Origin: a virus | Direction: 5' to 3' (one strand) | DNA: 64,000 nt | IMG/VR virus record: IMGVR_UViG_3300031950_000001 | Location: 32,001 to 96,000 of that record | Shown: one piece after another, positions 1 to 64,000 of the stretch | Numbering within the stretch: position 1 is the stretch's first letter | How the letters are laid out: the number at the start of each line of letters is the position of its first letter | The notes under the pieces: model-generated | What the model saw: only the letters and a program-made list of their open reading frames with translations | Database searches by the model: none | What the model was told of the DNA's origin: nothing | Position numbers and translations under genes: made by a program

Positions 1-304
1 CTCAAGACTGAGAAAGTTGAAGCGTTTGAACCGTGAGTTATCCCGCCGACAAGAGAGTAGAGGAAGAAGTTGGCGACGCTACATCGTCGGATATTTGAAT
101 ACCGCTAGAAGCATTGAGCGGGAAGCATTACGTTTAATCGACAGATGCCGGAGTGGGTTCACGGACTCTCTAAACGGGCGTGGACGGGAAGGCTCTGGCT
201 ATCGGGAAACCGATAGTGAAACCGGCCCGAATAAAGCGCCAAAATTGGCCGAAGAAAGGCGGCCTTCCAGACCTGCCGTTGTTTAGGCAGGTTTGGTAAA
301 CCAG
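1..304 (+). mobile_element. Non-autonomous IS607 derivative (deleted tnpB remnant plus right end/omegaRNA), cut by the window start
   Basis: Matches pieces of the tnpB at 52778-54043 and ends in the same right end GGCAGGTTTGGTAAACCAG. It has the internal deletion junction CGGATA|TTTGAA. Confidence 0.9.
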
Positions 305-311
305 GTGTAAC

Positions 312-572
312 ATGCTGATCGCAGACTTTCGTACCGGTAAAATGACCAAACTGGCCATTGATTGGAAGGGTCTTTTCTCTGTTCTAATGTCGGGCGCGGT
401 AGGTGGAATTGGCGGACTCGGCGCTGGCGGTCTTATTGACCTACTCCGTGGAGACGGAACGCAGGACTATACCAAAACGCTCGGACTAATCGGTCTGATT
501 AGCGGTCTTGGTTATGGCGGCGCCAGAAAGCTGCTTGAGTATTTATTTAGTGATCATAAGGAGGAAAAATAA
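312..572 (+). CDS. Leader-family A protein (short; leader plus glycine-zipper hairpin)
   Basis: Starts MLIADFRTGKMTKLA, followed by two GxxxG-rich hydrophobic helices. Confidence 0.85.
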   Translation: MLIADFRTGKMTKLAIDWKGLFSVLMSGAVGGIGGLGAGGLIDLLRGDGTQDYTKTLGLIGLISGLGYGGARKLLEYLFSDHKEEK

Positions 573-575
573 GGG

Positions 576-830
576 GTGTTGATATTCGACTTTCGTACCG
601 GCAAAATGACTAAGAGGGCGTTCGACTTTGTCGATTTCGTCGATATTGTCGTGCCTGCGTTGAAAGGAGGCATATATGGGCTTATTGGACTAGTGCTTGG
701 CGATATTATCGATCAGCACATTGGTACCAGAAATCGATGGGCCACGATTCTTGGTCTTACGGGCTTGATCGCAGGTTTGGGCATTGGAGGGTACAGCCGC
801 TACTTAGCTCGGCGACACTTAGAGCAATGA
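576..830 (+). CDS. Leader-family A protein (short)
   Basis: Starts MLIFDFRTGKMTKRA, followed by GxxxG helices and the RWATILGLTGL motif. Confidence 0.85.
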   Translation: MLIFDFRTGKMTKRAFDFVDFVDIVVPALKGGIYGLIGLVLGDIIDQHIGTRNRWATILGLTGLIAGLGIGGYSRYLARRHLEQ

Positions 831-910
831 CGTTCAGACTGGACGGTAGTGCTTAGCTGTGAAGAGCGTAGGTTACTAGATGGCTAAGCTCTTTCCGAGA
901 TTCGAAAAAA

Positions 911-2242
911 ATGTTAATACTCGACTTTCGTACTGGCAAAATGACTAAAATAGCGCTAGACTTTAGCGACGCAGCTTCCGCACTGATATCGGCCGGATTA
1001 CTCGGTCTCGGCGGGGCCGGCCTTGGCTATCTCATTGACATGCGAGCCGGGACCGGAAAGCGATGGACTAAGATTCTTGGCTTGTTAGGCCTGCTGGGCG
1101 GGCTTGGGCTCGGTGCGTACGGCCGATATTTGTATAAAACGGACCAAACATCTCCCAATCAGGACGGTATGGCGGCTAGTCCTCTAGCGGTATCTGGCAG
1201 CACGTCCGATACAGCGCCCGAAGAACAGGCTCGCCGCTTGCCAGCCGACGGTTCGCCACTATCAATCGCACCTACCTCTGACAAGGTACAATCTGACGCC
1301 CCATCGGCTAAAACGCGGCCGACACGCCCGTCTAGCGGCTCATCCGACGCGCCACGAACTTCTTCAGGATCGTCGCGTAGTCCGTCCAACCAGCAACAGC
1401 CCTCTGTTTCTATAAGCTCGTCTGCCGGTTCAGCTGGCACGAAACTGCCTCCTAGCCCGCCAGCTGTACAGCATCCTCAAGGGCTGCATAGCGAGTCATC
1501 CAATAGAGCACAATCTCCGTCAGCGTCGTCTGGTCAGGCATCCGGCACGCCACAAACTTCTTCAAAATCAGCGCCCGGTTCATCTGGTACGGCACAATCT
1601 TCGTTAGGGTCATCCGGTCGCCCATCTGCTGCGCCGCCAACTTCTCCAGGATCATCGAGTGGTCCGTCCGACCAGAAACAGACTTCCGGTTCTACAGGAT
1701 CGTCTGCCGGGTCATCTGGTACGAAACCGTCCTCTACAGGGATCAGGCTTTCCGATGACCTCGCACAGAGGTTAGTAGAAAGAGTAAAGACGTTCCTTAA
1801 AGATACGCGGGGATCGCCTGACGATACGGATAGATATAAGGATCTTGATCAAGCACCTAACGAGATGTGCGTTCGACTTGTGCACACGGGAGTCCAAGGC
1901 GGTCAGGGCGTCTATCAGCCGGATGCCCGAGCCTATCGGGCAGCCGCAGAATTTGCTCGCGGCGACGAACAAAAACAGAGAGCAATTCGTCTCGCGAAGC
2001 GTTTCAGTGCACGGATCCATCTGCTTTTATTGCTCCAGCCCAAGCTTGCGCCTGATATGGCACAAGACATAACTCAGCGTATTAACGATGCTCTAACGGT
2101 GTTGCTAACGTTAAAGCCCGACGCATCAAACGCAGACGAGATCGATAAGTATTTTGCAGACAGGCTGCGCGGTTTGTTTAGTAATGATATTATTAATAAG
2201 GCGCTAACCGATCCCTTTTCGATTTCGCCTGAACCACGTTAA
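911..2242 (+). CDS. Leader-family A protein with long Ser/Pro/Gly linker and helical C-domain
   Basis: Starts MLILDFRTGKMTKIA, then glycine zipper and an approximately 200-aa low-complexity linker. Confidence 0.85.
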   Translation: MLILDFRTGKMTKIALDFSDAASALISAGLLGLGGAGLGYLIDMRAGTGKRWTKILGLLGLLGGLGLGAYGRYLYKTDQTSPNQDGMAASPLAVSGSTSDTAPEEQARRLPADGSPLSIAPTSDKVQSDAPSAKTRPTRPSSGSSDAPRTSSGSSRSPSNQQQPSVSISSSAGSAGTKLPPSPPAVQHPQGLHSESSNRAQSPSASSGQASGTPQTSSKSAPGSSGTAQSSLGSSGRPSAAPPTSPGSSSGPSDQKQTSGSTGSSAGSSGTKPSSTGIRLSDDLAQRLVERVKTFLKDTRGSPDDTDRYKDLDQAPNEMCVRLVHTGVQGGQGVYQPDARAYRAAAEFARGDEQKQRAIRLAKRFSARIHLLLLLQPKLAPDMAQDITQRINDALTVLLTLKPDASNADEIDKYFADRLRGLFSNDIINKALTDPFSISPEPR

Positions 2243-2267
2243 ACGAAGTCGAAAGCTGTTTTCAAAT

Positions 2268-2457
2268 TTTATCTTCGTCAGTCCCTGATAGCACTGTACG
2301 GTCCAGAACGAAACTTACCGAACGAAGAAGCGGCTGAAAGGGAATTTCAACCAGTGATAGAGTTGTTTAAGCAGACTAACATCGGAGAGATTCAGAGGGC
2401 GCTAGAAAATCCATTTTCCCTTTTAACTGAATCACCCTAGAAAAGGGGGTAATTATC
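2268..2457 (+). repeat. Intergenic direct repeat R1, copy 1 (coding remnant plus RBS region)
   Basis: Near-identical to 3323-3510 and partly to 4603-4696. Confidence 0.85.
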
Positions 2458-3285
2458 ATGCGAATCCTTGACTTTCGCGCTGGCAAAATGACGAAACGGG
2501 GGTTAGACCTTGGTGATGTTGGTGATGTTCTTTCCGTGGTAGGACCGGGAGCATTGTTTGGTATCGGTGGTGCAGGGCTTGGTAGTATCATTGATATGCT
2601 AGCCGGCACTAAACGTCGATGGACCACGATTCTTGGCCTGACAGGATTGGCTGGAGGCGTTGGGCTTGGAAGTACAGGTCTATTTAAGTCCTGGTTCGCA
2701 GCAGAACGAGGGCCTGAGTTCCCCAAGAAACTAAGTGACATCCCAGCTTATGCTAAGATCTTCCGCTATATCGTATTTATGCGAGCAGATCCGAGTGCAT
2801 TCAAAGGCTCTGATCATCCTATATTTCGACGCCTCCCTGAGATGGATGGAGAGCAGCTGTATTGCCATCTTACGCAGCTGGGGATTGCTCCGAACACGCT
2901 TCCGGGGTATAGAGCGAATCCGTATGTCCATAACGTGGCGGCAAACCTAGTTTCTCCTACCGACCCGCGACAGTTTGCAATTCTACATGCGGCGCATTTC
3001 AACCTGGAAGTTGTGCCGTTACAACTGTGCTGGAACGAGCTTGATGCAAACCAGCGCAACCGACTATTTTCGTCTCTCGGTGCGTATAGGGAGAAATTGG
3101 CTTTAAACGCCAACGACCCTACAATCAGCAAGGAAGCCGATAACGAGTTTAATAAACTAGTAAAGCAACTTATAGAGTACGGGAAAAAAGAGCATGCAGA
3201 TGCACTACGAATATTGCACCAGCAGCATCAAATGGACGTCCAAGAATTTGCTCAACAAATTCAGCAAGTTAAGCAACGACCGTAA
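2458..3285 (+). CDS. Leader-family A protein
   Basis: Starts MRILDFRAGKMTKRG, then glycine zipper and a variable C-domain. Confidence 0.85.
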   Translation: MRILDFRAGKMTKRGLDLGDVGDVLSVVGPGALFGIGGAGLGSIIDMLAGTKRRWTTILGLTGLAGGVGLGSTGLFKSWFAAERGPEFPKKLSDIPAYAKIFRYIVFMRADPSAFKGSDHPIFRRLPEMDGEQLYCHLTQLGIAPNTLPGYRANPYVHNVAANLVSPTDPRQFAILHAAHFNLEVVPLQLCWNELDANQRNRLFSSLGAYREKLALNANDPTISKEADNEFNKLVKQLIEYGKKEHADALRILHQQHQMDVQEFAQQIQQVKQRP

Positions 3286-3322
3286 TGACATTAAAGAACC
3301 CTGATTCATTATCACGATTTCT

Positions 3323-3510
3323 TTTATCTTCGTCGGTTCCTGATAGCATTGTACGATCCAGAGCGAAATTCACTGAACGAAACAGCGGCCGAGAAGGAAT
3401 TTCAACCAGTGATAGAGTTGTTTAAGCAGGCTAACATAAGAGAGATTCAGAAGGCGCTAGAAAATCCGCTTTCCCTTTTAACTGAATCACCCTAGAAAAG
3501 GGTAATTATC
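3323..3510 (+). repeat. Intergenic direct repeat R1, copy 2
   Basis: Near-identical to 2268-2457. Confidence 0.85.
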
Positions 3511-4293
3511 ATGCGAATCCTTGACTTTCGTACCGGCAAAATGACGAAACTGGCGTTAGACTTTGGTTATATTCCTGCTATGGCTATACCGGGAGTATTG
3601 TATGGTATCGGTGGTGCAGGGCTAGGTAGTCTCATTGATAGGCTAGCCGGCACTAAACGTCGATGGACCACGATTCTTGGTCTGCTAGGATTGGCCGGAG
3701 GTGCTGGGGCTGGAGGGTTGCTCCGATATCTGGATGAGCGCTCCAATACTCCTGAAGCGCAGATGCGTCGGTTCCTAACGAATGCAACGGCGCCGCCGTC
3801 TGATCAGTTTGTGCAACAGATGAGCGAGACCTTCCCATATATAGTTGAGACTTTCCGAAAGGCCGCTACCGAAAAGAAACCGAGCGATCTGATTCGTGGT
3901 CTTATCTGGCCATTATACGAGGAAGGCGGAATTTGGCTTTATAACCCGAGTGCCAGCGAGTTCCAACTTATCCTCTATTTCGCTTCTAAAACGCGAAACC
4001 ATGAGATGATACTACCTGCAATTGATCTTGCAACGGATATAGCTGCGCAAGGTCGGTTGCTTTCGCGGTATCAGGAATGGATTCCGGAGAATTTACGGCC
4101 AGAGATAGAGAACCACTTTAGGAACTATGTGAATGCGACTATCGACTATGTCGAAGGTAAGACGCCGGATCCGAACGCGCCTAAATTATATCTTGACAAG
4201 TTGGTGAAACTACTCAAGGATACAAATAAAAAAGAGCTTATAGAAATTGCGGATCTGATCAGACAACCACGTAAGGTTCTACAACAACAGTAA
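3511..4293 (+). CDS. Leader-family A protein
   Basis: Starts MRILDFRTGKMTKLA. The C-domain is paralogous to 5155-5922 (GRLLSRYQ..IPE.LRPEIE.HF.NY). Confidence 0.85.
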   Translation: MRILDFRTGKMTKLALDFGYIPAMAIPGVLYGIGGAGLGSLIDRLAGTKRRWTTILGLLGLAGGAGAGGLLRYLDERSNTPEAQMRRFLTNATAPPSDQFVQQMSETFPYIVETFRKAATEKKPSDLIRGLIWPLYEEGGIWLYNPSASEFQLILYFASKTRNHEMILPAIDLATDIAAQGRLLSRYQEWIPENLRPEIENHFRNYVNATIDYVEGKTPDPNAPKLYLDKLVKLLKDTNKKELIEIADLIRQPRKVLQQQ

Positions 4294-4297
4294 ACAA

Positions 4298-4503
4298 GAA
4301 CGGGAATACTGATAACGATCAAAATTTTGATTCCGGAATCAAATTTCGATGATGGTTCCGGAATACGCCAATGGTGCGGGCTGATATAGCCCGTTTTTCG
4401 TGGTCTTGGCCGTGAGAGTATTAGGTCAACCTGATTAAGTTATTCATCTCGGCGCCAAATGCGCACAAATTCATGTTAATACTCGATTTTCGTACCGGCC
4501 GAT
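4298..4503 (+). repeat. Intergenic direct repeat R2, copy 1
   Basis: Near-identical to about 5928-6135. Includes the 18-bp palindrome and the first 10 leader codons. Confidence 0.85.
4326..4343. repeat. Dispersed palindrome TTTGATTCCGGAATCAAA
   Basis: Exact 18-bp palindrome, intergenic. Confidence 0.95.
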
Positions 4504-4607
4504 ATAACAGAATTCAGCCCGAAGGCTACGATCCAGATCCCGTAGACTACCAAGCTGCTAGCCAAGCTGCTATAATAAAATCTGTACCGTCCAAACCGAC
4601 GAAGTGA
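4473..4607 (+). pseudogene. Deleted or chimeric leader-family A remnant
   Basis: MLILDFRTGR is fused directly to GYDPDPVDYQAA (compare GYDPDVLDFQVA in 5155-5922). 44 aa. Confidence 0.7.
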
Positions 4608-4696
4608 TAGAGTTGTTTAAGCAGGCTAACGTCGGAGAGATTCAAAGGGCTATAGAAATCCGTTTTCCCTTTTAACTGAATCACCCTAGAAAGGAG

Positions 4697-5144
4697 GTTA
4701 AAGCTGTTTTCAAATAACTAACTATACCGCTACAAACATACCAATAACACTTGACAAGAGACAAAGATGCGATATACTAATTGGTAAGGATTACCTGCTG
4801 GTCGACAGTGAAATAATCGAGGTTGACCGTCGTTCGGTATAGACACGGGCGTCAAGGCGTTAGCCGTTCTCTCAGATGGAAAGCGGTACGAGAACCAAGT
4901 ACTGCTACGCTCAAGACTGAGAAGTTGTCGACGCTACATCGACGGATATTTGAACGCCGCTCGGAACATTGAGCGGGAAGCGTTACGTTTGATCAACAGA
5001 GGCCGGAGTGGGTTCACGGACTCTCTAAACGGACGTGGACAGGACGTAAGACCCTTCGGGGCAGTCCTGGATGAAACGTCAAAATTGGCTGAAGAAAGGC
5101 AGCCTTCCATTCCTGCCGTGGTTTAGGCAGGTTTGGTAAACCAG
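4697..5144 (+). mobile_element. Complete non-autonomous IS607 derivative (448 bp), inserted at GGAG in the RBS of 5155
   Basis: Left end GTTAAAGCTGTTTTCAAAT and right end ...GGTAAACCAG match the full element. tnpA and most of tnpB are deleted. Confidence 0.92.
4751..4778 (+). promoter_or_regulatory. sigma70-like promoter in the left end of the IS607 derivative
   Basis: TTGACA-16 bp-TATACT. Confidence 0.6.
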
Positions 5145-5154
5145 GGTAACTATC

Positions 5155-5922
5155 ATGTTAATCCTTGACTTTCGCACCGGCAAAATGACGAAACTGGCGT
5201 TAGACTTTGGTGATGTTGCGTCCGTGGCGATACCGGGGGCGTTGTTGGGTCTCGGTGGTGTGGGGCTCGGTAGTCTAATTGATATGCTAGCCGGCACTAA
5301 ACGTCGATGGACCACGATTCTTGGTCTGACAGGACTGGCCGGAGGTGCGGGGCTTGGAGGATTGGGTCGATATCTGTATAAGCGCGATCCTACATATCAG
5401 ACGTTTGTGTTCCTAGATAAGGCATTCACGCCGGCGACTGAGTCGGATGTGCAGAAGAAGTTCGGTAACAACCCAGACGCGATTGCGGCGCACCAAACCC
5501 GAATCAATAACATGACGCCGACCGAACTGATTAATAGTCTTATCGAACCAATGTACAAGGACTTTTGGGGGTATGACCCGGATGTTCTCGATTTCCAAGT
5601 TGCCCGCTATCTCGTTTCTAAACAGGCCGATAACGCGAAATTAACCGCACTTAATATCGCCGTGGATATAGCGGTACGAGGTCGGTTGCTTTCGCGGTAT
5701 CAGAAACGGATTCCGGAGGATTTACGGCCAGAAATAGAGAAACACTTTATGAACTATGCGCGCGAAATGACCAATCAGTTCGCAAGTGCGAATCCAAATT
5801 GGGAAGTGCCTAAATCGCATCTTCAGACGTTGGTAGGGTTACTCGTGGCGACGAATCAAGAAGAGGTCGAAAAACTTGCGAAGCTAGTCGCAAATCCATA
5901 TAGCGTTCGGGATCAATCATAA
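5155..5922 (+). CDS. Leader-family A protein
   Basis: Starts MLILDFRTGKMTKLA, then glycine zipper. Confidence 0.85.
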   Translation: MLILDFRTGKMTKLALDFGDVASVAIPGALLGLGGVGLGSLIDMLAGTKRRWTTILGLTGLAGGAGLGGLGRYLYKRDPTYQTFVFLDKAFTPATESDVQKKFGNNPDAIAAHQTRINNMTPTELINSLIEPMYKDFWGYDPDVLDFQVARYLVSKQADNAKLTALNIAVDIAVRGRLLSRYQKRIPEDLRPEIEKHFMNYAREMTNQFASANPNWEVPKSHLQTLVGLLVATNQEEVEKLAKLVANPYSVRDQS

Positions 5923-5958
5923 AAAAACGAACGGGAATATTGATCGGTATCAAAAAAT

Positions 5959-5976
5959 TTTGATTCCGGAATCAAA
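5959..5976. repeat. Dispersed palindrome TTTGATTCCGGAATCAAA
   Basis: Exact copy, within repeat R2 copy 2. Confidence 0.95.
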
Positions 5977-6105
5977 TTTCGATGATGGTTCCGGAATACG
6001 CCAATGGTGCAGACCGATATAGCCCGTTTTTCGTGGTCTTGGCCGTGAGAGTATTAGGTCAACCTGATTAAGTTATTCATCTCGGCGCCAAATGCGCACA
6101 AATTC

Positions 6106-6918
6106 ATGTTAATACTCGATTTTCGTACCGGCCGAATGACCAAGTTTGCTTTGGAATGGCGCGGGCCGCTTGTTGATTGGCAAGGACTGGCTCGTGACTG
6201 GGGGTTGATCGGGCTACTGACCCTTGGCGGACTCGGCGTCGGCAGTCTTGTTGATTGGCTTCGCGATCGAAAGCTCTTTAGTGACGTCTCAAAACGAATT
6301 TTGTTGCTAAGCTTAGCGGTGGGATCGGTCGCTACGCTCGGCCGTTTTATGAATCAAAATATTTGGCTATATTTGCGGAAACGGAAACCGCTGGAAGGCC
6401 AAGGAAAAGAAATCGCGGACAAACATATCGAATTTGCCGCAAAATTACTAGAATTGCATAAAAGCGCGGCGAACGGATCAGCACAGATCAAGGACCCAGG
6501 ATTGCCAGTTGATATGACATTGAGTGAGATCGTCCGCGCAGGCAAGACGGGTGATCATCGATTCCTCGACGCGATTCAGAAGGTTTTGCAAAGTACGCGT
6601 TATAACCTGGATCAGGATTATAAAAACGCCGTCGATGATCTACTAAACTCCGTCGCGTTCTGGCATCTAATGCAAGCCATGCTTTCGAAAGTGCCGCCAA
6701 ACCACCCGATACGACAGACAATCAACCAGAAAATGGATCGCTGTATGCTTGATCCGCGCGTCGCGCGACAAGCGGAAGTTGAATCGATGAAGGCCGATCT
6801 TAGCGCCTTACAAATTCCCAATGCGCACGCTACAGTAGAGACGTTATTCTCGAATCCAGATGCGTTTATACAATCATGGCCGCAAATGTCGGCTAAACTC
6901 TTTGAACAGACAAAATAG
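6106..6918 (+). CDS. Leader-family A protein (divergent)
   Basis: Starts MLILDFRTGRMTKFA, then two hydrophobic helices and a unique C-domain. Confidence 0.85.
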   Translation: MLILDFRTGRMTKFALEWRGPLVDWQGLARDWGLIGLLTLGGLGVGSLVDWLRDRKLFSDVSKRILLLSLAVGSVATLGRFMNQNIWLYLRKRKPLEGQGKEIADKHIEFAAKLLELHKSAANGSAQIKDPGLPVDMTLSEIVRAGKTGDHRFLDAIQKVLQSTRYNLDQDYKNAVDDLLNSVAFWHLMQAMLSKVPPNHPIRQTINQKMDRCMLDPRVARQAEVESMKADLSALQIPNAHATVETLFSNPDAFIQSWPQMSAKLFEQTK

Positions 6919-6945
6919 CGGTCGAATCCTGCCGTCTTTGTGAAA

Positions 6946-6963
6946 TTTGATTCCGGAATCAAA
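6946..6963. repeat. Dispersed palindrome TTTGATTCCGGAATCAAA
   Basis: Exact copy. Confidence 0.95.
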
Positions 6964-7000
6964 ATCATCGTTGTTTTTAGTTTGACGGGACAAGAAACGT

Positions 7001-7285
7001 ATGCGAATTGTACTCGACAATAAAGAATTTGAATGTAAGAAGTTCGTCGTATTCGACAAGTTTGGCAACGCGGTCGCTGCCGGATATGATCATGCTGATG
7101 TCCTCGTGTTTGATACATGTGCCGGCCCCGATTTTCCGAAAATTCTCTCCATTGTTGGCTATCCAGATCGTCTTCCAACACAGATCATTGATACAAAACC
7201 ATTAATACCGGAGCTTTCTCCTATCAAGCCTGACACAGGTGCCGACCATGCAGGAAACGACCATTGGACAACTCTTAATTTCTAG
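7001..7285 (+). CDS. Hypothetical protein
   Basis: 94-aa ATG ORF filling the gap before the RNAP gene and overlapping its start. Confidence 0.55.
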   Translation: MRIVLDNKEFECKKFVVFDKFGNAVAAGYDHADVLVFDTCAGPDFPKILSIVGYPDRLPTQIIDTKPLIPELSPIKPDTGADHAGNDHWTTLNF

Positions 7286-9089
7286 TACCCTGCCGTCGGA
7301 TATTAAGCTTCCTGACGAAATCACAAAGAAGACGATCAATAGTTTCTATGGGGAGCTTGCTCGCAAATACCCCGATCGCTACGGCGAAATTACGAAAAAG
7401 TTAAATCAAATTGCCGTTCAGGCCCTTTATTCCAATGACGGCGCCTCGTTTAGCCTAGATGATCTTCGACCTCTTCCTTCTTCTTACTCTTATAGACCGG
7501 TTATTCTAAAAGAGATCGAGCAGATCGCGTCCAGCAAATTGCCGGATCGCGAAAAGCGCAAAAAAATCGCCGACGCCATTCTTCGTCATTCGCAAAATCT
7601 CCTTCAACTCACGCAAGACGAGGCCAAAGCCGCGAATAATCGATTCTACGAATATGTCTATTCCGGCGCTCGCGGTAATCCCGCCCAGCTTAAGCGGCTT
7701 ATTACGGGGGATACGGCCTACTTTGACCCCTCTGGAGAGGTAGTACCCTTCCCCGTTTTATCTGCGTATTCGGCAGGAGTACCTCCCGCAGAGTTTTGGG
7801 CTGCCTGCTATGGCGCCAGGAAGGGGCTAGCGGATACAAAGCTGGATGTAGCCAGAAGCGGTTATCTTGCCAAGCTTCTCAACCGTGCTACCCATCGGCT
7901 TGTTGTTATCGGCCACGACGCCAAAACAAAAACTCCTTATCCCATTGGTCTTCCTGTAGAGACTCAAGACCCTGATAATATCGGCGCATTTCTCGCACTT
8001 CCGGCAGGAAGATGGCCTGCCGGTACGGAGATAACACCGGCCGTTTATGAAGATCTAAAACGAGACGGTATCAAAAAGATCGTCGTTCGGAGTCCCATTG
8101 CCAGCCCTGCTGTTGATGGAATCTATGCCGTCGATGCCGGAATCCGCGAACATGGTCGTCTCCCCGAAATCGGTAGCATTCCTGGCATGGCGGCGGCCCA
8201 AGCAATCGGCGAACGACTAGCACAGACGTCCTTGAGCTCGAAGCATCTGGGAGGCGTTGTGAAGTTTAGCGGCTTTAGAGTGCTAGAACAGATGCTTAAT
8301 GTTCCGAAATTCTACGTTGGCGGCGCCATTCATAGCCAGGTCGACGGAAAAGTTCGATCTATAGACAAAAATGAAATTGGTCAATGGCGAATTGTAATCG
8401 GAGAACAAGAACATCTAGCACCTCCGTCCCATAAACCCATCGTCAAAGAGGGCGACGTTGTCGAAGCCGGAGACATACTAACGGAGGGTTTGCCCAACCC
8501 GGCAGAGGTAGTAAAGCACAAAGGGGTTGGCGAAGGACGTAGGGCATTTGTTAAAATGTTTTATGAGGCGATGCGTGACGCTGGTCAGCCGGTCCATCGT
8601 CGTAATGTCGAGCTTTTAGCCCGAGGTCTTATCGATCACGTTATTATAACCCAGCCGTTTGGGGGGTTCTATCTCGATGAAATCGTACCCTATGGCGAGG
8701 TTGCTAAGCGATGGACCCCCCGAAAGGGTAGTGTTCGAGTTCCTGTCGACAGCGCGTTAGGCTACTATCTTGAAGTACCCGTTCTTCACTACACGATAGG
8801 GACAAAGATAAAGCCTTCGGTTATCAAAGAGCTTAAAGAGGCGGGAATCAAAGATATTATCGTTCATAGCGATCCGCCTCCGTTTGAGTCATATATGGTT
8901 CGTGCAGCATCTTCGCTTGAGTTTGATCCCAACTGGATGACACGGTTGTTCGGCTCGAACCAAATTCGGGCCTTATTAAGCGCCGTCCGTCAAGGCGCTA
9001 CAGGTGAAATCTACGGTACTAGCTTTGTTCCTGCAAAAGCAATCGGGATTCCGTTGGGGCAGTGGATACGTGGAGTTGTAAATCGCTAA
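7239..9089 (+). CDS. Phage multisubunit RNA polymerase, beta'-like C-terminal half (split rpoC homolog)
   Basis: Has SGARGN, a bridge-helix-like GARKGLADT..SGYL, a trigger-loop-like AAQAIGERLAQ..SKH, sandwich-barrel VKEGDVVEAGDILTEG, and HRRNVELLAR. No NADFDGD catalytic motif. Confidence 0.9.
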   Translation: MPTMQETTIGQLLISSTLPSDIKLPDEITKKTINSFYGELARKYPDRYGEITKKLNQIAVQALYSNDGASFSLDDLRPLPSSYSYRPVILKEIEQIASSKLPDREKRKKIADAILRHSQNLLQLTQDEAKAANNRFYEYVYSGARGNPAQLKRLITGDTAYFDPSGEVVPFPVLSAYSAGVPPAEFWAACYGARKGLADTKLDVARSGYLAKLLNRATHRLVVIGHDAKTKTPYPIGLPVETQDPDNIGAFLALPAGRWPAGTEITPAVYEDLKRDGIKKIVVRSPIASPAVDGIYAVDAGIREHGRLPEIGSIPGMAAAQAIGERLAQTSLSSKHLGGVVKFSGFRVLEQMLNVPKFYVGGAIHSQVDGKVRSIDKNEIGQWRIVIGEQEHLAPPSHKPIVKEGDVVEAGDILTEGLPNPAEVVKHKGVGEGRRAFVKMFYEAMRDAGQPVHRRNVELLARGLIDHVIITQPFGGFYLDEIVPYGEVAKRWTPRKGSVRVPVDSALGYYLEVPVLHYTIGTKIKPSVIKELKEAGIKDIIVHSDPPPFESYMVRAASSLEFDPNWMTRLFGSNQIRALLSAVRQGATGEIYGTSFVPAKAIGIPLGQWIRGVVNR

Positions 9090-9117
9090 AAAATTTGATT
9101 CCGGAATCAAATTTTTT
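9088..9117. repeat. Dispersed palindrome, extended to a 30-bp perfect palindrome
   Basis: AAAAAATTTGATTCCGGAATCAAATTTTTT, overlapping the RNAP stop codon. Confidence 0.95.
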
Positions 9118-9130
9118 CGAGATTTGAGCC

Positions 9131-9985
9131 GTGAATATCAGAAAACTCGACCTTGGGCGATCGAATCGCGCGCTAAACGCCGTGGAAGCCAGGATTCGTT
9201 GCCTTATTAAGACCGCCCAAACATCGGAAGAAAAAGATACGCCTTGGATGAAGCTACTGAACTATCTGCAAAGTAAGCCAATACTGGTACCATTTTTGCG
9301 AATGAAGCTTAACAGTCTTGACATGGAACAAAATGAACGTCAAAAGCTTCTGGATTCTATTGCCAAATATGGACTGTTTAAAGTTGTAGACGAGGAGGTT
9401 CTCAACAGTATGGTTGACGCTCTATACAAGAATAATCAGTTAAAAGATAAATTCGTGAAGGCCGTGCGGGCCAGCGATAGTCTGCCCGAAGGTGCGAAAA
9501 CCGCGTTGTTAGATGCGCTTGAATGGCGCCTGAACCAAATGCGTCAGCAACAAAATCGAACGCAGCCCGCGCAACAAGATATGTTGCAACCTGGTCCGTC
9601 ACAGCCACAGCCAGCGCAAGATGTCGAGAAGCGTCTTCAGTTGATGATGCGTGGTTTCGATACGGATTTCTATTACGATCCCGTCGGATCGTGTTACTGG
9701 CTACGCTATCGTAATGGGCTGTGGATCGGGTTTGTGCCTGCGGTTCCAGATAGCTCAAGACGTCTTACGGTCGTAGAGGATTCGAAACATGTAACTACCT
9801 ATCGCGACAACGCTACAGGCCATCATTGGGTACAACTTCCGAACGACCAATGGTACATAGTTAGTATCCCAATGCGGCAACCTAGCTATACTCAGTTTGA
9901 TCCGCAAAAAGCTTTGGGGCCACTGCCAGGAGCTAAGTCGACTCAACCAAACATCCAACAGCCTGTCCTTACGCAGCCAAAATAA
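9131..9985 (+). CDS. Leader-family B protein
   Basis: Starts MNIRKLDLGRSNRALNAVEARIRCLIKTAQ. Has Gln/Pro-rich linkers. Confidence 0.8.
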   Translation: MNIRKLDLGRSNRALNAVEARIRCLIKTAQTSEEKDTPWMKLLNYLQSKPILVPFLRMKLNSLDMEQNERQKLLDSIAKYGLFKVVDEEVLNSMVDALYKNNQLKDKFVKAVRASDSLPEGAKTALLDALEWRLNQMRQQQNRTQPAQQDMLQPGPSQPQPAQDVEKRLQLMMRGFDTDFYYDPVGSCYWLRYRNGLWIGFVPAVPDSSRRLTVVEDSKHVTTYRDNATGHHWVQLPNDQWYIVSIPMRQPSYTQFDPQKALGPLPGAKSTQPNIQQPVLTQPK

Positions 9986-10052
9986 ACACAAAACCGTCGA
10001 GAAACGTAACGCACGTAACGTCGGGTCGCATTTGATTAAGGAAATTGAAAAA

Positions 10053-10070
10053 TTTGATTCCGGAATCAAA
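10053..10070. repeat. Dispersed palindrome TTTGATTCCGGAATCAAA
   Basis: Exact copy. Confidence 0.95.
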
Positions 10071-10088
10071 ATTTTGAGGTCGCTGTCG

Positions 10089-11021
10089 ATGAACGTCCGA
10101 AAGCACTATTTAGGTCGATCGAATCGTAACTTAAACGCACTCGAAGCCAGGATTCGTCTTCTTATTAAGAGGGCCCAACGGTTTGATCTAGACGAAATGC
10201 GGAACACTTTAGTGACACGTCTGGCACAGCAACGTTGGAGAATAACTGACTTCCTCCGTAATCTTGTGGCAAACGACGCAATCAGCAAGGAGGATGCTCA
10301 AAGACTTTTGAACTATCTTACGAATACATATAGATTTTATGGTACTGACCTTGTAAATCGCAAGGTTATTGATGTCATAATGGATTTCATGCAAAGACAA
10401 TCGCCCGAGAGCCAAAGGGCGTTTATCGCCGGTCTGGAGAAGTTGATGTCCAATTTAATTGGCATGCCGCCAAATGAGCAAGAGAACGTGTTAGATATGG
10501 TTCGTCAAGGCATATCGCCCAGCCAGCCGGATCAACAAAGCCTGCTGGATCGACAGGATCAGCCGCAGATCGGGGAGCCTCTCACCATGATTCCGCTTGG
10601 TCAGAATCGATGGCTCTTCCTAAGCAAAAACAGAGCCGATGCGGCTTGGATGGGAGGTCCGAACAAATACTTGACCCCAGTCGATCACCAATATGTGGTT
10701 GAGCTGTTGAAACAACAGCCAAACCTAAGGAAACAAGCCAAGAATGTTATTTTTGAGTATCGTTCGCCATATCACCCTGTATACTTCGTTCGCGAGCAAG
10801 CTACTGGAAAGTCGTTTTCGATACCTTCGGAGGAACAAATTCGCCAATACCTTCCTGGCTACACGCCTCAACAGCCGACTCAGCAAAATATGCAGCCGTT
10901 TGCCCCTAGACCAACTCAGCAAAATACGTCGCCGTTTGCCCCTGAGACGATGCAACCACCTATTCCTGGACGGACTCAACAACGGCCAAATGCTGGAAAA
11001 CGTGGCGCTCCGTCTTATTAG
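10089..11021 (+). CDS. Leader-family B protein
   Basis: Start reassigned to ATG 10089 (GAGG RBS) by homology: MNVRKHYLGRSNRNLNALEARIRLLIKRAQ. Confidence 0.8.
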   Translation: MNVRKHYLGRSNRNLNALEARIRLLIKRAQRFDLDEMRNTLVTRLAQQRWRITDFLRNLVANDAISKEDAQRLLNYLTNTYRFYGTDLVNRKVIDVIMDFMQRQSPESQRAFIAGLEKLMSNLIGMPPNEQENVLDMVRQGISPSQPDQQSLLDRQDQPQIGEPLTMIPLGQNRWLFLSKNRADAAWMGGPNKYLTPVDHQYVVELLKQQPNLRKQAKNVIFEYRSPYHPVYFVREQATGKSFSIPSEEQIRQYLPGYTPQQPTQQNMQPFAPRPTQQNTSPFAPETMQPPIPGRTQQRPNAGKRGAPSY

Positions 11022-11052
11022 TCACAAAACGATAGTTGAAAAACGAGATTTT

Positions 11053-11070
11053 TTTGATTCCGTAATCAAA
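11053..11070. repeat. Dispersed palindrome, one mismatch (TTTGATTCCGTAATCAAA)
   Basis: 17 of 18 bases match. Same position upstream of a family B gene as the other copies. Confidence 0.9.
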
Positions 11071-11087
11071 TCTTGAGGGCTCGACCA

Positions 11088-13376
11088 ATGAACGTCAGAA
11101 ACCTCTATTTCGATCGATTAAATCGTAAATTAAACGCAATCGAGGACAGTATTCGTCTTGTAAAGAGGGCGCAAGGAGCTGACCAGAAGGACCCATGGAA
11201 AATTTTGGATAGCTATCTAAAGGCGCATGAGATGAAGGTAAGGGACCTGCTCGATAAGGTCCAGCAGAAATACGGGCAAACCGGCGCGACAATGCTTCAG
11301 CGATTTCTTGAAAATAACGGGATCAAGCCCGACACTTCCTTATCTTCGGATCTTACGCAGAAAATTCTTAACCTTATACGATCGAAACAAGAGTACAAAT
11401 TCGCTCTTGACGCCGTGCCTGCTATAGTGGATGCGTTGTTGAAGGACATGCCGAAAAATGAACGAAAGATCGTGACAAATGCGGTTAAAGCGCATATATC
11501 CGCTCCGCAGACCAGACAGCCAGCTCAACAGCCAGCTCAACAGAACGCCGCACAGCCAAGTCCGCAGGCTCAACAAACGCAAAAGGCTAGGGAGCGCCTT
11601 GTTCCAGTTCAGCTTTCGCCGGACGGAAAGGGCGGCGTCTATCACGACCCAGAAACGGGCTATTATTGGGCACTTTTTCCAGATGAAAGAAAGGTCTGGG
11701 TCTCCCCAGACGAAATGGCGAAGACGATAAACGCTAGGGAAATGAGCAAAAATCGACCTTGGTTCCAGCAGATTATGTCAAATCCGCACTATACGGATAG
11801 GAGCAAAGTCCTCGAAGATCAAGGAATGACAGAGGACGCAGAGCGAATGTTCAAGTTTCATCTCCAACAATTTGCGCCCAGGAGCTTTGATCCGAATCGG
11901 ACGGCGCTACTACGCGCCCGAGCGGCGGAGTTTGCAGAGGTTCGCGACGGTAAAAAGGTTATAACAGGCAATAGCGTAAAAGCCGCAATAGTGGCAGATT
12001 ACCTAATACAGCGTGGTAGGGGTTTGGCACATGAAGACGAGGTGTTTAGAAATCCTGCTACAGCGGGCTGGCCGACCAATATGCCGCCGCGTACGAAAGA
12101 ACAACAGGCGAAGCGCATAGCCGAATCGGTTACGAGCTCGGTAGAGCGCTTTGAAGATATTCGAAATACGCTTCTTGGTCTGTCACCTGAACTTCGCCTA
12201 CGGGTTTGGAGTTCGCTTCCGAAGGAGACTCGACAGCAACTGCTAAAAGCGTATAGAGACTTGGATTATAAAACATTTGGCCGCGGTTACATCGAGGAAA
12301 GATGGAAGAGAATAAAATCGGATATAGTGAAATGGGGGATTATACCAGTCCCGCCCGAGCAGAAACCGCCAGAAGGGCCCCCGCCCGAGCAGAAGCAGCC
12401 TCCAGCGCCCCCGCCGAATCCGTTCGACGAGCCCCAGCCAGAGCAGAAGCAGCCTCCAGTACCTCCGCCAGAGCAGAAGCAGCCTCCAGTGCCTCCGCCG
12501 ACGCCCGAGCAGAAACCGCCAGAAGGGCCCCCGCCCGAGCGGAAGCAGCCTCCAGCGCCTCCGCCACCTGCTGACCAATCGTATGCCCTAACGTATCCCT
12601 TTGCGCCTCGCGAGCCAGGCACAATTGGATCAGTTGGTGAACAGATTACTGTACCGCCGTCGCTCTTATCGGGGTGGCCAGAGTCGAACAAGCCTGCCTT
12701 TCCGAATTATCCGTATAGAGTAGTAGAATCGAATCCCACTGAAGGGCTTGGTCTGCCTAACGCCTTAACGCAGCCGCAAAAACCCTTATCACAGATATTT
12801 GAGTCTACACTCGGTCCTTTGCCGCCCCCGTCGAACAAGCCTACCGTTCCGAATTACCCGTATCGAGTCGTAGAATCGAATCCCACTGAAGGGCTTGGTC
12901 TGCCTAACGCCTTAACGCAGCCGCAAAAACCCTTATCACAGATATTTGAGTCTACACTCGGTCCTTTGCCGTCTGAGTCGAAGAAGACGCCTGCACCAAC
13001 GTATCCCTTTGCATCTCAAACACCGGGCACAATTGGATCAGTTGGGGAACAGATTACTGTGCCGCCGTCGCTCTTATCGGGGCGGCCTGCGTCGAATGCC
13101 AGCCTATCTGGTCTGCCTGCTGCTGGGCAATCGTCCGCACCAACGTATCCCTTTGCATCTCAAACACCGGGCACAATTGGATCAGTTGGGGAACAGATTA
13201 CTGTGCCGCCGTCGCTCGTATCGGGGTGGCCAGAGTCGAATGCCAGCCCGTTTGGTTCGCCTGCTGCTGGTCGGCCATCCATACCGACGTATCCATATTC
13301 GCCTCTAGAATCGAGTCCACCAGGAACGATTGGTCGACCGAGCGTTATACCACCTGCGCTACCGCTAATTTATTGA
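11088..13376 (+). CDS. Leader-family B protein with long Pro-rich repeat tail
   Basis: Starts MNVRNLYFDRLNRKLNAIEDSIRLVKRAQ. Has PEQKQPP repeats and approximately 47-49-aa tandem repeats. Confidence 0.85.
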   Translation: MNVRNLYFDRLNRKLNAIEDSIRLVKRAQGADQKDPWKILDSYLKAHEMKVRDLLDKVQQKYGQTGATMLQRFLENNGIKPDTSLSSDLTQKILNLIRSKQEYKFALDAVPAIVDALLKDMPKNERKIVTNAVKAHISAPQTRQPAQQPAQQNAAQPSPQAQQTQKARERLVPVQLSPDGKGGVYHDPETGYYWALFPDERKVWVSPDEMAKTINAREMSKNRPWFQQIMSNPHYTDRSKVLEDQGMTEDAERMFKFHLQQFAPRSFDPNRTALLRARAAEFAEVRDGKKVITGNSVKAAIVADYLIQRGRGLAHEDEVFRNPATAGWPTNMPPRTKEQQAKRIAESVTSSVERFEDIRNTLLGLSPELRLRVWSSLPKETRQQLLKAYRDLDYKTFGRGYIEERWKRIKSDIVKWGIIPVPPEQKPPEGPPPEQKQPPAPPPNPFDEPQPEQKQPPVPPPEQKQPPVPPPTPEQKPPEGPPPERKQPPAPPPPADQSYALTYPFAPREPGTIGSVGEQITVPPSLLSGWPESNKPAFPNYPYRVVESNPTEGLGLPNALTQPQKPLSQIFESTLGPLPPPSNKPTVPNYPYRVVESNPTEGLGLPNALTQPQKPLSQIFESTLGPLPSESKKTPAPTYPFASQTPGTIGSVGEQITVPPSLLSGRPASNASLSGLPAAGQSSAPTYPFASQTPGTIGSVGEQITVPPSLVSGWPESNASPFGSPAAGRPSIPTYPYSPLESSPPGTIGRPSVIPPALPLIY
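12349..13250 (+). repeat. Intragenic tandem repeats
   Basis: CCCGAGCAGAAGCAGCC units, a 147-bp duplication near 12683/12830, a 141-bp duplication near 12995/13136, and three copies of PGTIGSVGEQITVPPSL. Confidence 0.85.
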
Positions 13377-13416
13377 GTGGGCCGTCACGCACCTGTTTCT
13401 ATGAGGAGGTAGAGCG

Positions 13417-13746
13417 TTGGCTTTTCTAACTTTTTCTTCGGCAAATGACGAATATTTGATTGTTTTCTGGAAAGATGAGTCGACACCTCTATTGGTGTTT
13501 GAAATCGCCTCCGGCAGCGGGATGGTGGCCAAATGCGTTCCCAATTCGGAACCAAACTCATTTGTGATGGATATTATCGGAGGAATAAAGCGAAATAGTC
13601 CGAAATCGATACGCGTAGATATCGATAATGACAACATGAAGTATTATGGTCCTTTGCTGGACGAGTTCATAGAGGAACTGACTGGCGGTGAAATCAAGGC
13701 CGATTCGACAAGCAAAGGTACCAATACTCAGTCCTCTGCTAGTTAA
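13417..13746 (+). CDS. Hypothetical protein (paralog of 13783)
   Basis: GAGGAGG RBS. Shares KD..TPL..FE, GGIK.NS...IRV.ID and GP..DE.IE.LTG with the next gene. Confidence 0.75.
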   Translation: MAFLTFSSANDEYLIVFWKDESTPLLVFEIASGSGMVAKCVPNSEPNSFVMDIIGGIKRNSPKSIRVDIDNDNMKYYGPLLDEFIEELTGGEIKADSTSKGTNTQSSAS

Positions 13747-13782
13747 ACGTGAACGGTTTCCGGTGTCTGTTTCTTTAAGGAG

Positions 13783-14139
13783 TTGGTCGTGCTCTTTATC
13801 GACATTTATTCGGAAAAAGACGGGTTTGTCGTTATTATTCGGAAAGATAAGTTGACCCCTCTAGTGGCGTTTGAAACTGACGGCACTAGCTTTGTTGTGC
13901 ACAAGTACGTTTGGGGTCCCGGAAGAAAAAAGATTGAGTTTACGCCGAACGCTTTAGGCGGAATCAAGCTAAATAGCTCACAGGCCATACGAGTCGAGAT
14001 CGATGACGCGAACGTGGTATATATTGGCCCTACTATGGACGAACTCATTGAGGCCCTAACCGGTGTCAAAATTCGACCGAAAGAATCCCAAAATGGAGCT
14101 GATTCTGAAACTTGCAAAGATCGGCGAGCAGATTCATAA
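13783..14139 (+). CDS. Hypothetical protein (paralog of 13417)
   Basis: AAGGAG RBS and clear paralogy to 13417. Confidence 0.75.
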   Translation: MVVLFIDIYSEKDGFVVIIRKDKLTPLVAFETDGTSFVVHKYVWGPGRKKIEFTPNALGGIKLNSSQAIRVEIDDANVVYIGPTMDELIEALTGVKIRPKESQNGADSETCKDRRADS

Positions 14140-14323
14140 CGGCAATTCGACGCCGGAAGGTATCGAAGAGTTTTTGGCGCTTTCGGAGGAACGTCTTAAA
14201 GAGCTCCACAAGCAAGTTGCCGAGTTCTATCAGTCTGGAAATCTTGAAGACTGGAAAACCTATTATTTTGCGCGACTTTGTCTTCAATCGATCTTCCGGC
14301 GTCGTTCAGGCCGTCATCCTTAA
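14093..14323 (+). CDS. Small hypothetical helical protein
   Basis: Protein-like ORF overlapping the end of the upstream gene. Start uncertain. Confidence 0.45.
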   Translation: MELILKLAKIGEQIHNGNSTPEGIEEFLALSEERLKELHKQVAEFYQSGNLEDWKTYYFARLCLQSIFRRRSGRHP

Positions 14324-14340
14324 CGCGCCGTTCCACCGTC

Positions 14341-14428
14341 AAAATTTTTGATTCCGGAATCAAAAATTTTTGGTTTATCCCCCTATATAGGGGGTTATCG
14401 CTAAAAATTTGATTCCGGAATCAAATTT
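14341..14428. repeat. Two dispersed palindromes (cores 14347-14364 and 14408-14425) flanking CCCCCTATATAGGGGG (14379-14394)
   Basis: Three palindromes within 90 bp. The first extends to 30 bp perfect. Confidence 0.92.
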
Positions 14429-14491
14429 CGCGAACCTGTTCGATACAAAAGACGTCGTTATCATGCATCAAAGGACTCGGATTTCCCGGAT

Positions 14492-14523
14492 CTGCCGCGG
14501 TTTCGGCAGGTTTGGTAAACCAG
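14492..14523 (+). mobile_element. Isolated IS607 right-end remnant
   Basis: CTGCCGCGGTTTCGGCAGGTTTGGTAAACCAG matches the element terminus, with the hairpin retained. Confidence 0.8.
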
Positions 14524-14566
14524 TACTTCATGTGGTACAATAACTTGGAGAGAGGAGGGCTGCAAA

Positions 14567-15049
14567 ATGGGCGATATTATTAAAGATTTGAAGCAGGCTT
14601 TTATGACCTTTATGGAAATCATGCGTCTAATGGCTGGCTATTTTTTAGCAATGATCTGCAGCCTCCTGCAAACCATTTTTGGCTATCCAAGTCCCGACTC
14701 TCGCCTGAGCTACAACGCATTTTTGCGGAGATATGGAACCGATCCGACACTTTCCGATATTGCCGATATGCTCCTTGCGGGTCTTAGAACGGTGGTTTTA
14801 GCCTTTCTGGCGTTCGTATCCTGGATTGCCTTGACCCTTTTTCATATCTACGCGAATATTCGAGATGCCATTTTAGCGCTACTAAAGCGAAAAACCTATA
14901 AAGCCGAACGGACCGGCGGGGTTATTGTTAATGTAATTGTGAACGTCGTCATTTCGGTAGGTATTATCGTTCTCGGGCTGTTGGGGACATTACTGTACTT
15001 GCTCGTTCGTCTGATCTCCGAGCTCCTCAAAAAGATACGGAAACAGTAA
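14567..15049 (+). CDS. Membrane protein (2-3 TM helices)
   Basis: AGGAGG RBS, extended -10 TGGTACAAT upstream, hydrophobic segments and a basic C-terminus. Confidence 0.75.
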   Translation: MGDIIKDLKQAFMTFMEIMRLMAGYFLAMICSLLQTIFGYPSPDSRLSYNAFLRRYGTDPTLSDIADMLLAGLRTVVLAFLAFVSWIALTLFHIYANIRDAILALLKRKTYKAERTGGVIVNVIVNVVISVGIIVLGLLGTLLYLLVRLISELLKKIRKQ

Positions 15050-15051
15050 AC

Positions 15052-17232
15052 ATGAGCAGCTACATGAAAAGCAAAGCTCTGCTTCAGAAACTGGCCGGCC
15101 TGAAAGGCGTTAAACGGGCTGACGACCTTTCGAGCACGAACGAGTTCGAGAAGGCATTCTCGAATCTCGCCCTGGCTGTTACGATGGACCAATTTCCGCA
15201 ACTATCTGAGCGGATTCTTGGTTTCCAGACTATCGAAAAAAGCGAAGACGAGCGCAAAGCCGTCGGCGTACTGGGTCTGGATCTAGGCGGAAAGCTGGCC
15301 CTAGCGCCGTTTTTCTTCAATAAAGGCGAGCTTGTTGGCAGCGAACTTCTGTGGTTGGCGGATGGGAACGTCTTTGTGCCCAAGATTCCTGAATGGATCG
15401 ACCATCTTGTAATGCATCACAATATGCCGATGGGCACCCTTATTTCCGAAAATATCCGCCCGATTCAGCCAACAATGGATTTTCTGCGCTTCCTTCCCAC
15501 AAAAGCGGCAAGCGCAGATTGGCTCGTTAATTACCTGCCCGATATTGCGTATGCGCGACTGCATCCGCCGGGACTTAAGGGCGTCGACCTTGAGGGGGCT
15601 ATCCGTCGCAATCCTGCGCTTGCGAAGGCGTTCATTAAGCTCAGTGAAGCGTGGCCTGCAATTAAGCTCTATAAGCAATACGGTGTCCAGAGACTTCTCA
15701 ATGTTGCTGAAGAGTCGGCCCAGCGGGGTGAATCGGTTCTTTATGAACCGATCAAACGACAACGAGTAAAAACGGCCGCAGTTGAGATTATTACCAATCT
15801 CGACGTAGATGACCCCCGGCTCTCGGTCGAAGATCGCCTGAAAATCAAGAAAGACGGTTATCTCGTCATCGACCGACGGAAATCTTTTGCCAAATATGCA
15901 AAAGTCGAGGACGTTGAAGCCACCGTTCGAGAACAGATTCAAGTAAACGTAACCGAGCCGGGCGTCTATAAAGTATTGTCGGAAAAGGACGGAAAGTTCC
16001 ACCGTGCCCTGGTTATCCCGTATCGTGCCGATCTACGAAACGACCGTGCGCGTAAGCCCGATTTTTACCCGACAAGATACGAAACGGACCGTCTATCTAA
16101 GGTTTACGTGAAGTTTCTCGATGGCGACGAGGAGTACATGTGCCATCCGCAAGACGTAGCCGTTCTTGTGGGAAGCAAGGAGAGCGACGAGGCGTTTCAG
16201 CGAGCGCTTAAGAACAATAGTGTTTCCGCTAAGAAGACGTCGGGCCGTCACCTTATTGTTGATAAATCGGGCAACGTCATCCATGTTTTTCAGTATGATG
16301 ACGAGCTTGTACTCGCCGACGGCGACCGTCCGGGGCAGGAAGTCGTCGTTATCATTACCGAGACGCCTACGGGTAATATTGTGTTCGGCCGTAAGCGGGT
16401 GTTCGTTCCGCCGGATGCGCGGATGATCAATCTTGCCAAAGTCAAACAAAAATCCCCTTCTGGGGGGCCTGATCTCCTCGCTAAACGGGTAGCAAATGGC
16501 GATTTTGATCAACTTACGGTCATTAAATTCAATGACGATCATTTCGCCATCAACGGTCGGCACAAAAACAAGCGGGAAGCCGTTAGTGAGCTTCTCATCG
16601 TTTACGGTCTTAATGAGAAAGGGGCTGAGGAAATCCTCCGTACATCCCGCTCCAGTGGAACTCGGTGGATTGTCTCAAAGACTGCCGAGCAGATTTCGCT
16701 CGATCCCAAGCTTACGCCTGCACCCGGTTTTGTCGAACCTGCTGGCGTTCCTGATATGTTCCTGGGTTCTCAAACCCCTACAAAGCCGGCTCTTTCATAT
16801 ATGGTTTCTGTATCCTCGGTCAGAGGAATTATGCCTGTTCGTCGGCGGGCGAACGAGCCGATCAACCCTGAGCTTGTAAAAGCCGTCCAAGAGGCCGCCC
16901 AAACCGGCCAGAAAGAAGTTTTCGATACAACTACGCTTTCGTCCTTGCTTTCCATTGCCGATGACCGGGAGATTATCGACAAGCATCTTCCCGACGTCCT
17001 CCAGGCGGTTGATGCTCTTGGGCGTATCCTCTTTGCGTTCTATTGGCATAGCGACGAGTTTGAACGGCGCTATGGTCAATATGACGTCGAACGGATCAAG
17101 AATATGCTCTCGGCGCAGTTCAAACAGCTTGGGAAACTGTCGGTTATGCTCAAGGAACAGCAGCAAACGGCAATGACACGCCATATCGATGAGGGTACTG
17201 GTGAATTTGGTTCGGCTAGGGAATTAGGATAA
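15052..17232 (+). CDS. Large probable virion head/core protein (K-x-A rich)
   Basis: 726 aa, first large gene of the structural module. Has KLA, KRA, KAA, KTA and KYA motifs. Confidence 0.7.
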   Translation: MSSYMKSKALLQKLAGLKGVKRADDLSSTNEFEKAFSNLALAVTMDQFPQLSERILGFQTIEKSEDERKAVGVLGLDLGGKLALAPFFFNKGELVGSELLWLADGNVFVPKIPEWIDHLVMHHNMPMGTLISENIRPIQPTMDFLRFLPTKAASADWLVNYLPDIAYARLHPPGLKGVDLEGAIRRNPALAKAFIKLSEAWPAIKLYKQYGVQRLLNVAEESAQRGESVLYEPIKRQRVKTAAVEIITNLDVDDPRLSVEDRLKIKKDGYLVIDRRKSFAKYAKVEDVEATVREQIQVNVTEPGVYKVLSEKDGKFHRALVIPYRADLRNDRARKPDFYPTRYETDRLSKVYVKFLDGDEEYMCHPQDVAVLVGSKESDEAFQRALKNNSVSAKKTSGRHLIVDKSGNVIHVFQYDDELVLADGDRPGQEVVVIITETPTGNIVFGRKRVFVPPDARMINLAKVKQKSPSGGPDLLAKRVANGDFDQLTVIKFNDDHFAINGRHKNKREAVSELLIVYGLNEKGAEEILRTSRSSGTRWIVSKTAEQISLDPKLTPAPGFVEPAGVPDMFLGSQTPTKPALSYMVSVSSVRGIMPVRRRANEPINPELVKAVQEAAQTGQKEVFDTTTLSSLLSIADDREIIDKHLPDVLQAVDALGRILFAFYWHSDEFERRYGQYDVERIKNMLSAQFKQLGKLSVMLKEQQQTAMTRHIDEGTGEFGSARELG

Positions 17233-17239
17233 GTAGACC

Positions 17240-17647
17240 ATGAAGCTCCATGAAATTCGACGTAGTTCGGTAACAGGGAATGCTCTCGAAGTAGGCCAAG
17301 CGGCATCATCAGTTGTTTTTGCGATACCCGTTCCTGCCGAAGGTATCGTTCGACGCTTTTCTCTTGCTGCCGAAACGACGCAGGATATGCCTACAATTAC
17401 CGGCGTGAATCTCTATGATGATAGTCCGTCCGGGACAAATTCGGCCTTCAATCATGCTAGCAAGGTTATTCCCACCCAAACGTCGGCTCCTGCCCAATAT
17501 ATAGGACAGGCGGCCTATTCGTTAACGTCTCGTCGTGCGCAGTATGGCGGTCAGTTGTACGTCGAAGTTACAGCCGGTTCTAATATCCCGGCAGGGGCTA
17601 AGTTTGCTCTTTCGCTTGTGATTCAAGTCGGTGGCGCAATCATGTAG
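17240..17647 (+). CDS. Small beta-rich probable virion protein
   Basis: 135 aa, rich in Ala/Ser/Thr/Val, in the structural operon. Confidence 0.65.
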   Translation: MKLHEIRRSSVTGNALEVGQAASSVVFAIPVPAEGIVRRFSLAAETTQDMPTITGVNLYDDSPSGTNSAFNHASKVIPTQTSAPAQYIGQAAYSLTSRRAQYGGQLYVEVTAGSNIPAGAKFALSLVIQVGGAIM

Positions 17648-17651
17648 GCCT

Positions 17652-18422
17652 ATGATCGACAACGAATTCACAAAGTCCCAGCTCTGGAGACCGCCAGATT
17701 GGCGTTGGAAAAGGGCGCAAATGCTGAAGGATGTCGCTAACCTCCCCCGAACGGAGGATAACGACAACTATGTCCTTCTTGCCATCGATTACTTAAGTGG
17801 CAAGCAGACGGCCGAGCAGATCATGGCCGAAAAGATTTACTCAAAAGAGATTCTCGCGTCAGTAAAGTGGGAAGTAGAAGCCAGATTAATCGCCGGTCAG
17901 ACAGATCAAGAAATCGCTTCTCGGTTAGCGACATCCCCAGATGTAATACGGTTTTATGAAGCATGGTTTTATAATATAAGAGATAGACTTGACAACTATA
18001 GTTATATCTTTCAACGACTGATATACCCCATTGTAGAGGTGGTCGACGGTAAGCCATCCAGGGAGGCTGTCTGGAAGTTTTTTGCCTTTTGTGGCGGTTC
18101 CGGCGTTATTGATGAAATTATTTACGACAGCAATATTCTACGTGGCTTGTCGACCAAGAACTTCTGGAAGCAGAATCTTGCGCACACCGTCCTACGTCGG
18201 TTGGCTGTCAAGGCCAAATTTAACGAAGACTTCCTGGATCGTAATGTAGATCGTTTGCTAAGCTCCGTTTCGGAAGAAGGCAAGAAGCGTGAAGGAGACG
18301 AGCTTCACAAGGTTCTTGTCAGTACGATGACGAGTTTGGGGTGGAACTGGGGGGATAAGAAGCTGATCGAACACATGCCGGATGGGCCCAATTTCGAAAA
18401 TACGAATCCGGAGTCAAATTAA
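17652..18422 (+). CDS. Hypothetical protein with possible HTH
   Basis: ATG at 17652. GQTDQEIASRLATSPDVIRFY resembles an HTH. Confidence 0.7.
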   Translation: MIDNEFTKSQLWRPPDWRWKRAQMLKDVANLPRTEDNDNYVLLAIDYLSGKQTAEQIMAEKIYSKEILASVKWEVEARLIAGQTDQEIASRLATSPDVIRFYEAWFYNIRDRLDNYSYIFQRLIYPIVEVVDGKPSREAVWKFFAFCGGSGVIDEIIYDSNILRGLSTKNFWKQNLAHTVLRRLAVKAKFNEDFLDRNVDRLLSSVSEEGKKREGDELHKVLVSTMTSLGWNWGDKKLIEHMPDGPNFENTNPESN

Positions 18423-18423
18423 G

Positions 18424-19779
18424 ATGTCGGTCAAAAAGCTAACATCCGAAACCAAGGAAAAGATCGCGCATATTACCAGCGAGCTTGTCGACAGCGTCGA
18501 GATGGGCGAAGACCCGAAGGCAGCCGCCATTAAGCTCGCCAAAGCGTACGATCTGACAAAAGATCAAATCCGAATGGTCGTTCGAGCCTATAATACGGCG
18601 GCATCGTTGGCCCAGCTAGAGGAATTTGACAAACGAGCCGAAGTTCCACGCGTCATTAACGCAGAAGCGGTTGTCAAAGCTGTCTTTGGAGGCAAGCGGA
18701 CCAAGGTCGCAAGCCAAGAAGTACAAGAAAAGCCGCAAGTGGTTTCCTCCGACTGGTCTCTTCCCGTACAAGCGGTGGTCCGAACTGATACGCCGATTCG
18801 TACCAGCCGTATCATCAAGTTCGCGACAGTTGACCGTCCTAAGCCGGAACCGAAAGATAACACTCCGTTTCTTGCTCAACAAGCTCGCAAAGAAGCGGCT
18901 GTTGTAAAGCTGGCCGCAGAACGTCGTTTCGTCGACGCGATTCAGCAGCTTGCGGAATATTTTTCCGTAACTGGAGCAATTGATCCGAAAATTGCGGAAC
19001 AGAACGCGGTTGCGGCTTTTGGTAAAGATAGTAAAACGATCATCAAATCAGCCCTTGATTTTGCAGGACTAAAGAAAAAACCCATTTATTCTAATAACCC
19101 TGTTTTTGATCCGCAAAAGCCCCCTTACAATCTAATCAAACAGGCCGTTGATGCCTGCAATGACTATCTGCAGGCCGTTAAGACCGAAAAGCTGGCCGAT
19201 GAAGTTGCTCCAAAGAAGAAAAAGCTCGATCTTGCCAACCTCCGGAAGCCGATCTACGGAACGATCTTTCCCGAACTTGAGCCCGAACGTTGGCAGACCA
19301 TCTTTCCTGAATTAGAGTTTGGAAAGGAGGCCGCAGCCAAGACCGGAATTAATATATCTCCGTTTGGACCGACCGCGCAGACGTTGGCCCTTGGTTTAGG
19401 GGAAGTGTTCGGTCATCCTCGAGAATCGGTTGTTAAACCGACCGACGTTACGATGAATATTGAGGCTACAACATTACGAACAAAGAGCTACCTTATTCAT
19501 TTGATGGCCAATGACCCTGTTATAAGCAAATATCCGCCTGAAGAGGTGGTTAAAGTTTATAACGCCCTTAGTCGTCTAGCGCCGAGAGCAATGCAGCAGC
19601 CGAACGTAATTGTTATGTACCTTCGGATTGCACTACAGTCTGGAGGCTCGTTGGATAATTTCCACACCAATTCGCTTGTGGCGATAAATCGCGAATTAGA
19701 CCGGGTAGCGACGGGAATTTCATCCGGCGCATTTTCGCTCGCCGAACGCGGCACGGGCGAATCAGAGGAGGCCGCATAA
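18424..19779 (+). CDS. Probable prohead core protein (K-x-A rich)
   Basis: ATG at 18424. Repeated KIA, KAA, KLA, KRA, KVA, KFA, KEA and KQA. Confidence 0.7.
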   Translation: MSVKKLTSETKEKIAHITSELVDSVEMGEDPKAAAIKLAKAYDLTKDQIRMVVRAYNTAASLAQLEEFDKRAEVPRVINAEAVVKAVFGGKRTKVASQEVQEKPQVVSSDWSLPVQAVVRTDTPIRTSRIIKFATVDRPKPEPKDNTPFLAQQARKEAAVVKLAAERRFVDAIQQLAEYFSVTGAIDPKIAEQNAVAAFGKDSKTIIKSALDFAGLKKKPIYSNNPVFDPQKPPYNLIKQAVDACNDYLQAVKTEKLADEVAPKKKKLDLANLRKPIYGTIFPELEPERWQTIFPELEFGKEAAAKTGINISPFGPTAQTLALGLGEVFGHPRESVVKPTDVTMNIEATTLRTKSYLIHLMANDPVISKYPPEEVVKVYNALSRLAPRAMQQPNVIVMYLRIALQSGGSLDNFHTNSLVAINRELDRVATGISSGAFSLAERGTGESEEAA

Positions 19780-19815
19780 ACAACCCTCCTTTTTTGACCA
19801 GAAAGGTTTAAAACA

Positions 19816-20079
19816 ATGCTCTGCTACGAGGCTATTATGAAGATCGCTGCGTTGCTAAAAGAAGCTCGTAAATCAAAGCATTTTGAGGAAAAGGACTATC
19901 CGGAAAAGGCAAAAGAGATTTATCGTGCTCTGAAACGCGAACACGGCGAAGAGATGCCTGCCGAAGTCAAGGCTCGAATAGCCCTTGCGAGAGCCAAAGG
20001 AAAGAAGCCTGGTAGTAAACCTACAGGACCGATACATTATCGTTGGAGCCGTAGTAAGAAGAAATATGTGTCGAAATAA
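19816..20079 (+). CDS. Small basic protein
   Basis: 87 aa, Lys-rich, with KIA and KEA near the N-terminus. Confidence 0.7.
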   Translation: MLCYEAIMKIAALLKEARKSKHFEEKDYPEKAKEIYRALKREHGEEMPAEVKARIALARAKGKKPGSKPTGPIHYRWSRSKKKYVSK

Positions 20080-20125
20080 CATTTTCGGTTGTCGCGAGCA
20101 ATTTAGCAAAAAATAGGACAAAACG

Positions 20126-21583
20126 ATGGCGACTGATCCTATAAAGCTGATACGGCGACATCGCATAAAACACGCCGCGGAGCCGGCCGGGCCTGCTGAT
20201 CAAAGTGAACCGACGCTACAGGTCGGGCCTCCAGCCCCAAGGAACCTCGGGCCAGAACCGCCGCCTGATGCGCCTGCCTCGGGCGCTGCACCGCCGACGG
20301 GCGTGCGCGGATTTATGGATGCAGTCGTCCCGCCCGCTCTCGCATTAGGTGCGACAGGGATATTAATTGGAACATTATTTGATCGAAAACACGGGCTTTT
20401 TGCAGGAACGACGGCGGCATTAGGGCTTCTGGGAACGGCTATTGGCGCTGGTTGGGGTGCTTTGCAAGCCGGCGGCGGCACCGGCGGCACTGGTGGTCTT
20501 TCAGATGTTATGATACGCGGCATTGGGCGTATGTTTGGCTTCGGCGACCAGTCAGGAGAGCCTTCACAAGGGTGGGGAGAAAGTCTAGCCCCGTGGGTTC
20601 GATGGTTGTCGCCAGTTGGTGGCGGTGGTGTCGGTTTTTTCCTTGGAAGCGGCCTCGGTAGCCGTCTATATAAACGATTCGCCTATCCGCGCGGGCTAAA
20701 GAAATTCAATTTATATATACCCCATCCGACGCACGTACGACGATTTGATTCATTTATCGATATGGTAATAGATACATTGCAAAGTCGCGGGGCCGTACTA
20801 AAGCACGCTATAGATAGGCTTAACAATAAGGCGTCATTACTTGTTGACCAAGCTAAGCAACTAGATCAGCTGTTGCGCGCGCGAATTCAGACTAAGATGA
20901 AAGGGATGTCCGATTTAGCATACCGCGTAACAAGTCAGAAGGAGCCATTATACGAACATGCGATATCGCAAAAAACCGTAGTGCGGCAACAACCCGTATT
21001 CGAGTCGCCTGTGTTAATAACGAACAACGCAACGCTTGTAAGCGACGCTTTGGCGGCAAACAAAGAAGTACGACTCAGAATGGCGACACGCGAGTTCTTG
21101 TCTTGTCTTGGGCCTGGGGATATTAATCCATTAGAGTTCGAAAAGTGTAAAGATGTTCTAAAAGCGATTGCAAAAGACCACGGGCTCGAAGGAAGCGAGA
21201 AAAGAATTTTCGACAGTGCGAGTGATCAAATAGCGGCTGCACGTAGAAGTTGGTTCCGGAACAGGACTGATGCAGAGGCGCTTGAACACGCAAAACAAAG
21301 TATCGACGTTGGTCGCGCCGAAAGGACTGCGCAGAAGCGTCTCAGCAAAGCACTTCGCGCTCTTGAGCAGCAACTCGATGCGACCGCCCGCGATATCAGC
21401 GTGCTTGAGCGGTGTAAGCGACGCTTGCCCAACATAAAGTCTCCGCCAAAATGGCCCGGATGGACAGGTGGCTTGGGTGTGGGGGCGGCAGGCGTGGTGC
21501 TGGGTGAATTCGCTGGTCCGTTGGTGGCAGATTGGCTTATGCCTCCGCATCCCGTGCGCTCTCTACAACAACCTATAGATTAG
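20126..21583 (+). CDS. Glycine-zipper-containing probable internal virion protein
   Basis: Basic N-terminus ending in KHA, a Pro-rich linker, several GxxxG hydrophobic helices and a coiled coil. Confidence 0.7.
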   Translation: MATDPIKLIRRHRIKHAAEPAGPADQSEPTLQVGPPAPRNLGPEPPPDAPASGAAPPTGVRGFMDAVVPPALALGATGILIGTLFDRKHGLFAGTTAALGLLGTAIGAGWGALQAGGGTGGTGGLSDVMIRGIGRMFGFGDQSGEPSQGWGESLAPWVRWLSPVGGGGVGFFLGSGLGSRLYKRFAYPRGLKKFNLYIPHPTHVRRFDSFIDMVIDTLQSRGAVLKHAIDRLNNKASLLVDQAKQLDQLLRARIQTKMKGMSDLAYRVTSQKEPLYEHAISQKTVVRQQPVFESPVLITNNATLVSDALAANKEVRLRMATREFLSCLGPGDINPLEFEKCKDVLKAIAKDHGLEGSEKRIFDSASDQIAAARRSWFRNRTDAEALEHAKQSIDVGRAERTAQKRLSKALRALEQQLDATARDISVLERCKRRLPNIKSPPKWPGWTGGLGVGAAGVVLGEFAGPLVADWLMPPHPVRSLQQPID

Positions 21584-21730
21584 TTTTCGCGTTTACATTG
21601 TGCGCATTCAAGCATAATATACGAGGCGGGAACGGGCGCTTGCCGTTATCGTTCGTCTTATAACAGCTGCTAGGCGTCGAATCTCTCGGTGGGTAGATTC
21701 TAGTAAATTCGGAAGAGCCGAAAGATACCC

Positions 21731-23137
21731 ATGCTAAAAATCATTCCTCCCAATAGCCAAACCTTTGACGAGCCTCCCGTCTATGCCGTAAAGATGGCGT
21801 CGAAAGGTCTTACGGGAGAGGATCGAAAAAGCTTTGTCAAACGGGCGGCTGCCTATTTTATTGACGTATTACAGAAATCGCCACCAAAATCCGGTGAAGT
21901 GCCTATCCATGTTATCGCCCTCGGCGATGGCGAGCATTTCGGGCCAAATCGTAACGGCGACTATTTCCCGTCGGAAACATGTGAACGCGATCATTCTACT
22001 TTTACCAAATTTGCCTATTTTTACCGTTCTCACATCAATAAAAACCCCCGTCGCAGTTATGGGATCGTAAAGGCTTCTTATTACAACAAGCCAGCAGGTC
22101 GGATTGAACTTCTTGTTTATCTTAATGGTACTAAAGAGGCTGCCGAGCGTAATCAAGGCCTTGTTGCCGATGAGGAGCTTGAACTCCTCCATAAGGGGGA
22201 AGATATCCCCGTCAGCATGGCAACCAGGGTACCTTATGACGTCTGCTCGGGCTGCGGCAATAAAGCCCGGACCCGACTTGAATACTGCACTCCCGCCCGA
22301 TGCGTGAAATATGGCGGACTCCGTAGCAATATTGGTAAAACCTTCGATGACGGCCATACGCTGTGTGCGATAAACCCCGTTTGTGAGTGGTTTGATATTT
22401 CCCACGTCATTCGACCGGCGGATAGGATTGCCTATTCCATTGCGGTTTATTCCGAACTTACCAAGCAGGCTAACGAAGATGGAACAGTCGTTTCTGGGGC
22501 CGAGCTAGCCGAAAAGATAAAGCTTGCCCTTCCGACGTGGTATATCGATGCGCTTCCTTCGCCGATAGTCAGAAAGCAGTACCAAGCCCTTAAAACGCTC
22601 ACTGAGATCGAAAAAACAGCGGCGTTTGACCTCTCCTATGCTACTAAATTGGCCGAAATCTCGAAAATTGCTAAAAGCGGTCATCCGGTGCCCTCAAAAA
22701 ACATTGACAAACAGAACTTCCTTATCTCCTTAGGCCAAATGGGAGTAATGCTCCCCCCGAAAGTATGGGCCGATCTGTTTGGAGCTCCCGATTTTTCGTC
22801 GTATTTGCCCGGGAGTTTCACAAAGCTATCCCAACAGAGCGATGTAGTTTCTATAATAGAAAGTAATCCGTATATTTCGACCCAAAGCGTCAAAGTTGCC
22901 GGTTCCGTTGATATTCGTCCTATCGTTTCCTGTTACTCGATAAAGCCGTTTGAATTCGCGATTAAGACGGCCAGTTATAGCCCCCATTACGTAACCCTGG
23001 AGAAGGAGGCCGATGAGCGATTGGGGCAGGTTTTAGCCAGGGAATACGCCCTATATCAATTGGCCGTTCTTTCAAATTACGTTGATAGTCCAGATTTCCG
23101 GAAAATGGCAGCCATTGCCGTTTCCGTACAGTTTTAA
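21731..23137 (+). CDS. Probable prohead maturation protease
   Basis: Lies just upstream of scaffold and capsid genes. Has NRNGDYF, YRSH, VSMA..YDVCSGCGN and FDISHV motifs resembling phage head-maturation serine proteases. The C-terminal half is full of K-x-A. Confidence 0.65.
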   Translation: MLKIIPPNSQTFDEPPVYAVKMASKGLTGEDRKSFVKRAAAYFIDVLQKSPPKSGEVPIHVIALGDGEHFGPNRNGDYFPSETCERDHSTFTKFAYFYRSHINKNPRRSYGIVKASYYNKPAGRIELLVYLNGTKEAAERNQGLVADEELELLHKGEDIPVSMATRVPYDVCSGCGNKARTRLEYCTPARCVKYGGLRSNIGKTFDDGHTLCAINPVCEWFDISHVIRPADRIAYSIAVYSELTKQANEDGTVVSGAELAEKIKLALPTWYIDALPSPIVRKQYQALKTLTEIEKTAAFDLSYATKLAEISKIAKSGHPVPSKNIDKQNFLISLGQMGVMLPPKVWADLFGAPDFSSYLPGSFTKLSQQSDVVSIIESNPYISTQSVKVAGSVDIRPIVSCYSIKPFEFAIKTASYSPHYVTLEKEADERLGQVLAREYALYQLAVLSNYVDSPDFRKMAAIAVSVQF

Positions 23138-23164
23138 AAAATTTGATTCCGGAATCAAATTTTT
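23137..23164. repeat. Dispersed palindrome (core 23142-23159)
   Basis: 28-bp perfect palindrome at the protease stop codon. Confidence 0.95.
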
Positions 23165-23193
23165 AAGAGTAGCTGTGTTGGGTGTTTCTTATA

Positions 23194-23202
23194 TGCTATA
23201 AT
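23194..23202 (+). promoter_or_regulatory. Extended -10 promoter for the scaffold/capsid operon
   Basis: TGCTATAAT about 50 bp upstream of GGAGGAG-ATG. Confidence 0.55.
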
Positions 23203-23251
23203 AAAAAATTGAAAAACGAGCGTTTCGCGGATTTCATTTGGAGGAGCAAAT

Positions 23252-24460
23252 ATGACCAAATCTTTGCAAGAAATCACCGATCTCCTTCGTCAAGTGATTG
23301 AAGGGAAGGTCAAGAAAGCATCGGTTGGTGACGACGCGGATGACAGAACCCGAGAGCATAAGCCCGGCGATTTTGCCGACGAGCTTTTGCAGGAAAACAA
23401 GGAAACGATTCCCTCGGGTACCGCCAGCTATGACGAGGAAGAACCAGTGGACACGGATGAAGACAAAGAAGAGGAAACCACCGAGGGTGCTGAAAACCTT
23501 TTGGCTGGTCCTAGCGGCTATGAAGGTGTTCCGGAACCTGAGGATAAACCTAAAGACGTCTCCACCTCTTCCGGGCTTAGCGTCGAGAAACAGAGTGCAG
23601 TCAAAAAGGCTAGTACTAATGAACTCGCCGAAGCCGCAGTTCATTACGCTGCCCGCATTGCAGGCTTCTTGAAAGAGGCCGCGGAGGATAGTGGTTATCT
23701 TCTCAGCGAGATTTCGCCTACGGTTCTTTCGCGCCTTGTTGCCAGCAAAGTCGTCGAGGAGGCACGAGCTCGGGCGAATCTCGTCGGTGCCATTTTGCAT
23801 AGCGTAAAGCTTGCGCAAGATGCGGCTGAAGAAGAGGAAGAAGGGAAAGAAAAGAAGAAAAAGATGCCCACGGACGAATATGAGGAGACCGAAGAATCTG
23901 AGAACGAGCCCCCAAAAGTCAAAGTAAAAGAGCCCGAGGAAACGCCCGAAGAGACCGCTGAAGAGCCTTCCAACGTTCCCGTTATTCCCGCCGAAGATAT
24001 CGATAGGCTTGTTGATGCTCTTTCGGATCTCGTTCGTGCTGAAGAGGCTGCGGGCCGTTCGGGAGCACCTCGAGGCCTTGAGCCTGGCACTGAGGAAGAA
24101 CCGAGCGAGGAAGACGAAGAAGAAAAGGGTCAAATCCTCGAACGGCTTCTGAGCGAAGCTCCTGCGCCGGCTGCGGAGGAAGAGAAGAAAAAAGAGGAAG
24201 AAATTAAACGCGCCAGCGACGAGGAAATTCTCTCGGCGACTCTAGATGCGCTTCTTGCTCGTGGTGAAAGCCTGACTGATCTGGCTTCTAAAGGCGGCCG
24301 GATTGGATATCAATTGGCGAAATGCGCTGAAGCGCATTTGCGAAGCCGTCGATATGTTCCGCTTTCGCGATTGCCCGCAGAAAAACGGGCTCGTGCTCGT
24401 CGGTTGCGAGACCACGTTGAAGATTTCATTTCCGATCTGTACAATAAAAGTAGGAACTAA
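23252..24460 (+). CDS. Acidic scaffold-like protein
   Basis: Very Glu-rich, located between protease and capsid genes. Has KKA twice, KEA, KLA and KRA. Confidence 0.7.
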   Translation: MTKSLQEITDLLRQVIEGKVKKASVGDDADDRTREHKPGDFADELLQENKETIPSGTASYDEEEPVDTDEDKEEETTEGAENLLAGPSGYEGVPEPEDKPKDVSTSSGLSVEKQSAVKKASTNELAEAAVHYAARIAGFLKEAAEDSGYLLSEISPTVLSRLVASKVVEEARARANLVGAILHSVKLAQDAAEEEEEGKEKKKKMPTDEYEETEESENEPPKVKVKEPEETPEETAEEPSNVPVIPAEDIDRLVDALSDLVRAEEAAGRSGAPRGLEPGTEEEPSEEDEEEKGQILERLLSEAPAPAAEEEKKKEEEIKRASDEEILSATLDALLARGESLTDLASKGGRIGYQLAKCAEAHLRSRRYVPLSRLPAEKRARARRLRDHVEDFISDLYNKSRN

Positions 24461-24478
24461 GCAGAGGAGACATCAAAT

Positions 24479-24859
24479 ATGGCAGACATTGTAAAATATG
24501 CCGAAGCTCTTCAGCTCGTTGTCCGCGAGCTTGCCAATCGAGCCAGTGGCTACGTCGAAAAGCAAGCTGCCGTGACGAAACGAGTTCCGGAGGTGATTGA
24601 TACCCTTGTCGCGAACTCGTTTATCACGGTTAACCAAAAAGACGTGGCGGCAAAACTCTTAAGCACACACGAAGGTAGCCTCGAAATTATCGAGCGGATG
24701 GCTAAAAAGGCAAGCGTTCGCCAATCTGGCGTTATTGGTGAAGCCGTAGGCGGTAGTTCCAGCACTCCTATCCGCCGAGTGGCCGTGGATCATATTCCTC
24801 GAATTGAGGATCTCCCGGCTGCGCAGGAGTTTGCTCAGCGGATTTTGTCTCGCGCATAA
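24479..24859 (+). CDS. Small head-assembly protein
   Basis: 126 aa with KYA, KQA and KKA, in the head operon. Confidence 0.7.
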   Translation: MADIVKYAEALQLVVRELANRASGYVEKQAAVTKRVPEVIDTLVANSFITVNQKDVAAKLLSTHEGSLEIIERMAKKASVRQSGVIGEAVGGSSSTPIRRVAVDHIPRIEDLPAAQEFAQRILSRA

Positions 24860-24900
24860 CGGTACATTAGACGAAAAACTCTAAGAAGGAGATTAAAACG

Positions 24901-25527
24901 ATGGCTAGACTGATCCTTCAAGCTTACGATCATGCATTGAATGTTGTGCGTGGGTGGAACCCGCCTACTCATTTGCAGAAGGTGGCGCCGGTTGATACCG
25001 CCCTCCTGCAGACGATTAGCACCTGGCCTGCAGGGCGTGTCGGGTTTGTTTCCGGTTCGGGCGCGAATGCGGGTACCGTGACTTTGGCTACGCCGACGAA
25101 CACCGCTGGTAACCCGATGCCTCTCTATCTGTTGCAGGGCGGCCAAGGCTACGATGTGGCGGATACCGGTGTTAACGCCGCCGGCAATCTGGTGCAGGTG
25201 AATACTGCCCCGGGCGGTGTTATTACGGGCCTTGTTGCTACAGGTGGTTTCGAGCTCCAGACCACCGAATACAAAACCGGCCAAGGTGTTAACTACAGTG
25301 TGAATACTCCTCTGACGGTTGCGCTTGATGCCAGTAACATCGGTGGTTTGCTTGCGCCGGGCACTTTCTATACGAACTGGATTTGCGGCGTGGCCTCTGT
25401 GCATTGGGGCTATGACTATCAGACCTACGGACCCGGTCAATATCCGACCAGTCCCGTTGGCGTGAACGCCATGAAACGCAACGTGCTGACGTTCTGGAGT
25501 TACTTCTTGCCGAAGTCCGGAAGCTAA
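24901..25527 (+). CDS. Probable capsid decoration/cement protein
   Basis: Gly/Thr-rich beta protein immediately upstream of the MCP. AAGGAG RBS. Confidence 0.6.
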   Translation: MARLILQAYDHALNVVRGWNPPTHLQKVAPVDTALLQTISTWPAGRVGFVSGSGANAGTVTLATPTNTAGNPMPLYLLQGGQGYDVADTGVNAAGNLVQVNTAPGGVITGLVATGGFELQTTEYKTGQGVNYSVNTPLTVALDASNIGGLLAPGTFYTNWICGVASVHWGYDYQTYGPGQYPTSPVGVNAMKRNVLTFWSYFLPKSGS

Positions 25528-25577
25528 TTCAGTCTGAGCAACTTAACTTCAACTAAGAATATAAGGAGACAGAGACT

Positions 25578-26540
25578 ATGGCAGATACTGTGGTCCAAAC
25601 CGGTGATCCCATTAAGGATTATCGACTTTTGAATGAAGCCTTGTTTAACCAACTGATGGGCGATCCTTATGAGAAGGCTGCCGCCCAGCAGGATCTGGAT
25701 AACTTCGTTCGGTTGATGGCTCGTGAAACCGGCGTTCAACGGCGCTTCCTGCCGTTCGTGCCGATCACCTCGGATCAACTCCATCCGCAAGTCAGCACGG
25801 ACGTTCCGGCAATCGTGCTGTTCAAAGAACCGAACAGCCCTGGCGCCGTGAGTATCGGTTACAATACGAACTCCAGCCAATGGTTCATCCATGGCGATCG
25901 GTACTTACTGACCTTCGCCCGTATCAAAAGCCCGACCTTCATGGGCGACAAGAGCCTCTTGAGCACCTATCAATACGATATCCGTCAAGTGATTGCCGAC
26001 CAAGCTGTCCTTGACGTCATGGCCCAAGAGGACTCTCGCTTCTTTGCCGCCGTGAATACGGTGCTTGGCAACACCGTTAACGGCGCAAGCCCGATGACGG
26101 GTGTTGTCCAGTACGTCGGGTATTCAGGCGGGCTGAACCGTGAAACCTTCGTGAGCTCGCTGCAGATTCTGCCCAGCACCCCCGCCCACTTCGAAACCCA
26201 GACGATTGTGATCAACAACGTTACCGCTAAAGAAATCCGTAAGTGGGACTTCATGGAAATGGGTGGTCAGCGGAGCCAGGAAGTGCTGCTGGGTGGTAAC
26301 CTGTATGATCAGTTCGAGGATATCAAATGGGTTATCACGATTAAGCGCCATCTGGTTCCCGATAACGAATGCTACCTGTTTGCGGATCCGCGAGGCCTCG
26401 GCAAGGCTTATAGCCGCGAAGAACTCACCATGTATGTCGAAGCCAAGGCTTGGCAGATTCTGTGGTTCTCCTATGAAGAAGTTGGCGCGGCGATCGTGAA
26501 CGGCTACTCCGTGGCCCGCGCGAAGTTCAATCATACGTAA
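25578..26540 (+). CDS. Major capsid protein (probable HK97 fold)
   Basis: 320 aa, strong RBS, codon usage suggesting high expression, canonical position. Has an ED..FF spine-helix-like segment and C-terminal YEEVGAAIVN...V. Confidence 0.75.
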   Translation: MADTVVQTGDPIKDYRLLNEALFNQLMGDPYEKAAAQQDLDNFVRLMARETGVQRRFLPFVPITSDQLHPQVSTDVPAIVLFKEPNSPGAVSIGYNTNSSQWFIHGDRYLLTFARIKSPTFMGDKSLLSTYQYDIRQVIADQAVLDVMAQEDSRFFAAVNTVLGNTVNGASPMTGVVQYVGYSGGLNRETFVSSLQILPSTPAHFETQTIVINNVTAKEIRKWDFMEMGGQRSQEVLLGGNLYDQFEDIKWVITIKRHLVPDNECYLFADPRGLGKAYSREELTMYVEAKAWQILWFSYEEVGAAIVNGYSVARAKFNHT

Positions 26541-26583
26541 TCTCCGTAAAATTCTGAGAAATTGATGTTCGAGGAGAGATAGT

Positions 26584-26850
26584 ATGCCCAGCCAAGAAAA
26601 GATTGCTCAAGCGTTGGGATATATCGAGCAGAACTATGCGGTGCCTGCGTACCTCCGTAGGCTTGCTGAACTCGGTATTATCCCTGAAAACCAAGCGGAA
26701 GTGAATCTCTTGGTTAAGATGGGAGAAGAGGCCGGCGAGCTCTTGCGGAAGTACGGCAACGCCGAAATGGAAAAGTCCGCAGCGGATGAATCCGCCTCGG
26801 TTGACCCTTATCTTTTAGATGCCGTTAAGACCATCTTTGGCCGAGATTAA
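26584..26850 (+). CDS. Small hypothetical head-associated protein
   Basis: GAGGAG RBS, with KIA and KSA. Confidence 0.7.
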   Translation: MPSQEKIAQALGYIEQNYAVPAYLRRLAELGIIPENQAEVNLLVKMGEEAGELLRKYGNAEMEKSAADESASVDPYLLDAVKTIFGRD

Positions 26851-26855
26851 CAAAT

Positions 26856-27074
26856 ATGAAAGCCTTTAAGGTACTCCGCGAAGGTGGTGTCCGTATTAAT
26901 GGTCGCTATTTCCCGAAAGATGCCATTGTAACGGGAGATAGCTTAGTCGAAGCCTTTGTCAGATATCCGGGCGGGCTTCTTCGTCGTAATAAACGACGTC
27001 TTGATAAAGTTAAAGCTCTTCTCGAGCAGCTTGAACAAAGCGGCGCAATTACGATTGAAGATGTCGAAGGATAG
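26856..27074 (+). CDS. Small hypothetical protein
   Basis: 72-aa ORF tightly packed in the operon. Confidence 0.65.
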   Translation: MKAFKVLREGGVRINGRYFPKDAIVTGDSLVEAFVRYPGGLLRRNKRRLDKVKALLEQLEQSGAITIEDVEG

Positions 27075-27080
27075 CCAATC

Positions 27081-27569
27081 ATGGCCAAAAAATTAACCGT
27101 TAATAAACCGCTCGATCTTTTTGGTGAGCTTAAATTAGGATCGGGCGACTCTTTTGTTGCTCCGACACGGGAAGCGCTCTATGCGTTACTTGGAGCGTTA
27201 ACGCGCAGCGTTAAACAACTTGGACGTGCTCTTACAGCATTCCAAAAGACGTTAGACACATTAATGTCGGCAGGTGCGATCACCGAGACAAGTTACATGT
27301 TCGAGCCTAATTTTGAGCAGGAACCGCTTTGGGTTGTTGTAGATTGCACGACTTTAGACAAAGTTTATTTGCCGAATGTAGAAGATCTTGCGACATATAG
27401 CGACCGAATTGTGAAACTTACCTCAGAAGATGGTAGCCATAGTTTCTGTGGGCTTGTGACGCAAAGCCAATCGTACGATACTGTTGATGAGCGCCGATAT
27501 ATCGTAGCTCAGCAATTTGAGAGCTGCCATGAGTGCGTGAATGCATCGAATAGTTCTTCGAAATCGTGA
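27081..27569 (+). CDS. Hypothetical protein
   Basis: 162 aa with C-terminal CxxC and a Ser-rich end. Confidence 0.7.
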   Translation: MAKKLTVNKPLDLFGELKLGSGDSFVAPTREALYALLGALTRSVKQLGRALTAFQKTLDTLMSAGAITETSYMFEPNFEQEPLWVVVDCTTLDKVYLPNVEDLATYSDRIVKLTSEDGSHSFCGLVTQSQSYDTVDERRYIVAQQFESCHECVNASNSSSKS

Positions 27570-27623
27570 TCAGATAATGACGAGTGTTTAGACGACCCGC
27601 GATGCCATTTCTAAATTAAAACG

Positions 27624-27662
27624 GGCCGCGTTTCTCGCAAGGGAGACGCGGCCTTTCTTGTT
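27624..27662 (+). terminator. Intrinsic terminator after the capsid operon
   Basis: GGCCGCGTTTCTC-GCAA-GGGAGACGCGGCC followed by TTTCTTGTT. Confidence 0.8.
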
Positions 27663-27794
27663 CAAAAAAAGCAAACGGACGCGACGTTCGGTCGTGAAGC
27701 TTGAAGACCTTGTTTCCGTCTACAAAATGTAGTAGCATTGAAATATGGGCGAAAATCGTGTCTTTGTACATAGTTACCAGATGGAGTCGTCGCC

Positions 27795-28562
27795 ATGCCT
27801 AAAATTACCGATCTTAATGTGCTTCCACGTGCCGAACTCAGCTCCAGCGACAAACTGGAAGTTGTTGACGTCAGTGATCATACAATGGCCCCTACGGGGA
27901 CGAATAAGACCATTACGGCCGGAAGCCTTGTAGGAGAACTATTAAACGCCGTTCCAGGCACGATTGTCGCCAATGCGGCGGTTGTAGCCAATTCGTCTGG
28001 TCAGATTGCCCCTGGGGTGGGGCAGACGCAACTTACGACGCTTGCTGTCGAACCAGGCGCCTGGACTTCCGGGAAGGCGCTTGTTGTTGATACAAACGGC
28101 AAGCTGAATTCCGTAAGCTCAAGCCAGTTTCAGACGCTTAACGTTACGGCGGGGTCGTGGACAGCGGGGAAGGCACTCGTTGTTGCAGCAGACGGTAAAA
28201 TAAATTCCGTTTCGTCGAGTCAGTTCCAGGCTCTAAACACAACTCCGGGAGATATTGCGCCAAATAAAGCCGTTGTTCCCGATTCGTACGGTTCGATGGC
28301 ATCGTCGACCGTAAGCATTAACACCGGGAATCCCGGAAGCATTGAGATTTTAAAAGGCGGAACATCGGTTGTTATTACAGGCGATACGATCACCATCGCG
28401 GACGGCACGTCTTCGATCACGGTCACGAAATCTTCGTTTGTAGGGTCTGGATCGCCGCTTATTGTTAAGTGGCAAGGGCTTCCAACCTCCGAAGTCGGTC
28501 TTGAGAATTATCAGCTTTGGATCGATGAGTTGGGCTATCTCAGGATGAAGCTACCCACCTAA
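27795..28562 (+). CDS. Fibre/whisker-like virion protein
   Basis: MPKITDL N-terminus and 27-aa repeats (GxWTxGKALVV...GK.NSVSSSQFQ). Confidence 0.65.
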   Translation: MPKITDLNVLPRAELSSSDKLEVVDVSDHTMAPTGTNKTITAGSLVGELLNAVPGTIVANAAVVANSSGQIAPGVGQTQLTTLAVEPGAWTSGKALVVDTNGKLNSVSSSQFQTLNVTAGSWTAGKALVVAADGKINSVSSSQFQALNTTPGDIAPNKAVVPDSYGSMASSTVSINTGNPGSIEILKGGTSVVITGDTITIADGTSSITVTKSSFVGSGSPLIVKWQGLPTSEVGLENYQLWIDELGYLRMKLPT

Positions 28563-28564
28563 TT

Positions 28565-28582
28565 TTTGATTCCGGAATCAAA
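28565..28582. repeat. Dispersed palindrome TTTGATTCCGGAATCAAA
   Basis: Exact copy immediately after a stop codon. Confidence 0.95.
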
Positions 28583-28638
28583 AATTTCGTAATCGCGTCT
28601 CGACCTCTCTACTATCGCCAATTCCGGAAGCCGAATCT

Positions 28639-28842
28639 ATGAGCATCATAGAGACGCTCAAACGGGCCTTAGACGGCAAAGAGTTTTGGCTACTCGATAT
28701 GTCCAAAGTAGCCGACGACAGGGTTCATCTTGCGAATATTCTTCATCAATTAGAGCTTTCTAAGACCGACGATATGGAGCGGAAGCAGCTGTTCGATCTG
28801 CTCTATATCATTTTCGCCGAAGACCCGTTCCGCAGGAAATAA
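28639..28842 (+). CDS. Small hypothetical protein
   Basis: 67-aa ORF coupled to the next gene. Confidence 0.6.
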   Translation: MSIIETLKRALDGKEFWLLDMSKVADDRVHLANILHQLELSKTDDMERKQLFDLLYIIFAEDPFRRK

Positions 28843-28845
28843 ACG

Positions 28846-29664
28846 ATGGCCACTATTCGTGAAGAGATTCCTCAATTCTTAGGGCAGCCGGTTTACTCCA
28901 AAAAGACTGCCTTCCATACCAAGGCAGGTATGGATGCGCCGCTGGAAGCTGTAATACGCGATGATAACGGTAATCCTATCAACCTTGGCCACTCCGGGCC
29001 TTACGGACAGGCCAGTTTAAAAGCCTATTTCCAAGAGGGAAGCCAGCCGGATTGGTTTCCCGATTCTTCCGATGTTACGATCATCGATCGCGATGGCGGA
29101 AGAATTTCTTTTTCGCTTCTCGATCAAGTCAAGAACGTTCCGGGTATCTATAATGTTCTCGTAAAAATCTTCGATAAAGACGACAAGTGGGTCGATTCCC
29201 GGGAATACTTTGTTTATATCGATCCTTCGCCCGATCAGAAACAAAGTACCGAATTCCCCCCGATATCGCGTGTTCGGCTAGCCCTATTTGACACAAGCCC
29301 AATCGAAAATGAGCTCCTTGGCCAGAAGCAGTTTAATCTGACCGATATCTGTATTGCGGCCATCGAAGCCGTTGATGAATGGAATACATCTCCTCCGTTT
29401 ACCCCGCGGCTTATGGTTACTACGAATTCTATTTGGGACTGCTGCAATTTTATTACCGGGGTCAAGCTAAAGCTCTATTCCATGCTTGTCGAGCATTATC
29501 GAAAGAATAGTCTTGCATACCAAGCCGCCGGCATTGCCATTAACGATAGCAAGCTTCAAGAATATAGTGTGGCGTTAGCTGAGGCGCAGCGTAAGTATCT
29601 CGAAGAAGTGATGCGTCTGAAGTATCATCGCAATATGATGAATACCTTCCGCATTATTCCATGA
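28846..29664 (+). CDS. Probable head-tail adaptor (neck) protein
   Basis: Ig-like N-half and helical C-half (D..P.EN.LL...F, WNTSPP, L.YQA.GI.IND). Position after the head genes. Confidence 0.55.
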   Translation: MATIREEIPQFLGQPVYSKKTAFHTKAGMDAPLEAVIRDDNGNPINLGHSGPYGQASLKAYFQEGSQPDWFPDSSDVTIIDRDGGRISFSLLDQVKNVPGIYNVLVKIFDKDDKWVDSREYFVYIDPSPDQKQSTEFPPISRVRLALFDTSPIENELLGQKQFNLTDICIAAIEAVDEWNTSPPFTPRLMVTTNSIWDCCNFITGVKLKLYSMLVEHYRKNSLAYQAAGIAINDSKLQEYSVALAEAQRKYLEEVMRLKYHRNMMNTFRIIP

Positions 29665-29676
29665 GACGGAGACGCC

Positions 29677-30951
29677 ATGCTCGTCAAACAAGCTGCCCGA
29701 AAGCTTATAAAAGCCGTTGGCAATATTGCTGCCGAAGATTTGTCGAAGGCAAAGACGAGGGCCGAAGCTCGAAAGCGGCTTCGCGAATTAAGAATTGCCC
29801 TTACATACGGTAAAAGGCCTGTCGAGGTTGCGGCGATCAATATGGTCTTGGATCTTTTCCGAGACATCGTGGATAAATTAGACCCAACCTACATTCGAGA
29901 ATGGTGGGAGGAAACGGAGAAACAATTCCAGGAAGAACAAGAAGAGATGGCGCAATCGGTAGATGTTAAAGAACTGGCCGAACAGCTGCCGGACTATGCC
30001 GCTGCGCCGATAAAGCGATTGGACGACATATGGGCGCGGGTTTATCTGACACATGGTGATGAGCGTCTTATTGACGCATATTTTGTTAAGAAAAGCAAGG
30101 GCAAATATGAAGTCAATCCCAGAGTCAAACAGGCTTTTGCCCATCTGTTGAAGAATTTCGGCTCTAATATCGACAAACTCTATATGGAGGCCACTGGGGT
30201 CGGCCGCGTGATGGGCTTTTTCCAGCGGATTAAAGACGAGCCCATTATTGCGCTCGCACCGACTAAAGGTGTTGCCTTGTTGCAGACGTTGTACCACGAG
30301 CTCGTACACGCTACTGCGCCAAAGTACCTACTCGAATTGCAAAAGCATCCGCATACCAGCACGTTGACTCGAAGCCGAATCAGGCTAATCAATGAAATTT
30401 CTTCCGAAATTGCGACGAGAGCCTTTAATGACTGGGTTCAAGAAAACTATACGCCGGAAGTGCTAGTCGCGATTAAAAACGGCGTCCTCCCAGTGCCCGA
30501 TACGCCAAAATGGAAGGAGTTTGTGAAACGACACAATATCCAGATCGAACCTCCTGCGATACCTCGGCATCCTATTGAAATACTTGCAGGAACCGAAGAG
30601 TCCGAACCGCTTGTTGAAGAGCTTGCCGGGTACAAAGGCGTTGGGCCTATTCGTCGTACGTTATATCGAATTTGGGACGTTCTATATGGGCCGTCATATT
30701 ATCTAGGAGGCTACAAAGTGGGTGCAGTGCAGCCGAATAAAGCCGATCCTCGGGTTGCGCCGGGAGGCATCAATCCTCCTCCTCCTCCTGGTGCGCAATC
30801 GCCGCTTCAACGGGCGCCTACCAATCAGCCTAATAACCCGACACTTGCGAAATGGATGCTCGTTATTAATACGATGAAGAAAATATTGCAGTCGTTACAG
30901 CAGAACACGCCCGGTACGCCGCAAGCACCATCGACTCCAAATGTGGCCTAA
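29677..30951 (+). CDS. Putative zinc metallopeptidase-domain protein
   Basis: LYHELVHA with a downstream NE...E (gluzincin-like), and N-terminal KQA. Confidence 0.6.
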   Translation: MLVKQAARKLIKAVGNIAAEDLSKAKTRAEARKRLRELRIALTYGKRPVEVAAINMVLDLFRDIVDKLDPTYIREWWEETEKQFQEEQEEMAQSVDVKELAEQLPDYAAAPIKRLDDIWARVYLTHGDERLIDAYFVKKSKGKYEVNPRVKQAFAHLLKNFGSNIDKLYMEATGVGRVMGFFQRIKDEPIIALAPTKGVALLQTLYHELVHATAPKYLLELQKHPHTSTLTRSRIRLINEISSEIATRAFNDWVQENYTPEVLVAIKNGVLPVPDTPKWKEFVKRHNIQIEPPAIPRHPIEILAGTEESEPLVEELAGYKGVGPIRRTLYRIWDVLYGPSYYLGGYKVGAVQPNKADPRVAPGGINPPPPPGAQSPLQRAPTNQPNNPTLAKWMLVINTMKKILQSLQQNTPGTPQAPSTPNVA

Positions 30952-31750
30952 TATCCCTCCAAATACACCACCCTTTAAATGGGTCGTCTGCGAAACAGAG
31001 ACAGGATATTGGACAATATCCTGGGACTTAGAGGGACCGTTTTCTGATCCAACACCTTGGAACTTTCAAGTCCAGATCAACAATCTCAATAGTCAAGATA
31101 ACGCTTGGGAAAACATCGGCGATCCTATCCAAGATGGCAACTTCGTTAGGATCGAACAAGGACGGCATTATATTCCGAACGTTACCCCACTGTTTAGGGT
31201 CGTCCTAACCACCCCTTCAGGCCAATACATATCCGGAGCAGTCGCCTCGCTTGGGGAGCTTACCTGGCGTCAGCGTTATATTGCAAAAAAGCTTTATCGA
31301 TTGCTTCGTTTAGAGCGTCCTTCGATGCCTCGAATTCGAGGCCAACTGTTACATCGTCGAATTGTCGGTCAGCCGTGCACATGTTCTGCGGCGGCAGCCT
31401 CCATTAAATCTGCCGTCGATAGCAAATGCCGAATCTGCTTTGGTACGGGGATTGTAGGCGGATTTTGGCGTCCTGCCGATTCTCCGGTGATTTTCATCGG
31501 AGGCCAGCAGATTGCAGCCAAGATGGATCCAAAACTGGGTACGGTAGTAAGCGCGGTTAAGCAAGGGCTTTTTGTCGGCCTTCCTTTTGTTTATCCGAGG
31601 GATGTCTGGGTAGACAGCGTATCCAAGATGAGATATCTTATACGAGAAGCCAACATTACGGCCGAACTTAATGGTATTCCCGTTGTCATTCAGGCCGGAA
31701 TGAGCCTTATTCCGCCCGATAATCCTATTTACGACCTGAAGGTTGCGTAA
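30941..31750 (+). CDS. Probable head-closure/neck protein with Zn-binding insert
   Basis: CxC...CxxCxGTGxxGG motif and DVWVD....RY. Neck-region position. Confidence 0.55.
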   Translation: MWPNIPPNTPPFKWVVCETETGYWTISWDLEGPFSDPTPWNFQVQINNLNSQDNAWENIGDPIQDGNFVRIEQGRHYIPNVTPLFRVVLTTPSGQYISGAVASLGELTWRQRYIAKKLYRLLRLERPSMPRIRGQLLHRRIVGQPCTCSAAAASIKSAVDSKCRICFGTGIVGGFWRPADSPVIFIGGQQIAAKMDPKLGTVVSAVKQGLFVGLPFVYPRDVWVDSVSKMRYLIREANITAELNGIPVVIQAGMSLIPPDNPIYDLKVA

Positions 31751-32332
31751 ATGTCCGAAGACCCTTTTGTCGTAATTCCGTACGAAGAGGTTTGTCGAAA
31801 CGGTCCTTCGCCGTTGTATTTTGATCGGGTCCTAAAGGAACTGCTGGCAGAGCATTTTTCCGATTCGACACGAATCATTTCTCCTTATTTGCGAAATAAA
31901 ATCTACTCGCCGGATTACACCGAGACGCAACTTAGAATCGAACCTTATTATGTATGGACGCCTGAATCAGCCGATCAGACCCCGGCCATCATTCTTACCC
32001 GCGGTGACTGGACTCCGGCACTGAATAAACTGATGGGCGGATACACCATCGTCAGTGATAGCGAAGCTGTAGCACCGATGTTATGGCAAGGAAGCCATAT
32101 TTTGAATTGTGTGTCTTCTGTTCCTATTGAGTCGGCGGAACTGGCGTTTGAAGTTGCGAATTTCTTTATTTCCATGCGTCGTCCCATTGAACGACGCTTG
32201 GCTGTCGCAAGGCTTCTTGTGGCCAAACTCACCGGTACCATGCCGTCGCAGCATGTTGCGGAATTGTGGGAAACGACAATTGCCGTTGTTTATGACTTTG
32301 AAAAATCCTTTGTCGTCACCAAGACGACCTAA
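31751..32332 (+). CDS. Probable tail terminator/completion protein
   Basis: 193 aa, PAIILxRG motif, position before the tube-like gene. Confidence 0.5.
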   Translation: MSEDPFVVIPYEEVCRNGPSPLYFDRVLKELLAEHFSDSTRIISPYLRNKIYSPDYTETQLRIEPYYVWTPESADQTPAIILTRGDWTPALNKLMGGYTIVSDSEAVAPMLWQGSHILNCVSSVPIESAELAFEVANFFISMRRPIERRLAVARLLVAKLTGTMPSQHVAELWETTIAVVYDFEKSFVVTKTT

Positions 32333-32344
32333 TGGAGAGCCGCC

Positions 32345-32842
32345 ATGACCACCAAGATTAATGTTTTTGATGCCAATCCGACGCTCGACGCCGTATATAC
32401 GATAGGTCATGCGACCGTTAAGGTTTATGGCGACAATAATCAGCTTATTGCAGAGCCGATGGCTGTGCTGCAGGTTAAGTATGGCTTTTCGGCACAAGTA
32501 TCGCCGGTCTATGATCTTGTAACCGGCAATATGATTCTTATTCGCGGTGTCCCGATAGGTGAAATCAGCCTCGATGGTATTATTGGCGGGACGCACGCCA
32601 TTACCGCATTCTTGCAAGGACTGTCCAAGGCATGCAATGGAGGCGGCAAAATCGAGATCGAGGTGAAAACTGCGTGCGAAAACAATCCTCAGCCGATCAC
32701 GATTCGATTTTCATCGGCGATTATCAAGCTTATCGGCGGAACGATCTCGGCAAATGCGCCTGCACTGATGACATCCGTTTCGATCCAGTGCTTCAATATG
32801 GAAATCGAAACGGGCAGTAGCGGAAGTAGTAGTGGCAGTTAA
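32345..32842 (+). CDS. Tail tube-like protein
   Basis: 165-aa beta protein with the Q.V.PVYDL...G.P.G.ISL..IIG pattern. Confidence 0.55.
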   Translation: MTTKINVFDANPTLDAVYTIGHATVKVYGDNNQLIAEPMAVLQVKYGFSAQVSPVYDLVTGNMILIRGVPIGEISLDGIIGGTHAITAFLQGLSKACNGGGKIEIEVKTACENNPQPITIRFSSAIIKLIGGTISANAPALMTSVSIQCFNMEIETGSSGSSSGS

Positions 32843-32871
32843 ACAAAATTGAAAAAAGTGGAAGATCAACA

Positions 32872-35496
32872 ATGAGTGCAAAGGCAGATCCTGAACAGCT
32901 TAGACAGATTCCGGCTCCGCAGCCACGACAGCATCAAACAGAGGCAGATATTGGCGGACCGCGCCCGGATCCGACGCATATAACGACAACAATGCCTATA
33001 ACCCAGGGCACGATTAAAGCCGGCAGGGTCGTAGGCATGTCGCCTTACTTGCAAGTTTATAAAGTTATTACTGGCGACGGGCTACCTGTTCTAGCCACGC
33101 CTTTACGTGTAGGCGGTCCAGGCCAATTCGGAACGGTTTCAACGCCGACGTATACTCCCGGCGATTATGTGTTGCTTCTTGTCCATCCCGGGTATCCGCA
33201 CGCCTTTATTGTCGGCGCCATGCCGCTTTCCCGCGTAGGTCCGGTTCCTGTTCCAGATAAGGTATCCCTTATCGGATGTGACTTTTATCATTCCGTCTGG
33301 GCTCCGGTAGCGACATTGTTGGGCTATCCGGACTTCTCAGGACGAACGTTTGCGGATGCCTGTGGACTCGAACAAGGTTTTACTGCAAATGGGATGGCGT
33401 TTACGATTGACCCGTTTTTAGCGCAGCTTCGTTACGACGAAGCAACGGGCCTGTTTGTTTTTGCAATGGACCGCACGGTCCGGATCAGCGGCAGGACATA
33501 TGAAGAGAGATCGGCAGCGCATGAGAAGACAGGATGGGCAGCATCCAATCTTATGTGTTTGTACGAAGGAGTTAATCTAAAGAGGCACGAACTACTTGGT
33601 TATTATTATACAGGGCTGGATCCACGCACGAGCAGGCCTACCGATGAGATTTGGGCTGCAGCAACGGATTGTGCGGATTATGGACAATTTCCTTTCCATC
33701 GTTTGCAGGAATATAAGGGCGCGCTTGGCTTCTTTAAGCGGACATTTCTAGTGGGCCTGCCGATCGAAAAGCTAGATGCTTATCATGCCTTTGAAGGCAA
33801 AAAAGACAGTCGCAGCAGTAGTAGCAGTAGCAGTGGTGATGATAACGGTAGTTCGAGCGGCGACGAGGAAAAAGAAATAGGCTATGTAGGGCTCTATGAC
33901 GAACAGTTGGGTATTGATGGCTATTATTGTGTTCGGTCGTCGGCCGGTTTCGGCTGGATAAAGACGCCCATTATTTCTGCGCCACGTCGGAAGAAGCGAA
34001 TAAATGATACCGGTCTTCAATTGAATGATCCTGTTCGTTCGTGGCCACACGACACACAGACAGGCAATTTTAAAGCCGTATCGTATGCCTTGACTACTTG
34101 GGATGTATTGCTTCATTCTTTTGTCTGGTTTGGATCGCAGAAGTTTATAAATGGAGATGACTTTGTCTGCGCTAATGAGAAAGATTATTTTGAAAAAGTC
34201 TATCAAAATCAGAGATGGGACCGTGTAATGAGTCTAAAAGGATTAGACGAGCTGCAAAGTGGCAAGTTTATGCCGCCGCCGGACAAAGCCGATCTTAATA
34301 TTTTGGGATTAAATGATGGTAAGGTTTTCAATAGCGTAGCCTACATCGCAATTCTTCCGGACGGGTCCATCACGATCGGTGATGGTTATGGCGGCGAAAT
34401 TGCGATGACCGGCGGCAAAATATTCATCGACGCGCCGGGCGGAGTATTCTTAAGATCGGGACGGGAAGTCTGTGTCCTTGCAGGAAGCGATTTTATTGCC
34501 ACGGCCGACCGAAGTATTGATATACAAGCCAAAAAAGATACACGGCTGGCAGCTAAACACAATCTTCATCTAGCCGGAGCTCTCGACGGTGGTGCTCATG
34601 GCGTGCTGATCGAGAGCCGAAGTACGGCTGATGATCCGAGTTGGTTTTTTAGTAACGACCCCGAAGCCTTGGGTGAGAACACGACCATCGGCGGTATTCG
34701 ATTGGTATGTCCGCAGCATGTAATAGCCGGTTATGCTGCGGGTGTACATATGGTTGCGCATGGATCGGGATATGGCGGAGGCGAAATCCGACTGGAAGCC
34801 TGCCGTCCCGCTCCAGGACAACCAAATGGTCATATTGTTCTGGTTGGAGATAGCGTCAATCATCATGTCGATTGTGCTGTTGTCTTTCGATATCCGGCCT
34901 ATCGGCAGGACGATGCAGATCCCACGGTTTATTTCGCGGCAAAAGATCATTTCATCGTTCCGGTTAAGCAAATTGGGACTGAAATCCAATGCAATCGCGT
35001 CGATCAATCCGGGTTTGATCAAGCCAGGTATAATGACGTAGTTACAACCGTTACAAGCACGATCTCTGCCCTGCATCCTAATAGTTTTGCAAACGACATA
35101 CCGACGACTTCGTACTGTTTCACCTTCAGGTCCGTCAATCAGATGTGTACAAAATGCATTGAGCTTATAAAGCCAAGATGGTATCGGCTTGCGTATCGGC
35201 TCGGCGAGACGTACGATAATATATTAAAAGAAAGTCACGCTCGAATTCGTCTGTTCGTACCAAAACCATGCGGGTCTTATCCTGGCTATGATCCAACCGG
35301 TCAAGCACGGCCAAAAGAGTATGATCAAGATAAGACCATTTTGGATGAGTACTATAATACGGCGGGACCTCCTCCAGAAATCATTGAGTCCCATGCGGAT
35401 ATACCTATTAGCATCAAACACGAGAACTCCATTGGCATCTATGGATTGCAGCCATGCTATCCGGACATGAGATGCGATCAGCCATCGTCCGGGTAA
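32872..35496 (+). CDS. Baseplate spike/hub-like protein (gp5/VgrG-like)
   Basis: N-terminal OB-fold-like YTPGDYVLL and beta-helix-like repeats (DGSITIGDGYGGEI.MTGG.I.I.APG). Poly-Ser linker. Confidence 0.55.
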   Translation: MSAKADPEQLRQIPAPQPRQHQTEADIGGPRPDPTHITTTMPITQGTIKAGRVVGMSPYLQVYKVITGDGLPVLATPLRVGGPGQFGTVSTPTYTPGDYVLLLVHPGYPHAFIVGAMPLSRVGPVPVPDKVSLIGCDFYHSVWAPVATLLGYPDFSGRTFADACGLEQGFTANGMAFTIDPFLAQLRYDEATGLFVFAMDRTVRISGRTYEERSAAHEKTGWAASNLMCLYEGVNLKRHELLGYYYTGLDPRTSRPTDEIWAAATDCADYGQFPFHRLQEYKGALGFFKRTFLVGLPIEKLDAYHAFEGKKDSRSSSSSSSGDDNGSSSGDEEKEIGYVGLYDEQLGIDGYYCVRSSAGFGWIKTPIISAPRRKKRINDTGLQLNDPVRSWPHDTQTGNFKAVSYALTTWDVLLHSFVWFGSQKFINGDDFVCANEKDYFEKVYQNQRWDRVMSLKGLDELQSGKFMPPPDKADLNILGLNDGKVFNSVAYIAILPDGSITIGDGYGGEIAMTGGKIFIDAPGGVFLRSGREVCVLAGSDFIATADRSIDIQAKKDTRLAAKHNLHLAGALDGGAHGVLIESRSTADDPSWFFSNDPEALGENTTIGGIRLVCPQHVIAGYAAGVHMVAHGSGYGGGEIRLEACRPAPGQPNGHIVLVGDSVNHHVDCAVVFRYPAYRQDDADPTVYFAAKDHFIVPVKQIGTEIQCNRVDQSGFDQARYNDVVTTVTSTISALHPNSFANDIPTTSYCFTFRSVNQMCTKCIELIKPRWYRLAYRLGETYDNILKESHARIRLFVPKPCGSYPGYDPTGQARPKEYDQDKTILDEYYNTAGPPPEIIESHADIPISIKHENSIGIYGLQPCYPDMRCDQPSSG

Positions 35497-35498
35497 AG

Positions 35499-35514
35499 TT
35501 GATTCCGGAATCAA
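35499..35514. repeat. Dispersed palindrome (16-bp core TTGATTCCGGAATCAA)
   Basis: Immediately after a stop codon. Confidence 0.92.
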
Positions 35515-35584
35515 ATTTCCTTAAAAACGTACATATTCTAGCGAAACGGTAATGTCGTTAGTCTGTCAAAAAGGGGACTATTCT

Positions 35585-36058
35585 ATGTCTAACGTTTCGG
35601 AAACGACGTCAGTTCCAAAAGATACGGATATCGACGTTATTGAATATCTCAACTGTCTAGCGGCAGGAAGACCGTTTGAGGCTAAGTACACCTTATTTGG
35701 AAATCTTACCGTCATGTTTCGTGAGCTATCGCTTCATGATATCCGGCTTCTCGATGAAGCCGAACAAACCCAAAACATCAACCGCAAGCAAGCGGAGGTC
35801 TTTGCCGCAATATCGCGGTTTGAAAATCAACTTCAAAATAAGACTCACCTTTTTAAACCCGTCTCCGAGCTTGCCAGATCGACACAGAACGTCGTGTCCC
35901 ATCTTGTACGATGGTTTTGCGACAATATCGCGACCACGACGACCATCTATACCGCGATTGAAAATGTATATGACGACTTCAAGCAACGACTAGAGAAGAT
36001 CGTAAAACGGGCGGCGGATCCGGATTTTTTCGTAAAAACATCGCAGCAAGAGCAATAG
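35585..36058 (+). CDS. Probable tail assembly chaperone (G)
   Basis: V.FRELS motif and a C-terminal DPDFF encoded over the slippery heptamer T TTT TTC (36025-36031). Confidence 0.6.
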   Translation: MSNVSETTSVPKDTDIDVIEYLNCLAAGRPFEAKYTLFGNLTVMFRELSLHDIRLLDEAEQTQNINRKQAEVFAAISRFENQLQNKTHLFKPVSELARSTQNVVSHLVRWFCDNIATTTTIYTAIENVYDDFKQRLEKIVKRAADPDFFVKTSQQEQ

Positions 36059-36276
36059 TTCTTGCTGCGATGGATAGAATGCCGGTTGCAGTAAAAATTG
36101 CTTACTATTGTGTTCATGAGGCTGAACAGGCGGTTTTGATGTCGGCGCTGTTGAGCATTCTGTCGGCGCTTGACACCAGTAAGGCATCCAGTGCTGCGAG
36201 TGCGTTTAACTTTTTGTATGATTTCAATCAAATAGCGGCAATGATTTTACAAAGGCGTCGCGATGAATCCGGATGA
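36031..36276 (+). CDS. Probable -1 frameshift extension of the tail chaperone (GT)
   Basis: The -1 frame is open from the slippery site through the ORF at 36070-36276. Confidence 0.5.
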   Translation, partial: RKNIAARAIVLAAMDRMPVAVKIAYYCVHEAEQAVLMSALLSILSALDTSKASSAASAFNFLYDFNQIAAMILQRRRDESG

Positions 36277-36706
36277 CCAACTTACGGAATTTTTAGGAAG
36301 ACTCGGTTCTGTTGTGACGGGGCTTGCCCCTTCCAGCGTGCTGGGGATGTTTGGCCAAAATACGAGTATAGGCGGCCGGTCAGCAAACACGGGCATATCA
36401 TCCAATCCCAGCACGTCTATTCCTTCGAGCGATTTGCCATTGCCACCAGCGCCGAATTTGAACACTGCTGGTTACGCGTCTAATGTTCCATCTCTCGGTT
36501 TGCCGCCAGCACCGAATTTCCCTGAGATACCTGTTCCTAATTTGGACGCTGCTGGTTACGCGTCGAATGTTCCACAGATCAATTTTCTGAGTCCTTATAC
36601 ATCCCCGATGCCCGCGGCTATACAAACACCGAATATTTCTACGACTCCGCCGGCGGATTCATACGCAGGACTGAATTTCGATAATATTACTTTCGAGCGC
36701 GCATGA
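36263..36706 (+). CDS. Pro/Ser-rich protein in the tape-measure position
   Basis: 147 aa with an internal repeat PNL..AGYASNVP. Overlaps both neighbours. Confidence 0.55.
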   Translation: MNPDDQLTEFLGRLGSVVTGLAPSSVLGMFGQNTSIGGRSANTGISSNPSTSIPSSDLPLPPAPNLNTAGYASNVPSLGLPPAPNFPEIPVPNLDAAGYASNVPQINFLSPYTSPMPAAIQTPNISTTPPADSYAGLNFDNITFERA

Positions 36707-37095
36707 CAATCACAGTATTGCCGGTAAAGAACCGTGCTGTTGCCGTCGTAAAGGACGCTGTACCGATTACGGTACAGTTTCATCATACCTTCGGCGGCGC
36801 GGTGAACCGAATAACGATTGCAAGACGAGCAGGTTATCAGGTTCTGCATACGCTAGGCAACATTTTGTTTTATGCGACCTTTGTCGAAAGAGCGTCGGTA
36901 GTCGAAATACAAGGTGCTCTGTACGCTCCATGCAACTCTAGTGGAGGACGACTCTATCCAGAAGGACCGTTGCCTGCGTTAAACGCGATCATGGCAGTGG
37001 GAGGGTTTCGGGGAATATGCGTCGAAACCGCGACGTCGTACGTTGCTGGCCCTGTATCTGCTTTTAGCCTTCGGCTGGTCGGAGTTTATGCCTAG
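36703..37095 (+). CDS. Tube-initiator-like baseplate protein
   Basis: Q.LHTLG...Y..F.ER...VEI.G pattern and ATGA coupling. Confidence 0.5.
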   Translation: MTITVLPVKNRAVAVVKDAVPITVQFHHTFGGAVNRITIARRAGYQVLHTLGNILFYATFVERASVVEIQGALYAPCNSSGGRLYPEGPLPALNAIMAVGGFRGICVETATSYVAGPVSAFSLRLVGVYA

Positions 37096-38569
37096 CCTTG
37101 TTAAGTCGCCTCCTTTTACCGCATATTGCATTATTACGGGCGGCTCCGGCATAGCCGTAGCTCCCGTCGTGAAGATCGACTGTATTTACGCTAAGAATCA
37201 AATCCCGCAAGCGACAATTGTTGTTGCAGGCGGTTATGAGCTACGCAGCATACTAGCAGGTGTTCCGCAGCTAAGTCCAATCGCGTACATGTCGCCGAGG
37301 TTTACTGATTTATATGCGGCGGAAGTAGTTCTTGGCGGCACGACTCTTATAAGCGGTATTATTGTCCATCTTTCGCGAACCGAGACGGGAAGTTCGCTTC
37401 ACTACGAGCTGCATATCAATCATTGGCTTGACTGGCTAAACTATGCTGCGCCGCATTCGGCATATAGCTCGCCCGAAAATCCCGTCTGCCTAACTGGCCA
37501 TCCTTTCAACTTTGCTTTGCCTGCGGGCCAGCTTCCTATTGGAGGCCATCTTGTTTCCGCAATGCGACATTTATATGCGCTTGGCGATTTGTGGGAGGAC
37601 AAGGTCAAACCGTTTTTGATGCAAATTCTTCGTACCAACTTCCTCGAAGACGTAGGATTTTTCCGGCTTCCGGATATACCACAGGCCCGAATGGCGTTGA
37701 GCCGGATTACCTCGTTAGGGTTGCTTCCGACGGGACTTCTTAATATCATTCCAGAGCTTCCCAACGTTATTGCGATGCTGTGTCTTGATCTTCCCAAAAA
37801 ACCGGAAGAAAGCTGGGGAAGTACGTTATGGAAGCGCCTCGTTGAAGCTTTCTGTCCTTACTTTATGCTCGATATCATACCGTGCGTGCATTCGGCGCTT
37901 ATCGTTCCCTCGACACCGACGTGTCCGTATGCGTCATTTCCTATCTTGAGAGAAGAGCAGCTAGCAAATGTCGGGGCGCGGACATTCCAAAAATCCATTA
38001 TGTTTTATGGTTTATATACTCAGGTTCAAAGTATCTATGGGCTTGGTCCCGGCGACGTATCGGCTACTCCTATTGTGGGTGGCGTTGCCAATCCTTGGCC
38101 GGGCACTATTACCTTAAGACGTGCGCCGCCTATTCTTGATTATTTGCTTACACTGGCGCCGTCGGTGGTCTATACAGGAAACGTTTTGTCGATAGGCGAT
38201 CCGCGAGGGCAGTTTCCGATTGCTGCAAATAAAGGCGGTGATCCGGCCACGCTTGCCAACGCGGCCGCATATTCTATGATGATGCGAGAGTTCTTAGAAA
38301 CACGTAAAGCCGTGCTTGTCTGTACGCCGACATACGCATTCCGGGTTGCATCGCCGGGCTCGATTATTTCGTTTGTAGGCCCGTACCTAGGTTCGACGAT
38401 CTGGTATGGTTGTGTAGACGCTGTTAGAATTATGGTAGATTCGGAATCATGCCAAGCACAAATAACATATTCCCTCTCCTATTGTCGGAATGAAGCCGAA
38501 AACGCCGCGTGTCCGGATAGCAGTCCTTTATACGGTACCTATTTTAGTGGAGCACCGTTAATCGCGTAG
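37088..38569 (+). CDS. Probable baseplate hub protein
   Basis: ATG at 37088 with GGAG RBS. N.IP.A.I and PGS.I.F motifs. Position in the tail module. Confidence 0.55.
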   Translation: MPSLVKSPPFTAYCIITGGSGIAVAPVVKIDCIYAKNQIPQATIVVAGGYELRSILAGVPQLSPIAYMSPRFTDLYAAEVVLGGTTLISGIIVHLSRTETGSSLHYELHINHWLDWLNYAAPHSAYSSPENPVCLTGHPFNFALPAGQLPIGGHLVSAMRHLYALGDLWEDKVKPFLMQILRTNFLEDVGFFRLPDIPQARMALSRITSLGLLPTGLLNIIPELPNVIAMLCLDLPKKPEESWGSTLWKRLVEAFCPYFMLDIIPCVHSALIVPSTPTCPYASFPILREEQLANVGARTFQKSIMFYGLYTQVQSIYGLGPGDVSATPIVGGVANPWPGTITLRRAPPILDYLLTLAPSVVYTGNVLSIGDPRGQFPIAANKGGDPATLANAAAYSMMMREFLETRKAVLVCTPTYAFRVASPGSIISFVGPYLGSTIWYGCVDAVRIMVDSESCQAQITYSLSYCRNEAENAACPDSSPLYGTYFSGAPLIA

Positions 38570-38571
38570 CC

Positions 38572-39015
38572 ATGGGATGCGGATGTGGAAAGAAAGCAAA
38601 TCAGCCTAACCAGCCTCCGATGCCAGCGCCGGTACCGCCTGCGCCGGCTGTCGGACATAGACCGTTGTTTCCTCCTCCACCACCCCCACCACCTTTTTTT
38701 CCACGACCGTCATTTCATCCTGTTGTAGGAGCACCGCCTATGAGAGCAGAAGGACGACCCAGTTGTATGGAATGTGTCGAGAAGCACATTGGAGCAGCGA
38801 TGGTTCTAGCAACGGAGCTTCAGCAAGGCTATCCATATCGGGTTCGTATTATAGGTCATTTGCATGAGGCAGAGGAAGAAAGTCTGCAATGGCCTGAGCT
38901 TTCGGCCTGTATTCGAGAAGAAAGGGTCAAATTCCAACAGTCCGGGGGTAAGATTTTGCCCAATTTTGATCGAATCATCGCCATTATGGGCCGATATGCG
39001 GCCGGGACCGCCTAA
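38572..39015 (+). CDS. Hypothetical protein (MGCGCG start, poly-Pro, CxxCxxKH domain)
   Basis: 147-aa ORF coupled to the upstream gene. Confidence 0.7.
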   Translation: MGCGCGKKANQPNQPPMPAPVPPAPAVGHRPLFPPPPPPPPFFPRPSFHPVVGAPPMRAEGRPSCMECVEKHIGAAMVLATELQQGYPYRVRIIGHLHEAEEESLQWPELSACIREERVKFQQSGGKILPNFDRIIAIMGRYAAGTA

Positions 39016-39044
39016 AATTTGATTCCGGAATCAAATTTTAGGCG
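39009..39044. repeat. Dispersed palindrome, longest copy (36-bp perfect)
   Basis: CGCCTAAAATTTGATTCCGGAATCAAATTTTAGGCG. Confidence 0.95.
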
Positions 39045-39117
39045 AATTTGTGGCTTCTGCGGCGTCGAAAGTCGGGTTCGACAGGCCAGTTGTCGTTTTT
39101 TGAGGCATTTAATATTG

Positions 39118-39147
39118 GGGTGGCGTTTGCCACCCTTTTTGTTTTTA
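39118..39147 (+). terminator. Intrinsic terminator
   Basis: GGGTGGC-GTTT-GCCACCC followed by TTTTTGTTTTT. Confidence 0.7.
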
Positions 39148-39192
39148 GTTATGTTTTTTTCGTGTCCCTCTTTTTTAGTTAGGAGGTGTTTC

Positions 39193-40212
39193 ATGGTCGA
39201 CGTAATTCATGCAACGGCGTTTCCATTACGAATTCCCAGGCTCAGACAGATGGGCGACGCCATCGGTATCGAATCCGCCGATCGCCCCATGCAAATTATT
39301 CTTCCGGGTTTGGGTACGGAGAATGTATTTCCTCGTGCTAACCCTTCAAAGCATGGCATGTTTATCATGCCCGATAAATCAGTTATTGAAGTAGCCGACA
39401 AGATTACGTTGTATCGCTCTATGCTGAGGACCGATGAGCTTGAGACCCTATGGTCTAAAAAGACGCGTGCCTATGCCGTGGCCGTAGGAAAAGTGTTTAT
39501 TGCGGCTCTGTATCCGTCACGGATATCTATTTTAGATATGACAGGGAAGGAAGTTGATCGTATTAAGTTTAGCGCCAACGCGATTCCTCCGATCTCAAGC
39601 CGTCGGGGCGACACTCTGTGCGCGCTTCCCGCCCACGGTAGCAAAATCGTGTTTGCCTATCGTTCTCGGCGCCCACTGTGTGCCGTTGTCGTGTTTGATA
39701 TGCAGAAACGAGATATTGAAAACATTTATGAGCGCGGTTATATTTCTCCGGACGGGAGGTATCTATTTGAGCAAATAATTACGGACGTTGATCAGGACTT
39801 TCGTTTTAAAGTCATTTCCATCGAGACCGGTGCGGTTGTATTTGAGGACATATTGTCCCGCGATGTCGTCCGGTGTAGCGTTCAGGCCGGTCATATTATT
39901 GCGCAGACCGAGGATGCTGGGATACTTCTTGTCAATTTAGAGACACTTGATACGATCTCAATACCCGCATATGATGTTGCGATTACGAACGATGGGTACG
40001 TCGCAGCTGTTTCGTACAGCGATTGGACATATGGCGAAAGAAATCGTTTCCAGCAGTCGTCAGTGATATATTCGGACGATAAAATCTATCGCCCCGTCTA
40101 TATTTTTAAGCTAAGCGACCTTCCACGCGCTCAGGCGCCATTTATGAATCGTCATATCGTTCTATTTCCGACGGATGCCGTTCAGGCATATTGCGCTGTA
40201 GATGGAGTGTGA
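39193..40212 (+). CDS. Beta-propeller-like protein, paralog family C
   Basis: AGGAGG RBS at 39181 and an ISPDGRYL motif. Clear paralog of 40273. Confidence 0.75.
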   Translation: MVDVIHATAFPLRIPRLRQMGDAIGIESADRPMQIILPGLGTENVFPRANPSKHGMFIMPDKSVIEVADKITLYRSMLRTDELETLWSKKTRAYAVAVGKVFIAALYPSRISILDMTGKEVDRIKFSANAIPPISSRRGDTLCALPAHGSKIVFAYRSRRPLCAVVVFDMQKRDIENIYERGYISPDGRYLFEQIITDVDQDFRFKVISIETGAVVFEDILSRDVVRCSVQAGHIIAQTEDAGILLVNLETLDTISIPAYDVAITNDGYVAAVSYSDWTYGERNRFQQSSVIYSDDKIYRPVYIFKLSDLPRAQAPFMNRHIVLFPTDAVQAYCAVDGV

Positions 40213-40272
40213 CCGCATAACGTAACCAATGGGCGCATGTTGCGTGAACGTTTTTAAGTTCGGAGGTGGTCC

Positions 40273-41304
40273 GTGACCCGCGTAATTCCGACAATTGTAC
40301 TTTCGTCCTTTTTAAATCCTAAGCTCCACCAGATGGGTGATGCTATAGGTATCAAATCGGATAATCGTGTCCTGGATATCCTTCTTCCGGGTTTGGATGA
40401 AGAAGACCTGCTGTGTGTTAGTCGGTATTCAGGGCCGCGTTCCGTATTTATCATGGATGATAAAGCGATTATTGGCGTGAGTGACCATTCTAGTGTTTCC
40501 CGCTATGTGCGAAAGAATGACGATTTTAGTGTCGTATGGGCCAAAAATCTACGTGCCTATACGGTGGCGGTAGGAAAAACGTTTATTGCCGCGCTGTATC
40601 CGTCTCGTGTATCGATTCTCAATCTGGAGGGTAAGGAAGTGGACAGCATTAAGTTTGCTCCTCGTACGATTCCTCGAATCATGTACGACCTAGAAGCCGG
40701 TCCGCGCGTGCTCCCCGTACACGGGAGTAAAATTGTATTTGCTTATTATTCTGCGAAAGCGCTGGACACCGCTGTTGTGGTGTTTGACATGCAAAAACGG
40801 GATATTGAGAACATTTATGAAGACCGCTGGATCTCTTCGGACGGTAAATATCTCGTTCAACAAACGATTGTCGATCGCGTGCAGAATATCCATCGTATTA
40901 CGATTGTTTCCGTTGAGACAGGAACGGTTGTATTTGATGATCTATTGCCAGACGAATTAGGCCTAACCGACATTCAGGCAGGTTACATGATCCTGAATGT
41001 CGCGTATCGCGGTGATACGCCGTATCTGTGGACGATTCTTATTAATTTAGATACCCTTGACGTAACCTCAATTCCGACCGATGAGGTGACTATTACGAAC
41101 AACGGGTACGTTGCGATTGTTCCCGATTCTAACCGGCAGTACGACGAGGAGAAGGGCTGCTGGTATACCGAGAATATTTATGACGTGGTTCATATTTTTA
41201 AACTAAGCGATATTCCACGTGCTCCGGCGACAGATATGAATGGTCATACCATTCTACTTCCGACGAATGAAATTCAGGCGTGTTGTGTTACGGATGGAGT
41301 GTGA
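40273..41304 (+). CDS. Beta-propeller-like protein, paralog family C
   Basis: GGAGG RBS. Shares QMGDAIGI, FIAALYPSR and VVFDMQKRDIENIYE with 39193. Confidence 0.75.
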   Translation: MTRVIPTIVLSSFLNPKLHQMGDAIGIKSDNRVLDILLPGLDEEDLLCVSRYSGPRSVFIMDDKAIIGVSDHSSVSRYVRKNDDFSVVWAKNLRAYTVAVGKTFIAALYPSRVSILNLEGKEVDSIKFAPRTIPRIMYDLEAGPRVLPVHGSKIVFAYYSAKALDTAVVVFDMQKRDIENIYEDRWISSDGKYLVQQTIVDRVQNIHRITIVSVETGTVVFDDLLPDELGLTDIQAGYMILNVAYRGDTPYLWTILINLDTLDVTSIPTDEVTITNNGYVAIVPDSNRQYDEEKGCWYTENIYDVVHIFKLSDIPRAPATDMNGHTILLPTNEIQACCVTDGV

Positions 41305-41306
41305 CT

Positions 41307-42323
41307 ATGCGTGGTATAACCCATTGTCCTATGTTACATGTGCTTCCGGAGCAAGAAAAGCAAGGAGAGGCAGTCGTGGACAGTATGGACTACCGAGTTT
41401 TTAATTTCGATGGCGAGATATTTGAAGGAAAGGACGGAAACTTATATGCTCTCGTTTATCCCCATGACGCTATTTATAAGCTAAATGGCAACGACTTGGG
41501 TCCGGTACTTTATTGTGGCCCGCAAATGTTTTACAAATCGATGACGAAGACGGGCTATGACTACGCCCTAACTCAATTTCTGTCCCGACGCGGACGCAGG
41601 TTCCGTACATGGAGGGTCTTTCGGATAAGCGAGCAAAAGGAATACACATATACGTTTCCGGCCCGGTATTTCAACGCATTCGGATTTAACGCAGAGCGAA
41701 AAGTACTAGTTGCGTTTCAAGACTCGGTGGGTCACCGCGAAGTAGTCGGCATCGATTTTCGTTCGCGTCCGCGTACGACAAGACGAGTGCTGCTCGCTTT
41801 GTGTTCGATGCCTAACGTCGACCGACTTCTTGTCGCCTACTATGACGCGTCGAGAGTTATTCATATGTACGATCTGATGGAGCACAAGCACGTCTCGACA
41901 ATCGATGTAGGCATGTTTCATATTTATGAAGTATTCACTTACTATCCACTAGCGCCGAACATCGTCATTCTGCTGGGAATGTCGGACCATCGGGCGCTCT
42001 TTATTATTAAAGATCGGTCTATCGTTTTTCAGCTTCCTCTGCTCAATCCGCATGCTGTATATTCGGTCGAAAGTATAGGCAATCGATGTATTATCGGCAT
42101 ATGTTATAGCGCCAATGATAACAGATATATTTACGCGAATTTGGACAACGAGCGATTCTGCATTTTAAGCGACGTCTCCGGAGCCGATTTATTGTGCTCT
42201 GGCGTCGTAGTCCGACTTAAGCCGCATGGTCTTATCATCATTCCGACAGCGGATCTGGAACGAAATCAAGTTGGTTTGATCAGGGCTATGCCGAGCCGAC
42301 AGTCCGCGCTTGCGCTACTGTGA
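41307..42323 (+). CDS. Beta-rich protein, paralog family D
   Basis: Shares FDG.IF.G.DG.LYA, YYP.APNI and YANLD..RFC.L with the next two genes. Confidence 0.75.
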   Translation: MRGITHCPMLHVLPEQEKQGEAVVDSMDYRVFNFDGEIFEGKDGNLYALVYPHDAIYKLNGNDLGPVLYCGPQMFYKSMTKTGYDYALTQFLSRRGRRFRTWRVFRISEQKEYTYTFPARYFNAFGFNAERKVLVAFQDSVGHREVVGIDFRSRPRTTRRVLLALCSMPNVDRLLVAYYDASRVIHMYDLMEHKHVSTIDVGMFHIYEVFTYYPLAPNIVILLGMSDHRALFIIKDRSIVFQLPLLNPHAVYSVESIGNRCIIGICYSANDNRYIYANLDNERFCILSDVSGADLLCSGVVVRLKPHGLIIIPTADLERNQVGLIRAMPSRQSALALL

Positions 42324-42347
42324 CCCGTAGAACAGGAGGATCGTACA

Positions 42348-43406
42348 ATGTGCAGTGTGTCCTGTCCTGATGGACAAAGTGTAACCGCAAGCAACGTAAC
42401 CGATCATATCAAGTTGCATGAACTAGAAGATCGAGAAAGTCAAAAAGAGGCGATCGTGGACGGGAGGTGCTACCCAGTATTTCGTTTTGATGGCCGTATA
42501 TTTGACGGGAAAGACGGTAATTTGTATGCCGTCGTTTATAACCGTCGCGAGATATATAGACTAAATGGCAATAAGTTAGGTTCGGTCGTTTATAAGAGTC
42601 CGCAGTCTCTTGATCTCTATGTGACGAATACGGGTTATGATCACGTCATATATCAACTCACCCCTCGATACAGGCAGACGTACCGGGTATGGAGGATTTT
42701 TCAGCCGAGCAATCAAAAGGAATACCGATATACGCAGTCGTCCCGTTATTCTGCACCATATGGATTTAATGTAGGACGGCAAGCACTTGTCATACACAAT
42801 GATGGGTTTCATAATTGTCGTGAAATGCGCTGTGCCGATTTGAGTTCCCGCCCAATCACAGAATGGCGAACAGCGATCGACGTTAAATCCTCGCCAAACG
42901 TTGATAGGCTTCTCGTTGCCAAATATGACACGCCGAGTCTGATTCATATCCACAATATAATGGGAGGTGAGCGCGTCTCGACGGTCGATCTAGATGGGCT
43001 TCCGATTCATAAGATATTATTCTACTATCCACTAGCACCGAATATTGTCATTCTTCTGGGAATGTCGGACGATTATGCGCTCTTTATTGTGAAAGATCAA
43101 TCTATCGTCTTCCAGCTTCCGATACAAAGTCCAATTTTTACGTACTCGGCCGAAAGCATGGGCAATCGGTGTCTTATCAGTCTATACCATTGGCCCGATC
43201 GTCGCCGATATATTTACGCAAATCTGGATAATGAGCGATTCTGTGTGCTAAGCGGTGCTACAGACGCCTCCTTATTATGCTCGGGTGTCGTAGCCAGACT
43301 TAAGCAACGGGATCTTCTCATTATTCCGACAGCCGATCTGGAACAAAAGCAGTTTGGTTTGATCACGTTTGCGCAGAGTCAACAGTCGGTTCTTGCCTTG
43401 TTGTGA
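42348..43406 (+). CDS. Beta-rich protein, paralog family D
   Basis: AGGAGG RBS and paralogy. Confidence 0.75.
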   Translation: MCSVSCPDGQSVTASNVTDHIKLHELEDRESQKEAIVDGRCYPVFRFDGRIFDGKDGNLYAVVYNRREIYRLNGNKLGSVVYKSPQSLDLYVTNTGYDHVIYQLTPRYRQTYRVWRIFQPSNQKEYRYTQSSRYSAPYGFNVGRQALVIHNDGFHNCREMRCADLSSRPITEWRTAIDVKSSPNVDRLLVAKYDTPSLIHIHNIMGGERVSTVDLDGLPIHKILFYYPLAPNIVILLGMSDDYALFIVKDQSIVFQLPIQSPIFTYSAESMGNRCLISLYHWPDRRRYIYANLDNERFCVLSGATDASLLCSGVVARLKQRDLLIIPTADLEQKQFGLITFAQSQQSVLALL

Positions 43407-43433
43407 TCTAGTTAACAGGAGGAGGAGGGTCCA

Positions 43434-44369
43434 ATGCGGAATAGGTCCTATCACGTTATTAACTTTGACGGTGCTATATTTGAAGGAGGAGATGGTAGAT
43501 TATATGCTGTGCGGTATGGCAGTAGTGATGTGTATCGGATAGATGGTACCAAGCTTCGATGGGCGTTTGCGCTTCCCAAAGGTTGCGTATACGATTCGTA
43601 TGGGTTTGTTGGCTATGACTACGTTCTTGCTCGGGTTCCGGGTAACGATGATAGCGTCGACAAATGGAAGGTTCGCGTCGTAAGTAGCGACCAAGTTTAT
43701 CGGTTTTACCAGCATAACCCTGCGTTCTATGGATTTAATGCAAAACATAAGATACTGCTCGTAAACCGCTCTCCCGATCGTATTGACTATACCAACCTTC
43801 AGACGATGGAGATATCCGCCACAACGCTTGATCAAATGGCTCAGATCAACGTAGATAAGCTTTTGATCGCCAATTACCGTGACGGGATAATTCAAACGCG
43901 TTATTTGACCGCGCCCGATGATATTGTTTCGACCGTCGATATCGCAGGGCTACATCTATGCGAGCCGGTCTTTTACTATCCTATCGCGCCAAATATTATT
44001 GCTCTATTGGGATGGGCACATGACAACGACGAAAATCGGCTATTTATCGTACGAAATGATCGCGTTGTGTTCCAGATGCCGATGATTGATGTTATAGGCG
44101 CAGAGAGCATGGAAAAGCGATTCCTTATTTACGGACGCCTACCGAAGAACCGCCGACCTAGCTCGGTCATTCTATACGGAAATCTTGATACGAATCGGTT
44201 CTGTATCTTGCCTAATATTTTTGACGCGAAGCTGATTAGTTATGGAATTGTTGTTGAGCCGCGAAGTATGTCTGGATATTGTATTGTGCCGTCCAAGCAC
44301 TTAGAGCACAAAACGCTTAATATTATGAAATTTAATCCGTGCGATTCATCGGCGCTAGTTGCTGTATGA
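43434..44369 (+). CDS. Beta-rich protein, paralog family D
   Basis: GGAGGAGG RBS and paralogy. Confidence 0.75.
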   Translation: MRNRSYHVINFDGAIFEGGDGRLYAVRYGSSDVYRIDGTKLRWAFALPKGCVYDSYGFVGYDYVLARVPGNDDSVDKWKVRVVSSDQVYRFYQHNPAFYGFNAKHKILLVNRSPDRIDYTNLQTMEISATTLDQMAQINVDKLLIANYRDGIIQTRYLTAPDDIVSTVDIAGLHLCEPVFYYPIAPNIIALLGWAHDNDENRLFIVRNDRVVFQMPMIDVIGAESMEKRFLIYGRLPKNRRPSSVILYGNLDTNRFCILPNIFDAKLISYGIVVEPRSMSGYCIVPSKHLEHKTLNIMKFNPCDSSALVAV

Positions 44370-44412
44370 GACCGGATAGTCTTTTTCTGGCGTAAAAGGA
44401 GGGATTTGCAGA

Positions 44413-45492
44413 ATGCTAGCGTTGGCCTCCGCAGACTGGCATATCGGAGACACGATAAAAGGCTTTATGCCATACGAACTCAAAGAGGATATTGATACCA
44501 TTCTCGACCTTATTCTAAAAGAAGTTGAACGGCTATCCCCTAAATGCTTTATTCTGGCTGGCGATATTTTCGACACCAAAACCGTCGGGGGCGAATCCTT
44601 AGCAAAATGCTCCCGGTTCATTAAACGCTGCCGGGACGTCGGCTGTACTGTGCTTTTTGTCCAAGGCCAGCATGATCTTAATACGGTTCCCATTCTGTCT
44701 ACATACGGCTACGACAACGTCGTTTATCTCAACGGAAAACTGCAGTGGTTTTCGCCTGACGGTAATCTACGGATTGCAGGTATGGATTTTGCCTACAAGC
44801 CTTTACGGGCTATCTCCTGTGATCTCTTAGTGACGCATCAAAACTGGAAACGGCCAGGATGGCCTTTCGGTATCCAAGAGCCTATTCCAGCCCTTTTAAA
44901 GAAGAAGCTGGTTGTTTCCGGTGATTGGCACGAGCATACGGTATTTCATTTGGGTTCCGATCTGCCTGCTGTCCTTTCTCCAGGACCGCTTCTGCCACAA
45001 CGACTAACGGAACCAAAAACATGCGCCATCTGGGCTATCGAGGATGATCTTTCCTATCGAAGCATTATCATCCCTACCAGGAAGTGGTTTGAATACACCA
45101 TAATGGGTGACGACGAATTAGACAAAGCGGTATCCGAAGTCAATGGTTTTCGGTGCGATCCTACCATTCCAGAAAGATTCGTAAAACCAGTATGCGTCTT
45201 GCGTTATCCTGCCGATTTCCATAATCAGGTGCTAAAAGCCGAAGAAAGCATGAACGCCATTTGTATTCATGTTTTGCTGACTAGCCCTAAAGAAAGGGGA
45301 CCTGTGGAAAAACTCACGTCCAGCCAGTTCGATATTCGACAGATTTTACGGCGTCTCTACGCAGACGATCCGAAACTAGCGGATATCGAACGTATTCTTA
45401 TGGCTTCAAGTCCATCGGCAGTAAAAGAGATTATTCGGGACATTCTGGGAGAACCAAAGAACCACGTCAACGGAGGGAAGGTTGAGTCATGA
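44413..45492 (+). CDS. SbcD/Mre11-like metallophosphoesterase nuclease
   Basis: ADWH, GDIFD, GQHD, THQ and GDWH motifs. Coupled to an SMC-type ATPase. Confidence 0.85.
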   Translation: MLALASADWHIGDTIKGFMPYELKEDIDTILDLILKEVERLSPKCFILAGDIFDTKTVGGESLAKCSRFIKRCRDVGCTVLFVQGQHDLNTVPILSTYGYDNVVYLNGKLQWFSPDGNLRIAGMDFAYKPLRAISCDLLVTHQNWKRPGWPFGIQEPIPALLKKKLVVSGDWHEHTVFHLGSDLPAVLSPGPLLPQRLTEPKTCAIWAIEDDLSYRSIIIPTRKWFEYTIMGDDELDKAVSEVNGFRCDPTIPERFVKPVCVLRYPADFHNQVLKAEESMNAICIHVLLTSPKERGPVEKLTSSQFDIRQILRRLYADDPKLADIERILMASSPSAVKEIIRDILGEPKNHVNGGKVES

Positions 45493-47207
45493 GTATTTCT
45501 CGTCTTTCGTTACGTCACTTCCGAAAGCATCGAAATCTCGACATTTCCTTTGGCCCAACGACATTGATCATAGGCCCAAACGGTTCAGGCAAAAGCACGA
45601 TTATCGAAGCCATACGTTTCGCGCTCGTAGGTGCGCTTAATAGCGACCTTAAGGACGCGATTACCGTCGGATCAAGCGAAGCCTTTGTCGATCTTCATTT
45701 CGACGACGGACTCATTGTTCGACGAAGGATTGACAAGCGCGGTAGTTACGCCGGACTTGAGCACGACGGCAACGCCGTCAATGGGGTTTCGGCCGTAACG
45801 AAATACATCTTGGACCATTTCGATATCTCCGAAGAAGCCGTTCATGTACTGCTGTCTCGGCAGGAAGCACTGTATGAATTCTTTATGGAAGCTGAAGCCA
45901 AACGAGTAGGGATGGTCTCTTCGCTCATTCCTGGCGTAGGCGTCATCAAGTCCCGATATGACTGGCTGACAGACGCGTTATCATCCTATCCGGACTATGG
46001 CACGCTCGAACCGACCAGCGAGGAAAAAGTCCGCCAATTAAAAAATAAGCTGAATGAGGTCGAAGCCAAACTAAATGAGCTCAAAAAGCGAAGGAATGAT
46101 GCTCTAGCCCGACAAAATGCCGATCGTGAAAAGGCCAGAATAAAGGAATTGGCACACCTCATAGCGCTGAAGCAGTACGAGATTGAAGAAATTAATCGAA
46201 GGGTCGCTCAGATGGAGGCGATGCTAGCCGAACTGCAGCCGAAACTTGAAACTCTGACTTCCCAAATCCAGAAAATCGAGACGCCGGCGGCCGATCTTGC
46301 GCGTCAGAACGAGCTACGGAAAGCCTATCAGACGGTCATGGAAGATATGACCCACAAGATTGCAACCGAGCCTCGATTTGAGGATATGAAAGAAGTCCTT
46401 GCTCCGATTGTTTCGGAGCTACTGAGCTGGTTCATCCCTCCGCCCGTTGATACGACCATTTTCGACAAGCTTGCCGAGCTTCGACAGGAAGAACAGGTCT
46501 TAAGCCATAACAAGCAAGTGCTTCAGACCGAAATCGCCACTCTCAGAAACCGAAAGTCTCTTATGGCGTCTGAAAAAAGCTTTCTACAGAGCAGGAGAAA
46601 CGCCATCATGATTCCGCAAGAAGAGCTGTCTTCAGAGGAGAATGTGGAAGAGCTTGTTGCGAAGACGGACAGTATGATGAGTGAAATGGCCAAGATATGC
46701 GAGGAACTCAGCAAAGAGAAGCGGCTATTACAAATGGGCCAATATCAACAGAAAAGAGACTATGTCAATCAGCTTCGGAATGTATTTCACTGGCGAAACA
46801 TCTCGATGCAGGCTTCAACATTCATCCTTGATAACCTTGTCGACGATATCAATGACTATCTCGCCCTATTAGATGTTCCATTTAGGGTCAAAACGAAGGA
46901 AGGCTCTATGACGCTGACAGCCGTATTTGGAGACACCGAGCTTCCGGATCAATTACTCTCAGGAGGCCAACGGGTGGCTGTTTCAATCGCTATGAAGTTG
47001 GCAATTTTACGCCTTTTGGGGGGTAAGTTCCGGTTTATCGCCCTAGATGAGCCGACGGCTTTTCTAGACAACGCCAGAATAGCCGGGCTAAGGGAGCTTA
47101 TGAGACGGACAAACGAAGTATGCCGTAATGAAGGGACGAAACTGATCGTAATCAGCCATTGTCCCGAAATTCAATCGGCATTTGATAATGTGGTCCAACT
47201 GGGCTAA
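45489..47207 (+). CDS. SbcC/Rad50-like ATPase
   Basis: Walker A GPNGSGKST, coiled coil, signature LSGGQ, Walker B LDEPT and H-loop ISH. Confidence 0.9.
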   Translation: MSISRLSLRHFRKHRNLDISFGPTTLIIGPNGSGKSTIIEAIRFALVGALNSDLKDAITVGSSEAFVDLHFDDGLIVRRRIDKRGSYAGLEHDGNAVNGVSAVTKYILDHFDISEEAVHVLLSRQEALYEFFMEAEAKRVGMVSSLIPGVGVIKSRYDWLTDALSSYPDYGTLEPTSEEKVRQLKNKLNEVEAKLNELKKRRNDALARQNADREKARIKELAHLIALKQYEIEEINRRVAQMEAMLAELQPKLETLTSQIQKIETPAADLARQNELRKAYQTVMEDMTHKIATEPRFEDMKEVLAPIVSELLSWFIPPPVDTTIFDKLAELRQEEQVLSHNKQVLQTEIATLRNRKSLMASEKSFLQSRRNAIMIPQEELSSEENVEELVAKTDSMMSEMAKICEELSKEKRLLQMGQYQQKRDYVNQLRNVFHWRNISMQASTFILDNLVDDINDYLALLDVPFRVKTKEGSMTLTAVFGDTELPDQLLSGGQRVAVSIAMKLAILRLLGGKFRFIALDEPTAFLDNARIAGLRELMRRTNEVCRNEGTKLIVISHCPEIQSAFDNVVQLG

Positions 47208-47222
47208 AGATTTGCTGAAATT

Positions 47223-47465
47223 AAGGGCATTTACAAACGGCCCGGGGCGTCCACATTTTGCTCCTTGTGGCGTCCCGGGCCATTTCTGAAGAGAATTTTT
47301 TGTCCCCTAAACTGGCCGCGACCCCGGCGGCCTAAAATAATCGGAGGGGCGCCCCCCAGCGTTTGTGCGGGTGAGGCTGATTCTGCCAGGTGGCTGCCGG
47401 CCTGGCGATTCCATAGTCGGGACACTGGCTTTTGGGGACAGCCGGTGCGACTATGAAGTGCCTTT
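47223..47465 (+). ncRNA. Candidate structured ncRNA (multibranch with pseudoknot), family not recognised
   Basis: A closing stem, five internal stems, a loop-to-strand pairing and G.U pairs that favour the + strand. Confidence 0.6.
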
Positions 47466-47497
47466 TCCGGCGGCGTTTTTTTAGCTATTAGGCAATT

Positions 47498-47515
47498 TTT
47501 GATTCCGGAATCAAA
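47498..47515. repeat. Dispersed palindrome TTTGATTCCGGAATCAAA
   Basis: Exact copy. Confidence 0.95.
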
Positions 47516-47621
47516 TTTTTTTAATCATATCGCCAAAAGTGCGGCATTTAATAATGGGAATGGCCATCGTGCGGTGCGATGGCTAATTTTTTTTACTTTT
47601 TTTACAATTGGAGGTTTTTTT

Positions 47622-48101
47622 ATGAACCAAGTGTCAACCGGTTTTCAAAATGTTCTAAGTCAAGAAATTTCAAAAGAGCAGTTTGTCGAACTGCTCAACC
47701 AGGCCCGAGAGAGGGCCAAGCGGCTAGGAAGGCCGCTAACCGGGCTAATTTGGCTGCCCAAGGGGCTTTCCGAGCCCCTCAGGGCAGCCGCCGTTACCGT
47801 CTACCCAGACGGTAACGGAATTGCCGGAATGGGGATTTTCAATCCCCACCCGGCCACGACGGGCAGGTATGAGGGCCGGTGGTATCGGTGGTCGGTCGAC
47901 GAGACCGACGTAACCAAGCCAACCGGCCAATGGGCCGGGCGAGCCCTGGCTTTAATTGCTCATGGCCTCGCCACCGGGCGAGCCTACCCGTTCCCAAACG
48001 GGCAGGCCGCGCCGGAGGGGGACTATGAAGCCCCACCCCGCTACGCCGTAGCGGCCGGTGGGCTGCATTCAGTAATCCCCCAGGCCTTCCTGGCCCGATA
48101 A
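47622..48101 (+). CDS. Hypothetical protein with atypical composition
   Basis: GGAGG RBS in a T-rich leader. 159 aa. Confidence 0.75.
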   Translation: MNQVSTGFQNVLSQEISKEQFVELLNQARERAKRLGRPLTGLIWLPKGLSEPLRAAAVTVYPDGNGIAGMGIFNPHPATTGRYEGRWYRWSVDETDVTKPTGQWAGRALALIAHGLATGRAYPFPNGQAAPEGDYEAPPRYAVAAGGLHSVIPQAFLAR

Positions 48102-48138
48102 AGAATTTCAATTAAAGTGAATTAATTCATGGAACGTT

Positions 48139-48205
48139 GCGGGTAGCCCGGCGTCGGTTCAAACAGCTTTTTTTGAAACGCCGGGCTACCCGCTTGAATT
48201 TTTTT
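48139..48205 (+). terminator. Long GC hairpin, probable terminator
   Basis: 16-bp perfect stem GCGGGTAGCCCGGCGT/ACGCCGGGCTACCCGC followed by a T-rich tract. Confidence 0.7.
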
Positions 48206-48273
48206 AGTGATCAGACAAGAATCGACAGTAGAATTTGCCTCGTTCTTCTATTTTTTCACTTGGAGTAAGGCCT

Positions 48274-48720
48274 ATGTTTGTTTTAGGTATTGATCCTGGT
48301 CAACGGGGCGCAATTGCGGTTCTTTCCGACTCACGAACAGGCGCAATCTTTGGAATGCCCCAAACCGAAAAGGATATATGCGAACTTCTTTTAGATATTA
48401 AAGACAAATATTCTCCTATCATGTGCTACATTGAAGACGTCCATGCAATGCCCAAACAGGGTGTATCTTCGACGTTCAAGTTTGGGCGGAACTATGGATT
48501 TCTTCGAGGTGTTCTAACCGCACTTAAGATTCCATTCGACGGAATTAGTCCTGTTACATGGCAACGTAAAATACGCTTTTCTTCTAGGGGAAACAAGAAG
48601 CTAGCCAAGCAAAAGGCGCAGAACCTATTTCCGGGCATCGAAGGTATTACAGATCTTACGGCTGATGCCGTTCTAATCGCCTATAGTTGCCTATTGGACG
48701 TCACCAAGGTAAGAGAGTAA
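48274..48720 (+). CDS. RuvC-like Holliday junction resolvase
   Basis: LGIDPG, YIEDV, F.FG..YG, SP..WQ and ADAVLIA motifs. Confidence 0.85.
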   Translation: MFVLGIDPGQRGAIAVLSDSRTGAIFGMPQTEKDICELLLDIKDKYSPIMCYIEDVHAMPKQGVSSTFKFGRNYGFLRGVLTALKIPFDGISPVTWQRKIRFSSRGNKKLAKQKAQNLFPGIEGITDLTADAVLIAYSCLLDVTKVRE

Positions 48721-48748
48721 CTTTTTGGCTCTGTCTGGAGCAGGAGTA

Positions 48749-49390
48749 ATGCTTCCCTGTTCTAAGCTAGAAGGAGTTATTAAATATCCGAATCTTTTAT
48801 CTTTCGACTATGCGCGGGCTCGGCTGCTTGTGCATGGTTGTCTTGACGCATCGGGTCGATACATTCTCGCTTATGGCAAACCTACGGGTGTAATACTTGA
48901 TAAAACGGTTGTACTGCCGTATGACATTTACCCGCGGCTCTTGCACAGACTTCTTGTCCGCGAGCTCTTGCCGAATACGACGGGATGGCTCTTTGCGTGC
49001 GGAGATGACTACGGCGAATTCTTCGTCGATGGCAAGCGGAAGGGAACTCGGATTCACTTCGATCGTTACGAACCCTTTAAAGATCCGCTAAAACGCAGGA
49101 GTCTGCCCGAACTTGTTCGGCCGTCGTACGATCTGTTCGTCGAGCTTTATGAACTGATTCTCAAGATTCTCGAAATATCGCGTCCTGAGGAATTGGGTAA
49201 ATGGCCGATTTACATGTACAACATAAAACACAAAGGGCGTATTGATTGTCTTTTCAACGCTGCCATGACGGAGCATCTTCGATGCGAAATCCATTTAAAA
49301 TTTCGCGATATCATCCAGCCGACCGAGAAACTACTCCGACGCGGTAGTCAGACTGTAGCCCGGAAGCGAGAGCGAATATGTGCTACGTAG
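48749..49390 (+). CDS. Hypothetical protein, paralog family E
   Basis: KLEGV.KY, PELVRPSYD and RC..H.K.RDII.PTEK.LRRG motifs. Confidence 0.75.
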   Translation: MLPCSKLEGVIKYPNLLSFDYARARLLVHGCLDASGRYILAYGKPTGVILDKTVVLPYDIYPRLLHRLLVRELLPNTTGWLFACGDDYGEFFVDGKRKGTRIHFDRYEPFKDPLKRRSLPELVRPSYDLFVELYELILKILEISRPEELGKWPIYMYNIKHKGRIDCLFNAAMTEHLRCEIHLKFRDIIQPTEKLLRRGSQTVARKRERICAT

Positions 49391-49408
49391 TACGTAAAGG
49401 AGTCACGT

Positions 49409-50083
49409 ATGTGGAATCACATTAAACTGGAGGGCGTGCTAAGGTATCGGAGTCAGCTGACATTTGATGTTGTGATCGCTAAGCTGTTGAAAGACGGCTA
49501 CTTTGACCACGTAAGCCAATCGATTTTAGCTTACGGCGAACCGGTTGGTTCCGTATTTGACAAGGTCATCGTGTTCCCTTATGCAACATATCCGCCGTCT
49601 ATATATTCGACGTTACTTTATGAGCAGCATTTGTTCGATTCAACAGGTTGGCTGTTAGCAGCTGGCGACCGTGTCGGCGAGTTCATAACCGACAAACAGA
49701 CCACTCAAATCCGGTTTAGTATAGACACAGATTGGTACAAACCCATATTATGTCGTGCCGAGATTCCGGAGCTCGTTCGACCGTCGTACGATTTGCTCAT
49801 ACGACTTTCGTTCGTATCTCGTGTGAGATGGAGTAGCGAGGAGCATATTCAGCAACAAGATGAATTAGCCTATCTGGATGACGGGGTCATGTACGCGACC
49901 AGGTATAATGATACTCCTATTTATGATACAATTCGTACGGAGTATTTTCGGTGCGTGATGCATGTTAAATATCGTGATATTATTGCGCCCACAGAAAAAT
50001 GGCTTCGTCGAGGCGGCCAGGCGTATGCACGAAAGCTGCGCGAACGGTTCCTCAGTCGACGGAGCGCAGGAGTCTCGCCGTGA
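49409..50083 (+). CDS. Hypothetical protein, paralog family E
   Basis: AAGGAG RBS and the same motifs. Confidence 0.75.
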   Translation: MWNHIKLEGVLRYRSQLTFDVVIAKLLKDGYFDHVSQSILAYGEPVGSVFDKVIVFPYATYPPSIYSTLLYEQHLFDSTGWLLAAGDRVGEFITDKQTTQIRFSIDTDWYKPILCRAEIPELVRPSYDLLIRLSFVSRVRWSSEEHIQQQDELAYLDDGVMYATRYNDTPIYDTIRTEYFRCVMHVKYRDIIAPTEKWLRRGGQAYARKLRERFLSRRSAGVSP

Positions 50084-50757
50084 TCGTTAAGCTAGAAGGC
50101 GTGCTCAAATATCGCGATCAGATCACATTTGATCGCGTAATCGCTAATCTGTTTGAATATGGGTTTTTTGATCCCGTCGAGCAATCGATTTCATCCTATG
50201 GCGAACCCATCGGCGCTGTATTTGATCGAGTTATCGTCCTCCCCTATGCGACGTATGCGACATTGTTGAGCGATGCACTATGTGAGGAATGGTTTGCGCC
50301 AACATATCGAAGCTGGTTGTTGCGGATCGATCATCGTGGCGGCGATTTTCTAGCAGACGGACGTGTGGACGAGATACGGTTTCTCGGCAGTAAGGATTGG
50401 TTCAAACCCGTACTGCGTCGTGCCGATGTTCCTGAATTCGTGCAACCGTCCTATGATCGCGTTGTACGATGTCTGGCCGCATTGCGGCATATTTGGGAAA
50501 AGTCCGATGGCCGCGGATGCGCGAGGCCTCCGTACGAACTGACCTGCGAAGATGAGCCGGTTTTGAGTCGCGTCAACCATGCTCCCGGCATCCATCGTAA
50601 CGATGTAATTCTTATGGAGTACTTCCGATGCTTAATGCATGTTAAATATCGTGATATTATTGCACCTACAGAAAAGTGGCTTCGTCGAGGTTGCCGATTA
50701 CGGGCAAAGCGGTTGAAAACGATAGCGGACCCGCGGTCGAAAGGAGACTCTCCGTGA
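50080..50757 (+). CDS. Hypothetical protein, paralog family E
   Basis: GTG at 50080 (GTGA coupling, AGGAG RBS) and the same motifs. Confidence 0.75.
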   Translation: MIVKLEGVLKYRDQITFDRVIANLFEYGFFDPVEQSISSYGEPIGAVFDRVIVLPYATYATLLSDALCEEWFAPTYRSWLLRIDHRGGDFLADGRVDEIRFLGSKDWFKPVLRRADVPEFVQPSYDRVVRCLAALRHIWEKSDGRGCARPPYELTCEDEPVLSRVNHAPGIHRNDVILMEYFRCLMHVKYRDIIAPTEKWLRRGCRLRAKRLKTIADPRSKGDSP

Positions 50758-51629
50758 GTGAGCTGCTTTTTTATCTCGAAGAATACATAAAACAAAATGG
50801 TCGGACAAAAATAGCGGAGCTAGCACGACTATTTGGGATTGGCAGGTCAATTGTCAGAAAATACATCAGAACATCGACCATTCTCGATATTTCGGGCCCA
50901 TATGCCGTATTGAGGCGGACCGTTGGGAGCGAATACGGCGAAGTCACTCCGGATGATCTTATTACTATTCGGAAGTACGATGTACCGACGCCCGAAGAGA
51001 TCGAATGCCGCAAACAGACTATTCTTGACTGTATTGATGATTCGCTTCAAACACCGTTTATTCTCGAACGTCCGGATGAGTTTACAAATCTTATTCAGGC
51101 GGTCATCGAATTCTTTACTTCATTAACAGACGAGCGGGCTAGCAGCCTTGCGATGCAGATACGTTCCGATCTTTGCGAGGAAAGGGACGAGCACAAGCTT
51201 TATAAGATCTACATCTATATCTATAGTCGCCAGTCCAGATCAATAAAGGGCTGGGCGGCATTTATCGTAAACCGAAATAATCTCATGCACGCCATGAGTG
51301 GTTGCATGCTTCGCGTATCGGTTCTTCACATGTATCTCAATATTCTTGCACGAATTCTCCGATTTGTTAAACCTTTCTCAGCCATTCAGATTGTATCGGA
51401 CAAGCGAAGTATCGATACGTTGCGGCGGAGCCTCAATACCGATCATCGCATGTCCCTAAGCGAGCGATACGCTCGAAAGAAGTTGCTGTCGCTACTATCT
51501 TCATATACTATTAGCTTTGGCATTGCCGATGATGAGATACTCCAAAATTGCCGAAATATGGCGATTAAGGCAAGGGAGGACCTTTGTTTGTTAGGAGTTG
51601 GTAATGGCCGTGTATCGCGTTTATTGTAG
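50754..51629 (+). CDS. N-terminal HTH plus degenerate RNase H-like domain protein
   Basis: HTH-like IAELARLFGIGRSIVRKYI, plus GWAAFI and IQIVSD in the C-half. Confidence 0.55.
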   Translation: MSELLFYLEEYIKQNGRTKIAELARLFGIGRSIVRKYIRTSTILDISGPYAVLRRTVGSEYGEVTPDDLITIRKYDVPTPEEIECRKQTILDCIDDSLQTPFILERPDEFTNLIQAVIEFFTSLTDERASSLAMQIRSDLCEERDEHKLYKIYIYIYSRQSRSIKGWAAFIVNRNNLMHAMSGCMLRVSVLHMYLNILARILRFVKPFSAIQIVSDKRSIDTLRRSLNTDHRMSLSERYARKKLLSLLSSYTISFGIADDEILQNCRNMAIKAREDLCLLGVGNGRVSRLL

Positions 51630-51957
51630 GGAGGGGCGCTACAAAGCCGTTCCGATACGTCGGATCGACTTTCGGGCGCTTTTGTTAGGCCCGATATGGC
51701 TCGTACTCCAACGAGCTTATCTTGAAGCCTTAGCGACATTCCTCTTGCTAATTGGACTGTGGGGCTGTGGACTCCCTCTATTTGTGGCGATTATCGTGGT
51801 GAATATGCTAGTAAGTTACATTAATTTGGTCGTCCTTGATTCCCGGTTGCAGCGATCGGGATGGGACTACATAAGCTCAGTAGAGGCTAAAGATCCGCAT
51901 ACGGCGATAAAGTTGGTTTTGGACCCGTTTTTGTCTTTGAAGAAAGGAGTGAAATGA
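51604..51957 (+). CDS. DUF2628-like membrane protein
   Basis: F.ALLLGPIWL, TM helices and L...GW.....V.A....A pattern. Confidence 0.6.
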   Translation: MAVYRVYCREGRYKAVPIRRIDFRALLLGPIWLVLQRAYLEALATFLLLIGLWGCGLPLFVAIIVVNMLVSYINLVVLDSRLQRSGWDYISSVEAKDPHTAIKLVLDPFLSLKKGVK

Positions 51958-52292
51958 TGTTTGATGACGATCAAGTCCACGATGATTTCGATCAACAGCC
52001 AGAGCAGCCAAGTTATGATGAGTTGTCAAAACACATTGTCTTGCCTTCGAAGGTAGTAGGCGTTTTTGTGGTACCGACTCCAGGAACGTTTAAACTATCG
52101 ATTTTGTGCATCCCCGAAAATGCCAAGCTCGAAGACGTAGGCAAGACGGAGCCCGCGGTACATGTCGTACTTTCGCTGCAGGACGTGGAAGCGCTGCTCC
52201 AGATGCTAAAAGACGGACTCGAAAGAGTCAAACTAGAACAAAAGGCACGATCGGCAGCGAATTATGGCCGTGAGCTGTTCGGACTGAGTTAG
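51954..52292 (+). CDS. Hypothetical protein
   Basis: AAGGAG RBS and an acidic N-terminus. Confidence 0.7.
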   Translation: MMFDDDQVHDDFDQQPEQPSYDELSKHIVLPSKVVGVFVVPTPGTFKLSILCIPENAKLEDVGKTEPAVHVVLSLQDVEALLQMLKDGLERVKLEQKARSAANYGRELFGLS

Positions 52293-52334
52293 CCAGGCCA
52301 AAAAACCCTACTTGTAGGGGGTAGGCTTATAAAA

Positions 52335-52352
52335 TTTGATTCCGGAATCAAA
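52335..52352. repeat. Dispersed palindrome TTTGATTCCGGAATCAAA
   Basis: Exact copy. Confidence 0.95.
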
Positions 52353-52777
52353 TTTTGGCTTGTCCGTTTTGAAAAAATCTGTTAAATTGATTTAACAAAC
52401 CTCCTACCTGCCCGCCCCGCGGAGCACCGCAGAACACAATCCTGCGGGGCGGGCAGGGTTTAATCGTCCGTCCTATAACGAAAGGAGAAGGAGAAATGAA
52501 GTATCGTGCAATTGTGTCGGGTCTAATGGTTCTGTCGGTTTTGGCTGTTTCGTCGCTGCGAGCGGCTGATGTTCCGCCCGATATCGAGAAGAAGCATGTC
52601 CAAATGCTCTATCCAGTCGTCCGCGTGACGGTCAAGAACGCTGGCGGCTCTGGGACAATTCTCTATAGCGAAGATCGTGGAGATGGCTGTCAGACCTACG
52701 TTTTGACGAACTATCACGTTATCGAGGGAGCCATTAATATCGTTACCGAGTGGTCTTCGCTGGTTTACCAAACCTGC

Positions 52778-54043
52778 CTAAACCACGGCAGGTTTGGTAG
52801 GCTGCCTTTCTTCAGCCAATTTTGACGCTTCATCCAGAACTGCCCCGAAGGGTCTTACGTCCTGTCCACGTCCGTTTAGAGAGTCCGTGAACCCACTCCG
52901 GCCTCTGTTGATCAAACGTAACGCTTCCCGCTCAATGTTCCGAGCGGCGTTCAAATCCCTATCAGCGGTATACCCGCACTCACAAACAAACGTTCGGTCA
53001 CTCAGTGCCAAGTCTGATTTGACTACACCACACATTGGGCATAGCCGACTAGAGGGGAAGAAGCGGTCAACTTTTACCAATACGCCGCCGTACCACTCGG
53101 ATTTGTATCGTAACTGTCGTACAATCTCGCCAAGCCCAGCATCGGAGATTAGCAGGGCCATGCGGTGGTTACGCAGCATTCCGGCGACATTCAAATCTTC
53201 CACGCCGATAATCCGATAGGTGCGGGCGATCTCGGTCGTCATCTTGTGCAGATAATCCAACCGCTTGTTGGCTATCCGACGATGTAGCGTCGCCAACTTC
53301 TTCTTGGTGCGGTTCCAGCGACCGCTTCCCTCTTGTCGGCGGGATAGTTCGCGGCTCAGACGCTTTAACTTTCTCAGTCTTGAGCGTAGCAGCACTTGGT
53401 TCTCGTACCGCTTGCCATCTGAGAGAACAGCCAAAGTCCTGACGCCCACGTCTATCCCGACTGCCCCTTGTGGGTGCTTGTGTTCTGGTGGTTCGATTTC
53501 TACATTGACAGCAGCATACCAATGCCCTGCGTTCTCCGAAATAGTAACTGACTTGATTTCACCGTTAAACCTCAACACCTCGGCCATATTGATTGGTTTA
53601 TCTAACTTTTCCAACTTGAGCCAATGGCCGTCAATACGAACCCGTGTCCCGTCCATTCTGAAGGATAATTTGGATCGTTTCTTGGACTTGAACCTGGGAT
53701 AGCCCTTCTTAGTATCGCCATTCTTGCACCGGCGAAAGAACCTCGTGAATGCGTCATCAAGATTCCGAAAGCCAGTTTCTACAGCGCATTTAGAAACGTC
53801 CAGGGCCCAGGGGAACTGCTTGCGCTTGATGGCGTTGAATTGCCTTTTCAAGGTATAAGCTGATGGTTTCCTGCCAGCGGCATATTCTTTCTGCCACTCG
53901 GCCAAACCCCAATTGAAGGCAAATCTTGCCGTTCCGCAAGCCTTGCGCAGGTACTCGGTCTGTTGAGGCGTGGGATTAAGTCTGATTTTATGTGCTCGCT
54001 GCATCGGAGCTTTCCTTCTGCCTGCGCCCGCCTCGTGCTCCAT
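52778..54043 (-). CDS. tnpB: TnpB RNA-guided nuclease
   Basis: N-terminal HTH_OrfB-like region, RuvC D (GIDVG), E (VEDL) and D (DRDLNAA), and Zn finger CPMC...CECG. True start probably MQRAHK. Confidence 0.95.
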   Translation of the reverse strand: MEHEAGAGRRKAPMQRAHKIRLNPTPQQTEYLRKACGTARFAFNWGLAEWQKEYAAGRKPSAYTLKRQFNAIKRKQFPWALDVSKCAVETGFRNLDDAFTRFFRRCKNGDTKKGYPRFKSKKRSKLSFRMDGTRVRIDGHWLKLEKLDKPINMAEVLRFNGEIKSVTISENAGHWYAAVNVEIEPPEHKHPQGAVGIDVGVRTLAVLSDGKRYENQVLLRSRLRKLKRLSRELSRRQEGSGRWNRTKKKLATLHRRIANKRLDYLHKMTTEIARTYRIIGVEDLNVAGMLRNHRMALLISDAGLGEIVRQLRYKSEWYGGVLVKVDRFFPSSRLCPMCGVVKSDLALSDRTFVCECGYTADRDLNAARNIEREALRLINRGRSGFTDSLNGRGQDVRPFGAVLDEASKLAEERQPTKPAVV

Positions 54044-54599
54044 ATAACCGAGACGAAAAACTTACAATGATCGTCAGAATATCCTCAATCAACTCTTCGT
54101 GCTCGTTCTTCTCTTCCGCTTCTTCCAGAACTTCTACTCTGCAACCTACGCCATTGAAGAATCGCTCAATGGTTCGGAAACCAAAGCGGGTCAATCTATC
54201 TCGATGTTCAACTACAACCTTTTTGATTTTACCTTTGCAAGCCGCGTCTATGATCTTGAAGAACTGGCGGCGATTGTCGTTTAGACCAGAAGCAATCTCG
54301 GAACAGTCTAACACAATGCGATAACCGCGCTCCCTACAGGCTTCTATCAGCCTTTCATGCTGGCGGGTAAGATTCTCTACTTGCTTTTGTGTAGATACAC
54401 GAGCATACAAGGCTACGTCCTTCTCGGTTACAGTAACACCATCCGATATAGACAGGAGCTTTTCAATCTCGGCACTATCATAGCGACGATGCCCGCCAGC
54501 AGTACGGTGTTCAGTCAGCTTTCCATCCCTGAGCCACCGATGCAAGGTGGTCTTGGAGAGCCGATACTTCTGCTCGACTTCCGATTGCCTCAACAACAT
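53988..54599 (-). CDS. tnpA: IS607 TnpA serine recombinase
   Basis: MerR-like HTH (TLHRW..DGKL...RT.GGHRRY), YARVST, SGLN..R and DRL.RFG. Confidence 0.95.
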   Translation of the reverse strand: MLLRQSEVEQKYRLSKTTLHRWLRDGKLTEHRTAGGHRRYDSAEIEKLLSISDGVTVTEKDVALYARVSTQKQVENLTRQHERLIEACRERGYRIVLDCSEIASGLNDNRRQFFKIIDAACKGKIKKVVVEHRDRLTRFGFRTIERFFNGVGCRVEVLEEAEEKNEHEELIEDILTIIVSFSSRLYGARGGRRQKESSDAAST

Positions 54600-54720
54600 C
54601 AGCCATTACCTCATTCAGCCAAGTCTCATAGTCCTGTTTGTCCGGTACGGATTCAAATGGCGGGTCAACCTCGATTCTTTCACCGTTGACCAGTACGTAA
54701 TCCTCACCAATTTCATTTAT

Positions 54721-54749
54721 AGTATAGCGCATCTTTGTCTCCTTGTCAA
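54721..54749 (-). promoter_or_regulatory. sigma70-like promoter in the IS607 left end
   Basis: TTGACA-17 bp-TATACT on the minus strand. Confidence 0.7.
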
Positions 54750-55458
54750 GTGTTATTGGTATGTTTGTAGCGGTATAGTCAGTTATTTGAAAACAGCTTT
54801 AACCTCCAGCAAGACGTGAAGCGGGAAGTCAACGACGAAGTCAAGGTTGAAATTTTCCGCTACACGCAAGGAAGTCGTCAAGACTTTAGTGACGCTTGTC
54901 AGGCGGAAATTGTAGCCAATTCGAAAGAAGAGGATTTGGCACTTTTACGCCTTAAGACCTCCCGCAAGATCGATCACGTCGCGAAAATGCTTCCCGAAAA
55001 CGTCAGGGTTTACATTTTCCAGCCGATCTATGCGGTAGGATGCTCGCTGCCGCATCCGCCGATTGCAACAAAGGGCGAGATTAACTATCTCGATGACGTT
55101 ATTGATAAGCGTACTTATTGGATGGGAACGGCCAACATCGTCTTCGGTAATAGCGGTGGCGCCGTCTTTACCGAACATAACGGGGACTATTATTTCATTG
55201 GCGTCCCTAGCCGGGTTGCCGGCAGCTGGACGCAGATCTTCCCTCATATGGGATGGTTCATCCCGATCACGCGAGTTAGAAACTGGGCTAAGGCCGAGCA
55301 TCTTGAGTTTCTGATTGATCCGAAGGTCAAGCCTTCGGATTGCTTTGCCAAGCGCGAGCAATTGCGCAAAGAAGCCGAACTGCGGATTTCGGCACAAAAG
55401 AAAGGCGAGCCAACTCCAGCGCCGAAGCCTTAAAACAATCTGATTAGCATTTCGACTA

Positions 55459-55510
55459 AAACAAAAAACGTCCAGCCACGCTGTTTTGTGACTGGTTGGA
55501 CGTTTTTGTT
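55459..55510. terminator. Bidirectional intrinsic terminator
   Basis: AAAAACGTCCAGCCA...TGGTTGGACGTTTTT with A and T tails. Confidence 0.75.
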
Positions 55511-55615
55511 TCAACGGCATTTCGTTGAGTCGATCTGGACGTGACTCTTCGTTTGAGATCGTCTTCACGACGATCTCGTTCTTCGTTATTCCCGCTTTCA
55601 CGAGGAGGCTTTCTT

Positions 55616-56296
55616 GTGACTCGTGTTATGTTCGAGGGGGTTATCGTATACCCCAATCAGATTTCTTGCGACCGTATTAAAAAGCTGCTCCAGTCTTACA
55701 TGGACGAGACGGGGTCGTATATCGTTACGGATAACCAGCCATCCGCCGTCTTTGTAGACACCGCCATTGTGTTTCCTGGCGATTACTATGACGGCTTTGA
55801 TGACCTTGTCCCGGAGCTGTTTTATAACGGAGAAGGATGGTTGTTATGGCACACACCGGCGCTCCAGCTTGTAGGCTTTATTCTCGATGGTCGCGAGATG
55901 GAAGGAACGGACTATGATTCTTACATTAAGTATGTTATAAATACAGGTAAGGTACCAAAAGTACCGCCTTCTCTAAGGCCGATTTGGCAAAGATACAGGT
56001 CGAGTCGAACGGAGCTCTATCAGCTGATTGGGCGCTATTATAAACACTCATTTCCTAATTTTGAGTTTATTGATCATTATTGCAAAGTATATGGCGGTGA
56101 TAGGAATGCGATTCTACGGTGTTGGATCGAGTCTATTGTGTGCCATAGCCGATGCTTCTTCCGACACAAATATCGTCGGGAGATAAAGCCGACGATGAGC
56201 ATTTTTAGGAAAGGCGTTAGATTATTGGACGCGCTTCTTTTGAACAAGGGCGTTACGTTGTTGGATGCACTGAAGTCGCAATCGAGCGGAAACTAA
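55616..56296 (+). CDS. Hypothetical protein, divergent family E member
   Basis: GAGGAGG RBS, FEGVIVYP, GWLL and RC....KYR..I.PT...RKG. Confidence 0.7.
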   Translation: MTRVMFEGVIVYPNQISCDRIKKLLQSYMDETGSYIVTDNQPSAVFVDTAIVFPGDYYDGFDDLVPELFYNGEGWLLWHTPALQLVGFILDGREMEGTDYDSYIKYVINTGKVPKVPPSLRPIWQRYRSSRTELYQLIGRYYKHSFPNFEFIDHYCKVYGGDRNAILRCWIESIVCHSRCFFRHKYRREIKPTMSIFRKGVRLLDALLLNKGVTLLDALKSQSSGN

Positions 56297-56337
56297 CATT
56301 TTTACTCAAAATGGGTGGTAAGGAGTACCGCCTAAAA

Positions 56338-56355
56338 TTTGATTCCGGAATCAAA
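56338..56355. repeat. Dispersed palindrome TTTGATTCCGGAATCAAA
   Basis: Exact copy. Left flank ACCGCCTAAAA is shared with the 39009 copy. Confidence 0.95.
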
Positions 56356-56372
56356 TTTTTTAGCTAGTCGCA

Positions 56373-56513
56373 TTGGGACTATTGCGGTTAAAGACCAGTC
56401 GACAGGTGCCGCATGTGGCCAAACTACTGCCAGTCGAAGCGAAGGTGTATATCTTTCAGCCGATTTATGCGGCGGGATGTTCTCTCCTGCATCCGCCGAT
56501 TGCTACGAAAGGA
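56373..56513 (+). pseudogene. Fragment of a second trypsin-like protease allele
   Basis: LLRLKTSRQVPHVAKLLP...VYIFQPIYAAGCSLLHPPIATKG is homologous to about 54937-55077. Confidence 0.8.
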
Positions 56514-56736
56514 CCAGAACACAAGCATCCGCATCGGATATTTGAATGCCGCTCGAAACATTGAGCGGGAAGCGCTACTTGTGATCAACAGAGGCCGGAG
56601 TGGGTTCACGGACTCTCTAAACGGACGTGGACAGGACGTAAGACCCTTCGGGGCAGTCCTGGATGAAGCGTCAAAATTGGCCGACGAACGGCGGCCTTCC
56701 ATTCCTGCCGTGGTTTAGGCAGGTTTGGTAAACCAG
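56514..56736 (+). mobile_element. IS607 remnant (tnpB scrap plus right end/omegaRNA)
   Basis: PEHKHP scrap, the CGGATA|TTTGAA junction and an intact 3' region ending GGTAAACCAG. Confidence 0.9.
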
Positions 56737-57059
56737 TGGCAAGTGTTTGCGCCAGTAACTTGCACACAGAAGTCGCCGGTGCCGTGTCTGATATGGCAGT
56801 GGGATGCGGGGCGCATGTGTCTGCGCAATGGCAATAGTCCGCTAGTGATTCATGTGTCTGGGCGTGGGAAACCGTACTTGAGCGCATGGGATAACATGAT
56901 GCGTAATCGGTGGTCATGTCGGGAGTAAGGTGTAGTGTGGGCTGATCGGCAGGTTGGCGGCTAAGCCTGCCAATGAACCGACACCGGCGCCACCAGCGCA
57001 GCAACCGTGATCATACTTGCATAAAGAACGAGAAGGTCTATCATTTGGGAGTGCGGCCT

Positions 57060-57707
57060 GTGGCGAACTATACCATTTTTTACCGTTGTGACGATGGCGC
57101 TGGTCCGTTTTATACACCTGGTACCAATTTTTCCGGCGTTTATCGCGCGTGGTTTGATGGGCGTTATTATCGCGTAGATCATTATAGCGACGTTCCGGAG
57201 GGGGATTACCTCGTCGTAGGGACTCGGGACTATTACAGTTCCGAGTGCCCGCCAAGAGATTCCTTTACCATTTTCTATCGTTGTAGAGATAATGCAGGAC
57301 CATACTCCAGATATGGCACTAATTACTCCGGCGTTTATTACAATTGGCATGATCTGTGTCATTATCGCGTAGATCATTATAGCGATATTCCGGAAGGGAA
57401 TTACTTCTACGGCTTGGACCCGGACTATTACGGTTCCGAGTGCCCGCCAGGCGATTTTACTATTTTCTATCGTTGTGGCGATAATGCGGGACCATACTAC
57501 GCAGCTTCCACTAAGTACTCCGGCGTTTATTACTATCCGGGTGATGAGCAGTATTACCGCGTCGATCATTATAGTTGGCAGCCCGAGGGCGAGGGGCTCG
57601 CCGGCTGGCGATTGTCTTATTACGGTCCCACTTGTCCAGGCGGCCCTTCTTTTAACCCTGCTTGGGCGCTTTATACCAATACTTATATAGGGAACGGCCA
57701 TGTATAA
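57060..57707 (+). CDS. Tyr-rich three-repeat protein
   Basis: Three approximately 64-aa repeats (TIFYRC..AGP...SGVY...YRVDHYS..PEG...YY..CP). Probable GTG start with GGGAG RBS. Confidence 0.75.
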   Translation: MANYTIFYRCDDGAGPFYTPGTNFSGVYRAWFDGRYYRVDHYSDVPEGDYLVVGTRDYYSSECPPRDSFTIFYRCRDNAGPYSRYGTNYSGVYYNWHDLCHYRVDHYSDIPEGNYFYGLDPDYYGSECPPGDFTIFYRCGDNAGPYYAASTKYSGVYYYPGDEQYYRVDHYSWQPEGEGLAGWRLSYYGPTCPGGPSFNPAWALYTNTYIGNGHV

Positions 57708-60018
57708 GAAAAACGATCCCAGTCCGAAACCTATCAAGGCCAAAGTCGTCAAGGCCTCTGATGGCTCCGGTATCACATCTGGAGTTACGGCGTACCACAT
57801 TACCGGTACGAGCCGTACTACCGGCAGTGGGAGCCTAACCCATATTGCGAACGGCTTATGGTCTTATACGCCAACGCAGAGCGAGACCAACTACAACGAA
57901 TTCGCAATCGAGTTTTACCATGCGGACGCCGTAGCTAGGGGTCCAATCGTTCAGGTCTTTACGTCCAGCAAGCTTGTTTCCGAATTGAATGATCTCGCAA
58001 AGACGGATATCCTCAGCGACGGCGTAGCCTTCCCAGGCGCTCGTATCGATGCGGCCATCTCTAGCCGTCTGGCTACAGGCGATAGCAGGCTCAATTACTT
58101 GGATGCCTCGATTTCGAGCCGATTGGCCTCGACGGATAGCCGACTCAACAACCTCGATGCCGCTATTTCGAGCAGGCTGGCTACGAATGATTCGAGGCTT
58201 AATAATCTCGATGCTACCATTTCGAGCCGTGCGTCAGCGACGTATTACACCAGCGAACGAGCGGCCAAACTCGATTATCTGGATGCTTCCATCAGCAGTC
58301 GACTAGCTTCGTCGGCTTATACGGCTCCGGATAACGCCGGGATTGCGGCGATTAAAGCGAAGACCGATAAGCTCACCTTTAATGAAGGGAACGCTGTCTA
58401 TGCTTATGGTTCGACGGGCGGCGCGTCGGCTGAAGAGGTTTGGACCTACTCCAATAGATCGCTCACCGATAAATCCGGATTCTCCTTAACTTCAGATTAT
58501 AATGCGGCGAAAAATGCTGCCTCTCAGTCGACGGTCGATGCGATTAAAGCGCAAACCGACAAGCTGCAATTCACTACCGAAAACTACGTAAAAGCCAAAG
58601 CGGAAATCGTCGGTGATAAAACTGGCTATGGTCTTACAACCGACTACGACCGTGCAAAAACAGCGTTGGCCGTCTCTGAATACACCGCCCCCGATAACGC
58701 AAGCATTACGGCTATTAAGACGCAAACCGATAAATTACAGTTCAATGCTGCCAATGACGTAAAAGCTACACTGGATGGCGAAACCGTTACCGTTTCCACC
58801 AATCAGGACAAGACTGGCTATTCCTTGACATCGGACTATGATGCCGCAAAAACAGCGGCTAGCCAGTCTACGGTTAATGCTATCAAGACCAAAACCGACA
58901 AACTCACGTTTAATGAATCTAATGCGGTCTATGCGTACGGACCCGCAGGGGGCGGAGCGTCTGCTGAAGAGGTCTGGACGTACTCCAACCGATCCTTGAC
59001 CGACAAGTCGGGCTTCTCGCTGACCTCGGACTACAACGCTGCGAAGACTGCCGCGTCGCAGTCAACAGTTGATGCGATTAAATCGAAGACCGATAAACTC
59101 ACATTTAATGAATCTAATGCCGTCTATGCCTATGGCTCAACTGGCGGTGCATCTGCCGAAGAAGTCTGGACGTATTCTAACCGATCTCTTACGGATAAGT
59201 CGAATTTCTCGCTTACTTCGGACTACAATGCAGCAAAGACTGCCGCTTCGCAGTCAACAGTTGATGCTATCAAGGCCAAGACGGATCGTCTGCAATTTAC
59301 GACCGACAACGACGTTAAAGCAACCCTTGACGGCGAGAAAGTTACTGTTCAGTCGAACGAAGACAAGACAGGTTACTCGCTAACCTCTGCTTATGATGCC
59401 GCCAAAAATGCCGCTTCGCAATCTACGGCTGATGCTATTAAGGCCAAAACCGACAAACTCACATTCAACGACTCGAACGCAGTCTACGCCTACGGAGCCG
59501 GTGGCGCGTCGGCAGCCGAAGTGTGGTCGTATTCGACACGATCGCTTACTGATAAGGCAGGGTTCTCGCTAACCTCCGATTATGATGCCGCCAAGACGGC
59601 TGCGTCGCAGTCATCGGTCAACGCCATTCTTAATAAGATGGCTGCAACAGTGGTGATCGTTAGTCCGCTTAATCCTGTATCCAAGCAAATAACCCTAATC
59701 AAAGGCGATTCGTACGAAGCCGAAGATAACCGTGATATACGATTTATGCTCGGTCCTACGCCAGACTTGTCTTCGTATTCACTCACATTTACAGCTGTTG
59801 AGACGGAAAGAGGCGCGTTCGTTATTGAAAAGACGCCGAGGCGTATTATACAAGATAATCATCAGATTCTATCTATCGAACTCACGTCGGCAGATACGGC
59901 TAATTTGCCCGTCGGACCGAATTCACTCGAATATAATATAAAAGCTGCAAAGAGTGACGGTGATAAAATCACACTTGTTATGGGATCGATAACGGTCATC
60001 GAAGGCCGCGTTCGATAA
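57700..60018 (+). CDS. Repeat-rich fibre/appendage-like virion protein
   Basis: Five LDA.ISSR repeats, four ASA.EVW.YS.RSLTDK repeats and many IK.KTDKL repeats. Confidence 0.75.
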   Translation: MYKKNDPSPKPIKAKVVKASDGSGITSGVTAYHITGTSRTTGSGSLTHIANGLWSYTPTQSETNYNEFAIEFYHADAVARGPIVQVFTSSKLVSELNDLAKTDILSDGVAFPGARIDAAISSRLATGDSRLNYLDASISSRLASTDSRLNNLDAAISSRLATNDSRLNNLDATISSRASATYYTSERAAKLDYLDASISSRLASSAYTAPDNAGIAAIKAKTDKLTFNEGNAVYAYGSTGGASAEEVWTYSNRSLTDKSGFSLTSDYNAAKNAASQSTVDAIKAQTDKLQFTTENYVKAKAEIVGDKTGYGLTTDYDRAKTALAVSEYTAPDNASITAIKTQTDKLQFNAANDVKATLDGETVTVSTNQDKTGYSLTSDYDAAKTAASQSTVNAIKTKTDKLTFNESNAVYAYGPAGGGASAEEVWTYSNRSLTDKSGFSLTSDYNAAKTAASQSTVDAIKSKTDKLTFNESNAVYAYGSTGGASAEEVWTYSNRSLTDKSNFSLTSDYNAAKTAASQSTVDAIKAKTDRLQFTTDNDVKATLDGEKVTVQSNEDKTGYSLTSAYDAAKNAASQSTADAIKAKTDKLTFNDSNAVYAYGAGGASAAEVWSYSTRSLTDKAGFSLTSDYDAAKTAASQSSVNAILNKMAATVVIVSPLNPVSKQITLIKGDSYEAEDNRDIRFMLGPTPDLSSYSLTFTAVETERGAFVIEKTPRRIIQDNHQILSIELTSADTANLPVGPNSLEYNIKAAKSDGDKITLVMGSITVIEGRVR

Positions 60019-60042
60019 CACGAGAATTCCGTTTATCCGCTC

Positions 60043-60088
60043 TTGACACGGACACCTCGACGGCATAGATTAGTCGAGGTGTTTTTTT
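60043..60088 (+). terminator. Terminator hairpin overlapping a sigma70-like promoter
   Basis: ACACCTCGAC/GTCGAGGTGT plus a T tract, overlapped by TTGACA-17-TAGATT. Confidence 0.65.
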
Positions 60089-60110
60089 GTCCCTGCTTGG
60101 AGGGTCTGTA

Positions 60111-61604
60111 GTGAAGGCACTAATCACGGTTGGAGGTCCTCTTATCTCTATCGCTGCCGATGAGCAGACGCCGCTTACCGGTTCGATCGTCGAAAAGATC
60201 ACCAAACCGCTCATCTTTACCAAGATTAAACTCAATTATCATCGAGGCAATCTCAACAAGCATCCGGAACGATGTGTTCTCTATCATGTTGACGAACAAG
60301 GTAAGATTTGGTGTCATCGTGGCTGGATCGACAAAATTCACCGTATGCTCTTGTCAGAGGGATATGAAGTTACTATAAAAGAGGATTGGCCGCCGCTGGC
60401 GCGACCCGACTGCTATACAGAAGATATCCAAGCGTTGGCAAATAGCCTCCAATTCCGGCCTAAACAGATTGAATGCATTGCGGCTTTGATCGCAAGAATT
60501 AGAGACCGACGAGGTGGTGTTGTTGTCGCTCCTCCAGCGTTTGGAAAGACAAAGCTCATCTCGGCGTTGTGCGTTCTCTATCCTAAGGCGAAGATCGATA
60601 TCATTACGCACGGTAACGAGCTCATTGAGGACCTTTATCGGCATGTTCTAAAGCTGACCCCGGACGTCGGTGTTATCGCCAAAGGAAGCTGCGACAAGCG
60701 TCGAGTAACGATTATCTCGGATATGAGTTTGAAGTATTCGGATGGAGACGCAGATATTGTATTGGCAGATGAAGTTCATAAACTCATGACGGATCGTGCG
60801 GTGAAGGAATTGGCAAGATACGATCACGCGTGTATGTTTGGATTTACGGCTACGCCCGACACACGGCTGGATAATGCCCATCGCCGAATGGAGGGGCTAT
60901 TTGGTCCAGTGATCTTTCAGGTCGATTGGGAAGAGGCTGTCCGGCTCGGGGTCGTTGTTCCCATTCACGTCTATATGCTTCATATCGATTCCGGTGTTCC
61001 GGTATCGAAATATTACCGCAGCCAAATTAGTATGAAACGCTTTGCGTATTGGCGAAATACGGTTCGTAATCGCCGAATTGCCGAAGCCGCCCGAAACTTT
61101 GTTAAAGCTGGGCTTCAGACCCTCATCCTAGTTGAAACCGTTGAGCATATGGTGTATCTTAAGGAGCTCCTTCCCGAATTTCAGGTCTGCTACAGCAACA
61201 TGAATTTAGACCGTCCGGCCATGAAATTCCTTCGAAGCCGCGGATTGCTGGAGAATGTTCCAAAACTTTCTTACCGCGATCGAATGGACGTCAAAGCGCG
61301 ATTCGAGAATCGTGATATAATGGGTTGTATCGCCACTACAATTTGGACGCAGGGTGTTAGCTTCGATAGTCTTCAGGTTCTTATCCGTGCTGATGGCGGC
61401 TATAGCGAGACCAATAACCAACAATGGCCTGGCCGCGTCGCCAGAATTGATCCGAAAACCAATAAATCGTATGGTATTCTGGTAGATTGCTTCGACGAGT
61501 TCGATGTTTGGACCAAGGCCAGGTCTTTCGCTCGCCTCAGGAGCTATCGCAGCAATGGCTGGCAAATCTCCCATCATCGGCCCAGTGAAACGCCTACCTT
61601 CTGA
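60111..61604 (+). CDS. Superfamily 2 helicase (UvsW/XPB-like)
   Basis: RPKQ, APPAFGKT, DEVH, TAT and Q..GRV.R motifs. GGAGG RBS before GTG 60111. Confidence 0.9.
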   Translation: MKALITVGGPLISIAADEQTPLTGSIVEKITKPLIFTKIKLNYHRGNLNKHPERCVLYHVDEQGKIWCHRGWIDKIHRMLLSEGYEVTIKEDWPPLARPDCYTEDIQALANSLQFRPKQIECIAALIARIRDRRGGVVVAPPAFGKTKLISALCVLYPKAKIDIITHGNELIEDLYRHVLKLTPDVGVIAKGSCDKRRVTIISDMSLKYSDGDADIVLADEVHKLMTDRAVKELARYDHACMFGFTATPDTRLDNAHRRMEGLFGPVIFQVDWEEAVRLGVVVPIHVYMLHIDSGVPVSKYYRSQISMKRFAYWRNTVRNRRIAEAARNFVKAGLQTLILVETVEHMVYLKELLPEFQVCYSNMNLDRPAMKFLRSRGLLENVPKLSYRDRMDVKARFENRDIMGCIATTIWTQGVSFDSLQVLIRADGGYSETNNQQWPGRVARIDPKTNKSYGILVDCFDEFDVWTKARSFARLRSYRSNGWQISHHRPSETPTF

Positions 61605-62259
61605 AATTCTTGCCACTTCGACGGTTCAAGCAAAGAATGAATTCGATCTCGAAAAGATAATCCGTGACTGCTATGTTGCAAATCGAAAGTATTACGTCGG
61701 CGATAGTCAATCCAAGTACGGAGATACGCAGACCCGATGGGACATGCCGTCCAGGAAGGACGGCCTTACCACCTGGGGCCGAATAGCTCGATTTCTTATC
61801 GAACATAATATCGATGATGTTCATCGCTATGTTCACGCCCAGTTTGCTGCCAGCGATAATCCAGCTGCACTCTACCCTCCATTTCTCATCGGCGGGAATG
61901 CCCTCAAAGCCTATCATGAGTACAATAGTACTGCGGATGAACGGCTAAGGTCGAGTCTTCATGCGGAGATCTCTCGATTTAGAACGGAAGTTGTCTTAAA
62001 CTCGAAGCCAGGTATGACTACGGAAGAGTGTTGGCGGTTTGTTTTGATGAATTCGGGCAATAGTATTTCGCCGCTCTTGCGTTATCTGTGTGCTGTCGAT
62101 ATTGGAGCTATGGATTTGGCGAAGTTTTGGTATGACGCTGCTATGTTGCAAGTCATCATGGATCCACGCGGATATATCCGCGTATGGGACGATTGTTTCA
62201 ACGGGCGTATCAAAACGTTGATTACCGGGGCCGGAATTTTGATTCCGGAATCAAAATAA
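61585..62259 (+). CDS. Hypothetical replication-module protein
   Basis: Lies between the two helicases. Start uncertain. Confidence 0.65.
   Translation: MKRLPSEILATSTVQAKNEFDLEKIIRDCYVANRKYYVGDSQSKYGDTQTRWDMPSRKDGLTTWGRIARFLIEHNIDDVHRYVHAQFAASDNPAALYPPFLIGGNALKAYHEYNSTADERLRSSLHAEISRFRTEVVLNSKPGMTTEECWRFVLMNSGNSISPLLRYLCAVDIGAMDLAKFWYDAAMLQVIMDPRGYIRVWDDCFNGRIKTLITGAGILIPESK
62238..62255. repeat. Dispersed palindrome inside the last codons of a CDS
   Basis: Exact copy encoding ...LIPESK, directly before the RBS of the DnaB-like gene. Confidence 0.95.
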
Positions 62260-62269
62260 GGAGTCTCCA

Positions 62270-63808
62270 ATGCAGCAGAACAGCCGTTTAGACCTCATTC
62301 TGTCCTATGTGATTCACAACCCTGCCTTTGCACGAACGGCATTTACACAGCTTACGGACGAGCATTTTAATCTGATGACCGAACAGCACTATCGGCTATT
62401 GTGGCAATTTCTAAAAATCTATTACCAGCAGTTTAGTAGCGTTCCGAGCCAAAGCGTACTGAAAGATAGCATTAAAGCGCTTAGTCGAGAAAATACGATT
62501 ATCTCAAAGCTAGAAGACAGCGTCCTTCAGCTTATTGATACCCTTTACAGTCGACCTTCAAGCGATTTCCAAGATACCGCTCATGCAAATCGCGTTTTGC
62601 AGGATTTCTTAGGAGAAGTACTCAAGCGAAACCTAGCCAAGAACCTTGAGCTCGCGTCCGATGCGCCGACGATTAAACTACCTAAGATCCTTCAAGAAGC
62701 CGAGGAGAAGTTGCGCCACATCTCGACGATTACAAATCCGGTCCCGACCGGGTCGATCGTCGATGCCCTTTTCCAGCAAGACGTAGGCGACATTGTACTG
62801 ACTGGTCTGCCATTTATTGACGACCACATGAAAATGCGGACAAAAAACGTAAATGTTCTTTTAGGGCCGACAGGCGGCGGCAAGACGACGCTTGCGTGCC
62901 AGATCCTAACCCAAGCAGCTCTAACCCTATATGCCGATGACCGTTTTCTCGGCAGAGAGCCGTCGGGATGGTTCGCGTATTTTGGATATGAAGGTCCTAT
63001 AGGCCGATCAGCATCCCTGATGATGAGTTATGCGGCCAGAATCCCAAGAAATGTATTAGTTAATCTACGTAGCCTAGACGAGCTTTCAACGACCGAGAGA
63101 CCAAGTGATTCCGATAGAGAACTTAGAAATCGAGGTGAAATACCGAGACTTGTCGGACAACGAGAGCGATTTGAAGAAGCCCAAAGCATCTTATCCAAGT
63201 ACGTTAAAATATTTGACTTTTCCGGAGGAAAAGATAAAGACGGTCGATCATACGGACATGGCGGTATCGACGAAATCGCCTCATTTGTCGACCATCATTG
63301 CAGTCAAACAAAGCTCCTGCCGAAGCTAATCGTTATCGATTGGGCAGGGATGGTTGTCCAGCGTTATATTAGTGCCCATAATCAGTCCGATAAAAACCTG
63401 ATCATAGAACTGGGTCGGTTTGTTGATAAGGTCTATAATAAAATTGCGAGTCCGTATAACTGCGTTGTGCTTGTCGTTCATCAGCTAAGAGGGGCCGTCC
63501 AACGCAACAAAACCATGTGCATGTCCGCCACCCACGCGGATGCGGCATGGTGCTCGGATTTTGGGGTTAACGCTTCGTACGTTTTCTGTCTTGGCGATAA
63601 AGACCCTGATACGAACGTCTGTCTGTTGCGATGGACAAAGACGCGGGACGGCAAGACTCCGCCTCCCATCGTTTGCCAGTTGGACGGCGAACTCTCTCGA
63701 TTTGTGACCGTTGATGACCTTTATCAATACGACTACGTCATTAAGCAGATTGTGCCGCGTGAGAAAGAGACGAGCCGAAAACCTCGTGTGTTTAGCGTCG
63801 ATTTTTAG
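62270..63808 (+). CDS. DnaB-like replicative helicase
   Basis: Walker A GPTGGGKTT, Walker B LIVIDW, HQL and K.RDG. AAGGAG RBS. Confidence 0.85.
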   Translation: MQQNSRLDLILSYVIHNPAFARTAFTQLTDEHFNLMTEQHYRLLWQFLKIYYQQFSSVPSQSVLKDSIKALSRENTIISKLEDSVLQLIDTLYSRPSSDFQDTAHANRVLQDFLGEVLKRNLAKNLELASDAPTIKLPKILQEAEEKLRHISTITNPVPTGSIVDALFQQDVGDIVLTGLPFIDDHMKMRTKNVNVLLGPTGGGKTTLACQILTQAALTLYADDRFLGREPSGWFAYFGYEGPIGRSASLMMSYAARIPRNVLVNLRSLDELSTTERPSDSDRELRNRGEIPRLVGQRERFEEAQSILSKYVKIFDFSGGKDKDGRSYGHGGIDEIASFVDHHCSQTKLLPKLIVIDWAGMVVQRYISAHNQSDKNLIIELGRFVDKVYNKIASPYNCVVLVVHQLRGAVQRNKTMCMSATHADAAWCSDFGVNASYVFCLGDKDPDTNVCLLRWTKTRDGKTPPPIVCQLDGELSRFVTVDDLYQYDYVIKQIVPREKETSRKPRVFSVDF

Positions 63809-63820
63809 AAGGAGCGTTTC

Positions 63821-64000
63821 GTGTTGCCTCTAAACGTCGAGCTTTATTCGATTCTCGAAAAAACCTTTGGATCCGTAAAGATCGCCAAAACCGGCGAACC
63901 GTTCCGCTATAATGCCGGAACGTTTGCCGGTTCTTCTTTTTTCGAAATCATCGATTACGGTGAAACGTACCGAGTCTGCTGTCCGTTCTGTCTGAAACGG
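63821..64000 (+). CDS. Probable primase, N-terminal Zn-binding region (truncated by window end)
   Basis: AAGGAG RBS, open frame to the window end, GETYRVCCPFC, and position after the DnaB-like gene. Confidence 0.6.
   Translation, partial: MLPLNVELYSILEKTFGSVKIAKTGEPFRYNAGTFAGSSFFEIIDYGETYRVCCPFCLKR

What the first reader, a model, noticed from the sequence alone, without database searches (positions are those of the whole stretch)
47223..47465. Unrecognised ~245-nt structured RNA with a closing stem, five arms and a pseudoknot
Seen pairings: 47223-32 with 47456-65 (closing); 47239-55 with 47266-81; 47314-19 with 47327-32; 47339-44 with 47377-82, with inner 47350-54/47369-73; 47385-90 with 47401-06; and 47412-19 with 47448-55, continuing as 47423-30/47440-47. 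The loop of the last arm (GGGGAC, 47434-39) complements single-stranded GTCCCC (47302-07). Non-Watson-Crick positions are G.U on the + strand and would be A.C on the minus strand, which argues for a + strand RNA. A T tract and a palindrome follow. I cannot match it to tRNA, tmRNA, RNase P, SRP, group I intron or common riboswitch signatures. Inference: a novel phage ncRNA (ribozyme, decoy, packaging RNA or guide scaffold), possibly partnered with ORF 47622.
Basis: partly seen in the sequence, partly recalled or inferred. Interest (0 to 1): 0.75.

Follow-up and report, generated by a model that had tools for sequence, protein, structure and literature searches.

The report
Novel structured small RNA gene, phage
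This is a real, strongly folded non-coding RNA gene of about 240 nt, with its own promoter and terminator, in a 144-kb hot-spring (probably Chloroflexus) phage; it matches no catalogued RNA family, was found only as two diverged copies in this one phage lineage, and its job is still unknown.

Summary
Window 47239-47482 (+) lies between a phage-specific promoter box and a T-run terminator motif. It folds into six helices: P1, P2 enclosing P3, P4, P5 and P6.

A paralogue at genome 13.17 kb, and three variants of it in metagenome contigs, each fold on their own into the same architecture. There are about 8 compensatory pair changes and many G.U-only changes, which point to a + strand RNA. Indels of 2, 5, 11 and 16 nt rule out coding.

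No Rfam family matches. No homologue was found in other viral contigs, in a 135-kb relative phage, or in 152 Chloroflexia-class genomes including the Chloroflexus genome that shares the phage's IS.

- **Closing stem:** its 5' arm is the promoter box, and its 3' arm lies in a target-only insertion.
- **Pseudoknot:** it is no better than chance (137/1000 shuffles), it is absent in the paralogues, and its 5' partner is the P2 strand.
- **ORF 47622 partnership:** the ORF has its own promoter, it is a separately recombining cassette, and it occurs without the RNA in the relative phage.

The function is inferred only: a stable, probably early, trans-acting RNA that acts through invariant C-rich loops or as a protein decoy. 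Expression could not be tested.

The parts
47203..47212 (+). Upstream promoter element GCTAAAGATT; overlaps the TAA stop (47205-07) of the SbcC/Rad50-like gene
   Evidence: Exact motif CTAAAGATT occurs 7 times in the genome, all on the + strand. Six of the seven lie about 22 nt upstream of a GGCATTTA box; five of those are in the early ncRNA/small-ORF cluster and the sixth is here. Its role as a promoter element is inferred.
47226..47240 (+). Promoter core box GGCATTTA-C-AAAC-GG; inferred transcription start at about G47239
   Evidence: GCATTTA[A/C]N3-5GG occurs 17 times on + and 0 times on - in the 144-kb genome, each copy followed at once by a GC-rich hairpin. The same box is kept in a relative phage with only 52% SbcC identity. 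The start site is inferred, not measured.
47239..47281 (+). P1: 5'-terminal hairpin of 16 bp with one bulge. Loop 47256-65 carries the invariant UGCUCCU (anti-Shine-Dalgarno-like CUCCU).
   Evidence: Folds in every version taken alone. Between target and paralogues there is a paired deletion of one bp and C-G/U.G/A-U exchanges. The loop motif is identical in all 5 versions.
47282..47301 (+). J1/2 linker: purine tract GAAGAGAA plus U6. The paralogues have a perfect orphan SD, AAGGAGG, plus a U run here.
   Evidence: No start codon or reading frame is conserved downstream: the UUG-initiated mini-ORFs fall in different frames in G000 and L024, and L022 has none (my reading of the sequences).
47302..47350 (+). 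P2 (47302-08 with 47343-50, A47345 bulged), enclosing P3 and the asymmetric internal loop.
   Evidence: Predicted independently in all versions. The 3' strand GGAGGGGC is invariant apart from one A->U in L024 at the site of A47345. The 5' strand varies (GUCCCCU, CUCUUUGA, GCUACCGA, CUAUUGG) yet keeps pairing through C/U opposite G. The A->U on the 3' strand in L024 is matched by U->A on the 5' strand.
47314..47332 (+). P3 hairpin, 6-8 bp, with invariant 7-nt loop GACCCCG
   Evidence: C-G <-> U-A double change at 47316/47330, and G.U <-> G-C at the base.
47333..47342 (+). J3/2: nearly invariant A-rich single strand (C)UAAAAUAAUC
   Evidence: Identical in the target and in the G000, L019 and L022 paralogues; one shift in L024. 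It is part of a 38-nt block that is identical, bar one base, between the two loci.
47351..47377 (+). P4 hairpin, abutting P2 with no linker. Extended and bulged in the target; 7 bp plus a UGCG tetraloop in the paralogues.
   Evidence: The 5' strand is GCCCC(C/U)C. Support is weaker than for the other helices because only target versus paralogue differ.
47385..47406 (+). P5 hairpin: 6 bp in the target, 11 bp in the paralogues
   Evidence: C-G <-> U-A double change at 47386/47405. CU/UC exchanges opposite an invariant GG in the paralogues.
47412..47455 (+). P6 two-part hairpin (8 bp, internal loop, 8 bp). In the paralogues it is directly followed by AAGU plus a U run, so it is their terminator hairpin.
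   Evidence: Pair 47416/47451 is G-C in the target, G.U in G000 and L022, and A-U in L024. The inner helix has three double changes between target and paralogues.
47456..47475 (+). 3' extension that contains the target-only 16-nt insertion. 47467-74 can pair with the P5 loop 47393-400 (8 bp), giving the stem that precedes the T run.
   Evidence: Absent from all paralogue versions. The stem appears in the MFE fold of 47237-47484. It occurs in a single sequence only, so covariation cannot test it.
47476..47487 (+). T7 run plus AGCTA: terminator-associated motif and inferred 3' end
   Evidence: T5+AGC[TC]A occurs 13 times, only on the + strand and always after a hairpin, including after the phage's tRNA-Met.
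47499..47514 (.). 16-bp palindrome TTGATTCCGGAATCAA. Not part of the RNA: a genome-wide operator-like site upstream of the next promoter.
   Evidence: 16 copies in the window against 0 expected.
47543..48101 (+). Separate transcription unit: promoter box (47543-57), leader hairpin plus U8 (47561-93), RBS, and ORF 47622-48101
   Evidence: The divergent cassette 47491-48234 is protein-coding: 34 of 51 changes fall at codon position 3.

Best explanation
The region is an independent gene for a stable, highly structured non-coding RNA of about 240 nt (about 47239 to 47482, + strand). It belongs to a phage-specific family with two loci in this genome.

Shown:
- A six-helix fold (P1; P2 enclosing P3; P4; P5; P6) kept by compensatory change.
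- No conserved reading frame.
- Promoter-type and terminator-type motifs shared with the phage's other transcription units.
- No linkage to ORF 47622.

Inferred:
- Transcription starts at the GG after the GGCATTTA box. That box belongs to the promoter subclass (with GCTAAAGATT) otherwise confined to the left-end cluster of small ORFs and ncRNAs, so the RNA is probably made early.
- P1 at the very 5' end, plus the purine/SD-like tract, acts as a 5' stabiliser, and P6 or the 3' stem acts as terminator and 3' protector, making the RNA long-lived.
- The conserved core (P2-P5) displays invariant single strands: L1 CUCCU, L3 GACCCCG and J3/2 UAAAAUAAUC.

My preferred mechanism, at about 0.3, is that it acts in trans by pairing its C-rich loops with G-rich Shine-Dalgarno-type sequences of host or phage mRNAs, and so controls translation. 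Binding or titrating a protein through the same invariant elements is almost as likely.
For: - **Structure:** every version folds alone into the same architecture. 97.7% of cells are paired, against 30-47% for slid controls. RNAalifold on a plain MAFFT alignment recovers P1, P3, P4, P5 and P6.
- **Genuine double changes:** these occur in P1, P2, P3, P5, P6a and P6b (three).
- **G.U pairs:** 4 to 10 per version, which would be A.C on the other strand.
- **Non-coding:** indels of 5, 5, 11, 2-3 and 16 nt separate the loci.
- **Own expression signals:**
- **Invariant loops beside varying stems:**
- **Independence from ORF 47622:**
- **5'-stabiliser precedent:** SD-like or polypurine sequences and 5' structures protect RNAs from 5'-exonucleolytic decay (Agaisse & Lereclus 1996; Hue et al. 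1995, both as listed in PMC3997798).
Against:
- Only four distinct sequences from two lineages exist, so covariation statistics are thin.
- In one search, the six 'double changes' in helix 1 are an alignment artefact: the L022 row is shifted by one base.
- The target copy is identical in all 9 contigs, but so is the adjacent end of the SbcC gene. That invariance therefore does not show selection.
- No specific mRNA target was found in the phage genome, and only chance-level matches were found in the likely host genus.
- The target has a degenerate SD-like tract, so that element is not essential to the family.
- A multi-helix body is more than a simple antisense regulator needs.
Confidence: 0.6

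Rival explanations
1. Protein-binding scaffold or decoy. The conserved core (the internal loop J3/2, the L3 loop, and coaxial P2/P4) binds and titrates a host or phage protein, such as a nuclease, an RNA-binding regulator or a defence sensor. The two paralogues offer different peripheral loops.
For: - Multi-helix architecture with an invariant A-rich asymmetric internal loop and invariant loops, while L4, L5 and L6 differ between the loci.
- Early-type promoter, and the paralogue lies within a cluster of other structured RNAs.
- No base-pairing target was found.
Against: - No candidate partner gene is linked to either locus.
- No similarity to host RNAs that a mimic would copy: R1/R2 found nothing convincing in Chloroflexus sp. 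MS-G or in 151 genomes of its class.
- No CRISPR-repeat-like match.
Confidence: 0.25
2. Cis-acting leader. The RNA would be an attenuator, riboswitch or processive-antitermination (put-like) element that controls read-through from its promoter into ORF 47622 and the RuvC-like gene.
For: - It sits between a promoter and a terminator, upstream of genes on the same strand.
- In the target, the P5 loop can pair with the 3' extension to build the stem before the T run, an alternative-pairing arrangement.
- L5 complementarity to other parts of the RNA is unusually strong: 17 of 1000 shuffles do as well.
Against: - ORF 47622 has its own promoter box and leader.
- The cassette boundary falls between the RNA and the ORF.
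- The paralogue is followed by another promoter-bearing RNA gene, not by an ORF.
- The relative phage expresses the ORF homologue without this element.
- The L5/3'-tail pairing does not exist in the paralogues.
- No riboswitch family matches.
Confidence: 0.08
3. DNA-level or replication element. The region would be an R-loop or primer-RNA origin, or a recombination site, placed inside the SbcCD-RuvC recombination module.
For: It lies between recombination genes. A promoter is followed by a GC-rich structured transcript and then an AT-rich stretch (35% GC at 47500-47699).
Against: - Cumulative GC skew shows no inflection near genome 79 kb.
- Compensatory changes pass through G.U intermediates, which indicates selection on an RNA rather than on DNA hairpins.
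- The second copy lies among ncRNA genes.
- The relative phage lacks the element at the syntenic site.
Confidence: 0.03
4. No present function: a duplicated, decaying promoter-hairpin-terminator cassette, or a chance set of GC-rich hairpins.
For: - Distribution is very narrow: one phage lineage, absent from the 135-kb relative.
- The target copy shows no variation that could demonstrate selection.
Against: The two loci are only about 76% identical over the alignable 5' 154 nt, and the 3' half is too diverged to align by BLAST, yet all six helices are kept with compensatory changes and paired indels. The loops and J3/2 stay invariant while the stems vary. This pattern is not expected from neutral decay.
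Confidence: 0.04

Closest known systems
C-rich-loop riboregulators of Firmicutes (RsaE/RoxS, hairpins of S. aureus RNAIII) and the cyanobacterial Yfr1 type
   Same: A stable multi-hairpin RNA with its own promoter and terminator. Invariant C-rich apical loops (CUCCU, CCCC) are complementary to Shine-Dalgarno-type G-rich sequences. This comparison rests on my own knowledge of those RNAs; no tool tested it.
   Different: There is no sequence or Rfam relationship. This RNA is about twice as long, has a P2/P3 internal-loop domain, is phage-encoded, and has no identified target.
phi29-family packaging RNA (pRNA)
   Same: A phage-encoded, promoter-proximal, structured RNA of 120-170+ nt whose fold is conserved more than its sequence.
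   Different: No Rfam pRNA match. No pair of loops is complementary in all versions: L6 is UUUGGGGAC in the target and CUGGCAA in the paralogues. The phage is a 144-kb genome with direct terminal repeats, not a phi29-like one. There are two diverged copies per genome.
Stable small RNAs of unknown function in large lytic phages (e.g. T4 species 1 and 2 RNAs in the tRNA cluster)
   Same: Small, stable-looking RNAs encoded beside other RNA genes in an early or RNA-gene cluster, with no known function. This comparison rests on my own knowledge.
   Different: The T4 RNAs are processed from a tRNA precursor transcript. Here each RNA has its own promoter box and terminator motif, and there is no sequence relationship.
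5' stabiliser modules (STAB-SD of cryIIIA; polypurine stabiliser of phage SP82 early RNA)
   Same: A 5'-terminal structure, plus an SD-like polypurine tract that initiates no conserved ORF. It is a perfect AAGGAGG in the paralogues (references listed in PMC3997798).
   Different: This is only a sub-module of the RNA. The tract is degenerate in the target copy (GAAGAGAA). A stabilising function was not tested, and whether the host has an RNase J was not checked.
HK022 put RNA and other cis-acting antiterminator or attenuator leaders
   Same: A structured RNA immediately downstream of a phage promoter and upstream of terminators.
   Different: It is much larger and ends at its own terminator. 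The downstream gene has a separate promoter, and the paralogue is not followed by an ORF.

Membership tests
Any Rfam 15 family (4227 models) | Score at or above the family's gathering threshold | tested here: not met
   No match in the window or in genome 1-20 kb and 125-144 kb other than the tRNA. In E-value mode, the only hits that overlap the RNA are sub-threshold noise (snoR80, MIR814, IRES_mnt, E 0.6-5.6). No family recurs on the paralogue versions.
phi29-type pRNA | Two loops complementary to each other (intermolecular ring formation) and covarying among relatives | tested here: not met
   Loops of the target and paralogues were compared. The target's L6 complementarity is no better than shuffles (137/1000) and is absent in the paralogues.
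Riboswitch or transcription attenuator | Lies in the 5' leader of the regulated gene, with no promoter in between | tested here: not met
   A second promoter box at 47543-57 and a recombination-cassette boundary at 47491 separate it from ORF 47622. The paralogue is followed by another RNA gene.
Riboswitch or transcription attenuator | Mutually exclusive terminator and antiterminator pairings, conserved among homologues | tested here: inconclusive
   The target has a P5-loop/3'-tail pairing. It is absent from the paralogues, where P6 plus a U run is a plain terminator.
Type III toxin-antitoxin antitoxin RNA (ToxI-like) | Tandem direct repeats of a short unit, followed by a terminator and a toxin gene | tested here: not met
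   There is no tandem repeat in 47100-47700 except a TTTTTTTAC doublet in the ORF leader. ORF 47622 has no Pfam or PHROG match.
Retron msr-msd ncRNA | Adjacent reverse transcriptase gene, and conserved terminal inverted repeats closing the RNA | tested here: not met
   The neighbours are SbcD-like, SbcC-like, ORF 47622 and a RuvC-like resolvase. The only terminal inverted repeat (47223-32/47456-65) is missing in the paralogues.
TnpB/IscB omega-RNA | Overlaps the 3' end of the nuclease gene or the transposon end | tested here: not met
   The IS607-type tnpB lies about 5 kb away on the other strand (window 52778-54043). Models R1 and R2 find no other copy in the genome.
tRNA / tmRNA | Cloverleaf or tRNA-like domain detectable by ARAGORN | tested here: not met
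   No gene found in the window or in genome 1-20 kb.
Trans-acting anti-SD (C-rich loop) riboregulator; functional class, not a homology family | Conserved, unpaired C-rich loop complementary to ribosome-binding sites | tested here: met
   L1 UGCUCCU and L3 GACCCCG are unpaired in every independent fold and invariant in all versions.
Trans-acting anti-SD (C-rich loop) riboregulator; functional class, not a homology family | An identified mRNA target whose translation it represses | tested here: inconclusive
   A genome scan for sites complementary to L1, L3 and J3/2 gave only generic RBS-like matches. Against the likely host genus there were only chance-level hits. An experiment is needed.

The most novel reading that the evidence does not exclude
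The RNA is one component of an RNA-based early takeover or anti-defence arsenal. This Chloroflexus-type phage appears to encode its own RNA-polymerase-like subunit. It dedicates a class of its own promoters to a battery of unrelated, highly structured ncRNAs: this family, a second family at 12.3-14.4 kb, and further arrays noted by other readers. On this reading, the family defines a new functional RNA class, such as a protein-sequestering or ribosome-directed RNA with a novel fold.
Probability: 0.2. Interest if true: 0.8.

Novelty: new variant of a known kind. Interest (0 to 1): 0.5.

Why it matters
Phage-encoded structured RNAs with known roles are few: pRNA, RNA anti-CRISPRs, antisense immunity RNAs and sRNA sponges. 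Each of those revealed a new way for a virus to control its host.

This is a well-delimited RNA gene with comparative support for a six-helix fold. It comes from a thermophilic phage lineage almost devoid of annotated genes, and it sits among several other unclassified RNA genes.

Three things would make it a new RNA class, and a handle on how such phages use RNA rather than protein for early functions:
- transcription is confirmed;
- a partner (mRNA or protein) is found;
- the family is seen in more phages.

As it stands, it is a solid but narrow-range candidate of unknown function. The corrected anatomy and the defined promoter and terminator motifs make it directly testable.

Tried and rejected
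- **Rfam:** gathering and E-value modes on the window, both genome ends and the paralogue contigs gave nothing. ARAGORN gave nothing.
- **Phage GenBank records:** blastn found no match.
- **Core-motif scans:** the 21-mer in viral contigs found none. The 19-mer in metagenome contigs found only one contig of the same phage plus two chance hits in a coding region.
- **Other pattern scans:** the gapped P6 pattern in viral contigs found none. The P3-loop 16-mer gave 120 chance hits; model R2 rejected all 80 listed loci that were searched.
- **SbcC-based search for related viral contigs:** none at first. A later search by protein found a 135.5-kb relative, which lacks the RNA by R2 and by a 31-mer with 3 mismatches.
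- **Host-mimic idea:** R1 on Chloroflexus sp. MS-G and R2 on 151 genomes of its class gave no convincing match. The only hit was a 30-nt piece at E 0.009 in genome G101, which is flagged unpublished. I treat that hit as noise and rest no claim on it. blastn of the RNA against MS-G gave chance-level hits only.
- **R2 hit at genome 7075-7260 (- strand, 33 bits):** rejected. It is hairpin-only similarity inside a GC-rich stretch that I read as a small ORF on the + strand.
- **Small-peptide reading:** rejected, because frames differ between versions and the P3 compensatory changes are non-synonymous.
- **Whole-record search through locus L161:** It succeeded through L165/G152 instead.
- **Origin idea:** no GC-skew inflection.
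- **Conserved tertiary pairings:** I compared the loops of all versions by eye and ran a loop-shuffle test on the target. None is shared by all versions.

Full report
**Setting.** The window is bases 32001-96000 of a 144,055-bp virus record with direct terminal repeats and 49% GC. The finding lies in the 414-nt gap between an SbcC/Rad50-like ATPase gene (45489-47207) and ORF 47622-48101. An SbcD-like phosphoesterase lies upstream and a RuvC-like resolvase downstream. The RNA region has 58-59% GC against about 47% around it.

The phage's IS607-type TnpB is 85% identical in protein to one in Chloroflexus sp. MS-G. All related contigs come from metagenomes. I take the host to be a thermophilic Chloroflexus-like bacterium; this is an inference.

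**Transcription signals.** The genome holds a second, diverged copy at 13145-13297 and beyond, 76% identical over the first 154 nt. It lies in a left-end cluster of GC-rich, ORF-poor units.

Comparing the units revealed a shared box, GGCATTTA[A/C]N3-5GG. It has 17 copies on the + strand and none on the - strand, and each is followed immediately by a GC-rich hairpin. Six of the boxes, including those of the target and its paralogue, also have GCTAAAGATT about 22 nt upstream; the motif's seventh copy (genome 128954) has no box. Units end with a hairpin and T5+AGC[TC]A. That motif has 13 copies, on the + strand only, and one follows the phage's single tRNA.

The same box is kept in a relative phage whose SbcC is only 52% identical. 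I therefore read 47203-47240 as a promoter with a start at about G47239, and 47476-87 as the terminator. These are inferences from motif recurrence, not measured ends. The generic sigma-70 scan finds no promoter here, which fits a phage-specific promoter. A protein in the window weakly matches an RNA-polymerase beta-subunit PHROG.

**Homologues.** The target copy is identical in nine metagenome contigs. This is not evidence of selection, because the neighbouring end of the SbcC gene is equally invariant. The divergent blocks start at 47491 on one side, and in contig L164 stop at about 46850 on the other.

The paralogue offers variation. Contigs found through a neighbouring early protein gave three further versions: L019, L022 and L024 (=L025), the last from a lineage about 12% diverged. 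Covariance models R1 and R2 find no third locus in the genome.

**The fold.** Each version folds on its own into the same architecture:
- P1 at the very 5' end.
- P2 enclosing P3 through an asymmetric internal loop.
- P4 abutting P2.
- P5.
- A two-part P6.

Genuine compensatory changes, read:

| Helix | Change |
|---|---|
| P3 | C-G <-> U-A (47316/47330) |
| P5 | C-G <-> U-A (47386/47405) |
| P6a | G-C (target) <-> G.U <-> A-U (47416/47451) |
| P6b | three double changes between target and paralogues |
| P1 | a paired one-bp deletion and A-U <-> C-G |
| P2 | U-A <-> A-U in L024 |

P2's four different 5' strands all pair with an almost invariant GGAGGGGC through C/U-opposite-G exchanges.

On the model-fitted alignment, 97.7% of cells are paired against 30-47% when partners are slid. 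That table's six 'double changes' in helix 1 are an artefact of the L022 row being shifted by one base in a palindromic stem, so I do not count them.

RNAalifold on an unfitted MAFFT alignment recovers P1, P3, P4, P5 and P6. Every version has 4-10 G.U pairs, which would be A.C on the other strand. Together with the strand-specific signals, this fixes the + strand. Indels of 5, 5, 11, 2-3 and 16 nt between the loci, and mini-ORFs that fall in different frames, exclude a conserved peptide.

1. The closing stem's 5' arm (47223-32) overlaps the promoter box, and its 3' arm lies in an insertion unique to the target. It is not part of the family fold.
2. The GTCCCC partner of the proposed pseudoknot is the 5' strand of the conserved P2. 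The loop GGGGAC is replaced by CUGGCAA or CCGGCAA in the paralogues. 137 of 1000 shuffled loops pair as well elsewhere in the RNA.
3. The stem 47339-44/47377-82 uses an 11-nt stretch absent in the paralogues and competes with P2.
4. The palindrome that 'follows' is one of 16 copies of TTGATTCCGGAATCAA in the window. It is a genome-wide operator-like site in front of the next promoter.

**Relation to ORF 47622.**
- The ORF has its own GGCATTTA box (47543-57), a leader hairpin with a U run (47561-93) and an RBS.
- The block 47491-48234 differs by 11-14% between phages whose flanks differ by 0-1.5%. It is truly coding: 34 of 51 substitutions fall at codon position 3.
- No copy of the ORF lies near the paralogous RNA.
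- In the 135.5-kb relative, an ORF homologue (27% identity, E 2e-9) follows SbcC directly behind the same promoter box, and neither R2 nor a relaxed core-motif search finds the RNA anywhere in that record.

The RNA gene is therefore a lineage-specific insertion, or a duplication of the early-cluster copy, next to the ORF. It is not the ORF's partner.

**What it may do.** The invariant elements are the L1 loop UGCUCCU, the L3 loop GACCCCG and the A-rich strand J3/2. The last two lie inside a block of 38 nt that is identical in both loci apart from the one covarying P3 base. In contrast, L4, L5, L6 and the 3' tail differ between the loci.

The paralogues also keep a perfect orphan SD (AAGGAGG plus a U run) between P1 and P2, while the sequence around it drifts. 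The target has only GAAGAGAA.

A 5'-terminal hairpin plus an SD-like polypurine tract is the classical design of 5' stabilisers (references in PMC3997798). I infer that this module, together with the 3' hairpin, makes the RNA long-lived.

For the core I see two comparably likely mechanisms:
- Pairing of the C-rich loops with G-rich ribosome-binding sequences, giving translation control. The phage's own genes use GGAGG sites.
- Sequestration of a protein.

No specific target emerged from the complementarity scans. No host RNA resembles it (the single 30-nt sub-threshold hit in the unpublished genome G101 is disregarded). Cis-regulatory, origin and no-function readings are less likely, for the reasons given under the rivals.

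**Limits.** Only four distinct sequences from two lineages exist. The searches of public collections needed exact words and could miss distant relatives. The start site, the 3' end, the temporal class and the function are all inferences.

**Verdict.** This is a genuine, previously uncatalogued, phage-specific structured RNA gene with a corrected six-helix model. It has a narrow distribution and unknown function, and it is not partnered with ORF 47622. The scan has not noted this sequence elsewhere.

Noticed in passing
whole genome; in the window e.g. 47226-47240, 47543-47557, 39102-39120 (genome 71105): Promoter-like box GGCATTTA[A/C]N3-5GG: 17 copies on the + strand, none on the - strand, each followed at once by a GC-rich hairpin and often a U run. 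The same box occurs 4 times on one strand of a relative phage with 52% SbcC identity. It is probably the promoter of a phage-directed RNA polymerase.
   Followed up: partly
genome 5679-134369; in the window 47476-47487 and 56350-56366 (genome 88356): Terminator-associated motif T5+AGC[TC]A after hairpins: 13 copies, + strand only. The conserved AGCTA beyond the U run is unusual for a plain intrinsic terminator.
   Followed up: partly
window 47499-47514 and 15 other sites: The 16-bp perfect palindrome TTGATTCCGGAATCAA occurs 16 times in the window (0 expected), mostly at gene boundaries and upstream of promoter boxes. It looks like an operator for a phage regulator.
   Followed up: partly
window 47491-48234: The ORF 47622 cassette is a recombination hot spot. 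It differs by 11-14% in nucleotides between otherwise near-identical phages, and is under purifying selection (34/51 changes at codon position 3). It has no Pfam or PHROG match, 65% GC, and a 27%-identical homologue at the syntenic site of the 135-kb relative.
   Followed up: partly
genome 12336-14372 (L003/L002): A second, unrelated family of promoter-to-terminator structured RNA units flanks the paralogue: copies at about 12869-13094, 13438-13728 and 14086-14372, plus a divergent one at about 12336. There is no Rfam match. The cluster is mosaic among related contigs, with whole cassettes present or absent.
   Followed up: partly
genome 14811-17300 (L003): Three copies of a conserved 5' leader (promoter box plus GGACGGGACCGCCAGG... 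hairpins) lie in front of small ORFs in the early region.
   Followed up: no
window 52778-54043 (- strand): An IS607-type TnpB is 85% identical in protein to one in Chloroflexus sp. MS-G, which points to Chloroflexus as the host genus.
   Followed up: partly
window 7239-9089: A 616-aa protein weakly matches PHROG families that include 'RNA polymerase beta subunit' (E 6e-27 to an unknown-function family, 3e-6 to the RNAP family). This suggests a phage-encoded multisubunit RNAP.
   Followed up: no
L164 349-2067 versus window 45489-47207: The SbcC-like gene is mosaic between strains: up to 22% divergence per 100 nt until about 46850, then identical through the RNA gene.
   Followed up: yes
window 47522-47594: A sub-threshold Rfam hit to enterobacterial STnc240 (28.5 bits against gathering 55, E 0.04). 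It is only the hairpin plus U run of the ORF 47622 leader, not a family member.
   Followed up: yes
L003 13217-13232; L022, L024 equivalents: The paralogue versions keep a perfect orphan Shine-Dalgarno sequence (AAGGAGG plus a U run) with no conserved start codon or frame behind it. It may be a 5' stabiliser or a cis partner of the CUCCU loop.
   Followed up: partly
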